This document shows positions 1-64,000 of a stretch of DNA of 64,000 nt, piece by piece (position 1 is the first letter of the stretch; every line of letters begins with the position of its first letter). The translations under genes and the position numbers were made by a program. Source of the stretch: an uncultured Bacteroidota bacterium. GTDB lineage: Bacteria > Bacteroidota > Bacteroidia > UBA4408. A model generated the notes under the pieces. The model ran no database searches. It saw only the letters and a list, made by a program, of their open reading frames with translations, and was not told the origin of the DNA. The stretch is taken from assembly GCA_903840505.1 (NCBI GenBank), contig CAIMGI010000187.1, forward strand, positions 18,812 to 82,811. The letters are read 5' to 3'.

Positions 1-1019
1 AATTGTTTGCAATTCCATTGAATCAAGTACATACCTATCGGGCATACCATAAAAAACACCCATTTTATAACATTTCAATGAATCGGAAGGAACGTTTAGC
101 AATACACATTCATAGGTGGTCATTTGTCGGTACATTCCTGATTGTTTCGGGTATTCAATAGCAAAGCCATTCTTCCCAACCTTGTAATTGAATATGTTTC
201 CTGTTGCTTGGTTTAAACTGTCGCATAAATGCTGGTCTAAGTCTACCGAATGAGGGTCAACGTATCTGTAATAGGGGAAATATTCTATATCGGGAATACT
301 TGCTATTACTCCTTTTGTTTTCCCGGTGGAAGTAAGTGTGTTTACAATATTGTCAATGTTTGTAGCAAAAGTAGAGGTTGTAGGAATTGTTTTGTTATAG
401 CCACCAAAACGGGCATATTCATATATGTCTTCCATTCCTAGCCACATAATTGAAAAAGTGTGCGCTGTATTATTTGCTTCGGTTAACAGATTCGCTACTC
501 CTAAATTTTTAGAAATACGATTATAATATACATTCTGAATGGCGACATTGCTAATATCGGTTGTTGTTACAAAGGGTACAGCATAATTTTTATTTGTGCC
601 AGCGGCAGCTTGTAAATAAGGGTTTGCATCGGATGCGCTCATCAATTTCTTTAAAGGAGAGAGACTTGTTACTCCTTCACAATCTGTTTTGTAGCCCAAG
701 TAGGATGCTGAAACATATACGCTTTCCCAAGGACGAGAATTTAACCCTAAGCCAATGTCATCGGGCATATATGGCTGTTCAAATGATTCTCCACCAAGTA
801 ATTTAAATTGTTCGGCAAGTAAATTGGCAATGCATTTTTCTTGTCCGCTTTTACTTAGTGCGCCATTTTGGTAGCCACATAAATAACCTCCACCTAAAGC
901 TACTGTTGTTGTAAAATCGGCTGAACCGGAAGAGGGTGTGGGGATATCAAGATTGGGATTACAGGAGTATGAAAAGAAAACTAGGAGTGTTACAAAAAAT
1001 ATTTTCGCAAAGTTTTTCA
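1..1019 (-). CDS. Hypothetical lipoprotein; only the N-terminal ~340 aa are in the window (C-terminus runs off the window start).
   Basis: My own reverse-strand translation from a GTG near 1019 gives VKNFAKIFFVTLLVFFSYSC, a signal peptide plus lipobox. The frame stays open to the window edge, and no competing long ORF exists on other frames. Function is unknown; an SGNH-like hydrolase is possible but not supported by clear motifs. Confidence 0.45.
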
Positions 1020-1032
1020 CTTTGTATTTCTT

Positions 1033-1296
1033 TTAGGAAATGGCTTCTTCGGTGATGCTGATGGCTTCAACCGATTTAATTTCTGGGACAGCGCGTCTAA
1101 CAGATTCTTCGATTCCCGCTTTTAAGGTCATTATGCTCATACTGCAAGAACGACAAGCACCGTGTAATTTTACTTTTACTATATAGTCATCCGTGATTTC
1201 AACCAAGGTCATATCGCCCCCATCAGCCTCTAAAAACGGCCTTAATTGGGCAATGGCATCCTCTACCTTTTGAATAATTATTTTGTCGGTAATCAC
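1033..1296 (-). CDS. NifU-like (Nfu-type) Fe-S cluster scaffold domain protein
   Basis: 87 aa with the CxxC motif (HGACRSC) and the typical NifU C-terminal domain pattern. It is adjacent to the Mrp/ApbC Fe-S carrier gene. Confidence 0.8.
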   Translation of the reverse strand: MITDKIIIQKVEDAIAQLRPFLEADGGDMTLVEITDDYIVKVKLHGACRSCSMSIMTLKAGIEESVRRAVPEIKSVEAISITEEAIS

Positions 1297-1336
1297 GTAT
1301 TGTTATTGTTGATAAAGTAAATGTAATAATTTAAAA

Positions 1337-2428
1337 CTAGGCCACTACTTGTTGAATTTCTTTTTCTGCATTTTTGATAGCGATTTGCTGAGCAACAGAA
1401 CTTGCTAATTCCTTAAATGCTTTTGATTGAGGTGTTCCTTCTTGCAGTACGGCAGGACGACCAACATCACCCGCTTCACAAATACTTTGTACCAAAGGAA
1501 TTTCACCCAGCAAAGGAACCTGAAGTTTTTCGGCTAAATTTTTTGCGCCATCTTTCCCAAAAATATAGTATTTATTATCCGGCAATTCAGCAGGAGTAAA
1601 ATAGGCCATATTTTCTACTATGCCTAAAATAGGAACATTGAACTGAGGCATTTGAAACATTGCTACTCCTTTTTGAGCATCTGCTAATGCAACTGCTTGA
1701 GGGGTGCTTACTACAATAACTCCTGTTAATGGAGCCAACTGCACCAATGACAAATGAATATCTCCTGTGCCCGGAGGAAGGTCAATTAATAAGTAATCCA
1801 ACTCTCCCCAGTCGGCATCTCTAAAAAGTTGATTCAGGGCTTTAGAGGCCATAGGTCCACGCCAAACAATTGCTTGCGATGTATCGGTAAAAAAACCAAT
1901 GGATAATAATTTAACACCATAGCTTTCAACCGGAATTAACAAACTTTGTTCACCTACTTTTTTAAGACCCGGTCTTTCATTAACAACATCAAACATAATT
2001 GGCATAGACGGACCGTATATATCCGCATCTACCAAGCCTACTTTTGCTCCTTGTAGTGCTAACGCCACTGCCAAATTAGAAGCAACGGTGGATTTGCCAA
2101 CGCCTCCTTTACCGGAAGCAATGGCAACAATGTTTTTAACCTGTGGAAGTACCGGACGATCGTCTCCTCTACGAGAAGTTACATCGGCAGTCATTGTTAC
2201 ATTTACTTGCGCTTCCTTGTCTACAAAATGAATGATTGCATTTTTACAAGCCTTATGAATCATTTCCTTCATTGGGCAGGCAGGTGTGGTTAAAACTACC
2301 GTGAAAGAAACATTTTTTTCATTCACCACTACGTCTTTTACCATACCCAAGGTAACAATGTCCTTCTTTAAATCAGGATCATCAACATTTTTTAATGCCT
2401 CTAAAACTTGTTCTTTTGTGATGCTCAT
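1337..2428 (-). CDS. mrp: Mrp/ApbC family Fe-S cluster carrier ATPase
   Basis: Deviant Walker A (SGKGGVGKST), a conserved CPxxE-type motif (TTPACPMKE) and a ParA/MinD-like fold signature. Length is 363 aa. Confidence 0.85.
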   Translation of the reverse strand: MSITKEQVLEALKNVDDPDLKKDIVTLGMVKDVVVNEKNVSFTVVLTTPACPMKEMIHKACKNAIIHFVDKEAQVNVTMTADVTSRRGDDRPVLPQVKNIVAIASGKGGVGKSTVASNLAVALALQGAKVGLVDADIYGPSMPIMFDVVNERPGLKKVGEQSLLIPVESYGVKLLSIGFFTDTSQAIVWRGPMASKALNQLFRDADWGELDYLLIDLPPGTGDIHLSLVQLAPLTGVIVVSTPQAVALADAQKGVAMFQMPQFNVPILGIVENMAYFTPAELPDNKYYIFGKDGAKNLAEKLQVPLLGEIPLVQSICEAGDVGRPAVLQEGTPQSKAFKELASSVAQQIAIKNAEKEIQQVVA

Positions 2429-2440
2429 TGCTATTTCGTC

Positions 2441-3238
2441 TTATTTTGTAAGTACATCATTTTTGTACTTTTCTGTTTTTGTAGCTTTTCCTTCTTTCGA
2501 AAACTCCTTCCAAGCGCCTTCTTTTTTATCCTTTACATATTGTCCTTGCAATTTTACTGTTTTGCCGTCTTCGAAAAACTCTCTGTAAAGGCCTTCCATC
2601 ATATTGTTTTTGTAGGTAGTTTCTGTTTCAAGCGAACCATCCTTGTAAAATGATTTTTGAACCCCTTCTAAATTGCCTAATTTGTAGGTGTATTCAATAG
2701 ATGGTTTTCCTTCCTCGTAATACCAAAAAGTAACACCGTCTCTTTTGTCATTAATGTAAAAAGATTCTTCTTGTAACTTATTCGATTGGTAATATACTTT
2801 TTTAGTACCATTCAATTTGCCGGCTTTATACATAGCCTCTTGCTCAACTTTACCACTGCTATTGAATCGCCTTAATTTGCCTTCCAATAAATCATTTTTA
2901 TAATATGCCTCTTTTGAAATATAGCCATTGTTTTTAATATCTAAGCTAATACCATCGCGTTTACCAAAAACAAATTCTTCAACGGACAGCAATGTTTTAT
3001 CTTCTTGGTACGATCGCCAAACGCCATTTTTAACATTGTTCAAATACCTTCCTTCAAAAGTAATTGAGCCTATTTTTTCTTTCCAGGGTCCGGTTTTCTG
3101 GCCATTTGCATCTTTGTTATTGTACAAAGAATCTTCTTTTGCTTGTTCCTTTGTTTTAGCCAATGGGGCTGCTTGTTGCGCTTGAGCAAACACAATAGAA
3201 CAACTAATAAGAATAATAGTTGAGAATAACTTTTTCAT
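2441..3238 (-). CDS. Secreted MORN-repeat protein (YwqK-like)
   Basis: N-terminal signal peptide, followed by repeated ~23-aa G-x-W/Y-x-x-Y-Y-x-N/DG-x-L units (for example EGKLRRFNSSGKV, EGLYREFFEDGK) typical of MORN/YwqK repeats. Confidence 0.6.
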   Translation of the reverse strand: MKKLFSTIILISCSIVFAQAQQAAPLAKTKEQAKEDSLYNNKDANGQKTGPWKEKIGSITFEGRYLNNVKNGVWRSYQEDKTLLSVEEFVFGKRDGISLDIKNNGYISKEAYYKNDLLEGKLRRFNSSGKVEQEAMYKAGKLNGTKKVYYQSNKLQEESFYINDKRDGVTFWYYEEGKPSIEYTYKLGNLEGVQKSFYKDGSLETETTYKNNMMEGLYREFFEDGKTVKLQGQYVKDKKEGAWKEFSKEGKATKTEKYKNDVLTK

Positions 3239-3330
3239 AATTTTTTGTATTTATTGTTTTTCTATTCGTGCGAATTTACGAATAAATAGCTGTTTTTTTA
3301 CGTTAATTTCTGTTAAGAAATGCAGGGCAA

Positions 3331-4380
3331 TTAAAACCACTTTTTTCTTTTAAAATAAATAACCAAACAAAGCATTACTGTTATCATAACAGCCCAAGTG
3401 CCAATATATCCCCACTTGGAATGCAGTTCGGGCATAAAGTCAAAGTTCATTCCATATACCCCGGCAATAAATGTTACAGGAATAAAAATGGTAGAAATGA
3501 TGGTAAGCACCTTCATTACTTCGTTCATTTTATTGCTCACACTCGATAAATAAATATCCATCATACCCGAAAGCAAATCTCGAAAAGTTTCTACTGTATC
3601 AATTACTCTTATGGTATGATCATGTACGTCACGAAGGTATACACTTGTTGAGTCATTAATTAAATCACTTTCACTTTTTTCAAGATTATTAATTAGCTCT
3701 CGCATAGGCCAAACAGCTTTTCGCAAAAAAATCATTTCGCGTTTTAAATGATGTAATTCATTGATGATTTTTCGAGAAGGTTCATTTGCTAATTCATCTT
3801 CCAATAATTCTATTTTGTCGCCAATTTTTTCAAGGACATCAAAATAACAATCTACAACTGCATCAATGAGCGCATAACACAAATAATCGGCTTTGCATTT
3901 TCTTATTCTCCCTTTATTTTGGCGAATTCTATTGCGAATAATATCAAAGGCATCTCCTCCGTGAGCTTCTTGAAATGAAATAACAGTATTGTCGTTTAAT
4001 AGGATAACACAAAGTTGCTCAGAGTGTATTTCATCATCATAATAAATCATTTTCATGATGGAGAATAGATAATCATCATAATCTTCAAACTTTGGACGTT
4101 GTGCTGTACTTACTATATCCTCTAAGGTTAGAGGGTGAATATTAAATAATTTCCCGATTTTTTCAACGGTCTCAATTTTATGAATGCCATCTACATTAAT
4201 CCATTTTACCATAGAAGGATTTACGTGAGCCATACACTCATCAATGCCAAAGAAATCTTTCTCAAAAAAATCTTTTTCATCGTACTCTATCAGTGTTATT
4301 TTTACTTGCTCGTCTCTCTCTTCGCCCGAATAAATCAATGTTCCCGGAGGTGCGCCTGTTTTATCGGTTATTGGTATCAT
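3331..4380 (-). CDS. corA: Magnesium/cobalt transporter CorA
   Basis: C-terminal GMNF motif (YGMNFDFMPEL) followed by two TM helices and a KRKKWF tail. The listed ORF starts at a TTG (4416) that overlaps rsmI, so an internal ATG (MIPITD..., 4380) was chosen. Confidence 0.85.
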   Translation of the reverse strand: MIPITDKTGAPPGTLIYSGEERDEQVKITLIEYDEKDFFEKDFFGIDECMAHVNPSMVKWINVDGIHKIETVEKIGKLFNIHPLTLEDIVSTAQRPKFEDYDDYLFSIMKMIYYDDEIHSEQLCVILLNDNTVISFQEAHGGDAFDIIRNRIRQNKGRIRKCKADYLCYALIDAVVDCYFDVLEKIGDKIELLEDELANEPSRKIINELHHLKREMIFLRKAVWPMRELINNLEKSESDLINDSTSVYLRDVHDHTIRVIDTVETFRDLLSGMMDIYLSSVSNKMNEVMKVLTIISTIFIPVTFIAGVYGMNFDFMPELHSKWGYIGTWAVMITVMLCLVIYFKRKKWF

Positions 4381-4393
4381 AGTGTTTATATAC

Positions 4394-5062
4394 TTAATTT
4401 TTCCCTTCAACAACAATTACAATTTCGCCCTTTATTTGTTTATCGCTGAAATAGGCATTGATTTCCTCTAAGCTCCCACGTTTTGTTTCTTCAAACATTT
4501 TTGTCAATTCCCTTGAAACACTTGCTCTTCTATCCGAACCAAATATAGCTATAAACTCGTTTAAGGCTTTTAATAATCGGTGTGGTGATTCATAAAAAAT
4601 CATAGTACAATCTACTTCTGCTAATGATTTTAGTTTTGTTTGCCTTCCTTTTTTTTGTGGTAAAAAGCCTTCAAAAATAAAGCGTTCACAAGGCAATCCC
4701 GAATTTACCAAAGCGGGAACAAAAGCCGTTGCACCGGGTAAACAATCTACTTCAATATCATTTTTTATACACTCACGAACCAATAAGAATCCCGGATCGG
4801 AAATGGCAGGTGTTCCCGCATCGCTTACCAGGGCAATCTTCTCGCCATTTTTAATTCGATCAACAATGGCAGCAACTGTTTTATGTTCGTTGTGTAAATG
4901 GTGTGCAATTAATTTTTTTTCTATTTGAAAATGACGCAATAAGTTCCCCGTTGTACGCGTATCTTCTGCCAATATAAGATCCACTTCTTTTAATATGCTT
5001 AGCGCTCTAAGCGTAATATCTTGAAGATTTCCAATGGGTGTTGGGATTACAAAAAGTTTCAA
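4394..5062 (-). CDS. rsmI: 16S rRNA (cytidine1402-2'-O)-methyltransferase RsmI
   Basis: The N-terminal LFVIPTPIGNLQDIT motif and the tetrapyrrole-methylase-like fold pattern fit RsmI. The start appears to be TTG. Confidence 0.85.
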   Translation of the reverse strand: MKLFVIPTPIGNLQDITLRALSILKEVDLILAEDTRTTGNLLRHFQIEKKLIAHHLHNEHKTVAAIVDRIKNGEKIALVSDAGTPAISDPGFLLVRECIKNDIEVDCLPGATAFVPALVNSGLPCERFIFEGFLPQKKGRQTKLKSLAEVDCTMIFYESPHRLLKALNEFIAIFGSDRRASVSRELTKMFEETKRGSLEEINAYFSDKQIKGEIVIVVEGKN

Positions 5063-5197
5063 TATGTCTTAATTGTTTTAAGTTATGCGCTAAGGTAAAA
5101 TTAATTTTATTCAATATGAACTAATATTCCCATACCGAACATTCTGCAGTTAAATGAGAAAAGTTTTTTATATTGCAGAAACATTTATCGTTTTTCA

Positions 5198-8100
5198 ATG
5201 AGATGTAAATTGCTTTTGTTCTTGTTTTTATTTTCTGTGAATAGTTATTCGCAGGAATATCAATTTCAAAATATTACCACCAAAGACGGCCTAGCGTCAA
5301 ATAATATCAATTGTATTTTCAAGGATTCAAAGGGGTTTATGTGGTTTGGTACCGGTGACGGAGGTGTTTCGAAATACGATGGAAAGGCATTCACAAATTA
5401 CAACACCGAATCTGGACTACCAAATAATGATGTGCGCTGTGTGTTTGAAGATAAAGAAGGTAAACTCTGGTTCGCAACCCATGGTGGTGGGGTGTCCATT
5501 TTTGATGGGAAAACATTTTCTTCCCTCGATGAAAAGTCAGGGCTTTCAAATAACAGAGTTTATGTTATTTCTCAAGACCCATCAGGAACAATGTGGTTTG
5601 GTACATGGGGTGGGGGACTTTGCAGTTATAATGGGAAGAAATTTACAACCTATTCAGAAAAAGAAGGAGGGCCACGGTTCGTTATAAGTATGTTTTTGGA
5701 TAAGAAGGGTAGACTTTGGGTTGGTAGCCATCTTGGAAAGTTAATTTGTATAATAAATGGGAAGTTTAAAATCTATGGCAAGGAAGACGGATTTAACGAG
5801 AATGCGGTTTGGGGCTTTGATGAGGACTCAAAAGGAAATATTTGGTTTACTTCATACGGCACGAATTTTGCCAAATACGATGGGGAAAAGTTTACATATA
5901 TAACAAATGAAGGTGGGGCATTATCTCGAGCCATTCCGATAAAAATAGATAGCCAAGATAATTTATGGATAGGGCATGCGGAAAAGGGGGGAGTGGAAAA
6001 ATGGAATGGAAAAACATTATTAAGATTGGGCTCCTCCAATGGCTTGCTAAATCCAACCAATTGGAGTTTATATATTGATAAATCAAATACAGTTTGGATT
6101 GGCTCTTCGGGAGGAGGCGTGTTTAAATTAAAATCGGAGTCGATTGTTCGTTATGGTTCTTTGCAAGGTTTAACAGACAATGTTGTTAATACAATTACCC
6201 AAGACAAAAATAATAAAATTTGGATCGGAACAGACACTGCGGGGCTTTTTTATCTTGAAAACAACACTTTTAAGTCATTACTCCCTCTGCAAAAAATTTC
6301 CAAAGCCCCTGTTGCTACCCTTTTGATGGATCGAAAAAGCACCTTGTGGATTGGCCTATTCGGACTTAATTATTCCAATCAAATAGGAGGCATCTTCACA
6401 TTCGATGGAAAAAAAATTAATATTGTTGATACAAACAACCTAAACAGCTCTTGTCATCCTATAGTAAGTTTCGAAGACTCGCATGGAAATATTTGGTTTG
6501 GAAACTGGTTGAGCGGAGGTGTAAATAAATGGGATGGAAAATCCTTTTTCGGTTTAAACAATAAAAAAATATATGGTCGTGATATTACCGCAATAAATGA
6601 AGATCGATACGGCAATATGTATTTCGCTACTCATGGAGCTATTCTTAAAATGGATAAAAACGACTCCGTTAAAGCTATTAAAAAAGAAGATGGGCTTGCT
6701 GATATTGAAACCTCTCAAATATTTCGGGATAAATATAATCTACTTTGGTTTTGTCATGCAAAAGGTGGCGGTATTTCGATACTTGATGTTGATAAAAAAA
6801 AGTGGCGGTATTTAACAACAAAAGAGGGATTACTTGACAATAAGGTGTTATCAGTTGTTGAAGATAAAAACGGGGATGTATGGATTGCGACAGGAAAAGG
6901 ACTGAATAAAATTATTCGACCATCAAAAGATAATTTTGTTTTCGAAAAGATTGACAATGGCACATCTCTTTCTGGCCAAGGGTGCATAAATTTATTTGTA
7001 GATAGAAATAATCAACTATATGTTGCTGCAGAAAATAATGGGCTTTACAAAATAAACATAAATAATTTACCACGAAATATGACCGCCCCAATATTAAGTA
7101 TAACAACAGTTTATTTAAATTACAAAAAAATAAATTGGCAAAAAGGAGATTCTTTGCAAAATGCAGGAATAACTTTTTCTACAAAAGTAAACAGCACAAT
7201 CCCAGAAAAAATTATTTTCAACTACGATCAAAATACCATTGGGTTTGATTTCGTTGGGATTGAACACTACTCTCCAGAAAAAGTTACTTACAGTTGGATA
7301 TTAGAAGGGTTGGAAATGAAATGGTCTCCATTTTCAAGTATCAATCATATTAATTACTCTAGCCTACCTTCCGGCAAGTATAATTTAAAAGTGGTTGCGA
7401 AAAATGAATTTGGTGTTATGGCTAAACCCCCACTTGAATATGAATTTACTATTGTTCCTCCGTTTTGGAAAACAAATTGGTTCTATGTTTTATGCGCATT
7501 AGTTTTTATTGCTGCTATTTTCTTTTTTATTAGAGCAAGGGAAACCAGTTTACGAAAGCAAAAACAATTTTTGGAGAAGAAGGTTAAAGAACGAACAAGC
7601 GATTTAATTGCCGCAAATGAGTCTATTAATATTCAGAAAACTGAACTTGAAGAAAAGAATAAAGAGGTGATGGATTCAATACACTACGCAAAAAGGCTTC
7701 AAGAAGCAATCCTTCCTTCTGTTAAAAAAGTGAATGAGCTATTACCTAATAGCTTTATCATTTATCAGCCCAAAGATATCATTGCAGGCGATTTTTATTG
7801 GATGGAAAAAACGGACGATTTAGTTTTGTTTGCGGCTGCTGATTGCACGGGACATGGTGTTCCTGGTGCATTGGTAAGTTTTGTTTGTAGCAATGCATTG
7901 CATAAAGCAACAATGGAAATGGGGGTTGTTGAGCCTGGAAAAATTTTAGATGCAGTGAGAGAATTTGTTATTGAACAGTTTTCGAAAAGCGAAAGTGATG
8001 TGAAAGATGGAATGGATATTTCTTTATGTTCCTTAAACACCAACACAAATGAACTAATTTGGGCTGGTGCAAACAATCCTTTGTGGATTATAAGAAACAA

Positions 8101-8413
8101 CGAAACAATAATTGAAGAATTTAAACCAAACAAACAGCCTGTTGGGAAATCTGAGAATGCTGTATTGTTTACCTCTCATAAAGTTCAATTGTACAAAGGC
8201 GATTCTTTATATATTTTCAGTGATGGTATTGTCGATCAATTTGGAGGAGAAAGTGGTAAAAAATATAAAAGCAGTAACCTAAAAAAATTATTGTGTAGTA
8301 TTTCCAATTCACCACTTGACAAGCAAAAGGAAATTATTGAAACCAATTTTTCGCAATGGAAAAAGGGATTTGATCAAACCGATGACGTTTGTTTTATAGG
8401 GATAAAAATTTAA
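5198..8413 (+). CDS. Beta-propeller sensor protein (two-component regulator propeller repeats + Y_Y_Y) with TM helix and C-terminal PP2C/SpoIIE serine phosphatase domain
   Basis: About 13 repeats of GL.SN.V..I.QD..G.LWFGT.GGG. A single TM helix (WFYVLCALVFIAAIFFFI) is followed by a coiled coil and then SpoIIE-like motifs (GDFYW...DCTGHGVPGAL...DG..DQ). Confidence 0.85.
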   Translation: MRCKLLLFLFLFSVNSYSQEYQFQNITTKDGLASNNINCIFKDSKGFMWFGTGDGGVSKYDGKAFTNYNTESGLPNNDVRCVFEDKEGKLWFATHGGGVSIFDGKTFSSLDEKSGLSNNRVYVISQDPSGTMWFGTWGGGLCSYNGKKFTTYSEKEGGPRFVISMFLDKKGRLWVGSHLGKLICIINGKFKIYGKEDGFNENAVWGFDEDSKGNIWFTSYGTNFAKYDGEKFTYITNEGGALSRAIPIKIDSQDNLWIGHAEKGGVEKWNGKTLLRLGSSNGLLNPTNWSLYIDKSNTVWIGSSGGGVFKLKSESIVRYGSLQGLTDNVVNTITQDKNNKIWIGTDTAGLFYLENNTFKSLLPLQKISKAPVATLLMDRKSTLWIGLFGLNYSNQIGGIFTFDGKKINIVDTNNLNSSCHPIVSFEDSHGNIWFGNWLSGGVNKWDGKSFFGLNNKKIYGRDITAINEDRYGNMYFATHGAILKMDKNDSVKAIKKEDGLADIETSQIFRDKYNLLWFCHAKGGGISILDVDKKKWRYLTTKEGLLDNKVLSVVEDKNGDVWIATGKGLNKIIRPSKDNFVFEKIDNGTSLSGQGCINLFVDRNNQLYVAAENNGLYKININNLPRNMTAPILSITTVYLNYKKINWQKGDSLQNAGITFSTKVNSTIPEKIIFNYDQNTIGFDFVGIEHYSPEKVTYSWILEGLEMKWSPFSSINHINYSSLPSGKYNLKVVAKNEFGVMAKPPLEYEFTIVPPFWKTNWFYVLCALVFIAAIFFFIRARETSLRKQKQFLEKKVKERTSDLIAANESINIQKTELEEKNKEVMDSIHYAKRLQEAILPSVKKVNELLPNSFIIYQPKDIIAGDFYWMEKTDDLVLFAAADCTGHGVPGALVSFVCSNALHKATMEMGVVEPGKILDAVREFVIEQFSKSESDVKDGMDISLCSLNTNTNELIWAGANNPLWIIRNNETIIEEFKPNKQPVGKSENAVLFTSHKVQLYKGDSLYIFSDGIVDQFGGESGKKYKSSNLKKLLCSISNSPLDKQKEIIETNFSQWKKGFDQTDDVCFIGIKI

Positions 8414-8458
8414 TACAAGTAATTAATTATAAAATCTTTTAAGCTGGTAAAAGAATAA

Positions 8459-8833
8459 TTATTCCTTCATTCCATTAGCAATCCAACATTCAATTAAGTT
8501 GATGGATGCCTTGTCTAATTGGTCTGATTGCGCTGGCATTTTCGGAAATCCTCTATGCCACTTTATGGTTCCCAATAATTCGCCTTTTTCTGCTGCTCTC
8601 CTAATATCAGCGGTAGTTAAAAAATTATAACCGGCATCTCCACCATAACCGTGACAGGAGACACAATTTTTGTCAAATATTGATTGAACAGCCGCAAACG
8701 TTAAACCAGAAGTGCTGCAATCCAACGGAGGCTTTACAATCGGAGCGACTTCTGTTTTGGCAGTTTCCTTTTTTGTCTTGCAAGCAGCAACTAACATCAG
8801 CGCAATTGTAATATAAAACAATCCTTTTCTCAT
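8459..8833 (-). CDS. Small lipoprotein with c-type cytochrome CxxCH motif
   Basis: Signal peptide plus lipobox (LVAAC), a single CVSCH haem-binding motif, and a length of 124 aa. Confidence 0.55.
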   Translation of the reverse strand: MRKGLFYITIALMLVAACKTKKETAKTEVAPIVKPPLDCSTSGLTFAAVQSIFDKNCVSCHGYGGDAGYNFLTTADIRRAAEKGELLGTIKWHRGFPKMPAQSDQLDKASINLIECWIANGMKE

Positions 8834-8859
8834 CTTTTATCTATTAGCTTCATTCGTTT

Positions 8860-10116
8860 TTATAATCCAAACACAATTTCATTCGGGTCTTTTCCACCGA
8901 ACAACATCTTGCTTGGGTTTTCCAACATTTCTTTTACTTTTACTAAAAAGCCAACAGATTCACGACCATCAATAATTCTATGGTCGTAGGATAATGCAAC
9001 ATACATCATTGGGCGAATTACAACTTCACCATTTATTGCAATAGGTCGCTCAACAACATTGTGCATTCCTAAAATGGCACTTTGTGGTGGATTAATGATG
9101 GGGGTGCTCATCATAGAGCCAAATACTCCTCCGTTGGTAATGGTAAATGTTCCACCGGTCATATCATCCAAGGTAATTTTATTTTCTCTGGCTTTTACTG
9201 CAAGGCTTTTTATTTCTGTCTCAATTTGTGTTAGGCTCATTTGTTCTGCGTTTCGCAATACTGGAACAACCAAGCCTTTAGGAGCACTTACTGCAATGCC
9301 TATATCAGCATATTTGTGGTACACAATTTCATCGCCATCAATCATTGCATTTACTGCCGGATATAAATTTAATGCCTCCGTAACTGCCTTAGTGAAGAAA
9401 CTCATAAAGCCCAATTTCACTTCGTACTTCTTTTCTATTGCTGGATTATACTTAGCGCGTAAATTATAAATCGCACTCATATCTACTTCATTAAAAGTAG
9501 TGAGCATTGCCGTTTCATTTTTTACTGCAACCAAACGTTGTGCTAATTTTTTACGTAAAGGAGTCATTTTTGTTCGCTCTTTATCTCTGCTTCCGCCCCA
9601 TCCGGAAGTAGAAGAACTATCAAAGCCATTTGATAAAGTATATAAAATATCACCCTTTGTAATTCTACCGTCTTTTCCACTTGCTACAACTTTGTTTGCC
9701 GAAATTTTATTTTCACCCATCAACTTTTTAGCTGCAGGTGAGGGCGTTCCATTTGCGTAATTAGTTTTTGCCCCGATAGCTATCGGGGGTTGGTTGTTAG
9801 TTGTTGGTTTGGCTTCTGCTTTAGCAGTAACAGCAACATCTTTTTTGGGTTCAGTCTTAGGTTTACTCTCCCCCTTTACAGATGTGTCGATGGAACAAAC
9901 AACTTGGCCAACCTTAACAGTATCGCCTTCTGCAGCCAGCGTTTTTATTGCTCCCGATTCTTCTGCATTGATGGTCAATGTAGCTTTGTCGGAATCTACT
10001 TCCGCAACTTCTTCATCTTTCTCTACATATTCTCCGTCCTTTTTTAACCAACGCGCAATTACTACTTCAGTAATTGATTCGCCAGGACTTGGTACTTTCA
10101 TTTCGATTATCGCCAT
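8860..10116 (-). CDS. sucB: Dihydrolipoyllysine-residue succinyltransferase (E2 of 2-oxoglutarate dehydrogenase)
   Basis: The protein has a lipoyl domain ([16 protein letters not shown]), an Ala/Pro/Lys-rich linker and a C-terminal catalytic domain (DHRIIDG). The start was moved to the ATG at MAIIEMKVP. Confidence 0.9.
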
Positions 10117-10207
10117 TTTATTTAGATATTGGATGTTGGATATTGGATAATTAGATTGGAGCAAGTCCAACATCTAATATCCAATTGCTAACATCGATTT
10201 TTACCAT

Positions 10208-12934
10208 TTATTTTTCAAAAACCTTATTTATAATTGCTTGTTGTTGTTGTACGTGTGATTTTGCAAAACCTGTTGCCGGGCTTGCTCCTTCCGATCTTCC
10301 AATGTATTTCAATTGTATTCCTTGAGTTTCTATATGCTTCATAAACATTCGAATGATAAATGCCCAAGCTCCCATGTTTTCGGGTTCTTCTTGTACCCAA
10401 CAATACTCTTTTGCATTTTTATATTTTAGCAACACCTCGTTTACCTGCTTTATTGGAAAGGGATACAACTGTTCCAATCGTACAATTGCTATATCATCTG
10501 CTCCCGATTTTTCTTTTGCTTCATTCAAATCATAGAAAATTTTTCCGGTACAAAAAACCACTTTTTTTACCGACTTACTGTTTGCTGTAGAGTCGTCTAT
10601 TAATTCTTGAAAAGCACTTGAACTAAAATCATTGGCTGTTGAAACACAGCTTGGATAACGCAACAACTTTTTAGGAGTAAAGCATATCAATGGTTTTCGG
10701 AAACTGTGTTTTAATTGTCTGCGCAAAACGTGAAACTGATTTGCAGGTGTTGTTGTATTCACAACTTGAATATTATTTTCGGCACATTGTTGTAAAAAGC
10801 GCTCCATACGTGCACTCGAATGTTCGGGGCCCTGACCTTCATAGCCGTGTGGTAATAACATTACCAAGCCATTCATTCTTCTCCATTTGTATTCGGCAGA
10901 AGTAATAAATTGATCAATAATAATTTGTGCGCCATTAAAAAAATCGCCAAACTGTGCTTCCCAAATAGTTAAATTATTGGGCGATGCCATTGCATATCCG
11001 TATTCGTATCCTAACACAGCATATTCTGAAAGCAAGGAATTATAGATATCTAATTTGCCTTTTGCTCCAAAATTATTGAGTGGTAAATATTCTTCTTCTG
11101 AATCTTCCACTTTAACCACAGCGTGGCGGTGCGAGAATGTTCCCCTTTCAACATCTTGACCGCTAAATCGAACATTATAGCCTTCGTTCATTAAGGTTGC
11201 GTATGCCATCAATTCGCCCATTGCCCAATCGTATTTATCGTTTGTAATCATTGCCGCGCGGTCGTCAAAAAGTTTTTGAATTTTATTGAAAAACTTTTTG
11301 TCTTTGGGTAGTGTGGCAATTTTTTTTGCTATGTCTAAAAATGCTTTTTTCTCTACTCCTGTATTGGGTGACTTATCGAAGGATTCATTTCCTGCCATTT
11401 GTAAACCCGTCCATTGTCCTTCCAAGAAGGAAGTTATTTTTGCCTTTTCTGTTTGCTTTGCCTCATCTAATTTTTCTTGCAACAGGAGTTTAAAATTCTT
11501 TTCCAATTCTTTTGCAGCACTTGCTTCAATAGCTCCTTGGGCAAGCAATTGCTGAATATATATTTCCCTTGGGTTAGGGTGATTTGCAATTAATTTGTAC
11601 AACAAGGGCTGTGTAAAACGAGGCTCATCACCTTCATTATGGCCATACTTTCGGTAACATAAAATATCTACAAATACATCTTTCTTGAAAGTTTGACGAA
11701 ACTCCATTGCCATTTGACAAGCAAAAACGACAGCTTCCACATCATCACCATTTACGTGAAAAACGGGCGACAATACCACTTTTGCAACATCGGTACAATA
11801 AATACTGGAACGTGCGTCTGTATAATTAGTAGTAAACCCAACCTGATTGTTAATTACCAAATGCATTGTCCCACCTGTTTTATAGCCGTCCAACATCGAC
11901 ATTTGAATCAACTCATATATTATTCCTTGACCCGCAACGGCAGCATCTCCGTGCAATAGAATGGGGCAAACTTTACTGCTGTCTCCTTTGTGTGTAGTAT
12001 CAATTTTTGCTCTCGCAATTCCCGCAACAACCGGATTAACCGCCTCTAAGTGAGAAGGATTGGGAGTTAAGCTGGTGTGTATTTTTTTACCCTTATTACT
12101 CAATTGATCAGATGAATAACCCATGTGGTATTTTACATCCCCATCAAACAAAGAGTCTTCCGACTGCGTTCCTTCAAATTCGGTAAAAATATCTTTGTAT
12201 GTTTTGTTTAAAATATTCGCCAATATATTTAATCTTCCGCGGTGAGCCATTCCTATTACATAATCTTCAACACCTAAATCAGAACCTGTTTCAATAATAG
12301 CATCCAAGGCAGGAATAGTAGTTTCGGCACCTTCTAACGAAAAGCGTTTTTGCCCAACAAATTTTGTATGTAAAAAATTCTCGAATACTACCGCCTCATT
12401 TAATTTATTCAGGATTACTTTTTTCTCATCGAGCGAATACGTAGGAGTGTTTTTTGTTGTTTCCATGCGCGTTTGTAACCAATTTACAATCTTCGCATTT
12501 CGAATGTACATATATTCCACACCAATAGATTGACAATAGGTTTGCTCTAAATGCGCAACAATGTCTTTTAATTTAGCAGCACCAATTCCTATTTGTGTTC
12601 CCGCCTGGAAAACAGTTTCTAAATCACTGTTCTCTAAACCAAAATTTACAATATCAAGTGTTGGAGTATATTGTCTTCTTTCACGTACAGGATTTGTTTT
12701 GGTAAACAAATGCCCTCTGCTTCTATATCCGTTTATTAAGTTTATTACACTGAATTCTTTCTTTACATTTTGAGGAATTTCTCCGGCATCCTCGTAATTT
12801 TTTTGTGCAAATTCAAAACCTTCAAAAAACTTTTGCCATCCAATATCCACCGAATTATTGTCTTTTAAGTACTGCTGAAATAAGTCTTCAATGGAAGCAT
12901 TATGAGCATTGCTTAAATAAGAATATTTATCCAT
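10208..12934 (-). CDS. sucA: 2-oxoglutarate dehydrogenase E1 component
   Basis: 908 aa with E1o hallmark regions (GHNEGDEP, the ThDP-binding region and the HGDAAVAGQG motif). It lies immediately upstream of sucB. Confidence 0.9.
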   Translation of the reverse strand: MDKYSYLSNAHNASIEDLFQQYLKDNNSVDIGWQKFFEGFEFAQKNYEDAGEIPQNVKKEFSVINLINGYRSRGHLFTKTNPVRERRQYTPTLDIVNFGLENSDLETVFQAGTQIGIGAAKLKDIVAHLEQTYCQSIGVEYMYIRNAKIVNWLQTRMETTKNTPTYSLDEKKVILNKLNEAVVFENFLHTKFVGQKRFSLEGAETTIPALDAIIETGSDLGVEDYVIGMAHRGRLNILANILNKTYKDIFTEFEGTQSEDSLFDGDVKYHMGYSSDQLSNKGKKIHTSLTPNPSHLEAVNPVVAGIARAKIDTTHKGDSSKVCPILLHGDAAVAGQGIIYELIQMSMLDGYKTGGTMHLVINNQVGFTTNYTDARSSIYCTDVAKVVLSPVFHVNGDDVEAVVFACQMAMEFRQTFKKDVFVDILCYRKYGHNEGDEPRFTQPLLYKLIANHPNPREIYIQQLLAQGAIEASAAKELEKNFKLLLQEKLDEAKQTEKAKITSFLEGQWTGLQMAGNESFDKSPNTGVEKKAFLDIAKKIATLPKDKKFFNKIQKLFDDRAAMITNDKYDWAMGELMAYATLMNEGYNVRFSGQDVERGTFSHRHAVVKVEDSEEEYLPLNNFGAKGKLDIYNSLLSEYAVLGYEYGYAMASPNNLTIWEAQFGDFFNGAQIIIDQFITSAEYKWRRMNGLVMLLPHGYEGQGPEHSSARMERFLQQCAENNIQVVNTTTPANQFHVLRRQLKHSFRKPLICFTPKKLLRYPSCVSTANDFSSSAFQELIDDSTANSKSVKKVVFCTGKIFYDLNEAKEKSGADDIAIVRLEQLYPFPIKQVNEVLLKYKNAKEYCWVQEEPENMGAWAFIIRMFMKHIETQGIQLKYIGRSEGASPATGFAKSHVQQQQAIINKVFEK

Positions 12935-13223
12935 AATAAATTTATCTACAAAATTGAAGTGCCAAAGTTAAGCATAAATTGAATATTGGAAATTATAGCT
13001 TGTTTTTGTTCTGCAATAGGTTGGAATATTGTCTAATAAATCCAATCGTAAATTTCTTCCTTTCGAAAAATTGGCGTAGGTTTGCAGCCATAAATGAAAA
13101 ATTTTAAAAGCGTAAAGCAACTTGATAAACCCTTCCTATAATGGAAAGGATAATTGTGTTTTACACCAAAAAATAACCACAAGCCTTTCCTTAACAGAGA
13201 GGTTTTTTTATGAATAGAATAAT

Positions 13224-14213
13224 ATGAAAGTAGCAGTAGTAGGGGCCACTGGCCTAGTTGGAACAAAAATGATGGAAGTGTTGCTGGAGCGCAACTTCCC
13301 TCTTAGCGAGTTAATTCCGGTTGCTTCTGAAAAGTCGGTAGGCAAAGAAATTGTGTACAATGGAAAAAAATTCAAAGTCGTTGGTATGCAAACCGCCATT
13401 GATATGAAACCCAATGTGGCTTTGTTCTCTGCAGGAGGTTCAACTTCCTTGGAGTGGGCTCCTAAATTTGCTGCTGCAGGAATAACGGTTATAGATAATT
13501 CTTCGGCTTGGAGAATGGATGCAAGTAAAAAATTAGTAGTTCCCGAAATTAATGCAAGCGACTTAACATCAACAGATAAAATAATTGCCAACCCAAATTG
13601 TTCTACCATACAAATGGTGGTTGCATTGAACCCATTACATAAAAAATACAACATTAAAAGGGTCGTTGTTTCAACGTATCAATCGGTTACAGGAACCGGT
13701 GTAAAAGCCGTAACGCAGTTAATGAATGAGCGTAATGGAATAAAAGGGGAGATGGCTTATCCTTATACCATCGACTTAAATGTGATTCCGCAAATTGATG
13801 TTTTTTTGGATAACGGTTACACCAAAGAAGAAATGAAAATGGTGAACGAAACAAAAAAAATTATGGGGGATGAATCTATTCGCCTTACTGCAACTACTGT
13901 TCGTATACCTGTAATGGGAGGACACAGCGAAAGTGTGAACATTGAATTCGCAACTGATTTTGATTTGAGCGAAGTGCGTACATTATTACAAAATGCTCCC
14001 GGGGTTATTGTAGTTGATGATATAAAAAATTTGAAATACCCTATGCCGATGGATGCACACAATAAAGATGAGGTATTTGTAGGAAGAATTCGCAGAGATG
14101 AATCAAACCCAAACACATTGAATATGTGGATAGTTTCCGATAATCTTAGAAAAGGAGCAGCAACCAATGCGATTCAAATTGCTGAATATTTGGTAACACA
14201 GAAGTTAATTTGA
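13224..14213 (+). CDS. asd: Aspartate-semialdehyde dehydrogenase
   Basis: N-terminal VAVVGATGLVG Rossmann motif, the active-site NPNCSTI motif, and a length of 329 aa. Confidence 0.9.
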   Translation: MKVAVVGATGLVGTKMMEVLLERNFPLSELIPVASEKSVGKEIVYNGKKFKVVGMQTAIDMKPNVALFSAGGSTSLEWAPKFAAAGITVIDNSSAWRMDASKKLVVPEINASDLTSTDKIIANPNCSTIQMVVALNPLHKKYNIKRVVVSTYQSVTGTGVKAVTQLMNERNGIKGEMAYPYTIDLNVIPQIDVFLDNGYTKEEMKMVNETKKIMGDESIRLTATTVRIPVMGGHSESVNIEFATDFDLSEVRTLLQNAPGVIVVDDIKNLKYPMPMDAHNKDEVFVGRIRRDESNPNTLNMWIVSDNLRKGAATNAIQIAEYLVTQKLI

Positions 14214-14247
14214 TTTAATATATTTAACCTTTCTTATTTTACACGGA

Positions 14248-15675
14248 ATGAAGTCTTGGAATAAAACTAAAATTATTGCCACAATGGGTCCTGCCTCAAC
14301 CCCCATTGATGTGCTTGAAAAAATGATACAGGCGGGAGTAGATGTTTGTCGCATAAATTCATCACACGGTGCATACGATGACCATCAAAAAGTAATAGAC
14401 AATATTCGCAAACTGAATAAAAAGTACAAACAACATACGGCTATATTGGTAGATTTACAAGGTCCGAAATTACGTATAGGAGCGGTGGAAAATGGTTCGG
14501 TAGAAATAGTGAACGGACAAGAATTAATTATTACTACAGAGCAATGTGTTGGAAACAATAAAAAGGTTTATATCACTTACAAACAATTTCCCAAGGATGT
14601 TGCAATTGGAGATAGAGTACTTATTGATGATGGGAAATTATTGTTAAAGGTAACTGCTACAAATCGTAAAGATACTGTAAAAGCTACCGTTGTGAACGGA
14701 GGAACACTTTCTTCCAAAAAAGGGGTAAACCTGCCCAACACAAAAATTTCATTGCCTTGCCTTACTAAAAAGGATTTACTGGATTTAGACTTTGCACTAA
14801 AAAATAATGTAGAGTGGATTGGTTTGTCTTTTGTTCGTTCGGTTACTGACATTGCCGATTTAAAAGACATCATTAAAAAGAACAAGAAAACATCGCGTGT
14901 TATTGCAAAAATTGAAAAACCGGAGGCGGTAAAAGACATAGACGGCATCATTGATCTTGCAGATGCAATAATGGTTGCACGTGGCGACTTAGGTGTAGAA
15001 ATGCCGATGGAACAAGTTCCTCTGATTCAAAAAATGTTGGTGGATAAATGTATTGAAGCATCAAAACCTGTTATTATTGCCACCCAAATGATGGAGAGTA
15101 TGATTACTGCTTATACACCCACACGTGCAGAAGTGAACGATGTGGCAAATGCGGTGATGGATGGCGCAGATGCGGTGATGTTAAGCGGTGAAACATCGGT
15201 AGGAAAAGATCCTGTAAACGTGATTGAGCATATGCAAAAAATTGTTGCTGCTATTGAGAAAGGTGGAGAAATATATAACCGCGAACACGCACCTGCAATT
15301 ACCACACAAACATTTATTTCCGATTCTATTTGTTACAATGCTTGTGTTATGGCACGCCAAGCAAAAGCAAAAGGAATTGTTTCGATGACGAACTCGGGCT
15401 ATACTGCATTTAAATTATCGAGTCACCGCCCGAAAGCAAATATTTTTATTTTTACGGATAATCCAATCCTGCTAAACACGCTTAGTTTGGTATGGGGTGT
15501 GCGTGGATTTTTTTACGATAAGTACGAAAGTACAGACAAAACAATTGCAGATATAAATACCTATTTAAAAAAGTTCAACTACGTTAAAACGGACGATCTT
15601 GTTATAAACATTGCAAGTATTCCGATGAAGGAAAAAGGAAGAACCAATATGATCAAACTAAGCTATATAAAATAA
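14248..15675 (+). CDS. pyk: Pyruvate kinase
   Basis: N-terminal TKIIATMGPAS motif and the MVARGDLG(V)EMP signature. Length is 475 aa. Confidence 0.9.
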   Translation: MKSWNKTKIIATMGPASTPIDVLEKMIQAGVDVCRINSSHGAYDDHQKVIDNIRKLNKKYKQHTAILVDLQGPKLRIGAVENGSVEIVNGQELIITTEQCVGNNKKVYITYKQFPKDVAIGDRVLIDDGKLLLKVTATNRKDTVKATVVNGGTLSSKKGVNLPNTKISLPCLTKKDLLDLDFALKNNVEWIGLSFVRSVTDIADLKDIIKKNKKTSRVIAKIEKPEAVKDIDGIIDLADAIMVARGDLGVEMPMEQVPLIQKMLVDKCIEASKPVIIATQMMESMITAYTPTRAEVNDVANAVMDGADAVMLSGETSVGKDPVNVIEHMQKIVAAIEKGGEIYNREHAPAITTQTFISDSICYNACVMARQAKAKGIVSMTNSGYTAFKLSSHRPKANIFIFTDNPILLNTLSLVWGVRGFFYDKYESTDKTIADINTYLKKFNYVKTDDLVINIASIPMKEKGRTNMIKLSYIK

Positions 15676-15680
15676 ATTTT

Positions 15681-16727
15681 ATGTCATTAAATATAAAATT
15701 ACTGAAAGAAATATGTGAAACGCCTGGTGTTCCGGGGTATGAACAAAAAGTTAGAAACCTGGTATTGCGTGAAGTGAAAAAGCTTGCCGACAAAGTAAGC
15801 ATTGACAATATGGGCAATGTAACGGCATTTAAGAAAGGGAAAAAAAATAAAAAAGTAATGATTGCTGCTCATATGGATGAGATAGGTTTTATTGTTACTC
15901 ACATTGACGAAAAAGGGTTTTTGCGTTTTATTCCTTTGGGTGGTTTCGACCCAAAAACATTGACAGCACAGCGCGTTGTAGTACACGGGAAAAAAGATGT
16001 AGTAGGTGTAATGGGTTCAAAACCGATACACGTTATGAGTGCCGAAGAGCGTACGAAAGTAGCAAAGATTGAAGATTACTTTATTGATTTGGGTATGTCC
16101 AAAAAGGAAGTGGAGAAAGTAATAAGTGTTGGAAATACTGTTACACGTGAACGTGAATTGATTGAGATGGGAAATTGCGTGAATTGTAAATCGATCGATA
16201 ACCGCGTTTCTGTTTTTATTTTAATTGAAACATTGCGTCAACTAAAAAGTACGCCTTATGATGTATATGCTGTGTTTACTGTACAGGAAGAGGTTGGTAT
16301 AAGAGGAGCCAATGTTTCGGCATTGCAAATACAACCCGATTTTGGATTCGGATTAGATACTACTATTGCCTACGATGTTCCGGGAGCAAGAGAGCACGAA
16401 ATGATTACGCGTTTAGGCGATGGAACCGCTATAAAAATTATGGACTCCAGTACAATTTGCGATTTTCGTATGGTAGAGTATATGAAAAAAACGGCTGCCA
16501 AACACAAAATTAAAACGCAGCTCGAAATATTACCCGCAGGAGGAACCGACACTGCCGGGATACAGCGTATGACAGCCGGAGGTGCTATTTCAGGAGCCGT
16601 ATCCATTCCAACACGACACATCCATCAGGTAATTGAAATGGCCGATAAGGATGATATTTTAGGAAGCATTGCTTTGCTGAAAAATTGCATCCAAGATTTG
16701 GATACTTACGATTGGAGTTTTAACTAA
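15681..16727 (+). CDS. M42 family metallopeptidase (glutamyl aminopeptidase/FrvX-like)
   Basis: N-terminal LLKEICETPGVPGYE motif and the HMDEIGF motif. Length is 348 aa. Confidence 0.8.
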   Translation: MSLNIKLLKEICETPGVPGYEQKVRNLVLREVKKLADKVSIDNMGNVTAFKKGKKNKKVMIAAHMDEIGFIVTHIDEKGFLRFIPLGGFDPKTLTAQRVVVHGKKDVVGVMGSKPIHVMSAEERTKVAKIEDYFIDLGMSKKEVEKVISVGNTVTRERELIEMGNCVNCKSIDNRVSVFILIETLRQLKSTPYDVYAVFTVQEEVGIRGANVSALQIQPDFGFGLDTTIAYDVPGAREHEMITRLGDGTAIKIMDSSTICDFRMVEYMKKTAAKHKIKTQLEILPAGGTDTAGIQRMTAGGAISGAVSIPTRHIHQVIEMADKDDILGSIALLKNCIQDLDTYDWSFN

Positions 16728-17189
16728 ATGAAAATAATTTCTCCTTCAAGCAAAGAGGAGTTTGAGAAGTATTATCAACTTCGCTGGGAAGTACTACGCG
16801 CACCTTGGGGAAAACCAAAAGGAAGTGAAAAAGATGATATAGAAAACACAAGTATTCACGCCTTGATGTTGGATGAAAACAATACTGCAGTAGCGGTATG
16901 CAGATTAAACAGTACAGATGACAAGCAAATAGGTCAAGTACGATTCATGGGTGTTAGTTCTGCTGCACAAGGTAAAGGCTACGGGGCAAAAATAATGGAC
17001 TATATAGAACAAGAAGCTGAGAAACAAGGGATGCATAAAATTATTCTTCACGCGCGTGAAAATGCGTTAGAGTTTTATAAAAGATGCGGTTATACGATAG
17101 TCGAAAAAAGTTATTTAATGTGGGATGAGATACAGCATTATTTGATGGAGAAGGAGATTGCTTCTTCCCTTAAAAGATCATCCCAATAA
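16728..17189 (+). CDS. GNAT family N-acetyltransferase
   Basis: 153 aa with an acetyl-CoA-binding motif (QGKGYGAKIM). The gene is translationally coupled to the M42 peptidase gene (TAAATG). Confidence 0.7.
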   Translation: MKIISPSSKEEFEKYYQLRWEVLRAPWGKPKGSEKDDIENTSIHALMLDENNTAVAVCRLNSTDDKQIGQVRFMGVSSAAQGKGYGAKIMDYIEQEAEKQGMHKIILHARENALEFYKRCGYTIVEKSYLMWDEIQHYLMEKEIASSLKRSSQ

Positions 17190-17206
17190 CTATTTTTGGA
17201 AAAAAA

Positions 17207-18235
17207 TTAAGCAGTAATTTCCCCTCTAAGATTTTTCGAAAGCAAGGTTTTGGTTTTTGCCATTGGATATCCTTTCCCTAACAGGTACATTAATTTACAA
17301 ACTGCCGCTTCGGTAGTAATATCAAAACCCGATACTACACCAATTTTTTGAAGCCCCTTGCTGGTTTCGTATTTGCCTTGTATTACCGATCCACCGTTAC
17401 ATTGCGTTACATTGTACACAATGACACCTTTGGCAATTGCTTTTTTAAGCGCTTCAATAAACCAAGTTTCGGTAGGCGCATTACCGCTTCCAAAGGTTTC
17501 AATTATAACTGCTTTTAATCCTTTAATGCCCAACAACGCATTTACTGCTTGCTCTGTTATTCCGGGATATATTTTTAGTAAAGCAATGTTATAATCTAAC
17601 TTTGTTGATACTGCTAATTTCTTCGAAGTAGGTTTTAATAATGCAACTTGATTGTAATTTATATTTACGCCTGCTTCGGCCAAAGGAGGATAGTTGGCTG
17701 TTTCAAACGCATCGAAATGCTCGGAGTTGTATTTATGTGTTCGGTTACCTCTAAACAGTTGGTATTCGAAATAAATGGCCACTTCATTCACAATGGACTT
17801 TCCATTCTTTTTCGCGGCTGCAATTTCAATGGCAGTTATTAAATTTTCTTTCCCATCTGTGCGTATAATACCTATAGGCAATTGAGAGCCGGTGAGTATA
17901 ACAGGTTTGTTTAGGTTCTCCAACATAAAACTCAATGCCGATGCTGTAAACGCCATCGTATCGGAACCGTGGAGGATTACAAAACCATCGTATTTAGCAT
18001 AGTTTTTTTTGATTATTTCAGCCAATTTTATCCAAATACTTGGGTGCATATTGGAGGAATCTATCGGCTTTTCAAATGCAATGGATGAAAGTTGTATATC
18101 GAATTTTGAAAGTTCGGGAACTTGCTCTGTAAGGTTGCGAAAATTGAAAGGGACGAGCGACTGCGTTTTAGGGTCTTGAATCATACCAATGGTGCCACCG
18201 GTATAAATAAGCAATAGATTTGTTTTGTTGGCCAT
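17207..18235 (-). CDS. ansA: L-asparaginase, type I
   Basis: N-terminal LLLIYTGGTIGM threonine motif and an HGSDTMAF motif. The listed TTG start was replaced by the ATG at MANKT. Confidence 0.85.
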   Translation of the reverse strand: MANKTNLLLIYTGGTIGMIQDPKTQSLVPFNFRNLTEQVPELSKFDIQLSSIAFEKPIDSSNMHPSIWIKLAEIIKKNYAKYDGFVILHGSDTMAFTASALSFMLENLNKPVILTGSQLPIGIIRTDGKENLITAIEIAAAKKNGKSIVNEVAIYFEYQLFRGNRTHKYNSEHFDAFETANYPPLAEAGVNINYNQVALLKPTSKKLAVSTKLDYNIALLKIYPGITEQAVNALLGIKGLKAVIIETFGSGNAPTETWFIEALKKAIAKGVIVYNVTQCNGGSVIQGKYETSKGLQKIGVVSGFDITTEAAVCKLMYLLGKGYPMAKTKTLLSKNLRGEITA

Positions 18236-18313
18236 AAAATTGTTCAACAAATGTAGTAATTTGACTTATACTTTAATCGAATAAAAAGGATAGGGGGCGA
18301 ACAGTAACTTGGC

Positions 18314-18724
18314 TTAAGCCATTTTAAAATTCAATTCCACTTTTGAGCCATTGTCGTGGAAAACAACATTGTCGGCTAAGTGACCCATTAAAAACACGCC
18401 TCTACCATTCGGCTTTTCGATATTTTCAGGGTTTGTAGGGTCGGGAATAATGGTATGGTCAAAACCGGCTCCTTCATCTTTTACCAAAAAGGAAAGCATA
18501 CCATTTTTTGGTTTAAATTCAATGGTTACTTTTTTTGAAAGGTCGTTTTTATTGCCGTGTAAAATGGCATTGTTAACAGCTTCGGTAAGTCCTACCAAAA
18601 TGTTTCCATAATGATCCGTACTTACTTTGTATTCATCGCATACCTCTTCCACCAATTTCTCTACCAGCACTAGATTTTCGACCTTGGAACTGAAACTTAT
18701 TTTATGATTTTGCATTACTGCCAT
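18314..18724 (-). CDS. RsbW/SpoIIAB-like anti-sigma regulatory factor (HATPase_c serine kinase)
   Basis: 136 aa with the N-box (EAVNNAILHG), the G1 box (VKDEGAGFD) and the G2 box (GRGVFLMGHL), laid out as in RsbW. Confidence 0.8.
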   Translation of the reverse strand: MAVMQNHKISFSSKVENLVLVEKLVEEVCDEYKVSTDHYGNILVGLTEAVNNAILHGNKNDLSKKVTIEFKPKNGMLSFLVKDEGAGFDHTIIPDPTNPENIEKPNGRGVFLMGHLADNVVFHDNGSKVELNFKMA

Positions 18725-18737
18725 TTGGCAAATGTAT

Positions 18738-21700
18738 TTATTTTGTAACGTTATTAAAATAATCCGTTACCTTATTTTTATAAAAAGTATTTAACGAAGG
18801 AGGGACAGTTTTTAACAATTCGGTTTCTTTCATTTTAAGTCTGTTATACTCATTAAACAGATTAAGGTTACTAAAATTTTCAATATTCGACTCTTTCGAC
18901 TCTCTTTTTTCGTCTTGATCCCTTTCTCTCTCTGCTTTTTCAGACTCTAACAATCTTGTTAAAATTTCTTCTTGGCGCATCATTGTTTCTTGAGTAATGG
19001 TTTTATTTACCAAATCGGTCTCGGTTTTCTCCATCTGCTCGGCCAATTTTTGCATGTTTCCGTTGCCTTGTTTGCCATCTTTGTTCATTTCATCACCCAT
19101 TTTCTGTAATTCTCTTCTGAGGGCCTCCTGTTGGGCTGCTAAGCGTGCAAATTGCTCACTGGTACTATTCTTTCCGTTTTTACCATCCTTACCATCTTTG
19201 CCTTCCTTGCCATCTTTTTTTCCATTCGGATTTTTCATTCCCTCCTTCAGCTTCGCAATTTGCTCGTTTATTTGTTGTTGCATCGATTTCATAGTAGATG
19301 CGGAAGGTTTTTGACCTTTTCCACCCGGTTTTTTACAACTTCCACTGCCTTCTTTAGCAGGTTTTTTTTGCATTTGCTGTTGCATTTGATTGAGTGCTTC
19401 GCTTAACATCAAGGCAAGGTTATTTACACCTGTCATCACATATTGTTGTCGCCCTGCTGCCACTTGAGTTTGTCTGTCGGCAATGTCGGCTATCGCTTTT
19501 TCCATATTGGCGTTTATTTCGCTTATTTCGCGGTTTACCACTGCCGATATTTGTGGCTGACGTTTACTCAATGCAAACAAGGAATCTTCTATCATTTTCG
19601 AATCGTCCTTTATTTTCTTTTGCTGACGAGCAATTTCAACGTATTTTGGATTAACCCTGTCAATATTATTGGTTTGTTTCATAAGCTCTTCTTGAGCAAA
19701 AGAAACATTGATGAGGTTTTCTAATATTTCACGCAGGGCATTCATATCCTCTTCTTGCTCTTGTTGTTCCATTTGCTGCTGCATACTTTTCATTTCCTGT
19801 GAAAGCTGATCCATTTTTTCACCCGCCTTTTTTTGTGATTTTGCAGCTTGTTGTTTTTTGCTTTCGCTGTTGTTTTTATTCTCGTTAAGTTGCTCTGAAC
19901 TTTTTTCTTGTTCCTTCGATATTTCTTGTTGCAATTCCTCGGTGTTCTTCATTTCATTGGGTTGTTCCAACTCAGCATTTTTCTTTTTTAAGTCTTCCAA
20001 CTCTTTTTTTACCTCGTCAAACTCTTTGTTTAGCTTTTCTTGTTCTTTGTTCAGCTCCTTGCTATCACTTTTCTTCTCTTCCGTTTTCTCTGCTAATTTT
20101 TTTTGATCTTCTGCCAACTTATCCAATTTTTCGGTTGTTTCACCCATCTTTTTCTCAAATTCCAACTGCTTGAAAATTTCCAATGAACGGTCGAGCTCTT
20201 TTTCCATATCCTTGTTATCCAACTTCATTTTTTCCAATTGCTCCTGAATTTTCTCTTTGTCCATTTTACTGAGCAATTTCTCCAATTCTTTGAATTTCTC
20301 TTTCATTTCATCGGTCATAATTTGCTCAAAAAGCTTTTCTAACTGTTGCTGTTTCTCCAACAATTTTTCATCAGGTTGTTTGAATTCATTTTCCTTTTTG
20401 TTGTTCAAGCTGTTCTGCTTTTCAATGTTTTCAACATCTTTTTGCAATTGTTTTTGTTTTTCAAGAAGGTCTTTTATTTTTTTCAATTCATCGTAGCTCA
20501 GTATCTTTTTCTCCAACATTTTTTGATTGATATCCGCTAGTTCTTTTTGTAAGTCCTTTGCTTTCTGTATACTTTCTTGAATGTCCTTTTTTAGCTCCTT
20601 GTTGTTTTTCTCGCTGTTCTTTGCCAATTCACTTAAAGTAGGGGCCTTGTATACCATTCTTTGTGTGCGAGCCGATTTGTTGCCATTTACACCATCGTTA
20701 TCAAATACTTCAAAGTAATATTCTATTTCATCGCCCGGTTGAATGTTAAATGAAGTAAGATCCCAATAGTGGAAAAAATTGTCTTGTGTAATTTGTTTGT
20801 TTAGTCCTAGTTGCTGACTCACCAAACGCCCTGATACAGATTTGTTGGAATCATTTTCAGTTAAAAATTTATAATTGAAAGCAAGTTTTGAAAACCCGTA
20901 ATCGTCTTTAATTTGACCTTTGAAATAAATGCGTTGGCTTGATATAGAATCGGGACGTTCTTCCACCTGAATGCTTGGGTACATATCGGGAATTACATTT
21001 ATGGAATAGCTTATTGAGTCGCCACTTTTAAGAAATTCATTTGCGGTGGTGATGTTATACGTTTTATTATTAAACAGTTGTGATGAATATGAGAAAACAT
21101 TGTTGTTAGGGTGGTCCAATGTAATAATGGTATCAACAAAACCCATTCTTAAAATACGTGAATGTTGTGTGTTGAATGTCCAGCGTACTTTTGTGCCGGC
21201 AGGAATTACCATATCTCCGGTGTTTGAAAGGACTTCGTCTTTTTTACCGACATAGTTCGGGTAATCTAATTGTACTTGAAAGCCAAGCATCAATGGGTTT
21301 GGAAGGGCTGTAATTTCATATTCCTTCGAATAATATCCATCAGCAAACAAACGAAAGCGAAGTGTTTTTTGTATGTTTTTGAACACATAACGAAATTTCA
21401 CCGCATTTTCTTTGTTGAGAGAATATTCGTTTTCGCCCACCTCAATGTAAGCGTTTGCAGGGATTTCATTTCCGCTTACTTTAATGTTTAATTCAAAATC
21501 TTGTTGCTGTATAGCCTGCATCGATTTATTGAGTACCTCAAAGCGAAAAGGGGACTCTTTTTCGTAATACACGGTGTGGTTGAACAGTCTATTGCTTGGG
21601 TCGGTGATGAGGTTAGGAAAAAATGTAAGCAAACAAAGTAAAATAAACACAGGAATAAAGGCATATTTTACATATTTCGAATTTTCCTTTAAGTCAATAG

Positions 21701-22133
21701 CCGAAGTAAAAGGAATTGGCTTTAGTTCGGCAATACGTTGATTGATGCTTGCTTGTACAAGGTTGGCATTGTAGTTAGATTGCTGTTGAAGTTGCAATAC
21801 GTTTAGCAGCTTATCTTGCACATTGGAAAAATGGCTGCCGATAATTTCGGCTGCTTGCTGATGAGAAATGATGTTGCCAAATCGATTAAGTTTAAGCAGA
21901 GGAATAACAATTAGGTTAATCAGTATACCAATGTTGAGTAAGATAAAAAGGTAGAAGAGGATGGTACGTGTAGTTACTCCAAAATGGGCAAAATATTCGA
22001 GAAGGGTTACCGCCAAAAAGAAAAGAAGGAGTGAGGATATAGCATACAATACTCCCCGAATGAGTTGGTTTTTGTAATACTTTCGTATAAACTCATCCAG
22101 TTTTTGTATTAGTATGAGATAGTTGCTTGCCAC
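18738..22133 (-). CDS. Large membrane-anchored coiled-coil protein (DUF4175-like)
   Basis: 1131 aa, starting at a GTG. The N-terminal region carries three predicted TM helices and a beta-rich domain. A ~550-aa K/E/Q-rich coiled coil follows, with a G/K-rich tract (GKKDGKEGKDGKDGKNGKN). The family assignment is from memory and is tentative. Confidence 0.55.
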   Translation of the reverse strand: MASNYLILIQKLDEFIRKYYKNQLIRGVLYAISSLLLFFLAVTLLEYFAHFGVTTRTILFYLFILLNIGILINLIVIPLLKLNRFGNIISHQQAAEIIGSHFSNVQDKLLNVLQLQQQSNYNANLVQASINQRIAELKPIPFTSAIDLKENSKYVKYAFIPVFILLCLLTFFPNLITDPSNRLFNHTVYYEKESPFRFEVLNKSMQAIQQQDFELNIKVSGNEIPANAYIEVGENEYSLNKENAVKFRYVFKNIQKTLRFRLFADGYYSKEYEITALPNPLMLGFQVQLDYPNYVGKKDEVLSNTGDMVIPAGTKVRWTFNTQHSRILRMGFVDTIITLDHPNNNVFSYSSQLFNNKTYNITTANEFLKSGDSISYSINVIPDMYPSIQVEERPDSISSQRIYFKGQIKDDYGFSKLAFNYKFLTENDSNKSVSGRLVSQQLGLNKQITQDNFFHYWDLTSFNIQPGDEIEYYFEVFDNDGVNGNKSARTQRMVYKAPTLSELAKNSEKNNKELKKDIQESIQKAKDLQKELADINQKMLEKKILSYDELKKIKDLLEKQKQLQKDVENIEKQNSLNNKKENEFKQPDEKLLEKQQQLEKLFEQIMTDEMKEKFKELEKLLSKMDKEKIQEQLEKMKLDNKDMEKELDRSLEIFKQLEFEKKMGETTEKLDKLAEDQKKLAEKTEEKKSDSKELNKEQEKLNKEFDEVKKELEDLKKKNAELEQPNEMKNTEELQQEISKEQEKSSEQLNENKNNSESKKQQAAKSQKKAGEKMDQLSQEMKSMQQQMEQQEQEEDMNALREILENLINVSFAQEELMKQTNNIDRVNPKYVEIARQQKKIKDDSKMIEDSLFALSKRQPQISAVVNREISEINANMEKAIADIADRQTQVAAGRQQYVMTGVNNLALMLSEALNQMQQQMQKKPAKEGSGSCKKPGGKGQKPSASTMKSMQQQINEQIAKLKEGMKNPNGKKDGKEGKDGKDGKNGKNSTSEQFARLAAQQEALRRELQKMGDEMNKDGKQGNGNMQKLAEQMEKTETDLVNKTITQETMMRQEEILTRLLESEKAERERDQDEKRESKESNIENFSNLNLFNEYNRLKMKETELLKTVPPSLNTFYKNKVTDYFNNVTK

Positions 22134-22204
22134 TGAAATGCTTTTATAATAACAAATATAGCAATTTTAATACCGTTTTGTTGTTAAAATAGGTTAAGAA
22201 TGTG

Positions 22205-23665
22205 TTATCGAATTTTAGCCTCTAACCAATCGTTGTAGTTAATTATATCCTTATCGGCAGCCTCTTTTGAGGATATGATGGATAAGAACTCCGTGATGTT
22301 TTCATTTAGGTTTTTATTCTTAACCAAATTGTTTGCGTCAAGCATTAGTGCCATAATTTCCGCTAACAGCTTTTCTCTTTTATAATCTTCGTCTTGCAAA
22401 ATGGTTGAAAATGTTTTGCTCGTTTGAGCAAGGAGTGTTTCCAAATATTCCATATCGTTTAATTCAAAACGAATAATCATTTCGGCAAAGGAGAATTTTA
22501 AACGCATAGCCTCATCCAAGTTTTCGTAACTTTTTTGAAGACGCATTTTAACAATGTTTTTAAGTGCTTCCTTGTATTTTTTTAAATCGAATGAGATTAC
22601 GGCAAGGTTGCCATAAATGAAAACAATGTATATGGGCAATTGCTTTATGGCTTTCTCTTCTTTAGCTTGTTCTAATATTTCAATGGCTTTTTCTTTATCG
22701 CTTGCAGTATAATTTATCACAAGGGAATTGTAGTAATAAAATAAATATTTTTCTTTCATCAATCCTGAATATTCATCCATTGCTTCCTTCAGAAGGTTGG
22801 TGTATTGGAGCGATTGTTTAATTTTCCCATTTTTGAACAATGAGTTAATGAGGTAGGTAAGCATTTGCAGCTTCGTTTCGTGGTTCGATTTGTTAAACAA
22901 GTTTTCTTTTAGAAAAGAGCGATAGGTTGTGAGTAGGTATTTTTCGAGGGATTTGAAGTCGTGCTGTTGCAGTAATATACGACTCAATGCGTGGTATATT
23001 TTGAAGCGTAATTGTGGACTTTGTTTTATATCGTCACTCTGGGTGTATTCATTGATTGTTTTCTTCATTACTTCCAACACTTGTGTATTGTGTGCCGAAA
23101 AATTTTGAGACACCAATATTCGGTACCTTAAAACTGCTAACACATCATCAATTTCTTGTAAACGAAGTAATTGTTTTCTGTTTTCTCTGCGTTTCGAAAT
23201 AAATTGTTCGGGGTTTATGGAGTCTGTTTCTTGCGCCAGCTTTATGTATTCCCCATATATTGTATCGGTAAGTTCGGCATTGTGTAATTCGATCGATTTT
23301 TTTTCGGCTTTTTTTAAATAATAAAAGGCAATATCAAACTGCCGTTTTTGCTGGTATATGCGCGAAAGGGCCAAGTAGTTTTGCGATTCGGCAAAAGCAT
23401 TGTTGTCGAAATAATGTACACTCATGCTTTTCCCTATGTCCTCTAAAAGCCTATTCTTTAGTCGGTACAGCACATTTTTATCATCGTGATTGTAAAGCTG
23501 TAAGCAAATTTTTTCTTCATCGTATTCCGGAAATTTTTTCCGAACAAGGTCAAACAGTTGAACATCTTTTCGGTCGTTGTGGTTGTTGGTTCGTGCGAGG
23601 TAAAGTTTTAAATGACGCACTTCTTCTTTGCTCATTAATCCGATTACTTGGTTAAATATATTCAT
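22205..23665 (-). CDS. Hypothetical all-helical (TPR-like) protein
   Basis: About 487 aa from the internal ATG (MNIFNQ). Composition is helical and repeat-like, with no signal peptide. It sits 71 bp upstream of the DUF4175-like gene on the same strand. Confidence 0.5.
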   Translation of the reverse strand: MNIFNQVIGLMSKEEVRHLKLYLARTNNHNDRKDVQLFDLVRKKFPEYDEEKICLQLYNHDDKNVLYRLKNRLLEDIGKSMSVHYFDNNAFAESQNYLALSRIYQQKRQFDIAFYYLKKAEKKSIELHNAELTDTIYGEYIKLAQETDSINPEQFISKRRENRKQLLRLQEIDDVLAVLRYRILVSQNFSAHNTQVLEVMKKTINEYTQSDDIKQSPQLRFKIYHALSRILLQQHDFKSLEKYLLTTYRSFLKENLFNKSNHETKLQMLTYLINSLFKNGKIKQSLQYTNLLKEAMDEYSGLMKEKYLFYYYNSLVINYTASDKEKAIEILEQAKEEKAIKQLPIYIVFIYGNLAVISFDLKKYKEALKNIVKMRLQKSYENLDEAMRLKFSFAEMIIRFELNDMEYLETLLAQTSKTFSTILQDEDYKREKLLAEIMALMLDANNLVKNKNLNENITEFLSIISSKEAADKDIINYNDWLEAKIR

Positions 23666-23759
23666 TGTTTTGTTTTTGAATGCGTAAGAAAGATACGACT
23701 TTTTTTTGAAAGGCTGCACTTTTGTATATACATTTACTGTATTCAAAAATGCACGGATT

Positions 23760-24449
23760 ATGAAAAAGTTAAAAACGCTACTCTTTTGGTCTTTTATTTT
23801 AGCTTCAATGCAGCTAAAAGCACAGGTAAACATTGGGATTGATACCGTTTACAATTTTTTAACCCAAGTTAATAATTACCAAACGGTAAGTTATACCGTT
23901 CATATTAAAAACTATGGCCCTGATACCTTGTTTAATGGAAACTTAACTTTGTATACAGCTGTAGATACAGGAAATGCACTACATACAATTAAAACGGACA
24001 CTTCGCTTTCCGGCATTGCAGTTTTTCCACCTAACACAACTTTAACAATAAATGATAGCATCAGTTTTGTTGGCGGTGGCGGAAATACATTTAGGTTGAA
24101 TGGCGGTAATGTTATTGTTATATGGCCACAGGCTATAGGAGCAAATCTTATTCAATCGTATACAAATACTGTTTTAATAACGCACATTGAGGGAATAGGC
24201 GAAATTAGAATTGAGAAAAACAGTATAGCAGCTTGGCCTAATCCAACTAAGGAAAAGGTATTCTTAACAATTTCGGATCCAAAAACTACTATTGAAAGGG
24301 TAAGAATGTTCGATTCAAAAGGAGCCGAAGTGGTATATGAAGAGCATTCTAAAATATTGGATGTTAAGCAACTACCAAGCGGTGTGTATATTCTTTCGGC
24401 TACTTTAAGCAGCGGGGAAGTAAAAACAATAAAGGTAATCAAGGAGTAA
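23760..24449 (+). CDS. T9SS C-terminal-domain (type A sorting domain) secreted protein
   Basis: Signal peptide (MKKLKTLLFWSFILASMQLKAQ). The C-terminal ~80 aa (AAWPNPTKEKVFL...LPSGVYILSA...KVIK) match the Por secretion-tail pattern. Confidence 0.75.
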   Translation: MKKLKTLLFWSFILASMQLKAQVNIGIDTVYNFLTQVNNYQTVSYTVHIKNYGPDTLFNGNLTLYTAVDTGNALHTIKTDTSLSGIAVFPPNTTLTINDSISFVGGGGNTFRLNGGNVIVIWPQAIGANLIQSYTNTVLITHIEGIGEIRIEKNSIAAWPNPTKEKVFLTISDPKTTIERVRMFDSKGAEVVYEEHSKILDVKQLPSGVYILSATLSSGEVKTIKVIKE

Positions 24450-24451
24450 TT

Positions 24452-25372
24452 TTATCCCTTCTGATAATTTTGCATTTCCTTTGGGAATAAACCTTTTTGA
24501 GGCTTTCTTCTGCGTTTTCTTTTCTTGGATTTGTTTTTCGATTTTTTGTATTCAAAAGTATCATTTGTTGGAACAACCACATCTTTTCTGCCTTTCCAAA
24601 ATCGCCATTGTAAGCGTTTTTTGTGCCTTTCTTTTTTTGAACTGGAAAAGCTGCTTCCTGTTTCGGTTGCAATAACCACATCCTTTTTTTCTTTCCAAAA
24701 CAGTAAACGAGTCTTCTTTTTATGACGTTCTTTTTTTGAACTCGAAAAGCTATTGTCGGTGTTGGTTGCAATAACCACATTTTTTTTACCTTTCCAGAAT
24801 TGCCATTGCCATTGTTTTTTATGGTGTTCTGTTTTTGAACCGCTTCTTAAAGGATTGCCTTTTACTTTTCTAGAACTGCTTCTGTCTCCCAATGTCATTT
24901 TTACATCGGTATTTTGTTGTTTCTTTTTTCCAAACCTTACAGAAAATCCATTTTTATTTTCTTTTCCTTTTCCTCCTTTTGTTTCTGCATTTAGTTTATT
25001 TGAACGTACGCGTCTAGATTTACTCCTGTCGCCCAAGGTCATTTTAACATCGGTATCTTGTGTTTTGTTTTTTCGAAGTTTTAGTGAAAATGGTCTTTTG
25101 TTTTCTTTTGCCTTCCCACCTTTGTTTTCGGCCCTTAATTTATTGGACCGTACACGTTTGGATTTACTTCTATCTCCCAATGTTATTTTTACATCGGTAT
25201 CCTGTTTTTTGTTTCTGCCAAAGCGAACAGAAAAAGGTCTTTTATTCGATTTTACTTTCTCCTTTTTAGTGTTGATTTTAAAATTAGAAGAATCTGAAGA
25301 TTTATTCTTATTAATAGCACAGGAATGGATAAGTATAGCACATAAAAGAAGAATTGCTACGGGGTATCGCAT
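24452..25372 (-). CDS. Highly basic tandem-repeat lipoprotein
   Basis: Signal peptide plus lipobox (LLLCAILIHSCA). Three copies of a ~48-aa K/R-rich repeat (KRPFSVRFG.NK.QDTDVK.TLGDRSKS.RVRSNKL.AE.KGGK.KEN) are followed by three copies of a ~37-aa repeat (SFSSSKKERHKK...FWKGKK.VVIATNTDN). The DNA shows the same tandem periodicity. Confidence 0.65.
   Translation of the reverse strand: MRYPVAILLLCAILIHSCAINKNKSSDSSNFKINTKKEKVKSNKRPFSVRFGRNKKQDTDVKITLGDRSKSKRVRSNKLRAENKGGKAKENKRPFSLKLRKNKTQDTDVKMTLGDRSKSRRVRSNKLNAETKGGKGKENKNGFSVRFGKKKQQNTDVKMTLGDRSSSRKVKGNPLRSGSKTEHHKKQWQWQFWKGKKNVVIATNTDNSFSSSKKERHKKKTRLLFWKEKKDVVIATETGSSFSSSKKERHKKRLQWRFWKGRKDVVVPTNDTFEYKKSKNKSKKRKRRRKPQKGLFPKEMQNYQKG
24490..25290. 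repeat. Coding tandem DNA repeats (3 x ~111 bp, then 3 x ~144 bp) inside the basic lipoprotein gene
   Basis: Near-identical repeat units are visible directly in the sequence, for example ...ggttgcaataaccacat...ttccaaaa... and ...ctcccaatgtcatttttacatcggtat.... Confidence 0.8.
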
Positions 25373-25451
25373 ACTGGTTTTGAATATCCTTATTATAAAA
25401 GAAACCCTCACTTACTGTAAGCGAGGGTTTCTTTTATATTTAATTTATGTG

Positions 25452-26207
25452 TTATCTATTACCGCTTTGCTTATCCCTCATTTCTTGTCTTCTTTTGGCA
25501 CGTTCTTCGGGAGTCATTGAGTTTTGGTCGGCACCATTCATTCGACTACCACCAACAGGTGCGCCCTCTGTTTTTGTGTAGCCTGCAGGAATATCAAATA
25601 CTTCTTTGGCAATTGATTTTTTTTCAATTGTAACTAATTCCATTGTCATATCACCATCTCTCTTCCCTTTAACTATATATTTTACGGGAAATCCATCCAC
25701 TCCGGCATCAATAAGCGATTTTTCAATTTTGCTAATGTTTACTCTTTGGTTATTATTATAAGCTTCTTTGTAATTTTGGTAGTCTACAATTTCTTTAGTA
25801 TTCCATAATTCAGTAATAGTACCGTCATTAACAGATTTTACGAGAATGTGTTTACAAGTGTATCCCAATATTTTTTCTTCTCCTAAATTCTCCAAGGTAT
25901 AATTTCCGTTTTCAGTATCTTTTTTCACAGGACCTTCACTGTAGGTTCTGTAGGTTTCATTTATAGTAAATAAAACTTCAGGATTGTCCATTTTTGTTAT
26001 GGTTATCATCTTCATAGGCTCAGGCAATTGTGGTATAGAAACAGTCATATCTGTTTTTTTACCTATGCTTGAAAAATAAGATGTAACACTACCGTTTGCG
26101 CCCATAGCGGATGAAAATTTCATTTCAATAACAGTTCCATTTTGAGCGAAAAGCTGCGAAGTTGCAAATAGGAATGTAAAAAGGGCTGTAAAAATGTATT
26201 TTTTCAT
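25452..26207 (-). CDS. Secreted hypothetical protein
   Basis: Signal peptide (MKKYIFTALFTFLFATSQLFAQ) and a basic C-terminal tail. It resembles Bacteroidota DUF-type periplasmic proteins, but the function is unknown. Confidence 0.55.
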   Translation of the reverse strand: MKKYIFTALFTFLFATSQLFAQNGTVIEMKFSSAMGANGSVTSYFSSIGKKTDMTVSIPQLPEPMKMITITKMDNPEVLFTINETYRTYSEGPVKKDTENGNYTLENLGEEKILGYTCKHILVKSVNDGTITELWNTKEIVDYQNYKEAYNNNQRVNISKIEKSLIDAGVDGFPVKYIVKGKRDGDMTMELVTIEKKSIAKEVFDIPAGYTKTEGAPVGGSRMNGADQNSMTPEERAKRRQEMRDKQSGNR

Positions 26208-26285
26208 TTTGTTTTTTTGACTCTGTTTATTCAAAGATACTAAATTAAAGATAATTAAACCGAATGGGGTAAATTATCAGTTGAA

Positions 26286-28898
26286 TTATTTAGAATAATT
26301 GTTTGTAAAAAACTGCTCGTACTCCGCTAACTTTTTGGATACATATAGGGCCGAATAATTTGCATCACTCACTATAAATAACTTATAATTCTTCTTGTCA
26401 AGTTTTTTAATTAAAACATGATTCGTAAGCTGATTATAGTATAACATCGCTTTTGTCTTATTTTCAAAAGCTTTCACAAAAATCATTTTGTTTTTATCAT
26501 CGTACACCAAATCTTCTGTTTTTAAATGTGATGTTTCATAAAACTCATTGTTAAAGTTAGATAAGCCTGTTTTTAAGTCCGAAATTTTAATGTTTTTATT
26601 GTCAGCAATAATTACAATAAATTGTTCGGCATTGGCATCAAATGTAAAGAGCTCTTTCTCCTGTATGGTATCGGGTTTAATCTCTCCGGCTTCTTTTTGC
26701 GCTTTTATCACATCCAGCATAGCTTGTGCGGATGGTGTTACTTCACTTTTTGGATAATTAAGTATTAGTTGTTGTAAGCTTAGTTCGAAATCATTTTTGG
26801 TTTGCGTTTTCCCAACAGCCAAGGCATACAAGTATTCGAATTTAGGTTGCAAGTCGCTTTTGCCTACAATGCTATCAACAGCACGAACATTGTTTTTTAC
26901 CTGAACGTAATTGCCCGCTAAATATAAATTATAGGTTTCTTCGTAGTAGTTCTTTGCTTTGTTTTTCGATTGGAGTATATCCAAATTAAAGTTTGGATTC
27001 TTGATGATTTGTGCATACTCACTGTTGGGGTAATTGTTTAGCAATATATCTTTGTATTTTTTCGCTTTCTCTTTTTCTTTCATCGACAAGTAAATTCTAT
27101 ACAATTGGTAATAGCATTCCAATTCGTGTTTGTTTTTAGGGTATTTTTTTAAAAGGTCATCATAGGTTTCTGCCGCTTTTTCGTAATTCTTTAATTGCTC
27201 TTTATAAATTCCACCCAGTTCATAATATGCTTCTACAATTTTAGCGTTTGAAGCAAGCATCATTGAATCGGTTAATGGTATATCCTTTAAATAGCTCAAC
27301 TTGTCACGCATTTTTGGTGCTTTATCCAAACTGTCTTTTCCTTGTTTAAGCGAATCTATAGGGTTTGGATTATCAAAATCCGAGAAGCCTATTTGCTTGT
27401 TACTTCTTCGCCAGTTATCCTCCAGTTTACGCACTCCCCATTTTTTGGAAAAGTCGCTGAATCCTGCACTTAAATTGCCTTGGTTGTAAAAATACCAATT
27501 GCTTCCTGAGCCTTGGTCGTTGCTTCCTCCCGCATTATTTGCATTCAGGTTTAGGTTATTATTCAATTGGCTTGCCTCCTCCTCCTCCTCTTTCTTTTTT
27601 CTTTCGACCTCAATAGCATCGGCCATAATTTTATCAATCAGGGCATTTCTTTCACTATCGCTTAATTTTGCAATTTTTTGCAAGCTGTCTTGGTTAGAAA
27701 TAATATTTAAATTTTTTACCAAATCCGCTAAACTATTTTTCTTGTCTACTATTAAATTATAGTTCGGATAGTTTTTATCCAACAGCGAAACGGCACTATC
27801 GTAATACGATTCGGAGGTTTTATAATCGGGAATATCAAAATATAAATCAGCAATTTTTAAATTAGATAAAGCTTTTTGTCGGGTGTTATTTGTACTTGTT
27901 GCAATGGACTGTTTGAGGTATTTAATGGCTACAGGAATATTATTTTCCTTTATGTAAATTTCGGCAAGCGCATAATTAATTTGATCTAAATATTCAATGT
28001 TTTTAACATCCTTCAGCATTTTTGTCAGTTGCTTTTTAATATCGGCACTGTTGCCGTTTGCAATATCATAAGACTTCGCCAAACTTATTCGGGCATTAAA
28101 CTCCATTACATAGGGAGGGTTTCGTTTAATAACCTGTTTGTAGTTGGCAGTTGCATTTTTAAGTAAACCTTGTTTTTGGTACAATTGAGCCAAAATGTAC
28201 ATATAGCGTGTTCGTTGCTTTTTACTTTTGCTCAATGCAATGGCTTTAGTCAAGTGACTTATTCCCAACTGATAATCGGCTTGCTTGATGTAAAAATCAG
28301 CTAATATGGCCGACAATTCAGCATCGTATTTTGCAGGAAATTTCTTGTCGTTTTTAATAACGTCCATTAAACCTTGCGATTTTGTAAAAAGCCCCATTTC
28401 ATTATAGGTACGGAGCATCCACATCCAGGCTTCATATTTCGTATTTTCCTTTTTAAATTGGGCGGATACGTATTCAAATACTTCCAGTCCGGCAAAATAA
28501 TCGTGTTTGTAAAAATGCGACCTTCCTATAAGTATGTACGTATCGTCAATCCAGTTACAGTACTCAACTCCTTTTAAAAGAATAGAGTGTCTTTCAATAA
28601 CCATAGACCCCTTCTTGAATGTTTTTTCAAGTTCAGTGGAAATGCTTTGGGCTTCTTTTAAATTTCCATAAACAAATACAGGAAGTATTTGGTCGTAATC
28701 GTCAATATGTGTTTTGTCTAGTTTTGCGGTGCCTTCGTTAATACTTTCGCGGGCATAAAAAAAGCCGTTATAGCGGGAAGTAAGGTTGTGGTAACTGCGT
28801 GTAGCAAATGTGTTTTTCTTAGTACTGCAACCATTTAGTATGATTGCAATGCCGAACAGGATTGTGAGCAATGCTATATGTAGGCAATTTTTTTTCAA
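26286..28898 (-). CDS. TPR-repeat lipoprotein, SprE/PorW-like (gliding motility / T9SS component)
   Basis: 870 aa with a TTG start and a lipoprotein signal (LNGCS). The whole protein is made of TPR-like helical repeats. Its size and architecture match F. johnsoniae SprE. The assignment rests on architecture and on neighbourhood with gldBC. Confidence 0.45.
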   Translation of the reverse strand: MKKNCLHIALLTILFGIAIILNGCSTKKNTFATRSYHNLTSRYNGFFYARESINEGTAKLDKTHIDDYDQILPVFVYGNLKEAQSISTELEKTFKKGSMVIERHSILLKGVEYCNWIDDTYILIGRSHFYKHDYFAGLEVFEYVSAQFKKENTKYEAWMWMLRTYNEMGLFTKSQGLMDVIKNDKKFPAKYDAELSAILADFYIKQADYQLGISHLTKAIALSKSKKQRTRYMYILAQLYQKQGLLKNATANYKQVIKRNPPYVMEFNARISLAKSYDIANGNSADIKKQLTKMLKDVKNIEYLDQINYALAEIYIKENNIPVAIKYLKQSIATSTNNTRQKALSNLKIADLYFDIPDYKTSESYYDSAVSLLDKNYPNYNLIVDKKNSLADLVKNLNIISNQDSLQKIAKLSDSERNALIDKIMADAIEVERKKKEEEEEASQLNNNLNLNANNAGGSNDQGSGSNWYFYNQGNLSAGFSDFSKKWGVRKLEDNWRRSNKQIGFSDFDNPNPIDSLKQGKDSLDKAPKMRDKLSYLKDIPLTDSMMLASNAKIVEAYYELGGIYKEQLKNYEKAAETYDDLLKKYPKNKHELECYYQLYRIYLSMKEKEKAKKYKDILLNNYPNSEYAQIIKNPNFNLDILQSKNKAKNYYEETYNLYLAGNYVQVKNNVRAVDSIVGKSDLQPKFEYLYALAVGKTQTKNDFELSLQQLILNYPKSEVTPSAQAMLDVIKAQKEAGEIKPDTIQEKELFTFDANAEQFIVIIADNKNIKISDLKTGLSNFNNEFYETSHLKTEDLVYDDKNKMIFVKAFENKTKAMLYYNQLTNHVLIKKLDKKNYKLFIVSDANYSALYVSKKLAEYEQFFTNNYSK

Positions 28899-29009
28899 CA
28901 GTGTAATAACTCTAAAATTTCAAAAATAGTATGCTCATTACCTTCATAAATTATAAAACAAAAAACAGGCATTGCTTGACAACACCTGTTTGTAAAATGC
29001 AGCTGTTCT

Positions 29010-29777
29010 TTAAAAAATTACTCCAACAGTAAGTGAAATAAAATTACTTGTCGCTTTTTGAGTAATAGCGGCATTTGTTCCAGATCTTAAATCGGGAGAG
29101 TTTTTCTTTAAAGTGTTTGTAAAACCGTTGCTGTAGTTAACTCCGGCAACCAATACCGTGCTTCCTACTAATCCATACTCTACACCAAGACCAATATTCA
29201 GTGCTACTCGGAAAAGACCAACATCTTGTTTTGCCTCCACTTTTGCTATGCTCGACAAGGTGCTTTTATTGTTTGTAAAATTCAAATAGCCTGTATCCGT
29301 AGCACGCGCCTTGGCTCTAACCCCAAGGTCGAAACCAAATTGACCATAATATGCCATTAGCCCAATTTCCTTTGTTTTCATTTTCAAGGAAAGTGGCACA
29401 TTTATGTATTGCAATTTATATTCGCGTTTCTTGATAAGAAATGCAGTTGCTGGGTCACTTAAATAATCTTTTCCATTCAAAGAGCGATAAACGCTGTCGG
29501 TATAGTTTAATCCACCTCCTGCATAGGTTACTTCCAAACCGGTTAAAAATGAGGCTATGTCATTTATTCTGAACTCAGTAATAAGTCCGTATCCAAATTT
29601 CATTACTGTTTTTCCTCTTTCGAATCGGGTATCATCGGGTTTAAGCCAACATACCGAAGGTGCAGCCTTTAATCCGAAACGGAATTTTTTCGCAACATCA
29701 CTCACAGGAATCGCATCTTGCGCAAAACTAGCAATTGTACTTATTGTTATTAATAGTAAGGTAACTATCTTTTTCAT
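29010..29777 (-). CDS. Outer-membrane beta-barrel protein (PorT/OmpA-like porin family)
   Basis: Signal peptide, alternating hydrophobic beta-strands, a C-terminal aromatic residue (VIF), and a length of 255 aa. Confidence 0.5.
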   Translation of the reverse strand: MKKIVTLLLITISTIASFAQDAIPVSDVAKKFRFGLKAAPSVCWLKPDDTRFERGKTVMKFGYGLITEFRINDIASFLTGLEVTYAGGGLNYTDSVYRSLNGKDYLSDPATAFLIKKREYKLQYINVPLSLKMKTKEIGLMAYYGQFGFDLGVRAKARATDTGYLNFTNNKSTLSSIAKVEAKQDVGLFRVALNIGLGVEYGLVGSTVLVAGVNYSNGFTNTLKKNSPDLRSGTNAAITQKATSNFISLTVGVIF

Positions 29778-29798
29778 ATTTTTGCTTTAAAGTTTATA

Positions 29799-30848
29799 AT
29801 GGTGTTATCTACAAAAGTAAGCATAATTTCAAGTTTAAGAAAGGGATTGCCCCGAATATCGGTTTTTATGTTTTTGCTGTGTTGTTCGTGCAAGCAAAAT
29901 AAGCTGGACGTAAACGTTTCCAACATAAAACTTTCGGTTGATTGCAAGCGTTTCGATTATGATTTGTTTAGCCTCAGATGCCCAGTAGAAGCTGCCGGTA
30001 TAAATACTTTAAGAAATAAGTACGGAAATTTTGTTGACCGATTTGGTGCAAACATCATAAAAATTGGTTCTCCTGAGTCGCCTTCTTATGCAGCTAATTT
30101 GAGTAATTTTTTATCCGACAACGATATGCGTACTGTTTATGGGGATGTTAAAAGTCAATACCCAAATACAGATGAATTAAACAAAGAGCTTACCGATGCT
30201 TTTAAACATTACAAATATTATTTCCCAAATAAAACTATTCCGCAGGTAGTAACCTATGTTTCGGGTTTTAATTATGCCATTGTTGCCGATGATACTACGT
30301 TGGGAATTGGCTTGGATATGTACTTAGGAGCAGATTATAAATATTACCAACTGATGCAGTTGCCAAAATATAGAACAGCATTAATGCGCAAAGAGCGCAT
30401 TGCCATTGATGCGCTCAAATCGTGGATTTCAACTGAGTTTGAAGCCGACATTACAAAGACCGATTTGCTTTCACAAATTATTCACGAGGGTAAAATTATG
30501 TATGCCTTGGATGCTTTGTTTCCTGCTGCCCACGATTCACTTAAAATGGGCTATTCGAAAAAGCAAAACGATTGGGCAAAAGTGAGTGAAGCTCAAATAT
30601 GGGCATACTTTATTGATAAAAAATTATTGTTCTCCACCAATTATGGAGAGAATATGAAATTCCTGAACGATGCTCCTTTTACTTCGGGTTTACCACGCGA
30701 TTCGCCTCCTAAAATTGGCGTGTGGTTGGGTTGGCAAATAGTGAGGGCCTATATGAATACTAAATCCGACATTTCGTTGGAAGCATTGTTTACTGAAAAA
30801 GACGCACAAAAAATACTTTCACAATCAAAATACAAACCTGCTAAATAA
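29799..30848 (+). CDS. gldB: Gliding motility lipoprotein GldB
   Basis: A ~330-aa lipoprotein (lipobox LLCCSC) immediately upstream of a gldC-like gene, as in the F. johnsoniae gldB-gldC operon. The start is uncertain because the gap to the divergent gene is only ~21 bp. Confidence 0.6.
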   Translation: MVLSTKVSIISSLRKGLPRISVFMFLLCCSCKQNKLDVNVSNIKLSVDCKRFDYDLFSLRCPVEAAGINTLRNKYGNFVDRFGANIIKIGSPESPSYAANLSNFLSDNDMRTVYGDVKSQYPNTDELNKELTDAFKHYKYYFPNKTIPQVVTYVSGFNYAIVADDTTLGIGLDMYLGADYKYYQLMQLPKYRTALMRKERIAIDALKSWISTEFEADITKTDLLSQIIHEGKIMYALDALFPAAHDSLKMGYSKKQNDWAKVSEAQIWAYFIDKKLLFSTNYGENMKFLNDAPFTSGLPRDSPPKIGVWLGWQIVRAYMNTKSDISLEALFTEKDAQKILSQSKYKPAK

Positions 30849-30856
30849 AAGCTATA

Positions 30857-31195
30857 ATGAAAACTTCCGAAATAAATTTCACGATTAAATTAGATCAAAA
30901 TAACCTACCCGAAAGCATAGATTGGGAAGCAACCGATTCGGGTGTGGATGGTAAAATACCAAGCAAAGCAGTAATGTTAGCCGTGTGGGACCCAAAAGAA
31001 AACAACACCTTGAAAATAGATTTGTGGACAAAGGATATGATGGTGGATGAAATGAAATTGTTTTTTCATCAAACCTTGCTAAGTATGGCGGGCACCTTTG
31101 AACGTGCTACAGGCGAAGATAAAATGGCGGGAGATATGAAGGATTTTTGCCAGTATTTTGCCGAGAAAATGAATTTGTTGGAGAAGAAGAATTAG
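30857..31195 (+). CDS. gldC: Gliding motility-associated protein GldC
   Basis: 112-aa cytoplasmic protein. Its conserved blocks (IDLWTKDMMVDEMK, FFHQTLLSMA, DFCQYFAEK) are characteristic of GldC, and it lies 8 bp after gldB. Confidence 0.65.
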   Translation: MKTSEINFTIKLDQNNLPESIDWEATDSGVDGKIPSKAVMLAVWDPKENNTLKIDLWTKDMMVDEMKLFFHQTLLSMAGTFERATGEDKMAGDMKDFCQYFAEKMNLLEKKN

Positions 31196-31311
31196 GAGAC
31201 TGGAAAACTGTTTCTAAGCGTTTATTCTCAAAAGCTATTCTCCACATTTGGTTTCACAAGAAAGTAATTTACAAGTTATGGGAAAAATGTCGAATAAATT
31301 GGTGATCAAAT

Positions 31312-31349
31312 AAGCCATAACCGTTTAGTTTTTTAAATAGTTATGGCTT
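31312..31349 (+). terminator. Perfect 10-bp stem hairpin (aagccataac ... gttatggctt) followed by ATTTTAG, between gldC and tRNA-Ala
   Basis: The inverted repeat is readable in the sequence. It lies downstream of gldC and may also serve the convergent tRNA. Confidence 0.5.
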
Positions 31350-31356
31350 ATTTTAG

Positions 31357-31430
31357 TGGAGAATATCGGATTCGAACCGATCACCTCTTCACTGCCAGCG
31401 AAGCGCTCTAGCCAAATGAGCTAATTCCCC
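31357..31430 (-). tRNA. tRNA-Ala (anticodon GGC)
   Basis: The reverse complement folds as a canonical 74-nt cloverleaf, with acceptor GGGGAAT/ATTCTCC, anticodon loop CTGGCAG and a T-arm with TTCGAAT. CCA is not encoded. Confidence 0.85.
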
Positions 31431-32135
31431 TTACAATCACCGAAGCTTTAGCATAGGTGGTTTATAGTTATTATAAAGAGCCCTAATGATATTGCACTTA
31501 ATTTGCCCAAAAGTATATAAAATATTGGAATTTAACGAGATTTCGAAATAAACGTAAGTGCTTGTATATTTGGTTTCCTGTACAACGTTCTGTCTATAAA
31601 AACACTCGAATTCCACATTCCATAACAGTTCATCGGAAAGGGCAACGACTCCCCCAATACAGTAAAAACCAATAATCGCTTTTGCACATAATGTCGGAAA
31701 TTGTGGTTGCCTAAAATCAAACACTCGAGCAAGAGTAGAACACGTATTGGGATTTATGGAACAAATTACGAATTGGTTATTTATACACTCAGTAGGAATA
31801 TTACGAGCAACTGGAATAACAGGGCTTATCAATTTAACCTGCAATTTATTTAGGTATGAACAAACTAAATAAGACTTTAAGCGCAATACCTTGTCGGGTA
31901 GAGAGATAGTTAGGCAGGTAAATAGATAGGGAAATTATGACGATGAAAGAAAAAACATTGTATTGTTGAAAAACAGATTACAAAAAATCGTTTAACGGTG
32001 CCTGCAATTCTTGTTCAAATCTATAAAAAAGAATACTTTAAGCCAATCTGTATGAGATTTTTTATTATATTTAGCTTTTATTTTTTAAAAGGCAAAGCAT
32101 TTTCAGTTTGCATAAATAATAAAACGGTAGGGTAT

Positions 32136-33125
32136 ATGACAAAAGTTTATCTTTTATTGTTATCAATTTATTTCCTTTCTATCACAACTGTTGTGGCGCA
32201 GGATTCTATAAAAAAGGCAGCTCCCCAATCTGCCGGTGTTGTAGCACAGGATTCTATAAAAAAAGGAGCACCCCAACCTGCCGATACTTTAAAAAAATCT
32301 ATTGTTCCCGGTTCAAGTAAAACTAATGTACCTGACACTACCGTAAAAAGGGGTTCAACTATTGATGCTGGAATAGGGGTTGCTGTTTCGCCAAGCACTT
32401 TGCGCTTTAATTTGAAACCGGGTAATGCCCAAACAAAAACCATTAAGGTTACTAATGATACTAAAGTAGCGAAGAAATTTAATGTTACCGTACAGGAATT
32501 TAGAGCAAGTGAATTAGGGAAACCCGTTTATTCAAAAATCGGGGAAAGTAAATTTGGTCTTGCAAAATGGTTAAACATTTCTCCCTCCTATATTGAATTA
32601 AGAGCAGGTGAGAAAAAAAACATTAATGTGCAGTTGGATATACCCGATGTTGATAGTGCGGCAATAGCAGGTTGGGTAATTATAGCCATTGATGAAGTAC
32701 GCGATAGAGCCCCTTTAGACCAGTCATCAACGAATAAAAACACCCTTGCGCTTGGAATTGTTCCTTCCATAGGATTTGGAGTGTATGTATTTCAAAATCC
32801 TCCCGAAGTAAATAGCCATAATGTTGAAATTACAAGCTTTAAGTATAACGAAACGGGGAATAAAAGAATTGTTGAAATGGAATGTAAAAATATAGGAAAC
32901 GGAATAGGTTTTTGCAGTAATTATTTGGAGCTAATTAATTTAACGACAGGTGAACAAACAAAGTTGCCAATAAAGCAGGTAACAATACTACCAGGATTTG
33001 TAAGAAAGTTTTATTTTGAGTTGTCTTCTACTTTAAAGCCTGGCAAATACTCGGCTGCGGGGGTCCTTGATTTTGGAAGCAAAGAGTATGTACAAACTGC
33101 TGAGCTAGAATTTTTAATACAATAA
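32136..33125 (+). CDS. Secreted two-Ig-like-domain protein, putative periplasmic chaperone of the adjacent fibre operon
   Basis: Signal peptide (MTKVYLLLLSIYFLSITTVVAQ) and a duplicated 16-aa linker. Two ~110-aa beta-rich domains follow, with PapD-like strand patterns (VSPSTLRFNLKPG..TKTIKVTN....FNVTVQEF). The chaperone role is inferred. Confidence 0.4.
   Translation: MTKVYLLLLSIYFLSITTVVAQDSIKKAAPQSAGVVAQDSIKKGAPQPADTLKKSIVPGSSKTNVPDTTVKRGSTIDAGIGVAVSPSTLRFNLKPGNAQTKTIKVTNDTKVAKKFNVTVQEFRASELGKPVYSKIGESKFGLAKWLNISPSYIELRAGEKKNINVQLDIPDVDSAAIAGWVIIAIDEVRDRAPLDQSSTNKNTLALGIVPSIGFGVYVFQNPPEVNSHNVEITSFKYNETGNKRIVEMECKNIGNGIGFCSNYLELINLTTGEQTKLPIKQVTILPGFVRKFYFELSSTLKPGKYSAAGVLDFGSKEYVQTAELEFLIQ
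32198..32293 (+). repeat. 48-bp direct tandem duplication encoding VVAQDSIKK(A/G)APQ(S/P)A(G/D)
   Basis: gttgtggcgcaggattctataaaaaaggcagctccccaatctgccggt / gttgtagcacaggattctataaaaaaaggagcaccccaacctgccgat. Confidence 0.8.
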
Positions 33126-33276
33126 AAAACTTAATATTTTAACCTAAAATATGATACAAAAAGAAAGATAAAGGACAACGTGTTTTCATAGTCGCCTAGG
33201 GCGATATTTGAAAAGGCGCTTAAGCTCGCATAGTTAGTCTTTTTAAATCAATAAAATAAACTTAAACTCTTTATTT

Positions 33277-34074
33277 ATGAAAAAAATAATTTTTATAGCT
33301 TTAGTAGCAGCAGGGTCAATTCTAGCATCTAATTCTTATGCGCAGTTAATAGATGAAAAAAACGTAACTATTACAATGGATTTGCAACCAATTTTGCAAT
33401 TGAACATGACTACTCCTGATCAAATTGATTTCGTATTTGATGAAATTCCTGAATACATTGGAGGTATCACTAAATACGCAGGAACTGTTCTTAAAGTAAG
33501 CTCTTCTGTATCTTGGGATCTTTATGCAGCAGCTAGTTCCAATGCTCATTTGGGCGGTGTAGGAGATATTTGGGATCAACAAGTTATTTATGGTGCAGGT
33601 ACTTCTGCTGGTGCGAGAAGTGACTTACCCCTAAACTTGCTGGAAATGCATCAATTTGGACCAAACAATTTTCCTGGTACAGCCACAAACTTTGCCGACT
33701 ATAGCGGAGCATTCCGCCCGGTATCCGGTTTAGGTACTAACGATGGACAAAATAACGTGTATGTAAGCGCAGCTGGTACACCTTATGTTTCCCCTCCTGA
33801 TGGTGAGAAATACATTAATGGCGGTGAAGCTGCAATAGCAACAGCTTTGGTACCAGGGGGGTCTTATTTGACAACACTTTTTCCAGTTGGAACAAGTGAT
33901 TACTATTTTGTAATTGACTACCGTGTCCTTCCGGGCTTACCTGCTATTTTTCCACTTGCTTCTGATAATACAGGTGCTGTAAATGACTTAGTAACTTCAG
34001 GTGCTGTAGGTGATTATGCACAACCTGGTGTTTACACTATGGATGTGAAATATGTTTTAATTGAAAATCAATAG
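33277..34074 (+). CDS. Secreted fibre-subunit-like protein A (paralog of next gene)
   Basis: Signal peptide. The N-terminus has alternating hydrophobics (NVTITMDLQPILQL), a conserved IDFVFD...IGGI block and a C-terminal DYRVLPG...VKYVLIEN beta-strand. Length is 265 aa. Confidence 0.45.
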   Translation: MKKIIFIALVAAGSILASNSYAQLIDEKNVTITMDLQPILQLNMTTPDQIDFVFDEIPEYIGGITKYAGTVLKVSSSVSWDLYAAASSNAHLGGVGDIWDQQVIYGAGTSAGARSDLPLNLLEMHQFGPNNFPGTATNFADYSGAFRPVSGLGTNDGQNNVYVSAAGTPYVSPPDGEKYINGGEAAIATALVPGGSYLTTLFPVGTSDYYFVIDYRVLPGLPAIFPLASDNTGAVNDLVTSGAVGDYAQPGVYTMDVKYVLIENQ

Positions 34075-34134
34075 TCCCTTTATATAAACCCCTCGAATCG
34101 TTTTTGTTTCGGGGGGGTTATTAAATTATAGTTT

Positions 34135-34758
34135 ATGAGGCTGTTAATAGTAATTCTCTTTTTAATAGTGACCAAACCTGTTTTTTCTCAATGCCCCCTT
34201 GTGGTTACTGCAGAATGTGCAGGAGTTCCTATGAGTGGCATTATTGTAAGTGCCAGCCAATTAGAAAATATAGATTTTACATTTGATAGTTTTTCAAAAA
34301 TAATTGGCGGTATCGGCATGAGTGGAAAAACACAATTGCGAGTGAAAGTACAAGCAAATACAGCTCTTTGTAAGTGGGGCTTGTATATGACCATTGATAA
34401 TATTGGCGCAGTAGGTGCAACTGATTGGAGTAGCAATGTTATATACGGGACAAGTGGTAACCCCCCCGGGTTGGATTTATTAAAAGTAGAAGTATATAAT
34501 GGCTGTAACACACCCATTAATAATCGTGTTTATCAAGCGTTTGTTACCAATGCGCAAATGATACCTATAATAGAAGATCTAGGGGCCATTAATGTAGCGG
34601 GTTCTTGTGTCACTAATGTGAATGGGCCTGGCAATTATATAACAAATTATAATGAATTCTCTTTTACGGTTGATTATCGAATTATTCCTTCCCCATCTTT
34701 AAATATAACACCTGGTCAATATTCAGTAAAAGTCCATTTTTGTTTAGTAGAAAATTGA
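34135..34758 (+). CDS. Secreted fibre-subunit-like protein B (paralog of previous gene)
   Basis: Signal peptide and four Cys residues. It shares the IDFTFD...IGGI block and the C-terminal DYRIIP...VKVHFCLVEN strand with the previous gene. Length is 207 aa. Confidence 0.45.
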   Translation: MRLLIVILFLIVTKPVFSQCPLVVTAECAGVPMSGIIVSASQLENIDFTFDSFSKIIGGIGMSGKTQLRVKVQANTALCKWGLYMTIDNIGAVGATDWSSNVIYGTSGNPPGLDLLKVEVYNGCNTPINNRVYQAFVTNAQMIPIIEDLGAINVAGSCVTNVNGPGNYITNYNEFSFTVDYRIIPSPSLNITPGQYSVKVHFCLVEN

Positions 34759-34762
34759 GTTG

Positions 34763-37700
34763 ATGGAGAAGCTGCTAAATTCAAATATCAAAACACACAC
34801 TTTAGGAAATTTGCTATTGTATAAATACATATTTATCCTTCTTTTTTCATTATTTATTCTTCCTTTTGAGATGAGATCTCAAACACAAAATCAAAACAAT
34901 AAAAAGGTTACTGCTACTTTCAGCTCGCAAGTAATAGAGTTAAAAACAAAATCAGAATTGATATCAAATGTTTTGAAAGTAAAAAACATTAACGGTACTC
35001 CAAAAGATTTTTACATAGACGTTAATTGTCCGAACGATTGGAAGGTTCTTAATTCCACAAAACAGATATATACTGTTAATGCGGGTGACTCCATATACAT
35101 TCCCGTACGCGTCATTCCGTCTCTTTTAACATTTAAAGGCGGTTCGCTGTATATGATAAATGTTTTTTTAATTGCAACTATTGATGGAAAGCAATTGGAT
35201 AATACTATGTTTAAAATTTCTAAACCAAGCAAGAGGAGTTGGGCATTGGATGTATTACCCGAATCCCGCATTTATTTTTTAAATGATCACAAAAAAGCAC
35301 CATTTAGTGTTTCTGTTGCTAATAATGGCGAAGATAAAGAGGATATTAGTCTTTTTATAAATCATGTTGGACAGTCGCTCAATATTGCAGATACAGCAGG
35401 CCAAGAAGTTAAAAAACGTTTTTTTGACATTACGCTGAACCCTTCAAATGACACAACGTTAAAATTTTTGGCAGATATAAAGGATGTGCCTCGAAACTTT
35501 AAACGAGTTGATCTGGATAACCATAACCCGAAAGAAGCTTTTGAAACTAGAAAGTATACAATCTTTTTTAGAGCAACGGAACCCAAAACACGAAAAATAA
35601 AAAAAAGCGACACTAAAAAATCAGTTGCCGTTGCAACTAAAGTCGTCTCCGTAACTAAAAAAATTAATAAAACTCATGCTGTAAGGTACAGCAAAACACT
35701 TGACTTTATTCGCCTCTCAGATAATGTAATTGTAAACAATTATCGTAGCTCAATTATCCCAGTTTCAGTAGAAGCTAATTTTCATAATATTTTTGGTTTT
35801 CAGCCCATTGGCAATACAATTATTCGTTCAAATAAATTACTTAGCCCCACTTCGAGTTTTAACTTTTTATTACAAAATAATTTTTCCTATTATTCTCCTG
35901 AAAAATTTCTTGCCAGGGGAAACAGCTCATTTTATTTAGGTTACTATTCTAAGCATTGGGATTTTAGTGTAGGAACAAATGCAGGTTTGATGGGTATTGG
36001 AGGCTCCACAGCTATGAATAGCGGCAATGGATCTGCAGCAAGTTATCATACAAAAAGGTTCAGAGCATCGGCTTTTTATAGTAGAGGCCCTATCTTAGGG
36101 TCACCTATAAACCATAGTTATGGAGCAGGGGTAAGTGGCAATTTTTTTAATAGACTTACCTTATCAGCAGGCTCAAGTCAAAGTCGATCTTTGATTCTTC
36201 CATCGGATGCCAGTTTTGTTTTTGCACGAGCCAATTACAGAGCAAATAAGTTTTTGAGTTTATTTGTTGGTTATAATTATCGTGTATCAAGAGCTAACAT
36301 AAACGCCCCTGGTCAGATTACTACAGAAGGCAATTTTTTTAATGGCGGCTATAGTGCATTATTCCTTAAACAAAGGCTGAACCAATCAATGTCTGCCAAT
36401 TTTGGTGATACGTATTATGCGAATGTAAGGCTCAGATCAAAATTTTCTATTGTTTTATCTAATAAGTTTTCTCCTAAGTCAAGAGCCTACTTGCTTCGTA
36501 TGCGTAACAGTTATTTTCAGTCGCAAGATTCACTTAAGGGGTTTTCGAAATACGATCGCTTAGCATTCAGCAACTCTTTTTCTTATAGTAAATCAAGCCA
36601 AAAGAAAGGATCTTTAGTTCCAAATTTTTTTTATAATTATTCTCAACAAGCGCTTGCTAAAATGCATTTTAGAGGCATAGGGTTCAATTCGTTTTATGGT
36701 AATCAAGAAAAGAACACGAGAGCTTCTGTTTCATCAATTGTAGGATATAATCGTTACATAGATAGCGCTATTACAAAAGAGTTGTTTAGTTTACAATTTT
36801 ATGGAATGGTTCAATGGCAAACATTCACGATGAATGCAAATTATTATTATGGTCCGGCCGGAATTTATGGTGCCAAAAGAGTATTGTATAGCACCAATAG
36901 TTATCCTCAAATTTTTAGAACATCTCTTTCATACGAATACTTATTTAAAAATAGACGTTTTGTATTAAGGCTTCCCCTTAGTTACGCCTATAACAATACT
37001 GCTTTTTCTCATAATATAAATATTAACCCACAAGTATATTTGTTTACTTATAACGATTGGCGCCTAAGATTGGATTTGAATTATTCGTACTTAAGAAATA
37101 ATCTGCAAAAACAATTTCAATACACTTCACAATCAACATTTGAGGATGATTTAGATAAGCCAACGGTGGGCAATGTCTTTACTATTGGTGTAGGAATAAA
37201 AAAAGATTTTGGCATTCCTATACCTAAAAAATGGTCGAAAATAGCATACGGCAGTCCGACATTTTTAGCGTTCCTTGACTTTAATGGCAATAGGGTAATG
37301 GATAAGGAAGAGGCTCTTTTAGAAAACATTGTGATTAGGGTTGATAATTATGAAATATTGACCAATGAAAAAGGTTCGGCCTTTTTGACAAATATGCCTG
37401 CCGGAAGATATTCTTACAATGTATTTTCGTTGGTTGACCTTGGCGGATGGTTTTATCAACATTTGGATAGTTTAGATATTGACGGCAGAAAAATATATTA
37501 TATCCCCTATACTCGCGGAGTTAAAGTTTTTGGTAATGTGGTTATTGACCGAGAAAAATATTCGAGCGATGTTGTAAAAGATTTAGATATTTCTCGCATA
37601 AAGCTGTCTGTTATAGACACTGCTGGCAAAACACAAACCACATTAACAAATACAAAAGGGGAATTTTATTTTTATGTGCAATATGGAACGTATGTATTAA

Positions 37701-38290
37701 GTATGGATCAAAATGTATTGGGCGAAAAGTTTACATTGGCCCAAAATAATATTAAATTAGAGTTGGAGGAAGGTATGGATAGTTATTTTAACTCATTCTA
37801 TGTGATTGAAAAACACAGAAAGGTCAAGAAAAAAATATTCGGAGCTGATGGGAAATATGAATTGGTAGAGGTGGATCCTGAAAATAATAAAGCGTACCCA
37901 GCCAATAACAACAGAAATCCAAACAATAAGATTTTAAATTTTGATCAAAAACAAAAACAATTGGATTCATTAATTACCCAATTGAATATGTTAAATAATA
38001 AATCACCTAACCGTGCAGATCTACGTTTAATAGTAATAATTAAAACACAAAAATTGGCAACAGAATTAAGTTATGTTTTTTATATAAAGCTTGCCGAAGT
38101 GCCAAAAGGCGTTGCTCCCGAAGCTGCTTTGTCTGATTTGTTGAAGAAAAACAACTTGAAAGGATCGTTAAATATGGATGGTTCAATTACCTATACTGCC
38201 GGGGACTTTAAAACGATAGCCGAGGCTGAAAAAGAATGTTTGAAATATATGAAAGCGGGGCTTACAAAAGCGACCATTGAAAAAAAATGA
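34763..38290 (+). CDS. Large outer-membrane beta-barrel protein with usher-like domain order (N-terminal Ig-like domain, barrel, two carboxypeptidase-regulatory-like domains, SPOR-like C-terminus)
   Basis: The N-terminus has a hydrophobic signal or anchor. The central ~450 aa are Y/S/N/G/F-rich with alternating amphipathic strands (SFYLGYYSKHWDFSVGT, LSLFVGYNYRVSRANI). Two CarbopepD_reg-like beta-sandwich domains follow (IVIRVDNYEILTNEKGSAFL..., IKLSVIDTAGKTQTTLTNTKGEFYF). The C-terminus looks like a SPOR/RNP domain (YTAGDFKTIAEAEKECLKYMKAGL). Confidence 0.45.
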   Translation: MEKLLNSNIKTHTLGNLLLYKYIFILLFSLFILPFEMRSQTQNQNNKKVTATFSSQVIELKTKSELISNVLKVKNINGTPKDFYIDVNCPNDWKVLNSTKQIYTVNAGDSIYIPVRVIPSLLTFKGGSLYMINVFLIATIDGKQLDNTMFKISKPSKRSWALDVLPESRIYFLNDHKKAPFSVSVANNGEDKEDISLFINHVGQSLNIADTAGQEVKKRFFDITLNPSNDTTLKFLADIKDVPRNFKRVDLDNHNPKEAFETRKYTIFFRATEPKTRKIKKSDTKKSVAVATKVVSVTKKINKTHAVRYSKTLDFIRLSDNVIVNNYRSSIIPVSVEANFHNIFGFQPIGNTIIRSNKLLSPTSSFNFLLQNNFSYYSPEKFLARGNSSFYLGYYSKHWDFSVGTNAGLMGIGGSTAMNSGNGSAASYHTKRFRASAFYSRGPILGSPINHSYGAGVSGNFFNRLTLSAGSSQSRSLILPSDASFVFARANYRANKFLSLFVGYNYRVSRANINAPGQITTEGNFFNGGYSALFLKQRLNQSMSANFGDTYYANVRLRSKFSIVLSNKFSPKSRAYLLRMRNSYFQSQDSLKGFSKYDRLAFSNSFSYSKSSQKKGSLVPNFFYNYSQQALAKMHFRGIGFNSFYGNQEKNTRASVSSIVGYNRYIDSAITKELFSLQFYGMVQWQTFTMNANYYYGPAGIYGAKRVLYSTNSYPQIFRTSLSYEYLFKNRRFVLRLPLSYAYNNTAFSHNININPQVYLFTYNDWRLRLDLNYSYLRNNLQKQFQYTSQSTFEDDLDKPTVGNVFTIGVGIKKDFGIPIPKKWSKIAYGSPTFLAFLDFNGNRVMDKEEALLENIVIRVDNYEILTNEKGSAFLTNMPAGRYSYNVFSLVDLGGWFYQHLDSLDIDGRKIYYIPYTRGVKVFGNVVIDREKYSSDVVKDLDISRIKLSVIDTAGKTQTTLTNTKGEFYFYVQYGTYVLSMDQNVLGEKFTLAQNNIKLELEEGMDSYFNSFYVIEKHRKVKKKIFGADGKYELVEVDPENNKAYPANNNRNPNNKILNFDQKQKQLDSLITQLNMLNNKSPNRADLRLIVIIKTQKLATELSYVFYIKLAEVPKGVAPEAALSDLLKKNNLKGSLNMDGSITYTAGDFKTIAEAEKECLKYMKAGLTKATIEKK

Positions 38291-38315
38291 ACTAAATAAT
38301 GTGGTTTAAATTTAT

Positions 38316-39875
38316 ATGAAAAACACACACGTATGGTTCCTCCTCTTATTGCTTTTTACTAAAGTACTAGTTGCGCAACCTCAAAAGCCTATTAAGTTTA
38401 AAAAGACCACTTCCGGTTTGGAGTATGCTATCATTAAAAAAGGGCAAGGCAAAAAAGCGAAAATCGGGAATAGGATTTTTTTGAATTATTTTTCTAGAAT
38501 AAAACTCGATAGCATTTTTGATAGTAACAACAATAAATATCCATACAGTTTTATATTAGGACAAGGTGATGTTTTAAAAGGTTGGGACGAAGGTATTGCA
38601 TTGTTGAGTGAAGGGGATAGTGCTGTTTTTCGCATTCCTCCACAATTGGCATTTGGTGAAAAGAAAATTGCTAAGATACCTTCTAATACTACTTTTTTGC
38701 TTGAAGTAAAGATTTTAAAAGTAGAAGAAGCATTTTACGATGGAAAACAAAAAGACACTGTACAGCTTGCCCTTGGGTTAAAAAAGATTTTGATAAAAAG
38801 TAGCACCGGTAAACCTGCTAGGTCATTCATGGGTGTAACATTAAATTACACAGGATATTACATTAATGACAAAAAACAAAAAAGAATATTCGAATCTTCT
38901 TATGTTACTGGCTTGCCCGCATCTTTTCAATTGGGAACAGAGCGCTTTTTGAAAGGGCTGGATATTGGTATAGCAGGAATGAAGATTGGGGAAAAATCCA
39001 TTTTTATTCTTAGTCCTGAAATGTCGTATGGAACTAAACCTGCAGGAGAGGTGCCTCTTGGAGCAATAGTCTATTTTGATATAGAATTATTGGCAGTAAA
39101 CAATCCATTTTTTGATGCAAGCGGAAAGGATACTATTAAAACAAAAAGTGGCTTAGCTATTATAGTTATTGATCCGGGGGCAGGACCGTTAATAAATAGA
39201 GGAAATTATATTACGATGCATTATACAGGTTTTTTAAAAAATGGAGAAGGAAATAAAATAATATTTGATAATACCATTGAGAGGAAACAACCGGTTGTGT
39301 TCAGGCCAAATTCCCCCAACTTATTAAAAGGATGGACAGAAGCCTCTTTATTGCTTCGCAAAGGGGCAAAAGCCATTTTAATAATCCCTCCTCAATTGGC
39401 TTACGGAGACATAGAGTTATCAAGGGTTCCAAAAAACTCAACGGTTTTTTTTGATATTGAAATAACGAATGTAAGCGAACCATTTTTTAATGTAACCAAT
39501 AAAGATACGGTTACATTGAGCTCAGGCTTAAAATATATCGTTGCAGCCTATGGAGATGGAGTGCTACCAAATCCAATAAAAGCTTTTACGGGGAAAGTTG
39601 TGGTTGTAAATTATGTGGGATTTATTTTAGACTCTTTACGTAAGCCCATTGTTTTTGATACATCAATTGAAAGAGGTAACCCGCTTGAATTTAAACTAGG
39701 AGCAGGTAAAGTAATTAAGGGGATGGAAGAGGGTGTTTTAGGTATGCATATGGGAGAAAAAAGAAGATTGATTATTCCTGGGAACTTAGGATACGCAGAA
39801 AAAGGTATCCCACCGCTTATACCATCCGATGCTACACTTTATTTTGATATTGAATTAGTGAAGGTGTTAAAGTAA
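38316..39875 (+). CDS. Secreted FKBP-type peptidyl-prolyl cis-trans isomerase with four tandem FKBP domains
   Basis: Signal peptide, then four ~100-aa units each with FKBP signatures (GW.EG...L..G....IPP.LAYG......IP.N.TL.F.IEL). It lies 25 bp downstream of the fibre operon on the same strand. Confidence 0.75.
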   Translation: MKNTHVWFLLLLLFTKVLVAQPQKPIKFKKTTSGLEYAIIKKGQGKKAKIGNRIFLNYFSRIKLDSIFDSNNNKYPYSFILGQGDVLKGWDEGIALLSEGDSAVFRIPPQLAFGEKKIAKIPSNTTFLLEVKILKVEEAFYDGKQKDTVQLALGLKKILIKSSTGKPARSFMGVTLNYTGYYINDKKQKRIFESSYVTGLPASFQLGTERFLKGLDIGIAGMKIGEKSIFILSPEMSYGTKPAGEVPLGAIVYFDIELLAVNNPFFDASGKDTIKTKSGLAIIVIDPGAGPLINRGNYITMHYTGFLKNGEGNKIIFDNTIERKQPVVFRPNSPNLLKGWTEASLLLRKGAKAILIIPPQLAYGDIELSRVPKNSTVFFDIEITNVSEPFFNVTNKDTVTLSSGLKYIVAAYGDGVLPNPIKAFTGKVVVVNYVGFILDSLRKPIVFDTSIERGNPLEFKLGAGKVIKGMEEGVLGMHMGEKRRLIIPGNLGYAEKGIPPLIPSDATLYFDIELVKVLK

Positions 39876-40001
39876 TTATTTTATAAGCAGGCTTTTCTTC
39901 TTCCGTTACATTTCGCCACTCACCAAGGTTTAGGTTTCAAAGCAAATAGACACTTACCATTATCAAATACTATTTTTAATTACATTTGGTTTTCAAAAAT
40001 T

Positions 40002-42149
40002 ATGCCCAATATGAAAAAAGCCCTTATTCCTTTACTATTATTTTTTATTTTCTGTGAATTTTCAACCGCTCAAAATAAACTTTTTACCCTTGAAGAGGCT
40101 GTTCTTAAACAACGTGCTCTTGCACCTAAATCTTTAACGCAGCTTTCGTGGATTCCGAATAGCACAAATTATGTGTATGTTGAGAATGGTGTATTAACAA
40201 TTACCAATGCAGCTACTGAAAAAGTAATAGGAAAGGTCGCATTGGTGGATATAAACAAGGAATTGGCGAAATTGAAATCGGTTGACACGCTTCCGAATTT
40301 TTTCGGGATTGATTGGGACAATTCAAATGTATTAATAGTGAAAACAAATAATCAACAGTTTCATTATGATTTAACTGCCAATAAAATAATAGAACAACGC
40401 AGTAATTTATTTACGGATGTGACTGAAAATACAGACGAAGAACCAACCCAAAAATCTAGAGCTTATACAGTAAAAAACAATCTCTTTGTTCAGGCAAATT
40501 CAAAAATAACGCAGGTAACCAAAGATGAAAATGAGAATATTGTAAATGGAAAATCGGTTCACCGTGAAGAGTTTGGGATTTACAAAGGAACTTTTTGGTC
40601 GCCCAAAGGGAATTTCCTTGCTTTTTACCGAATGGACCAAACAATGGTGAAGGATTATCCCATTTTAGATTTTAGTGCCAATCCCGCAGAAAACAAGAAT
40701 ATCAAGTATCCTATGGCGGGTGGAATAAGTCACGAAGTAACATTTGGTGTGTACGATGTGAAGAAAGACAAAACGACATTTTTAGAAACAGGCAGTCCAA
40801 AGGATCAATATCTAACAAATGTTGCTTGGAGTAATGATGAGACAAAAGTATACATAGCTATTTTGAATCGCGACCAGAATCATATGATGCTGAACAGCTA
40901 CAATGCTACTACAGGAAAGTTTATTCAGACACTTTTTGAAGAGAAAGGTGAAAAATATGTTCAGCCATTACACCCCTTGGAATTTATTAACGACAATAAT
41001 TTTATTTGGCAAAGCGAACGGGATGGACACAACCACATTTACTTGTATGACATCAGTGGAAAATTAATAAAACAACTCACAAAAGGAAACTGGGAAGTGT
41101 TGGCTGTAAATGGTTTTGATGCTAAAGGGCAGCAAATTTATTTTTCAGCTTCAACGGAAAATCCTATAAATAAAGATGTATATAAAGTAGATCTAAAAAG
41201 TGGGAAAGTAGCACGCATAACAAGCGGAGAAGGAACGCACAATGTTGTGTTTAATTACAACAAAGAGTACCTCATAGACTATTTCAGCAGTACCACTGTA
41301 CCACGCGAAATTGCTATTGTGAATACTGTAAAGCCAGCAAAGAAAATAATATTTAAGGCTGAAAACCCGCTAAAGGAATACAAAACAGGCAAACTAAATG
41401 TATTCACTATAAAAACCGAAAACAACATCGATTTGTTTTGCCGAATGGTTAAGCCGGTTGATTTCGATTCTACAAAAAAGTATCCCGTAATTGTTTATTT
41501 GTATAATGGTCCGGGCGTGCGCCTTATTTACAATACTTGGCAAGCCGGTGGCGACCTTTGGTATCAGTATATGGCGCAAAAAGGCTTTATTGTATTTACG
41601 GTAGATGGGCGTGGTTCGGAAGACAGGGGTGTGGCATTTGAACAAGCAACTTTTAAACAATTGGGAAATATTGAAATGGTGGATCAGCTAAAAGGTGTGG
41701 AGTATTTAAAATCCTTGCCTTATGTTGACGCTAACAGGATGGGCGTTCACGGCTGGAGCTATGGTGGCTTTATGACAACATCGTTGATGACAAGACACCC
41801 GGGAGTATTTAAAGTTGGTGTAGCGGGTGGTCCTGTGATTGATTGGAGCTATTACGAAATAATGTATACCGAACGTTTTATGGATACACCGCAAACAAAT
41901 AAAAAGGGCTACGATGAATCGAATTTGTTAAACTATGCGGACAAGTTAAAGGGGAAGTTGTTAATGATACACGGTACAAATGATGATGTTGTTGTGTGGC
42001 AACATAGTTTGATGTTTATAAAAAAATGTGTTGACAAAAATGTGCCGATAGATTATTTTGCCTATCCCGGACATCTTCACAATGTGTCGGGTAAAGATCG
42101 CTTACACCTGATGACAAAAATTACAGATTATTTTATTACGAATTTGTAG
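40002..42149 (+). CDS. S9 family serine peptidase, dipeptidyl-peptidase IV-like
   Basis: Signal peptide, an N-terminal beta-propeller region and a C-terminal alpha/beta hydrolase with the GWSYGGFMT nucleophile elbow and the catalytic D/H region (HGTNDDVV...HLH). Confidence 0.85.
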   Translation: MPNMKKALIPLLLFFIFCEFSTAQNKLFTLEEAVLKQRALAPKSLTQLSWIPNSTNYVYVENGVLTITNAATEKVIGKVALVDINKELAKLKSVDTLPNFFGIDWDNSNVLIVKTNNQQFHYDLTANKIIEQRSNLFTDVTENTDEEPTQKSRAYTVKNNLFVQANSKITQVTKDENENIVNGKSVHREEFGIYKGTFWSPKGNFLAFYRMDQTMVKDYPILDFSANPAENKNIKYPMAGGISHEVTFGVYDVKKDKTTFLETGSPKDQYLTNVAWSNDETKVYIAILNRDQNHMMLNSYNATTGKFIQTLFEEKGEKYVQPLHPLEFINDNNFIWQSERDGHNHIYLYDISGKLIKQLTKGNWEVLAVNGFDAKGQQIYFSASTENPINKDVYKVDLKSGKVARITSGEGTHNVVFNYNKEYLIDYFSSTTVPREIAIVNTVKPAKKIIFKAENPLKEYKTGKLNVFTIKTENNIDLFCRMVKPVDFDSTKKYPVIVYLYNGPGVRLIYNTWQAGGDLWYQYMAQKGFIVFTVDGRGSEDRGVAFEQATFKQLGNIEMVDQLKGVEYLKSLPYVDANRMGVHGWSYGGFMTTSLMTRHPGVFKVGVAGGPVIDWSYYEIMYTERFMDTPQTNKKGYDESNLLNYADKLKGKLLMIHGTNDDVVVWQHSLMFIKKCVDKNVPIDYFAYPGHLHNVSGKDRLHLMTKITDYFITNL

Positions 42150-42418
42150 AGAGCCAAGTTCAGATATTTTAATTAAGGTGTTATGTGCGGCTTTGCCTCA
42201 CACTCCAATTTCTTTTTCCTTGATGAAAAAGTAATCAAAAAATCAAGAGCAAACGCCATTTTCAGGTCTTCGTTTTGTCACACAAGCCTAAGCCATCAAT
42301 TTCCACGAAACCTGAAATTCGCACCGTTTGCTCATTTGCTCCCCACCTTTCTAACAAAATTATTCTAAACATCTTTAGAATGGCGTGTTAGCCCGAACAC
42401 ATTAGTCTGTGTTTTACA

Positions 42419-43366
42419 CTAATCCAGCTCAATTCCAATATGAATAAGCGCATCGCCTTGGCGTATTACCGGCATATTATTTATTCCCAAAATATAACCA
42501 TCAACAGGCGACACTAATTTTTGTTCTATTGCACCATAAGGATTGCAGAGCATTCCAACCAATTCTCCTTTTGAAACAAATGTCCCGTTTGATTTGGAAC
42601 AATGAAAAAGTCCGGAGTGTTTTGCTCTCACCCAAGTAGTTTTATCAATTTTAACCGATACACTTTCGGGTAGTTTGGCATCAATCATTCCTAAATGTTT
42701 CATCAATCGAAGACAACCATTTATTCCTTCATTGATAGCTTCGTAGTCGAAGCGGGATGATTCACCACCTTCAAATACCAAAATGGATTTGCCTTTTTTA
42801 GAAGCCTCTTTTCGGAGTGTATTGTCTCGGAAAGGAGAGTTGATAATAAGGGGTGCAGAGAAGGCTTCAGACAATTCTAAATTTTGATGAACATCAAATA
42901 CACAGCGTATTTGAGGATAGTTGCTTATTTTTGAACCTCCTGTGTGAAAGTCAATGCCATAATCTATTTGTGGAATTATTTCCTTCATTAAATCGTATGC
43001 GATTCTGCTTCCCAACGAACCATTTTTACTTCCCGGGAAGCAGCGGTTAAGGTCCCTGCCATCGGGTAGCTCGCGCGAACCGAATAAAAAGGAAACAATG
43101 TTAATGATTGGAATGGCAATGATGGTCCCCTTTATCGGATTAGTTACATCGCTCCGTGTAATTAGTTTTCTAATAATTTCAATTCCATTTATTTCATCAC
43201 CGTGCATACCAGCTTGCAAAAACAACACCGGACCATCTTCTTTTGAACGAAAAACAGAAACAGGAATTTGAACGGCTGTCTTCGTAGGAAGTGGATATTC
43301 GTTGAGAACAACTTGACGGTTTTCACCGGGCTGTATTTCTTGTCCGTTTATGGTTATTGTTCCCAT
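42419..43366 (-). CDS. Succinylglutamate desuccinylase/aspartoacylase (AstE/AspA) family zinc deacylase
   Basis: Zinc-ligand motifs HGDE (AGMHGDEING) and the downstream H/E residues, matching the family pattern. Length is 315 aa. Confidence 0.75.
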   Translation of the reverse strand: MGTITINGQEIQPGENRQVVLNEYPLPTKTAVQIPVSVFRSKEDGPVLFLQAGMHGDEINGIEIIRKLITRSDVTNPIKGTIIAIPIINIVSFLFGSRELPDGRDLNRCFPGSKNGSLGSRIAYDLMKEIIPQIDYGIDFHTGGSKISNYPQIRCVFDVHQNLELSEAFSAPLIINSPFRDNTLRKEASKKGKSILVFEGGESSRFDYEAINEGINGCLRLMKHLGMIDAKLPESVSVKIDKTTWVRAKHSGLFHCSKSNGTFVSKGELVGMLCNPYGAIEQKLVSPVDGYILGINNMPVIRQGDALIHIGIELD

Positions 43367-43888
43367 TTAGTTTTTCTCTTCTATTACAATTTTTAATTTT
43401 TCGTAGCTTTTTTGTTGCACATTTTTGAAATACGATTTTGATACTACAAACAATGATTTCCAAAAAATATTTTTCCCGCTTACCTTGTTATGTGCTGTAA
43501 TTAGGGTACGCTGACCTTTTGATGTAAAAACAATTTCGATATCGTTCGACATCATTTCGTTACTTAAATTAAAAGCAAACACTTCGTTTTCTTTGTAGGC
43601 AGTCATTGTTTCTATCAACTCCATCCTTTTACCTTCTTGTTTAACAACCAATTTCCATTTGCTGCCTACTTCATTTGGCCAACCGCTTATCGGTTCAATA
43701 AATTGAAAACCGGGAATCCATTTATACATATTGGATACATCATTGAATTCGGCAAATGTTTTTTCAATAGGTTTGTTTACTTCTACTACATTGTCGAATG
43801 AAAAAGTGGGAATGAATAATCCCAAAGAAAAAAAGAGAACAGCAAGTGCGAAAATTCCAATGACAATAAATCGCAATACTTTTTTCAT
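43367..43888 (-). CDS. Membrane-anchored SRPBCC-like (polyketide cyclase/START superfamily) protein
   Basis: N-terminal TM helix, then a ~140-aa domain with an SRPBCC-like pattern. The call is weak. Confidence 0.4.
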   Translation of the reverse strand: MKKVLRFIVIGIFALAVLFFSLGLFIPTFSFDNVVEVNKPIEKTFAEFNDVSNMYKWIPGFQFIEPISGWPNEVGSKWKLVVKQEGKRMELIETMTAYKENEVFAFNLSNEMMSNDIEIVFTSKGQRTLITAHNKVSGKNIFWKSLFVVSKSYFKNVQQKSYEKLKIVIEEKN

Positions 43889-45139
43889 TTATAATGCATT
43901 TTTTAATATTTCACCAAAACGAAATATGTCTTCAAAGGTATTGTATAAGGGTACGGGAGCCATACGAATAACATTGGGTTCGCGCCAATCGGCAATGATA
44001 CCGTTTTCTGTTAGTTTGTTAAAAAGCTCTTTCCCTTTACCGTGCGCGATAATAGAAATTTGGCAACCTCTTTCACTTTTGTTTCGTGGAGTAATGATTT
44101 CCAAGGGTTCGCCAATTTCATCTATTACAAATTCAAGGTAATCACTTAGTTTTTTGCTCTTTGCTACCAAAGCGTCCATTCCGGCTTCGTCAACAATATC
44201 AAGTGCAGCCAAATGTGCCGCCATAGAAAAAATAGGAGCATTACTTAGTTGCCACCCTTCGGCACCATCCATAGGTTTAAAACCTTTTTGCATTAAAAAG
44301 CGTGTTTCCTTTTCGTGTCCCCACCAACCTGCAAAACGAGGAAAATCATTGTGAGCGTGCTGTTGATGAACAAATATGCCTGATACACTGCCCGGTCCGC
44401 TATTAAGATATTTATAACTGCACCAAGCTGCAAAATCAACATTCCAATTGTGTAAATCTAATTTGATATTTCCGGCAGCGTGAGCAAGGTCGAAACCAAC
44501 ATAAGCACCAGCTTTATGCCCGGCTTCGGTAATGGTTTTCATATCAAACACCTGACCGCTGTAATAGTTTACTCCACCAATCATCACTAATGCCAATTCA
44601 TTTTTATTTTTTTCAATTGCAGCAATAATATCTTCGGTACGAATGCAATGTTCTCCTTCTCGGGGAGAAACTTCTACAATACTTGTTTCGGGATTATATC
44701 CGTGAAATTTTACTTGTGTTTCCAACACATATTGGTCGGAAGGAAAGGCTTTTGCTTCACAGAGTATTTTGTAACGTTGTGCTGTTGGTCGGTAAAAGGA
44801 AACCATCATCAGGTGAATGTTGATGCTTAACTGATTCATCAATACAACTTCTGAGGGCAAAGCCCCTACAACTTTTGCTGCTTTTTCGCTTAGCAATTCG
44901 TGATAGGAGAACCAAGGTTTTTTAGCTTGAAAATGACCTTCTACACCGTATTTAGCCCAGTCGTTTAATTCCTCTTGAATATAGCTTGCCGTTGTTTTAG
45001 GCTGCAAGCCCAAGGAATTTCCGGTAAAATAAATAACCTCTTTGTTGTTGTGTAAGGGAATATGAAATTGTTGTCTGAATTTTTTCAGCGCGTCTTCTTG
45101 GTCTAATTGTTTTGCAAAAGCAATATTATTCTGATACAT
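43889..45139 (-). CDS. kynU: Kynureninase
   Basis: PLP-dependent fold with conserved kynureninase blocks (YFTGNSLGLQP, FAAWCSYKYLNSGPG and the PLP-binding lysine region). Length is 416 aa. Confidence 0.85.
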   Translation of the reverse strand: MYQNNIAFAKQLDQEDALKKFRQQFHIPLHNNKEVIYFTGNSLGLQPKTTASYIQEELNDWAKYGVEGHFQAKKPWFSYHELLSEKAAKVVGALPSEVVLMNQLSINIHLMMVSFYRPTAQRYKILCEAKAFPSDQYVLETQVKFHGYNPETSIVEVSPREGEHCIRTEDIIAAIEKNKNELALVMIGGVNYYSGQVFDMKTITEAGHKAGAYVGFDLAHAAGNIKLDLHNWNVDFAAWCSYKYLNSGPGSVSGIFVHQQHAHNDFPRFAGWWGHEKETRFLMQKGFKPMDGAEGWQLSNAPIFSMAAHLAALDIVDEAGMDALVAKSKKLSDYLEFVIDEIGEPLEIITPRNKSERGCQISIIAHGKGKELFNKLTENGIIADWREPNVIRMAPVPLYNTFEDIFRFGEILKNAL

Positions 45140-45171
45140 ATTTTACGAAAGGTAAGGCATTAATTCAACAA

Positions 45172-45939
45172 TTATCTTGCACCCGTTTTAAATTTTTGAA
45201 TGGCGTTTTTGGTAAAATCAGAAAGTACAAGTTTGCCACTCATTTCAGCACGTTCTAAGAGTAAGTTATCCCAATGTTCTGTTCCTTGCCACATTGCTTT
45301 TTTTAGCAATAACATTGCTTCAGGATTGCTTTGTGATAGTTTGGTTGCAAGCGAATCAATAGCTTCGTCCATTTCGGAAACTGTATTGTACACTTCGGCA
45401 TACATATTTTTTTCCTTTGCCCATTGGGCTGTTTGCCATTCTGTTGCATTGATGGTTAATTGTGAAAATGCAGCAGTTCCTACTTTTCTTTCTACAGCCG
45501 GACCTACCACAAATGGTCCAATTCCTACTGCCAACTCACTTAATTTAACGGATGCGCTTTCAACGGCAAAAGTATAATCGGCAGCACAGGCAATTCCTAC
45601 ACCACCGCCTACAGCTTTTCCTTGTACTCGAGCAATTACAAATTTTGGTGCAGTACGCATTGCATTAATTACCATTGCAAAGCCCGAAAAGAATTTTTTG
45701 CCTTGTTCAAGATTTTCAATTGCAATAAGTTCGTCAAAGCTAGCTCCTGCACAAAATGCTTTTTCTCCCGCACTTTGCAAAACAATTACTTTTGCTTCGG
45801 GATTATTTCCAACTGCAGTGATTTCTTCGGCAAGCTTTCTCAATATTGCTCCGGGCAATGAGTTGCTTTGCGGATGTGAGAATGTTATATACCCAATTCC
45901 GTTTTTTATACTTGTTGAAACGTCTCCTTGATTTGACAT
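45172..45939 (-). CDS. Enoyl-CoA hydratase/isomerase (crotonase) family protein
   Basis: Crotonase signature (AFCAGASFDEL...GGGVGIACAADY). Length is 255 aa. Confidence 0.8.
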   Translation of the reverse strand: MSNQGDVSTSIKNGIGYITFSHPQSNSLPGAILRKLAEEITAVGNNPEAKVIVLQSAGEKAFCAGASFDELIAIENLEQGKKFFSGFAMVINAMRTAPKFVIARVQGKAVGGGVGIACAADYTFAVESASVKLSELAVGIGPFVVGPAVERKVGTAAFSQLTINATEWQTAQWAKEKNMYAEVYNTVSEMDEAIDSLATKLSQSNPEAMLLLKKAMWQGTEHWDNLLLERAEMSGKLVLSDFTKNAIQKFKTGAR

Positions 45940-45970
45940 AGTTTTATTTTTACGGTACTAAAATAAATAA

Positions 45971-46010
45971 AAAAGCACGAACCAAGGGCTCGTGCTTTTT
46001 TCTATAGATT
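45971..46010 (-). terminator. Rho-independent terminator-like hairpin (aaaagcacga-accaagggct-tcgtgctttt) with flanking T/A runs
   Basis: A perfect 10-bp inverted repeat lies downstream of the 46020-46466 minus-strand gene. It looks bidirectional because of flanking A and T runs. Confidence 0.6.
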
Positions 46011-46019
46011 TTTTTTCTT

Positions 46020-46466
46020 CTAGTTTTCTGTATAAGCAGGAAGTTTACCTTCTTTTATAAGTTGCATACTTTTAATTTTATGCTCCTCATAGTTTCCAAA
46101 ACAAAGCGCATCCAACATCTCACCGCGTTCCATTTTTGGATTACCAAATGCTTTTTTTATCTCATCCTGACAACGGTCAACGTATTTTTCAAAACGCTCG
46201 GGAGCCCAAATGTAATTGTGCTTCGTCCAGTCTGTTAACGTTCTATCAACAGCAAACTCTTGTGGTAAATTACCTTCAATTTTGCTTTTAATGGTAATGC
46301 CTTCGTACTTTTTAGGAAGTTGGCGGTTATCAAACAAAAAGGGTTTTGAAATATTAATGATGTGCGTCTTCTTCTTCGGATCAATCATCTGCATACCATT
46401 TATTTTTAAGCCTTTCTTCTTTAAAGGAGCAAATTTGGTCTCAAAATTCTTTAATATGTCTAACAT
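46020..46466 (-). CDS. Hypothetical protein
   Basis: Clean 148-aa ORF with no recognisable motif, followed by the terminator hairpin. Confidence 0.5.
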   Translation of the reverse strand: MLDILKNFETKFAPLKKKGLKINGMQMIDPKKKTHIINISKPFLFDNRQLPKKYEGITIKSKIEGNLPQEFAVDRTLTDWTKHNYIWAPERFEKYVDRCQDEIKKAFGNPKMERGEMLDALCFGNYEEHKIKSMQLIKEGKLPAYTEN

Positions 46467-46626
46467 TGGGAATGTGGGTTATTACGGTGTAAAGATACAA
46501 TAAAAGAATTGATTGTTAATAACTATTTTAGACTATTGATATTCAGTAACCTACCACTGTGGAAAAAAAACTGACGAAGCTCTGTTTTAAGGTGTCAAAT
46601 TTCCAATTTTAGACTACAAAATAGCC

Positions 46627-47112
46627 TTATTCCTTGTTTAAAATGGTATCCCATACCAAATCGGATTCAAATCCCCTGGAAATAGTGTAGTAGGCTGCTT
46701 TTTGGTTTTTTAACCGAATTGTACCCGCTTTAATACTGCTTAATTTTTTGTCTAATACTTGCTTTAATGTTTTCATATAATCCTGTGAATCAATCTCTTG
46801 CATTCCTTTTTTTATACAATAGTCGCTAATTTTCCTTTTTTTGAGTTCTATCTTGATTTTAACCCTACCCCATTTTTTGATTCTAAATTTTCCTCCCGCA
46901 AATGCTTTTGCAAAACGCTCTTCGTTTAAAAAATTATCGGTAATCAAATTGCTTATTGTGTTTTCAACAGCTTCTTGCCACAATCCCCATTCGTACAATT
47001 TATCCCTCACTTCTTGTTGGTGTCGCTCTTGGTAAGCACAATAGGATTGAGCCTTTTCCAAGGCCACCTTCTCGCTTGTTATCTTTTTAACGGGCTTCTT
47101 TTCTCTATCCAT
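46627..47112 (-). CDS. recX: Regulatory protein RecX
   Basis: 161 aa made of three helical repeats, with an N-terminal A.SYCAYQERHQQEVR..L motif typical of RecX. Confidence 0.7.
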   Translation of the reverse strand: MDREKKPVKKITSEKVALEKAQSYCAYQERHQQEVRDKLYEWGLWQEAVENTISNLITDNFLNEERFAKAFAGGKFRIKKWGRVKIKIELKKRKISDYCIKKGMQEIDSQDYMKTLKQVLDKKLSSIKAGTIRLKNQKAAYYTISRGFESDLVWDTILNKE

Positions 47113-47141
47113 CTTTTACAATTAGCTTTGTGCAAATATAA

Positions 47142-48416
47142 ATGCAAAATCGTACTCCTATATTATTGTTGCTAACAGCAAATGCCGTTTCGGGTTTTGC
47201 TCAGGGAATCAGTATGCTGGCCATTCCTTGGTATTTTATTGATGTGTTGCACAATGCATCCTTATTCGGACAAATATATGCGGTGATTACCTTCGGGGTA
47301 ATTATTTGGAGTTTATATGCCGGAGCCTTGGTGGACAGGTATTCCAGAAAAAAAATATTTTTGCTCTTATGTTTAATATGTGGTGTGGTTGTTTTTTCGG
47401 TTGCACTAATGGGTTATGCCTTGGGCTATGTTCCAATACCATTAATTATATTGGTTTTCGCCACTACGGTTTTTAATTATAATGTGCATTATCCTGCCCT
47501 ATATGCATTAAGTCAGGAAATTACTGAAAAGGGAAATTATGGTCGTTTAAATTCACTGATTGAAATTCAGGGACAAGCAACCAGTGTATTGTCGGGAGCT
47601 TTTGCTGCTGTATTGTTGTCGGGTGCCGAGAACGGAAAATTTAATTTATTGGGCTTAAGCCTTAACTTGCCTTTTAGTATTCCGAAGTGGAGTTTGGCGG
47701 ACATTTTTATGTTGGATGCAGCAACCTACTTTATTGCCATATTGCTCATAATGGGTATACGCTATACACCAACAGTAATAGATAAAATTGATGTAGGAAG
47801 TGTTTTAGAGCGTGTAAAAGGTGGAATCCTATTTTTGAAACAAAATAAATCCTTGTTTGTTTTTGGAAATGCATCCTATTCCATTTTTGCATTATTGTTG
47901 GTGGAGGTACATTTACTGCTGCCTTTATACGTAAAAAATTACTTAAATAGTGGTGCCGATGTATATGCCTCGGCCGAAATATATTATGCAATTGGTGCTT
48001 TGTTTGCCGGGTTTTTTATAAGAAAAGTATTTGCATCAGTTAAAACGGTATCAGCAATTTTAATGTTGATTGCACTTACCTCTTTGTTGTTATTTATTTG
48101 TTCAATTACACAAAGTGTACTTTACTTTTTCATATTTTCAATGCTCATAGGAATTACCAATGCAGGAACGAGGGTATTGAGGGTTACTTGGCTCTTTCAG
48201 CACATTCCAAATAATATTATTGGAAGAACAGGAAGTGTGTTTCAGGTAATAAACATTGTTACCCGCTCCTTATTTATTGCACTTTTTTCACTTGCTTTTT
48301 TCTCAGAAGGAACGAATGTAAGATGGTGCTATGCAATATTTGGTATTTATTTAATGTGTTCGTTTAGCTTGCTGTTTTTATTTTCAAAGAAGATAAATGC
48401 ATTGGAAAGGATTTAG
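47142..48416 (+). CDS. MFS transporter
   Basis: 12 predicted TM helices with an MFS-like motif between TM2 and TM3 ([11 protein letters not shown]). Length is 424 aa. Confidence 0.8.
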
Positions 48417-50452
48417 TTTACGAGCATTTTTATAGCGCCTTCAACTTTTTCCATTGGCAACTGACAAACGTTATTCTCACACACATAAACCAGTGTTTTG
48501 TTTGGCTCATACTTGTTTTTTAATAATTCAAAGGAATCTTCCTTTTCACTTGCCAATAAAATATAATTGGTGAAATAATATTTTTTTAGTTGTTGTGCTT
48601 TCTTTATTGCCTCTTCACCAACAATAGCAATTTCGTAAAATGGTTTTGTGTTATTTAACATTAAAATTGCCCAATTGGAATAACCCGGTCCGTAGGATAT
48701 TATATTGTTTTTCATTGAACTTAGCATTTGTTGTGCTTGCTTAATGTATTCAGGCTTACTTAAATACTTGCCTAAATAAAATGAGGAATTTGCAATGGAA
48801 GAACAAGAAGCCGGAATTACATTATCCGACAATTCCATTTTTCGTGCAATTAATGGGGTGTCTTTACTGCTTGTGAAAAAAAACATTCCTGTTTCTGTAT
48901 CTTCAAAATGTGTTTTGGTATAGTGCATTAATTCATCTGCAATAATTAGCCAATTGGACTCAAAAGTCGCATTGTAACAGCTTATACAGGCCTCTATTAC
49001 AAAAGCGTAGTCTTCTAAGAAACCATTGATAGAAGATTTCCCATTTTTATAATTGTGGTAAATCCCACCATCCGGAGTGCGCATTTTTGTGATAATAAAA
49101 CGGAGTGCCTTTTTTGCTTTTTCTAAATAGAGTGGGTTTTCGAATGCCTCAAAAGCATCAGCGTATGCCTTTACCATCAGTGCATTCCAGGAGGTAAGCG
49201 ATTTGTCGTCCAGGCCGGGTTTAATTCTTTTGCTGCGTTCTAATAGCAGCTTTTTTCGACAACGTTCAATGCATTCTTTTAGTGTAGCCACCTCAACTGC
49301 CATTTTTTTCGCAACATCTTCATCGTTTTGTTTACGCAACAAAATATAATTGTTGTGTTCCCAATAGCCAATTTCATTTACATTGTAATTGGCAGCAAAA
49401 AGTAAAAAATCTTGTTCTAAAACATGCTCCAATTCGGCTTTTGTCCAAACATAGTACTTTCCTTCTTCTCCTTCCGAATCAGCATCTAAGGCAGAATAAA
49501 AAACACCTTCAGGTGATGTTAGTTCTTCTTCCACAAACACAATCGTTTCTTCCACAATTTTTTTATAAAGCGGATTTTTGTTTATTCTGTAAGCTTCTGA
49601 ATAAAGAGAAATTAATTGCGCATTGTCGTAAAGCATTTTTTCGAAATGAGGAACCTTCCATTCCATATCGGTTGAATAACGAGCAAAGCCTCCTCCCAAT
49701 TGATCGTATATGCCCCCGTAAGCCATACTTTGAAGTGTAAGCTGTACGTGTTCCATTAGTCCCATATCTTTTTTGTTATGTGCATGACGCAATAAAAAAA
49801 GATAATTATTTGGAAGTGGAAATTTTGGTGCTTTGTTCGGACCACCATCTTTATCATCAAGTCGCTGTTGCCAATCGTTTATACAGTCTTGTAAATCGGT
49901 GTCCGAAAAAGTTTGTTCTGTTTGTTTATTTTCAATTACCTCACTTAATCGTATTCCCTCTGTTAATTTTTCAGCATATTCTAATACCTTAGAAGGGTCA
50001 TTTTTATATACATCTGCAAGATTCAACAAAATGTTTTTCCAACTTTCTTTCGCGAAATAGGTTCCGCCATAAACAGGTCTGCCATCGGGCAAGGTAAAAC
50101 AATTCAAGGGCCAACCACCTCTTCCTGTCATCAATTGAACGGCATTCATATACACTTGATCAATGTCTGGACGTTCCTCCCTGTCAACTTTAATATTGAT
50201 AAAATGTTCGTTCATTATTTTTGCCACATCCTCATTTTCAAAACATTCGTGCTCCATTACGTGACACCAATGGCAGGCCGAATAACCGATGCTTACCAAT
50301 ATTAGTTTGTTTTTATCCTTGGCAAGCTGTAAAGATTTTTCGTTCCAGGCATACCATTGAACCGGATTGTGTGCGTGTTGTAATAAATAAGGACTACTCT
50401 CCTCAATGAGATTGTTTGTAAATGAATGCGAATTTTTATTTCCTGAGCTCAT
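48413..50452 (-). CDS. Thioredoxin-domain protein, YyaL/DUF255 family (thioredoxin + six-hairpin glycosidase-like domain)
   Basis: N-terminal [17 protein letters not shown]...[14 protein letters not shown], which is the conserved CxxC thioredoxin-like block of this family. Length is 679 aa. Confidence 0.85.
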
Positions 50453-51833
50453 TCAACAAGTTGTTAAAATCAGAGTTTTTTCGGAGAGCTAAAAATCGTT
50501 CATCATTTTCCAATCTTGAAACATCAGAGAAGCCAAGGCTGATTGCCTCTTTTAAGGAGGTGATGGTGTTTGGAATGTTTCCTTTTTTTGCAAACAAGCA
50601 AGCCGATAGATAAGCGTGTTCAGAATTTAATGGGTCAACGATTTTATAAATAGCAAGTACTTTTTCACCTTCAATTTCTTTACCCGCTTGATTTAGCAGC
50701 TGTGAGGCATAAGAGTATGTACCTATACTAAGATACCCTTTTACCCTTTCATACATTTCTTTTTCAGAATTATTTATAGGACTATCTAGTTTTTTAAGTT
50801 CGGTAGAAATTTTATCTAATTCGAAAGAACTAAAGTAGTTTTTAAATGTTTTTTGAATTTCCTTTTCGCGCTTAAAAAGGTCGCTTTGTTTTGCTACTGC
50901 ATTTTTAAAAGTAGCACTTTCGATAAGTTGTTGTAATTGTTTTTGCTCGTCAGAGGTGTTTGTAATGCCATTCAAAAATTGCACTTTCTTGTCCAAGCAA
51001 TCAACCTCGTTCAAAATATTGCCTTCTTGCTTTGCTCGTTTTAAATTAGCGTCCGACAAGGCAGTATAGCGATTTACAATAAAGGTATCATTTTTTGGAG
51101 ATTGCTTTTTCATTCTCGTAAGCTCTAAAAACAATAAGCCTTCCTCAAAAGTTTGTTCGGGTGGCCATTCGTGTGTGCCATCAAAATTAATTAATGTATG
51201 TCCTGCTGTTGAATCCTTCGATTGATTGTCTTTTAGTATCATATCCAATAAATTCATATCGCTTTTTCCTGCAATTCCTGCAAAGGGAACCGTTATTTTC
51301 ATATTTCTTCCCAGTGCCCCCGAACAAGAAATAACACCGGAAATATAACGTGTGTTATATGCCGCTAATTGAGCGACTTTTCCGCCTCCTGAAAATCCGG
51401 CAGCAAAAATATGAGAAGTGTCGGCAGAAACAGTTGATAGTACATCTGAAAAAAAGGGCATAATGATATTTTTCAATTGCACTTTATTCAAACCATTTTT
51501 TGAATTATTTGATCCTGCTAAAATAAATCCATACCGCTCCGCAACAGCTTTGTATTTTTCTAAAGGGAGATTTCCATTTGCGTGAGGGTCGAAAAAAAAT
51601 AATACTGGATAGGTTTTGTTTTTTGTGTATGAAGTAGGTAGATAAATCGCATAGCTTTGTGAAGGCTCGGCTTTACAAACTATTTTATCTGTCTTTCCTA
51701 CAAGTAAATGTAGTGAAGTCGATGATGTTTCGGTCGGCTCTACTGTTTTTTCTACTTGCGTTTCTGTTGGTGCATCAGAACATGAAAACAAAGTAAAAAG
51801 TGTAAAGTAAAATAAAAAAATGTTTTTTAGCAT
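50436..51833 (-). CDS. Alpha/beta-hydrolase esterase-family lipoprotein with C-terminal helical extension
   Basis: Signal peptide plus lipobox (LFSCSD), a GFSGGG nucleophile-elbow motif and a helical C-terminal half. It overlaps the upstream gene by ~17 bp. Confidence 0.6.
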
Positions 51834-52022
51834 ACAGCACAATTTGAGTCTACGAATGTACTAATTAAAGTATTTTAGGGTTTTATTTTTTTGACAACAA
51901 ATGTTGTTTTAAAAATCAATGGAGTACTCAATCATTCATAAAATTCGGTATTTACTAATAATTTGTATAAATTAGCATCGAAAAGTAATTTGGTAACATT
52001 ATAGTAAGATTAAATTAAGACA

Positions 52023-53210
52023 ATGAAACATAAAATAACGCTTCTCTTTTTTGTACTATCTTTTTCGATTAGTCAAGCGCAGTGGGCTTGGGTTCAAAAG
52101 GCTGATTATGGCGGGACAAAGGTGTCAGATGCCTCTTGCTTTTATATTGGTAAAAATGCCTATGTGGGGACAGGAAATGCTGATGGGACAAATACAAAAC
52201 AATTTTGGATGTACAATACAGTAACAGATACCTGGACTCAGAAATCAGATTATTTAGGCACTGCAAGAAGAAACACCTCCGCTTTTGCTCTTGGAAGAAA
52301 AGGGTTTATTTGTAACGGTTACTCGGGTAGTCCAAGTACAAGATTATATGAATATGACACACTAACCAATGTGTGGACACAAAAGGCAAATTATGGCGGT
52401 GGTTCCAGAGAAGGAACGGTATCTTTTGCATTGAAAGGTTTGGGTTATACCGGATTGGGTAATGATGCCAATGGCTTCAAGCAGGATTTTTGGGCCTTTG
52501 ATACCACAAACAATACCTGGACTCAAAAGGCAAATTTTGGAGGCACTGCTCGTTCAAGAGCAACCGCTTTTTTTATTGGCGACAGAGCCTTTGTTGTTAC
52601 CGGAAACGATGGAGGAATGAAGAATGATTGTTGGGCTTATGATGCTGCATCAAATACGTGGTCTTCAAAGGCAAAATTTCCCGGTGTAAAAAGAGAAGAC
52701 GCAACAGCTTTCGCTTTTCTTGGAAAAGGCTATGTTGGTACAGGAGTAGATTCATTGGGTTTGTATAAAAAGGATTTTTGGGCATATGATACTACATCAA
52801 ACAGTTGGACTCAAATAGCCGACCTTACAGGTGTTGGAAGAAAGGGAGCCTTTGCTTTTGCAACAGATAGCAATGGTTATGTTGGAACTGGCGTTGACGC
52901 TATTGCATATTACCACGTTGATTTTTGGCAGTTGAAAAATGTAACCTCAATTACTGAAACAATTTCTGAGAAAACTGTTGTAAATATTTACCCTAATCCT
53001 GTAAGGGACATTGCTACTATTTCTATATCAAACACAAACGAATGTGTTTTTACTTTGTATACTTTACAAGGTAAAGAAATACAGCAACTTATTGTGAATG
53101 GAGGAAAGGCAACATTCAATAAAAACAATATTGCTGTCGGAGTATATATGTACACTTTATCACAAAAAAATAACAAATCGGTTTCAGGTAAATTAATTAT
53201 TTCAGAATAA
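52023..53210 (+). CDS. T9SS C-terminal-domain cargo protein with seven-bladed Kelch-like beta-propeller
   Basis: Signal peptide, then seven ~47-aa repeats (W.QKA.YGG..R....FA.G...Y.GTG....G...DFW.YD..TN.W). The C-terminus has a Por secretion tail (IYPNPVRDIATISI...GVYMYTL...GKLII). Confidence 0.75.
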   Translation: MKHKITLLFFVLSFSISQAQWAWVQKADYGGTKVSDASCFYIGKNAYVGTGNADGTNTKQFWMYNTVTDTWTQKSDYLGTARRNTSAFALGRKGFICNGYSGSPSTRLYEYDTLTNVWTQKANYGGGSREGTVSFALKGLGYTGLGNDANGFKQDFWAFDTTNNTWTQKANFGGTARSRATAFFIGDRAFVVTGNDGGMKNDCWAYDAASNTWSSKAKFPGVKREDATAFAFLGKGYVGTGVDSLGLYKKDFWAYDTTSNSWTQIADLTGVGRKGAFAFATDSNGYVGTGVDAIAYYHVDFWQLKNVTSITETISEKTVVNIYPNPVRDIATISISNTNECVFTLYTLQGKEIQQLIVNGGKATFNKNNIAVGVYMYTLSQKNNKSVSGKLIISE

Positions 53211-53214
53211 TTCT

Positions 53215-53619
53215 ATGAAGTATATTCTTGGAGTACTTTGTGCTTTTTTAATTTTTTCGTGTAGCAATAATACAAGCGAAACTACAAACCTTGCAGCTGA
53301 TTCGTCAACAGTAACAACAATTACTGACAGTGCCAGATTAACAGAAATGGCAATGGCGCCTATTGTCGAAGCCAAAGTGTATAACAATTCGAACGGACCA
53401 TCTGCAAGTAGGTTTACAGGATGGGGCTATGATATTTATATTGATGGAAAGCAGTCCATCATTCAACCAAGTGTTCCAGGTGTTCCCGGGAATGATGGTT
53501 TTAAAACCGAAGAAGATGCAAAAATAATAGGAGAATTTGTTGCCAATAAAATACGCAAGAACATTATGCCCCCTACTGTTAGTACTGAGGAACTAGATAG
53601 CTTACTGGCAAAACCATAA
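53215..53619 (+). CDS. Hypothetical lipoprotein
   Basis: Signal peptide plus lipobox (LIFSCSN). Length is 134 aa. Confidence 0.5.
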   Translation: MKYILGVLCAFLIFSCSNNTSETTNLAADSSTVTTITDSARLTEMAMAPIVEAKVYNNSNGPSASRFTGWGYDIYIDGKQSIIQPSVPGVPGNDGFKTEEDAKIIGEFVANKIRKNIMPPTVSTEELDSLLAKP

Positions 53620-53667
53620 GCCTCACTTTTTTTTCTTACATTCGCCTATTATATATCTACTAGTTGT

Positions 53668-54756
53668 ATGGCTAAAACAGCTCTTATTACAGGCATAACC
53701 GGACAAGACGGTGCTTATTTGGCAGAATTGCTGCTGAACAAAGGATACATTGTACACGGTGTAAAACGAAGAAGTTCCTTGTTTAATACAAACAGAATAG
53801 ACCATTTGTACAAGGACAAACACGAAAAAAAAGTGCAGTTCTTTTTGCATTATGGCGACTTAACCGATTCAACCAATCTTATTCGCATAATACAGGAAGT
53901 TCAACCCGATGAAATATATAATTTGGCGGCACAGTCGCACGTAAAAGTTTCATTTGAAACACCTGAATATACTGCAAATGCAGATGCCTTGGGTACACTG
54001 AGAATATTAGAAGCTATTCGTATTTTAAAGTTAGAAAAGAAAACAAAATTTTATCAGGCCTCTACTTCCGAACTATACGGATTGGTGCAGGAAATTCCAC
54101 AAAAGGAAACAACACCTTTTTATCCTCGAAGTCCTTATGGTGTTGCTAAATTGTATTCCTACTGGATAGTTAGGAATTATAGAGAAGCCTATAATATATT
54201 TGCTTGTAACGGTATACTTTTTAATCACGAAAGTCCGGTAAGGGGCGAAACTTTTGTTACGCGCAAAATAACACGTGCGGTAGCAAAAATAAAATTGGGC
54301 TTGCAGGAAAATTTGTTTCTTGGTAACATAGATGCAGAGAGAGATTGGGGACACGCCAAAGATTATGTAGAGGGAATGTGGTTGATGTTACAACAGGACA
54401 AGCCCGATGATTTTGTTTTGGCAACAGGCAAAAAGGTATCGGTAAGAAGTTTTATAGAAATGGCTTTTAATGAAGTTGGCATCAGTATTAACTGGCAAGG
54501 AAAAGGGGTGGATGAAAAAGGTTTGGATGCAAAAACCGGAAAAATATTAGTTGAAATTGACCCCAAGTATTTCCGACCTACAGAGGTTGATTTACTAGTA
54601 GGGGATGCTTCTAAAGCGGAAAGAGAATTGGGTTGGAAACCAAAGCATACTGTGCAGCAACTTGTAAAAGAAATGGTGGCATCCGATTTAAAATTGTTTG
54701 AAAAGGATAAATATTTGTTGGAAGGTGGTCACGATGTGGTTGATTTTCAAGAATAA
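53668..54756 (+). CDS. gmd: GDP-mannose 4,6-dehydratase
   Basis: N-terminal [19 protein letters not shown] motif and a YxxxK short-chain dehydrogenase active site (YGVAKLY). Length is 362 aa. Confidence 0.9.
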
Positions 54757-54770
54757 TTTTGGTTTAACGA

Positions 54771-55697
54771 ATGGAGAAAAATGCCAAAATATATGTTGCG
54801 GGACACAGAGGGATGGTTGGTTCGGCTATTATACGTAGGTTAAGTGCAGCAGGTTATAACAATATTGTTTTTGCCTCATCAAAGGAAGTTGATTTAAGAA
54901 ATCAACAAGCTGTGCAGAATTTTTTTGCACGCGAAAAACCCAATTATGTTTTTTTGGCAGCTGCAAAAGTAGGTGGCATATATGCCAACAATACATATCG
55001 CGCAGAGTTTTTGTACGATAATTTAATGATACAAAACAATATTATTGACGCTTCACATAAAAACGAAGTAACAAAATTAATGTTCTTGGGCTCCTCTTGT
55101 ATATACCCAAAAATGGCTCCACAGCCCTTGAAGGAAGATTATTTGCTTAGCGGTGTATTAGAGCCCACAAATGAACCTTATGCAATAGCTAAAATTGCGG
55201 GTATCAAACTGTGTGATGCCTATAGAAGTCAGTACGCTTGTAATTATATATCCGTAATGCCCACCAATTTATACGGACCAAACGACAATTATGACCTCAA
55301 TAATTCACACGTATTGCCGGCATTGATAAGGAAGTTTCATACCGCAAAGAAGGAAAACAGTCCTTCTGTTGAGGTATGGGGAAGCGGCACTCCCTTGCGT
55401 GAATTTTTGCACGTGGACGATTTGGCAGATGCTTGTTTTTATTTGATGATGCATTACAACGAGCAGGGTTTGGTAAACATAGGAACGGGAACAGATTTAT
55501 CCATAAAAGATCTTGCCTTATTGGTAAAGAAAACCATAGGGTATGAAGGCGAATTAACTTGGGATGCATCAAAACCCGATGGTACGCCCAGAAAGCTAAT
55601 GGATGTGGGCAAGTTGCATAACTTGGGTTGGAAGCACAAGATTGAATTGGCTGAAGGAATAAAATCTGTATACGAAGAAGTAAAACATAATTTTTGA
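54771..55697 (+). CDS. fcl: GDP-L-fucose synthase
   Basis: N-terminal [14 protein letters not shown] motif and a YAIAK active site. Length is 308 aa, and it lies immediately after gmd. Confidence 0.9.
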
Positions 55698-57289
55698 GAA
55701 AGTACTACTACTTACTTATTGTTTTTTCCCCTTTGCTGACATTGGCACAGCAAAAGAATTTACCATTGAACCAACAATCTTTTCAACGGACTGAGTCAAT
55801 GTTGAGCCGCAAAGGAGACATTACTTACCACTCCGCGGTCAAGCCAATAATTGAAAGCAATGTTGGCACCTATAATTTGCAAGGAGCTTGTGGTGTTTTT
55901 ACTTATTATGATTCATTAAAACGATCGTGGTTGGCACGAAAAGTAAAACACGAAAGCCTAGTTGTATTGAAAGATTCTTCTACAGGAATGTTCATCACTA
56001 TCGACCCTGTTTTTAATTTAGAATACGATAAAGACAACAACATTGATACCGGAAAATACTATCAAAATACAAGAGGGTTATTGGTACGCGGTGATATAGG
56101 AACAAAATTTTCTTTCGAAAGTTCCTTTTATGAAAACCAGGCATTTTTTGTAAATTACGTTGATAGTTTTGTGCGTGCAAATGAGGTAGTGCCCGGACAG
56201 GGGAGGGTAAAAGCCTTTAAAACAAATGGCTTCGATTATGCAATGGCATCGGGTTATATTTCATATTCCCCCTTCAAAAAATTAATTTTACAAATGGGGC
56301 ACGGAAAACATTTCATAGGGGATGGATACCGTTCCTTGTTGCTTTCCGATAATGCTTTTAATTATCCTTATGTGAGGGCAACTACGAGCATTGGCAAATT
56401 TCAATTTACCAACATCCTTGCATCCTTGCAACTCATCGACAATGGTAGAATATTTATTACTGCATTGAATGAACCTTTATTTCAAAAAAAGACAGCCACT
56501 TTTCATTATGTGAGTTATATGCCGGTTTCCAAAGTTCAGTTTGGACTTTTTCAATCTACTATGTATAATGTTCGCAGAGGCTATAGCCCTACCTTTAATG
56601 CGAACTATGTGAATCCTTTTATTCTTTCATCTGCTATGCAATTCGGGCTCAGCAGCAACGATAATGTAATGCTGGGAGCAACTGCGAAATTTAATATTAC
56701 CCGTTTTGTATCAGTATACGGTCAGTATGTGGTAGATGATGTCGACAGTAAAAAAATGTCGACACACAATAAAAACGGATATCAGATTGGATTAAAATAC
56801 CACGATGCTTTTAAATTGAAAAACCTGTATTTGCAAGCCGAATACAACAGCGTTACAGCCTTTACATACTCGTTTAGAAAACCCGAACAAAATTATACTC
56901 ATTATAATCAAAGCTTAGCACATCCACTGGGTGCCAATTTTAATGAAGTAGTAGGTATTCTTCGATATAGCCTGCTTGATTTTTTTATAGAAGCAAAAAT
57001 AAATTATGCAACTTACGGAGCAGACAGTGTTTATAAGCATTATGGAAACAATGTATTGTTACCCGATGACAATGCCGGAGTGCTTACAGACAATAAAATA
57101 CAAGGGTTTTCTACTACGCTATCTACCTATGCTTTTTCTTTCGGTTATAAGGTTAATCGGGCAACCAATATGAATATAGTGGCAGGAGTATATATGCGTA
57201 CGCTGAACAATGCCTTTCAACACGGTGTAACTGACTATTTTTTTATAGGTTTCAGAACCTCTTTATCCAATACATACTTCGATTTTTAA
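55694..57289 (+). CDS. Outer-membrane beta-barrel protein, capsule-assembly Wzi-like family (paralog A)
   Basis: Signal peptide. It shares conserved blocks ([33 protein letters not shown]) with the gene at 58449, and ends ...TYFDF. The family name is from memory and is tentative. Confidence 0.4.
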
Positions 57290-57352
57290 CACATATTAGA
57301 AGATTTTTTTTAAGTTTGTATAAACGCACATTATAATTTTGATTGTAGAATT

Positions 57353-58438
57353 GTGGAAATGCTCATACTATCCTTCCTTACCTCTTTTGTAGTAGTATTT
57401 CTATTTACACCCTCATTGATTAAGATTGCCAAGCTGAAAAATCTCAATGACGATCCAGGAGATGATCGTAAATTGCATAAACGAAAGACTCCGACTATTG
57501 GCGGTATAAATATTTTTGCAGGAACAATATTTGCTTTTGCCTTGTGGTTACCGGCAAATAAGTTGTTGGATGTTGAAAGTATGGGTACAGCGATTTCCGA
57601 TTTTAAATACGTTATAGCAACCGTAATAGTACTTTTCTTTGTAGGTGTAAAGGACGACATTATAGGAACGGCTCCCATAAAAAAATTGTTGGCCCATATA
57701 GGTGTGGCAATGGTACTGGTGCTTATGGCAAACATTCGCTTAAAGGGCTTACACGGAATATTCGGAGTGTACGAAATGCCGGAATGGGCAAGTATCTTTA
57801 TTTCTATTTTTACTATTATCGTAATTGTAAATGCTTTTAACCTTATTGATGGTGTTGATGGTTTGGCTGCGGGTATAGGTTTTATTGCATCCACGGCATT
57901 TGGTTTATGGTTCTTTTTTGCGGGAAATTTAACTATGTCTGCATTGGCATTCTCATTGGCAGGAGCATTAATCGCATTCCTGTTTTATAATTTTTCACCT
58001 GCCCGTATTTTTATGGGCGATTCAGGTTCTTTAACCATTGGTTTAATTATTTCGGTATTGGCAATTAAACTGATTGAGTTTGATAAAAACAGTATCGAAA
58101 CAATTCTTGTTCACGTCTCAAAACCTGTTTTTGTAATCGCTGTGCTTATCTTCCCATTGTTTGATACACTGCGTATTTTTATTTTTAGAACCGTAAAGGG
58201 CGTTTCACCATTTGCAGCCGATCGCAATCACATTCACCATCGCTTATTGGATTTGGGTCTTAATCAAAGGAAAACGGTTATCTTATTGTATTCAATAAAC
58301 ATAGCCCTCATTGCCATTTCAATTTTATTGTATAAAGTAAATCCAAGCATTGCTTTTTTAGTAGTTGGTTTCATAGCGCTTGTGGCATTTCAGATTCCCT
58401 TTCTCATTAAAATAAAAGATAAAGAACCCGGTAAATAA
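57353..58438 (+). CDS. Polyprenyl-phosphate GlcNAc-1-phosphate transferase (WecA/MraY glycosyltransferase family 4)
   Basis: About 10 TM helices with conserved DD (KDDIIG), NLIDGVDGLA and FMGDSGS motifs. Confidence 0.85.
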   Translation: MEMLILSFLTSFVVVFLFTPSLIKIAKLKNLNDDPGDDRKLHKRKTPTIGGINIFAGTIFAFALWLPANKLLDVESMGTAISDFKYVIATVIVLFFVGVKDDIIGTAPIKKLLAHIGVAMVLVLMANIRLKGLHGIFGVYEMPEWASIFISIFTIIVIVNAFNLIDGVDGLAAGIGFIASTAFGLWFFFAGNLTMSALAFSLAGALIAFLFYNFSPARIFMGDSGSLTIGLIISVLAIKLIEFDKNSIETILVHVSKPVFVIAVLIFPLFDTLRIFIFRTVKGVSPFAADRNHIHHRLLDLGLNQRKTVILLYSINIALIAISILLYKVNPSIAFLVVGFIALVAFQIPFLIKIKDKEPGK

Positions 58439-58448
58439 AATTCGTCCT

Positions 58449-60083
58449 TTGCGTTATTACATACTTAGTAAATTACTTTTTGTTGTTGTCTTGCTTTCGC
58501 TGAGCAGAAGCCTATTTGCTCAAACAGAAGCGGAAATAAACATAAGAATGGCGACCGGAAAACGTCATGGGCAACAGGCAAATATGTTGCTGAACAATGA
58601 GCAAATGTTACGCTATGAGAATCTGGCTCGAGATAAAAACTCCAACTTTCATTCTAACTGCAAACCCTTTGTTATAGGTGAATTAGAAAGCTTAAAGGGA
58701 TACGACTCTCTGCAAACCCCTGCTTTTCTGAATGAAAAATATGCTTATAAACTGTTCAACAGACACGGGCTTGGGATTACTCGTTCTTTAAAGATTGACC
58801 CCATTCTAACACTAATTGGTGGTTATGACCGTACACGAAGCGACAAAGCAGCCGAAACTGCTTTAGGCGCAAGCTTTTTATACTTAGGCAAAGACCATTT
58901 CTCTGCGCGTTATAATATTGCAATTATCAATGCGCAGTATCCTTACTATATGGATAGTGTTATTCAAAAAACGGATATAATTCCGCAATACGGTTATGCC
59001 GACAGTGGTAGAATCGGGTATAAAACACTTTTACAAACAGGCTATTTGGCCTACGCTCCCAATAAAACATTTCGTTTTGAAGCGGGTAACGGGAAACATT
59101 TTTTTGGTGATGGTTACCGCTCTCTTTTATTGTCCGACAATGCAAATGCTTACCCCTATTTTAAAATTACTACCACCATTTGGAAATTTAAATACACCAA
59201 CCTTTTTGCCGAATTGCGCGATATAAGAGGTTCATTGGGTAACAAACAGTTGATGGAGAAAAAATATGCAGCCTTTCATTACTTGAGTTGGAATGTTACA
59301 AAACGTTTTAATTTTAGTTTCTTCGAATCCATTGTATGGCAATCGCGAAGTAAAACAGGAGGTTTAGGTTACGATGTAAATTATCTTAACCCGATAGTTT
59401 TTTACCGACCCGTTGAATACTCAGTAGGTTCGCCCGACAATGCACTTTTAGGAGCAAGCTTTAAATTAAAAATTGCTAAAAACATTCAACTTTATTCACA
59501 AGTATTAATTGATGAATTTTACCTTAAATTTTTAAAAGAGCGCAAAGGCTGGTGGGCGAACAAACAAGGATACCAAGCGGGTTTTAAGGTTTTCAATTTA
59601 TTTCACTTGAATAATTTATACCTCCAAGGCGAAGCCAATTATGTGCGACCTTACACCTATTCGCACGGTAATTCAATCCAAAATTACGGGCATTATAATC
59701 AATCATTGGCACATCCTATGGGGGCTAATTTTTATGAAGCCATTGGAATTATTAGTTATCAATACAAACTCTGGTTCTTCAGTACCAAAGTAAATTATGC
59801 AAAAGTAGGGCTCGACTCATCAAACGTTAATTATGGACAGAATATTTATGCTTCTTATACTACACGTCCAAGCGACTTTGGTAACTATGTTGGGCAAGGA
59901 CTCACAACCCATTTAATTATTGGAGAAGCAAAAGTTTCGAGATTAATTAGACCGAAGTACAATTTACTTCTCGAAGCAGGTGCCAGGTATCGCACACAAC
60001 AAAATGTTTTAAATACGAATAACACTATCTTTATATTTGTAGGAATCAGGACCGCATTGTCTAATCTGTATAACGATTTTTAA
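58449..60083 (+). CDS. Outer-membrane beta-barrel protein, capsule-assembly Wzi-like family (paralog B)
   Basis: Signal peptide. It shares blocks ([33 protein letters not shown]) with the gene at 55694 and ends LYNDF. Confidence 0.4.
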   Translation: MRYYILSKLLFVVVLLSLSRSLFAQTEAEINIRMATGKRHGQQANMLLNNEQMLRYENLARDKNSNFHSNCKPFVIGELESLKGYDSLQTPAFLNEKYAYKLFNRHGLGITRSLKIDPILTLIGGYDRTRSDKAAETALGASFLYLGKDHFSARYNIAIINAQYPYYMDSVIQKTDIIPQYGYADSGRIGYKTLLQTGYLAYAPNKTFRFEAGNGKHFFGDGYRSLLLSDNANAYPYFKITTTIWKFKYTNLFAELRDIRGSLGNKQLMEKKYAAFHYLSWNVTKRFNFSFFESIVWQSRSKTGGLGYDVNYLNPIVFYRPVEYSVGSPDNALLGASFKLKIAKNIQLYSQVLIDEFYLKFLKERKGWWANKQGYQAGFKVFNLFHLNNLYLQGEANYVRPYTYSHGNSIQNYGHYNQSLAHPMGANFYEAIGIISYQYKLWFFSTKVNYAKVGLDSSNVNYGQNIYASYTTRPSDFGNYVGQGLTTHLIIGEAKVSRLIRPKYNLLLEAGARYRTQQNVLNTNNTIFIFVGIRTALSNLYNDF

Positions 60084-60085
60084 TT

Positions 60086-60805
60086 ATGTTAGATACACTT
60101 AACCTCGAGAACATTTTGTTTCTGGATATTGAAACTGTTCCCAATGCCGCTAATTATTCAAAACTTCCGGCAAGTATGAAGGATTTGTGGAATAAAAAAA
60201 CCGCAACACTTAAAAAATCAGAAGAGGATACTCCTGAAACCTTGTATAAAAGAGCGGGCATATATGCCGAGTTCGGAAAAATAATTTGCATCTCGGTAGG
60301 TATTGTAACCAAAGGGAAATACGCATATAACTTTCGGGTAAAATCGTTTTTTGGACACGATGAAAAAAAATTATTAAAAGGATTTATTGAATTGCTGGAT
60401 ACTCATTACAATAAAAAAGCAAGTTTACTTTGTGCGCACAACGGTAAAGAGTTTGATTATCCTTTTATAGCAAGGCGCATACTGATAAATGGTTTAAAGC
60501 TACCCGCCATATTAAACATTACAGGTAAAAAACCTTGGGAAATAAGTCATTTAGATACAATGGAGCTGTGGAAGTTTGGAGACTACAAAAGCTATACTTC
60601 GCTGAACCTCTTAGCGGCTGTATTTAATATTCCTACACCAAAAGACGACATTGATGGCAGCCAAGTGTACAGCGTTTATTACGAAGAAAAGAACCTCGAA
60701 CGCATTGTAAAGTATTGTCAGAAAGATGTACTCACAGTAGCACAACTCCTCATTAAATACAGAGGAGAAGAATTGATTAAAGAGAAAAATATTACGATAG
60801 CTTAG
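60086..60805 (+). CDS. Predicted 3'-5' exonuclease (RNase H-like, PolB-exo-related family)
   Basis: Acidic Exo I motif (FLDIETVP), then HNGKEFDYPF and YCQKDV blocks. It begins 3 bp after the preceding gene. Confidence 0.6.
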   Translation: MLDTLNLENILFLDIETVPNAANYSKLPASMKDLWNKKTATLKKSEEDTPETLYKRAGIYAEFGKIICISVGIVTKGKYAYNFRVKSFFGHDEKKLLKGFIELLDTHYNKKASLLCAHNGKEFDYPFIARRILINGLKLPAILNITGKKPWEISHLDTMELWKFGDYKSYTSLNLLAAVFNIPTPKDDIDGSQVYSVYYEEKNLERIVKYCQKDVLTVAQLLIKYRGEELIKEKNITIA

Positions 60806-60807
60806 AA

Positions 60808-61326
60808 TTACTTCTTCTCAAACGTCAACGACTCCGAGTTAATACAATAACGTAAGCCCGTAGGTTTTGGTCCATCATCAAACACGTGACCCAGATGCCC
60901 GCCACATTTAGCGCACATTACTTCGGTACGCATCATTCCGTGACTTGAATCGGTTTTACTGATAATATTTTTTTCGGCAGCGGCTTCCGAAAAACTCGGC
61001 CATCCACAACCTGCATCAAATTTTGTTTGTGATGAGAATAAATAATTTCCACAAGCAGCACAATGGTACTCGCCTTTTTCATTGCTATCCCAAAACTTAC
61101 CCGTAAATGGACGTTCCGTTCCTTTTTGGCGCAATACATAAAATTGATCGGGCGTAAGTTGTTTTTGCCACTCTTCTTCTGTTTTTGTCACTTTGCTAGT
61201 GTCTGTCATAGGGCTTTTTTGCGTTTTAATAATTGTAGTTTGTGTGTTTTTATCGCTTGTTTGGCCTGTGCAGGCAACAAAAAATAGCAATAAAACACCT
61301 AAAAAGGCTTGTTGTTTAGTTTTCAT
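60808..61326 (-). CDS. msrB: Peptide-methionine (R)-S-oxide reductase MsrB (lipoprotein form)
   Basis: Signal peptide plus lipobox (FFVACTG). Two CxxC zinc motifs and the GCGWPSF / RYCINS catalytic motifs are present. Confidence 0.85.
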
Positions 61327-61465
61327 GCAATAATTTACGAAAAAGTTACACTTTTGGTTTTATCTAAAAAAACAACTTGTTAGGCGAAAGGTTTAGCCAT
61401 CAACTTGTGGGTTTAGTATAAAATTGTACTTTTACTCGTGTAAATCTATTATTTTTTTCGATTGT

Positions 61466-63265
61466 ATGGAGCAAAAGCCATTATTGGAAGTACGAAATTT
61501 GTGTACGGAGTTTAAGACAGAAGAGGAGATTGTTAAAGCAGTAGACGGTGTTTCTTTCACCCTTCATAAGGGGCAAACCATTGGTATTGTTGGTGAATCG
61601 GGCTCAGGAAAGTCGGTAACGTCACTTTCTGTAATGCGACTTATTCAAAGTCCTCCTGGACGAATCAGTGCCGGTGAAATGATGTTTCACTCAAGAAGTA
61701 AAGGTGTAATTGATTTATTAAAATTAAACGACAAGGAAATGCGCTCGTTAAGAGGCAATGAAATAGCGATGATATTTCAGGAGCCTATGACTTCGCTAAA
61801 CCCTGTTTTTACTTGTGGAAATCAGGTAATGGAAGCCATTATGCTTCACCAAAAAGTTGACAAAAAGGTAGCAAAAGAAAAAACCATCGATTTGTTTAAA
61901 TTGGTTGAATTGCCCCGACCGGAAAGTATTTTCGATACCTATCCGCATCAAATATCGGGTGGACAAAAGCAACGTGTAATGATTGCGATGGCGATGAGCT
62001 GTAACCCATCCATACTGATTGCCGATGAACCTACAACCGCTTTGGACGTAACAGTTCAAAAAACCATACTCGACTTAATGCGCGATTTGCAGTTAAAAGA
62101 AGAAATGGGAATATTATTTATTACACACGATTTGGGTGTAATTGCTGAATTGGCCGATAATGTGGTGGTAATGTACAAAGGGAAAATTGTGGAGCAGGGA
62201 AGTGTTTGGGATATTTTTGCAAACCCGCAACATCCTTATACCAAGGGACTTCTTGCTTGCCGACCACCATTAAACAAACGCTTACATTGGTTGCCAACAG
62301 TTTCTGATTTTATGCAAACCGATGATGCCGGTGCGATGACAGAAAGCAGCAAGTCGGTTGCTGAGGTTACCGATAAGTTGATAATTACAACCAAAGAAAG
62401 AGAAAAGAGACACTTGGATTTATATGCACAAGCACCCTTGTTGCAGATAAAAAACTTGAAAACATATTTTCCTATCAGCAAAGGCTTATTTGGAAAAGCC
62501 ACTGAATTTGTAAAAGCGGTTGACGATGTGAGTTTTGATGTATACCCTGGAGAAACACTTGGTTTGGTAGGTGAATCGGGCTGCGGAAAAACAACCTTGG
62601 GCAGAACCATACTTCGATTGGTTGAACCTACTTCCGGAGAAATAATATACAAGGGAACAAATGTTATTAAATTAAATAGTGCCGAAATGCGCAATATCCG
62701 TAAGGATGTTCAAATCATTTTTCAAGACCCTTATTCTTCTCTTAATCCGCGTATTACAATAGGCGAGGCCATTATTGAGCCTATGCAAGTACACGGAATA
62801 TTGGAGAATGACAAAGCACGCAAAGCACGGGTTATTGAGTTGTTGGAACGTGTAAATATGAAAGAAGCGCATTATTACAGATACCCACACGAATTTTCTG
62901 GCGGACAGCGTCAACGAATATGTATTGCTCGAGCATTGGCACTTCAGCCACAGTTTATTATTTGTGATGAGTCTGTATCTGCCCTTGACGTATCAGTTCA
63001 GGCACAAGTACTTAATTTGTTGAACGAATTGCGCGAGGAGTTTGGTTTTACCTATATCTTTATTTCACACGATTTGTCGGTTGTTAAATTTATGAGCGAC
63101 CGTATGTTGGTGATGAATAAAGGTAAAATTGAAGAGATGGGCGATTCTGATCAAATCTACTCTAACCCTCAAACAGAGTATACCAAAAAACTTATTGGAG
63201 CAATCCCTAAAGGCGAGTTAAACGATATTCAAGCGTCCATTAATCGCAAAAAAGTGTTGGCTTAG
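61466..63265 (+). CDS. ABC transporter ATP-binding protein with two fused nucleotide-binding domains (Dpp/Opp/YejF-like)
   Basis: Two Walker A motifs (GESGSGKS, GESGCGKT), two LSGGQ/SGGQRQR signatures and two Walker B motifs (ILIADEPT, FIICDES). Confidence 0.85.
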   Translation: MEQKPLLEVRNLCTEFKTEEEIVKAVDGVSFTLHKGQTIGIVGESGSGKSVTSLSVMRLIQSPPGRISAGEMMFHSRSKGVIDLLKLNDKEMRSLRGNEIAMIFQEPMTSLNPVFTCGNQVMEAIMLHQKVDKKVAKEKTIDLFKLVELPRPESIFDTYPHQISGGQKQRVMIAMAMSCNPSILIADEPTTALDVTVQKTILDLMRDLQLKEEMGILFITHDLGVIAELADNVVVMYKGKIVEQGSVWDIFANPQHPYTKGLLACRPPLNKRLHWLPTVSDFMQTDDAGAMTESSKSVAEVTDKLIITTKEREKRHLDLYAQAPLLQIKNLKTYFPISKGLFGKATEFVKAVDDVSFDVYPGETLGLVGESGCGKTTLGRTILRLVEPTSGEIIYKGTNVIKLNSAEMRNIRKDVQIIFQDPYSSLNPRITIGEAIIEPMQVHGILENDKARKARVIELLERVNMKEAHYYRYPHEFSGGQRQRICIARALALQPQFIICDESVSALDVSVQAQVLNLLNELREEFGFTYIFISHDLSVVKFMSDRMLVMNKGKIEEMGDSDQIYSNPQTEYTKKLIGAIPKGELNDIQASINRKKVLA

Positions 63266-63334
63266 TATTTCCTTTCTGATTTTTTACAGCTTTTTTACAT
63301 TGAATTTTTAGTAATTTAACAGCGGAATTTTTCT

Positions 63335-63898
63335 ATGAAAAACATTGCTGTATTTGCTTCCGGAAATGGGACTAACGCACATCAAATTATGCGCTATTTC
63401 GCTGGTAACAGTAAGGCAATGATTAGGCTTGTGATTACCAACAATGAAAAAGCCGGTATCATTCATAAATGCAAGCAAGAAGGTATTCCTTGTTTTGTGT
63501 TTCCAAAAGATAATTTTGTAACTCCCTATGCATTAATTACATTCTTAATTCAAAACAATATTGATTACATTGTTTTGGCGGGTTTTTTATTACAAATACC
63601 GCAAGCTTTGATTAAGGAATTCCCAAAAAAAATAATAAACATACACCCTGCCTTATTGCCTAAATTTGGAGGAAAGGGTATGTATGGAATAAATGTTCAT
63701 AAAGCAGTACTGGAAGCAGGAGAAAAGGAAACAGGAATTACCATACATTATGTGAATGAGCATTATGATAAAGGAGAAATTATTTTACAGCAAAAGTGTG
63801 CAATAACAGCAGGAGATACAGCAGAAAGTATCGGCTTGAAGGTGCAACAATTGGAGCACGAATATTATCCCGAAACATTAAAAAATATCATTAAATAA
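63335..63898 (+). CDS. purN: Phosphoribosylglycinamide formyltransferase
   Basis: N-terminal IAVFASGNGTN motif and HPALLPKFGG, the formyl-transferase SLLP-type motif. Length is 187 aa. Confidence 0.85.
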   Translation: MKNIAVFASGNGTNAHQIMRYFAGNSKAMIRLVITNNEKAGIIHKCKQEGIPCFVFPKDNFVTPYALITFLIQNNIDYIVLAGFLLQIPQALIKEFPKKIINIHPALLPKFGGKGMYGINVHKAVLEAGEKETGITIHYVNEHYDKGEIILQQKCAITAGDTAESIGLKVQQLEHEYYPETLKNIIK

Positions 63899-63903
63899 TA
63901 GCA

Positions 63904-64000
63904 ATGAAAAGAATTGTTACCTACAATGTAAACGGTATTCGTGCCGCACTGAGTAAAAATTGGATGGATTGGTTAAAAGCCGCAAATCCTGATGTAATTT
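63904..64000 (+). CDS. xth: Exodeoxyribonuclease III, N-terminal fragment (continues beyond window)
   Basis: MKRIVTYNVNGIRAAL... is the typical ExoIII/APE N-terminus. Only ~32 codons are present. Confidence 0.6.
   Translation, partial: MKRIVTYNVNGIRAALSKNWMDWLKAANPDVI

Follow-up and report, generated by a model that had tools for sequence, protein, structure and literature searches.

A conserved Bacteroidota gene cassette encoding a TLP-1-type pilin and a predicted usher-like outer-membrane barrel with a SPOR-fold tail

The barrel gene and its conserved cassette

The window analysed here is a 64,000-nucleotide stretch of contig CAIMGI010000187.1 from an uncultured Bacteroidota bacterium. Its plus strand carries, at 34763..38290, a gene that starts with an ATG at 34763 and encodes a protein of 1175 aa, referred to as the barrel protein in the following. 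The frame is open without interruption (34760/34763..38290), and the C-terminal strings quoted in an earlier, sequence-only reading of this DNA were found in its translation. The ORF is real and not a chance frame, as the identical 1175-aa protein was called on three independent metagenome contigs and as an exhaustive HMMER search revealed a large family, comprising 494 representative clusters (defined at 50% identity) at E<=1e-3 and 136 at E<=1e-30. All family loci found belong to Bacteroidota, and the family itself is without annotation. Neither Pfam nor NCBIfam assigned a family to the barrel protein, and phmmer and hmmsearch comparisons of the protein and its family with PDB sequences gave no relevant match. 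Word-index protein searches yielded nothing beyond the query and repeat proteins without relation to it, a failure that probably results from the low-complexity, Ser/Asn-rich barrel; the family was recovered by the exhaustive HMMER search only.

The barrel gene is preceded by three genes, giving the cassette order p375 - p265 - p207 - barrel gene. This full order was identified in 48 of the 61 loci with enough upstream DNA, and in 7 further loci each of the three partner types is present, with an additional copy or in another order, hence 55/61 when variants are included. The cassette occurs across Flavobacteriales, Bacteroidales, Chitinophagaceae and other MAGs, every locus being Bacteroidota, whereas the genes flanking it are not conserved. 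A tie to the upstream genes gldB and gldC was rejected, as neither is conserved beside the cassette, and a scan of the locus for sigma-70 promoters and terminators was uninformative.

The first gene, p375 (32136..33125, plus strand), encodes 329 aa if translation starts with the ATG at 32136 or 375 aa with a GTG at 31998. Its product combines a signal peptide with a low-complexity linker and a pair of beta-sandwich domains, the C-terminal half resembling a C2 domain. For p375 itself only sub-threshold Ig-fold matches were obtained from Pfam and NCBIfam; a scan of 31 family members revealed WxLIP_PGBD in 23 (best 3.4e-9), Cep192_D6 in 15, MSP in 8 and PapD_N in 2 (9.8e-5). A comparison with E. 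coli FimC by hhalign was not significant. Taken as a two-domain Ig-fold protein whose family matches PapD-like and ASH fold families, p375 is a candidate periplasmic chaperone.

TLP-1-type pilins upstream of the barrel gene

The second gene, p265 (33277..34074, plus strand, 265 aa), lies two genes upstream of the barrel gene and encodes a major pilin of the TLP-1 type, which carries a type I signal peptide. With phmmer, its residues 24-263 match the PDB chains 9ikk_A (E 8.6e-45, chain residues 2-236) and 9ikj_A (E 1.6e-43), the identity to the TLP-1 fibril protomer being 43% over 230 aligned positions, and the p265 family profile matches this protomer at E 8e-68. The 31 members of the p265 family are 49-60% identical to p265, with one outlier at 40%, and their mature N-terminus is nearly invariant; in p265 it holds the conserved donor strand QLIDEKNVTITMDLQPILQLNM. 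Both this mature N-terminal donor strand and the C-terminal strand are common to p265 and TLP-1. That the genes adjacent to the barrel gene encode TLP-1-type donor-strand-exchange pilins is the most informative fact about the locus, and the sequence-only reading had missed it.

The fibrils TLP-1a and TLP-1b (PDB 9ikj, 9ikk; CryoSeek) are known from cryo-EM structures obtained straight from pond water (PMC11494351). They assemble by donor-strand exchange via the N-terminal strand in an n+4 mode, yielding a fibre 8 nm wide, and the study named no producer organism, gene context or assembly machinery (PMC11494351). The window represents the locus of a TLP-1 relative and not that of TLP-1 itself; even the closest natural sequences to TLP-1 among 5.8 billion proteins reach an identity of no more than 57%. 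P0208, a natural TLP-1 relative (54% identical), resides in the same cassette, together with a barrel gene of 1183 aa. In open-access papers and preprints no follow-up work on TLP-1 genetics was found.

The third gene, p207 (34135..34758, plus strand, 207 aa), encodes a Cys-rich pilin paralog, as identified by homology to p265 (BLASTP E 4e-8; family profiles by hhalign 99.5%, E 3.7e-22). Here, a short and variable N-terminal segment replaces the conserved donor strand, the motif DEKNVTxTMDLQP is absent from the p207 family alignment, and conserved cysteines are present, three of which (C28, C79 and C124) are invariant. p207 is thus regarded as a candidate minor or tip subunit. Pfam and NCBIfam hold no family for p265 or p207. 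Both signal peptides are of type I, end in AQ or SQ and are without a lipobox. Assignments as type IX secretion substrate or type V pilus were rejected, as the pilin C-terminus is the fibre's last structural strand and a lipobox is lacking.

Downstream, 25 bp past the barrel gene stop, a gene at 38316..39875 (plus strand) encodes a four-FKBP-domain periplasmic-type prolyl isomerase (Pfam FKBP_C match over four stretches, E 3e-87; NCBIfam PRK10902 and BamJ matches). It follows the barrel gene in 5/78 loci and is also found in the P0208 context; being linked in the closest relatives only, it may be accessory and not part of the core cassette.

Domain layout of the barrel protein

The layout described here is based on an AlphaFold2 model computed with an MSA (pLDDT 85.0, pTM 0.66), while the single-sequence model (pLDDT 29.5) was of no use overall; all coordinates refer to the plus strand. 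The protein starts with a signal-peptide-like hydrophobic helix (residues 1-40, 34763..34882; model helix 15-35), and the family consensus likewise opens signal-like. Two Ig-like beta-sandwich domains follow (residues ~46-273, 34898..35581; strands 49-153 and 160-272, pLDDT ~85-95), which would be periplasmic. This region gives a weak Pfam NPCBM_assoc match, its domain 1 resembles domain 1 of p375 (hhalign 70%, E 4e-5), and Foldseek with the model also returned ASH/SPD-2-type matches. A Lys-rich linker of low confidence (residues ~274-306, 35582..35680; pLDDT <50 over 280-303) leads to the large beta-barrel of ~26 strands (residues ~307-820, 35681..37222). Within the model, ~26-27 beta-strands were identified between residues 308 and 819, all connections between them are <=21 residues long, a plug-domain insert is absent, and the most conserved motif of the family, IKKDFGIPIP, locates to the last barrel strand. 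The large outer-membrane-type barrel proposed earlier for residues 330-800 is thereby borne out at the level of the model, which predicts beta-strands throughout this region and has FimD and PapC as its best PDB matches in Foldseek (~800-860 columns, E 1.2e-12 to 2e-9).

The barrel is followed by two tandem prealbumin/CarboxypepD_reg-like beta-sandwiches (residues ~831-1040, 37253..37882; strands 833-929 and 947-1037), which stand where ushers have CTD1 and CTD2 and are the best-conserved part of the family. They agree with the two tandem carboxypeptidase-regulatory-like domains that had been expected here, as besides the modelled fold a Pfam CarboxypepD_reg match under the gathering score is found at 844-887 (E 3.8e-5). 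A weak Pfam SpaA/NOMO match lies at 923-982, and a NOMO2 match of the family profile among PDB sequences falls on these domains as well. Next comes a helical hairpin (residues ~1058-1102, 37934..38068; model helices 1060-1079 and 1085-1102) with the conserved motif 'LDSLI..LN', whose positions L8, D9, S10, L11 and N16 do not vary across the aligned tails; similar motifs are also present in the other tail types of the family.

The C-terminal SPOR-fold tail

Residues 1103-1175 and the stop codon (38069..38290, plus strand) form a divergent SPOR/RNP-fold domain, modelled with pLDDT 88-94. The elements E1106-1113, H1121-1128, E1133-1136, E1142-1149, H1152-1164 and E1171-1174 yield the beta-alpha-beta-beta-alpha-beta order, so that the modelled tail is neither disordered nor helical only; helix and strand elements over 1106-1174 are found in the single-sequence model as well. 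At profile level the tail is homologous to SPOR tails. Window-type and SPOR-type tails, the latter being family tails mostly from the Pfam-SPOR-positive set, align by hhalign with 97.6% and E 4.3e-12 over 70 columns, and an HMM of the SPOR-type tails matches residues 1105-1172 (21.2 bits, E 1.9e-5). The SPOR-type tail profile in turn matches the solved SPOR domains of CwlC (1x60, E 1.5e-7) and FtsN (1uta, E 0.041). The suggestion of a SPOR-type domain made in the sequence-only reading therefore holds, both for the fold and via the Pfam-positive tails of relatives. With known SPOR domains (PF05036; FtsN, DamX, RlpA, CwlC) the tail shares a ~70-residue RNP fold that terminates a low-complexity or helical linker, the homology running via the family tails that match Pfam SPOR and via the solved domains of CwlC and FtsN. 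Unlike these, it lies below Pfam SPOR detection (0 families at E<=0.01), carries a Lys in place of the strand-1 Gln, and is attached to an outer-membrane barrel, whereas known SPOR domains reside on an inner-membrane anchor or a lipoprotein.

Among 44 family tails, Pfam identified SPOR in 19 and LysM in 3, while more than half of the barrel family members have no tail. Two conclusions were drawn: the machine does not depend on a wall tether, given the tailless majority, and wall attachment was argued to be the selected function, given that SPOR and LysM, which are unrelated peptidoglycan-binding modules, occupy the same position. Outer-membrane barrels tethered to peptidoglycan, of the OmpA type, are not rare; the earlier description of an unusual combination hence stands for a peptidoglycan-binding-type tail on an usher-like protein and falls for tethered barrels in general.

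In SPOR domains the conserved strand-1 Gln (FtsN Q251 / RlpA Q270) contacts the glycan, and the contacts are otherwise mainly main-chain, supplemented by a basic patch (PMC6895207). In the window protein Lys1109 occupies this Gln position, which is variable among window-type tails (N/Q/V/R/E/K), and the profile of window-type tails alone matched no solved SPOR domain. Together with the failure of Pfam SPOR to detect the tail and with the conserved upstream hairpin, which could mediate oligomerisation, this would fit an RNP-fold domain that has lost peptidoglycan binding and serves as a protein-protein module for oligomerisation or partner docking, the barrel not being wall-tethered in this organism. 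The missing Pfam match, the Lys and the tailless majority of the family likewise speak against a wall tether. However, the homology to SPOR tails spans the whole domain, its position equals that at which relatives carry SPOR or LysM tails, and a mostly main-chain contact with a basic patch is compatible with a tail as Lys-rich as this one (16% K), which makes a loss of binding appear less likely than its retention. Peptidoglycan binding by the tail is accordingly kept as a putative function.

Relation to ushers and other known systems

The barrel of fimbrial ushers has 24 strands, and its plug domain is an insert between strands 6 and 7. The usher-type domain arrangement is present in the barrel protein, with two Ig-like domains (49-272), the barrel and two beta-sandwiches (833-1037), and as for ushers its gene is grouped with donor-strand-exchange pilin genes. 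At sequence level, Usher (PF00577), PapC_N (PF13954) and PapC_C (PF13953) gave no Pfam/NCBIfam match at E<=0.1, the family profile found no usher among PDB sequences, and hhalign of the family with E. coli FimD returned a probability of 0.3%. The term usher-like is thus supported by the predicted architecture and the gene context, not by sequence. Compared with FimD and PapC, the protein has ~26 strands and no plug, two N-terminal Ig-like domains where ushers have one NTD, an added helical hairpin and peptidoglycan-binding-type tail, and Bacteroidota as hosts, and strand donation in the TLP-1 fibre is n+4 rather than n+1 (PMC11494351).

Type V pilins are lipoprotein precursors which are processed by a protease and are not known to use an usher. 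Type V pili (FimA/Mfa1) share the phylum and strand-exchange polymerisation with the present system; p265, unlike their subunits, has an N-terminal donor strand (PMC11494351) and a signal peptide of type I, and it is accompanied by a conserved barrel gene of its own. The WxL/Csc clusters of Firmicutes have the WxLIP_PGBD (= DUF916) domain and small secreted paralogs in common with the cassette, but belong to monoderms and lack an outer-membrane barrel, and no Pfam WxL match was obtained for p265 or p207. To our knowledge, Bacteroidota are known for type V pili and not for chaperone-usher pili, and in open-access papers and preprints we found no report of a Bacteroidota chaperone-usher system or of wall-fixed or wall-positioned ushers.

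A proposed pathway for pilus assembly

Considering the cassette as a whole, we regard the barrel protein as probably the outer-membrane platform, an usher in function, for assembly and secretion of a Bacteroidota pilus with a TLP-1-type major subunit. The decisive evidence for this is gene context: as the barrel gene lies in a conserved cassette with a TLP-1-type pilin, it probably encodes the missing TLP-1 assembly machine. In the suggested pathway, p265, p207 and p375 would initially be exported to the periplasm by Sec, where p375 would hold the unpolymerised subunits. The Ig-like and post-barrel domains may then receive and hand over subunits, similar to usher NTD and CTD1/2, and the subunits would pass the outer membrane via the ~26-strand barrel. 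Polymerisation would proceed by N-terminal donor-strand exchange, as seen by cryo-EM for TLP-1, to give the 8-nm tubular fibre. The hairpin and the SPOR-fold domain may tether the machine to the periplasmic peptidoglycan and would thereby hold it in place or direct it to a site, possibly to septal or polar wall processed by amidases.

Several observations count against the platform reading, namely that neither ushers nor PapD/FimC chaperones show sequence likeness to the proteins of the cassette, that the plug is absent and the strand number differs, and that a single classical usher does not obviously explain n+4 exchange and the 8-nm width (PMC11494351). An n+4 mode would need the growing base to hold several chaperone-capped subunits at the same time, and the mechanism is therefore expected not to be exactly that of FimD/PapC. 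The platform might act as an oligomer, joined by the conserved helical hairpin. As a tentative extension, the cassette may represent an undescribed Bacteroidota-wide pilus pathway, independent of chaperone-usher systems or diverged from them beyond recognition, in which a plug-less, ~26-strand and often peptidoglycan-anchored platform builds a four-start tubular TLP-1 fibre by n+4 exchange.

The barrel protein could alternatively be a wall-anchored base or anchor of the fibre, or a sheath around it in the manner of MtrB-MtrA, and no catalytic usher, with subunits polymerising without chaperone-usher handover, for example by the self-assembly at the surface that chaperone-free donor-strand systems use. 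MtrB sheathes a decahaem cytochrome, MtrA. MtrB-type barrels (PDB 6r2q_B) do have 26 strands, but MtrB is without flanking Ig-like domains or a peptidoglycan-binding tail, and no cytochrome genes were found at the window locus. This alternative appears unlikely, since p375, with its two Ig-fold domains and PapD-like family matches, is conserved in the cassette, since the N- and C-terminal beta-sandwich domains are best conserved and mirror the usher NTD and CTDs, and since the anchoring tail is missing in most family members. A transporter or porin role in which the barrel would serve another substrate (glycan, nutrient) and be merely co-located with pilin genes is highly improbable given the four-gene order kept across orders with unconserved flanks, the lack of a TonB plug or TonB box region and of a Pfam TonB_dep_Rec match, and the lack of polysaccharide genes within the cassette.

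Implications

With the window and 78 related loci, the family of TLP-1 pilins is assigned to Bacteroidota, and a structure so far orphaned becomes a genetic system that can be tested. The loci point to a chaperone-usher-like pathway in this phylum and raise the question of how n+4 strand exchange would be supported through an usher-like pore. The way SPOR and LysM tails stand in for each other suggests attachment to, or positioning by, the cell wall for some of these machines.

The barrel protein and its predicted architecture

The barrel protein is encoded where the sequence-only reading had placed it (34763-38290, + strand), the frame being open throughout from either TTG (34760) or ATG (34763) to the stop codon at 38288-38290, whereby the ATG start yields 1175 aa, and the C-terminal peptides quoted at that time are found in the translation. 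Three independent metagenome contigs (~47 kb) encode the identical protein with the same neighbours; from its G+C content of ~35% and from gldB and gldC ahead of this gene region, the window is assigned to a Bacteroidota genome. No family was assigned to the protein by Pfam or NCBIfam, the sole Pfam signals being sub-threshold ones for CarboxypepD_reg (residues 844-887, E 3.8e-5), SpaA/NOMO (923-982) and NPCBM_assoc (81-120). The search of PDB sequences gave no match and a word-index protein search returned the query itself and no other match. Exhaustive phmmer against 1.84 billion representatives identified 494 clusters at E<=1e-3, of which 136 reach E<=1e-30, every family member being named 'hypothetical protein'. 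The conserved core of this family corresponds to residues ~20-1030; 56 of the 104 near-full-length representatives end directly after the second prealbumin-like domain, and in the remaining 48 a C-terminal tail follows, its length ranging from 60 to about 500 residues. Two homologs, P0061 (1418 aa) and P0065 (1564 aa), possess 600-700 additional residues N-terminal to the usher-like core, alignment of the barrel protein beginning at their residues ~619 and ~709, respectively.

Modelling with AlphaFold2 and a 71-sequence alignment gave a pLDDT of 85.0 and a pTM of 0.66 (single-sequence pLDDT 29.5). In this model, a signal-like helix (15-35) is followed by two beta-sandwiches (49-155 and 160-272), a Lys-rich linker of low confidence (280-303), about 26-27 long strands in uninterrupted succession (308-819), two further beta-sandwiches (833-929 and 947-1037), a helical hairpin (1060-1102; window 37940-38068) and finally a beta-alpha-beta-beta-alpha-beta unit (1106-1174, pLDDT 88-94). 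The outer-membrane barrel claimed earlier for residues ~330-800 is thus supported by strands predicted across 308-819, and the C-terminal region was likewise modelled as the folded mixed unit that had been proposed for it, being neither disordered nor helical only. Within the barrel run all inter-strand connections comprise <=21 residues, three short helices are present, and the plug insert that is the hallmark of ushers is absent.

Foldseek comparison with the PDB identified FimD (3rfz_E) as the best match (E 1.2e-12, 861 columns), next to which other FimD and PapC complexes (E 1e-12 to 2e-9) and, after the ushers, TonB-dependent receptors, LptD and MtrB (E 1e-7 to 1e-5) were found; TM-scores were low because the domain arrangements differ. 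Given this ranking, the barrel as modelled is an outer-membrane barrel of generic type and very large size, closest to a 26-strander, and the predicted usher likeness resides in the whole architecture, not in the barrel by itself. A sequence-level link of the family to ushers was found neither with the family profile against the PDB nor with hhalign against FimD. The protein departs from the usher family in sequence, plug and strand count.

A conserved cassette with a TLP-1-type pilin

Three genes precede the barrel gene on the same strand, namely p375 (32136-33125), p265 (33277-34074) and p207 (34135-34758), the last one ending 4 bp ahead of the ATG. Scanning 185,579 species genomes with the conserved motif of the family revealed 78 loci. 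Of the 61 loci whose upstream sequence extends over 3.6 kb or more, 48 show exactly the order p375-p265-p207-barrel; all three partner types occur with an extra copy or swapped order in 7 further ones. The three most divergent loci (L067, L068 and L080; 24-26% identity) carry the p375 homolog downstream of the barrel gene, not upstream, whereby in L080 a pilin homolog comes next, a gene-order variant of the cassette. All 78 loci read as Bacteroidota MAGs (Bacteroidia, Flavobacteriales, Bacteroidales, Salibacteraceae, Crocinitomicaceae, Vicingus, Chitinophagaceae, Lentimicrobiaceae), including the one labelled Bifidobacteriaceae (L015, CAZHTC010000003.1), a complete cassette of the Bacteroidota type lying on a contig of 347 kb, for which a binning or labelling error is likely.

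The identity of p265 is documented by its match to two solved fibrils, 9ikk_A and 9ikj_A (PDB names 'TLP-2' and 'TLP-1', 16 chains each), obtained with the family profile (E 8e-68 and 2e-66) and with the single sequence (E 8.6e-45 and 1.6e-43; residues 24-263, identity 43%). Both entries represent the TLP-1a/b fibrils described by CryoSeek, 8-nm tubules out of Tsinghua Lotus Pond water that are assembled by donor-strand exchange, the Ig-like fold of each protomer n being completed by the N-terminal strand contributed by protomer n+4 (PMC11494351). The source organism was not identified by the authors, who had no matching metagenome or mass-spectrometry sequence; the terms usher and chaperone occur in the reference list only, and operon and Bacteroid- nowhere (PMC11494351). 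Later CryoSeek papers hold nothing further on the TLP-1 producer or its assembly genes. In the p265 family, the mature N-terminus QLxDEKNVTxTMDLQPxLQL is almost invariant and coincides in the alignment with the start of the TLP chains, where the donor strand is formed. Searching 5.8 billion proteins with the TLP sequence revealed natural relatives of <=57% identity, one of which (P0208, 54%) is encoded in the gene string 303-265-248-1183-FKBP, the same cassette. The p207 family is paralogous to that of p265 (family profiles match at 99.5%, E 3.7e-22) and is devoid of the p265-type donor segment, its N-terminus being short and variable; of its several conserved cysteines three are invariant. 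Hence, we infer p207 to be a minor subunit, perhaps tip or cap.

The first gene product, p375, begins with a signal peptide, which is followed by a duplicated linker of low complexity and by two beta-sandwich domains. In its first part (31998-32400, + strand) the start is ambiguous (GTG 31998, 375 aa; ATG 32136, 329 aa), other assemblies calling 329 or 357 aa, and the Pro/Lys/Ser-rich linker following the signal peptide contains the tandem duplication AQDSIKKAAPQSA / AQDSIKKGAPQPA. Among 31 family members, Pfam matches were obtained for WxLIP_PGBD (23), Cep192_D6 (15), fn3_5 (15), MSP (8), OCRL ASH (5) and PapD_N (2, best 9.8e-5), of which MSP, ASH and PapD_N are families of the PapD-like fold group. 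The C-terminal half is similar to C2 domains, domain 1 is similar to the first of the two N-terminal domains in the barrel protein (hhalign 70%, E 4e-5), and hhalign against E. coli FimC was not significant. Taken together, the candidate chaperone role of p375 is a reasonable inference and not a result.

Downstream, 25 bp past the barrel stop, a gene begins (38316-39875, + strand) whose 519-aa product comprises four prolyl isomerase domains of the FKBP type and also matches the BamJ family (NCBIfam, 132 bits, cutoff 100). It follows the cassette in only 5/78 loci, plus the P0208 context, and may assist, as an accessory factor, in folding either the proline-rich pilins or the barrel. The gliding-motility genes gldB and gldC (29799-31195, + strand) are located immediately ahead of the cassette region, their linkage to the cassette recurring in 0/78 other loci; the window's flanking genes in general (gldB/C, TPR protein, DPP-IV) are not conserved around the cassette elsewhere. 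A tRNA gene on the opposite strand (31357-31430, - strand; Rfam 59.4 bits) is separated from the cassette by some 700 bp devoid of a convincing ORF (31431-32135), a 149-aa ORF therein (31437-31886, - strand) looking spurious, and this stretch is likely the promoter or regulatory region of the cassette.

The C-terminal tail

The earlier assignment of the tail to the SPOR type stands at profile level and in the fold, but not in the direct Pfam test: of 44 family tails, 19 contain SPOR (PF05036; best E 3.5e-11), 3 contain LysM repeats (best E 9.9e-41), and the tail of the barrel protein itself matched no Pfam family, SPOR included. Its divergent tail type is common to P0006, P0014, P0026, P0058, P0072 and P0088, and the profile of these tails matches that of 22 SPOR-type tails of relatives (hhalign 97.6%, E 4.3e-12) over 70 columns, corresponding to residues 1103-1174. 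The HMM of the SPOR-type tails matches residues 1105-1172 (21.2 bits; E 1.9e-5 for a search of 1356 ORFs), and their profile matches the solved SPOR domains of CwlC (1x60, 1.5e-7) and FtsN (1uta, 0.041). Judged from profile homology to SPOR-type tails and the predicted fold, the tail is a divergent SPOR domain.

SPOR and LysM domains are peptidoglycan binders. In P0009, P0067 and P0100, two to three LysM repeats take the position of the SPOR-like domain, meaning that, going by sequence, a different peptidoglycan-binding module was swapped in. The presence of SPOR or LysM at the same position in different members is the best argument for wall attachment as the putative purpose of the family tail. 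As to this particular tail, the strand-1 Gln (FtsN Q251, RlpA Q270), the one side chain conserved across SPOR domains (PMC6895207), is replaced by Lys1109, a position variable among tails of this divergent type. As SPOR-glycan contacts are mostly formed by the main chain and a basic patch (PMC6895207), peptidoglycan binding is plausible despite Lys1109 and considered at least as likely as not.

The SPOR-type tail is found on only 13 of 79 barrel genes (the window-identical locus and the 78 species-representative loci) and therefore is an accessory module. In L005, an ORF of its own (286 aa; 2451-3311, - strand) that ends in a SPOR-type domain (E 7e-16 against the tail HMM) adjoins a cassette with a tailless barrel gene, so that the tethering function could here be split between two genes. 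The helical motif 'LDSLI..LN' of the hairpin is invariant in the divergent tails and recurs, sometimes twice, before classic SPOR tails (P0005, P0008, P0011, P0013); it may serve as coiled-coil or oligomerisation element.

Proposed mechanism

The periplasm is the site of action of SPOR and LysM domains, which would place the C-terminal half of the barrel protein there; given the even strand number of the model, the N-terminal domains are predicted to be periplasmic as well, which is the usher topology. Folded proteins fit inside barrels of MtrB size. The suggested mechanism assumes that p375 would deliver subunits to the periplasmic Ig-like domains of the barrel protein, that these subunits would traverse the wide barrel and that they would polymerise through donor-strand exchange, whereby the machine would be held at the cell wall by its tail and, if SPOR specificity is kept, would be biased toward amidase-processed septal or polar wall. 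The n+4 exchange implies four donor-strand-linked protofilaments, which, speculatively, might be fed by an oligomeric platform formed via the conserved 'LDSLI..LN' hairpin. The descriptive claims on protein, family, tail and cassette are made with high confidence; the role of the barrel protein as putative pilus assembly platform is fairly likely.

In its proposed working, the TLP-1-type cassette is alike to the chaperone-usher pathway. A pilus type known for Bacteroidota is the type V pilus, from which the TLP-1-type system differs. In the most far-reaching reading, rated somewhat less likely than not, the cassette would represent an independent pathway for pili, polymerisation following a different logic.
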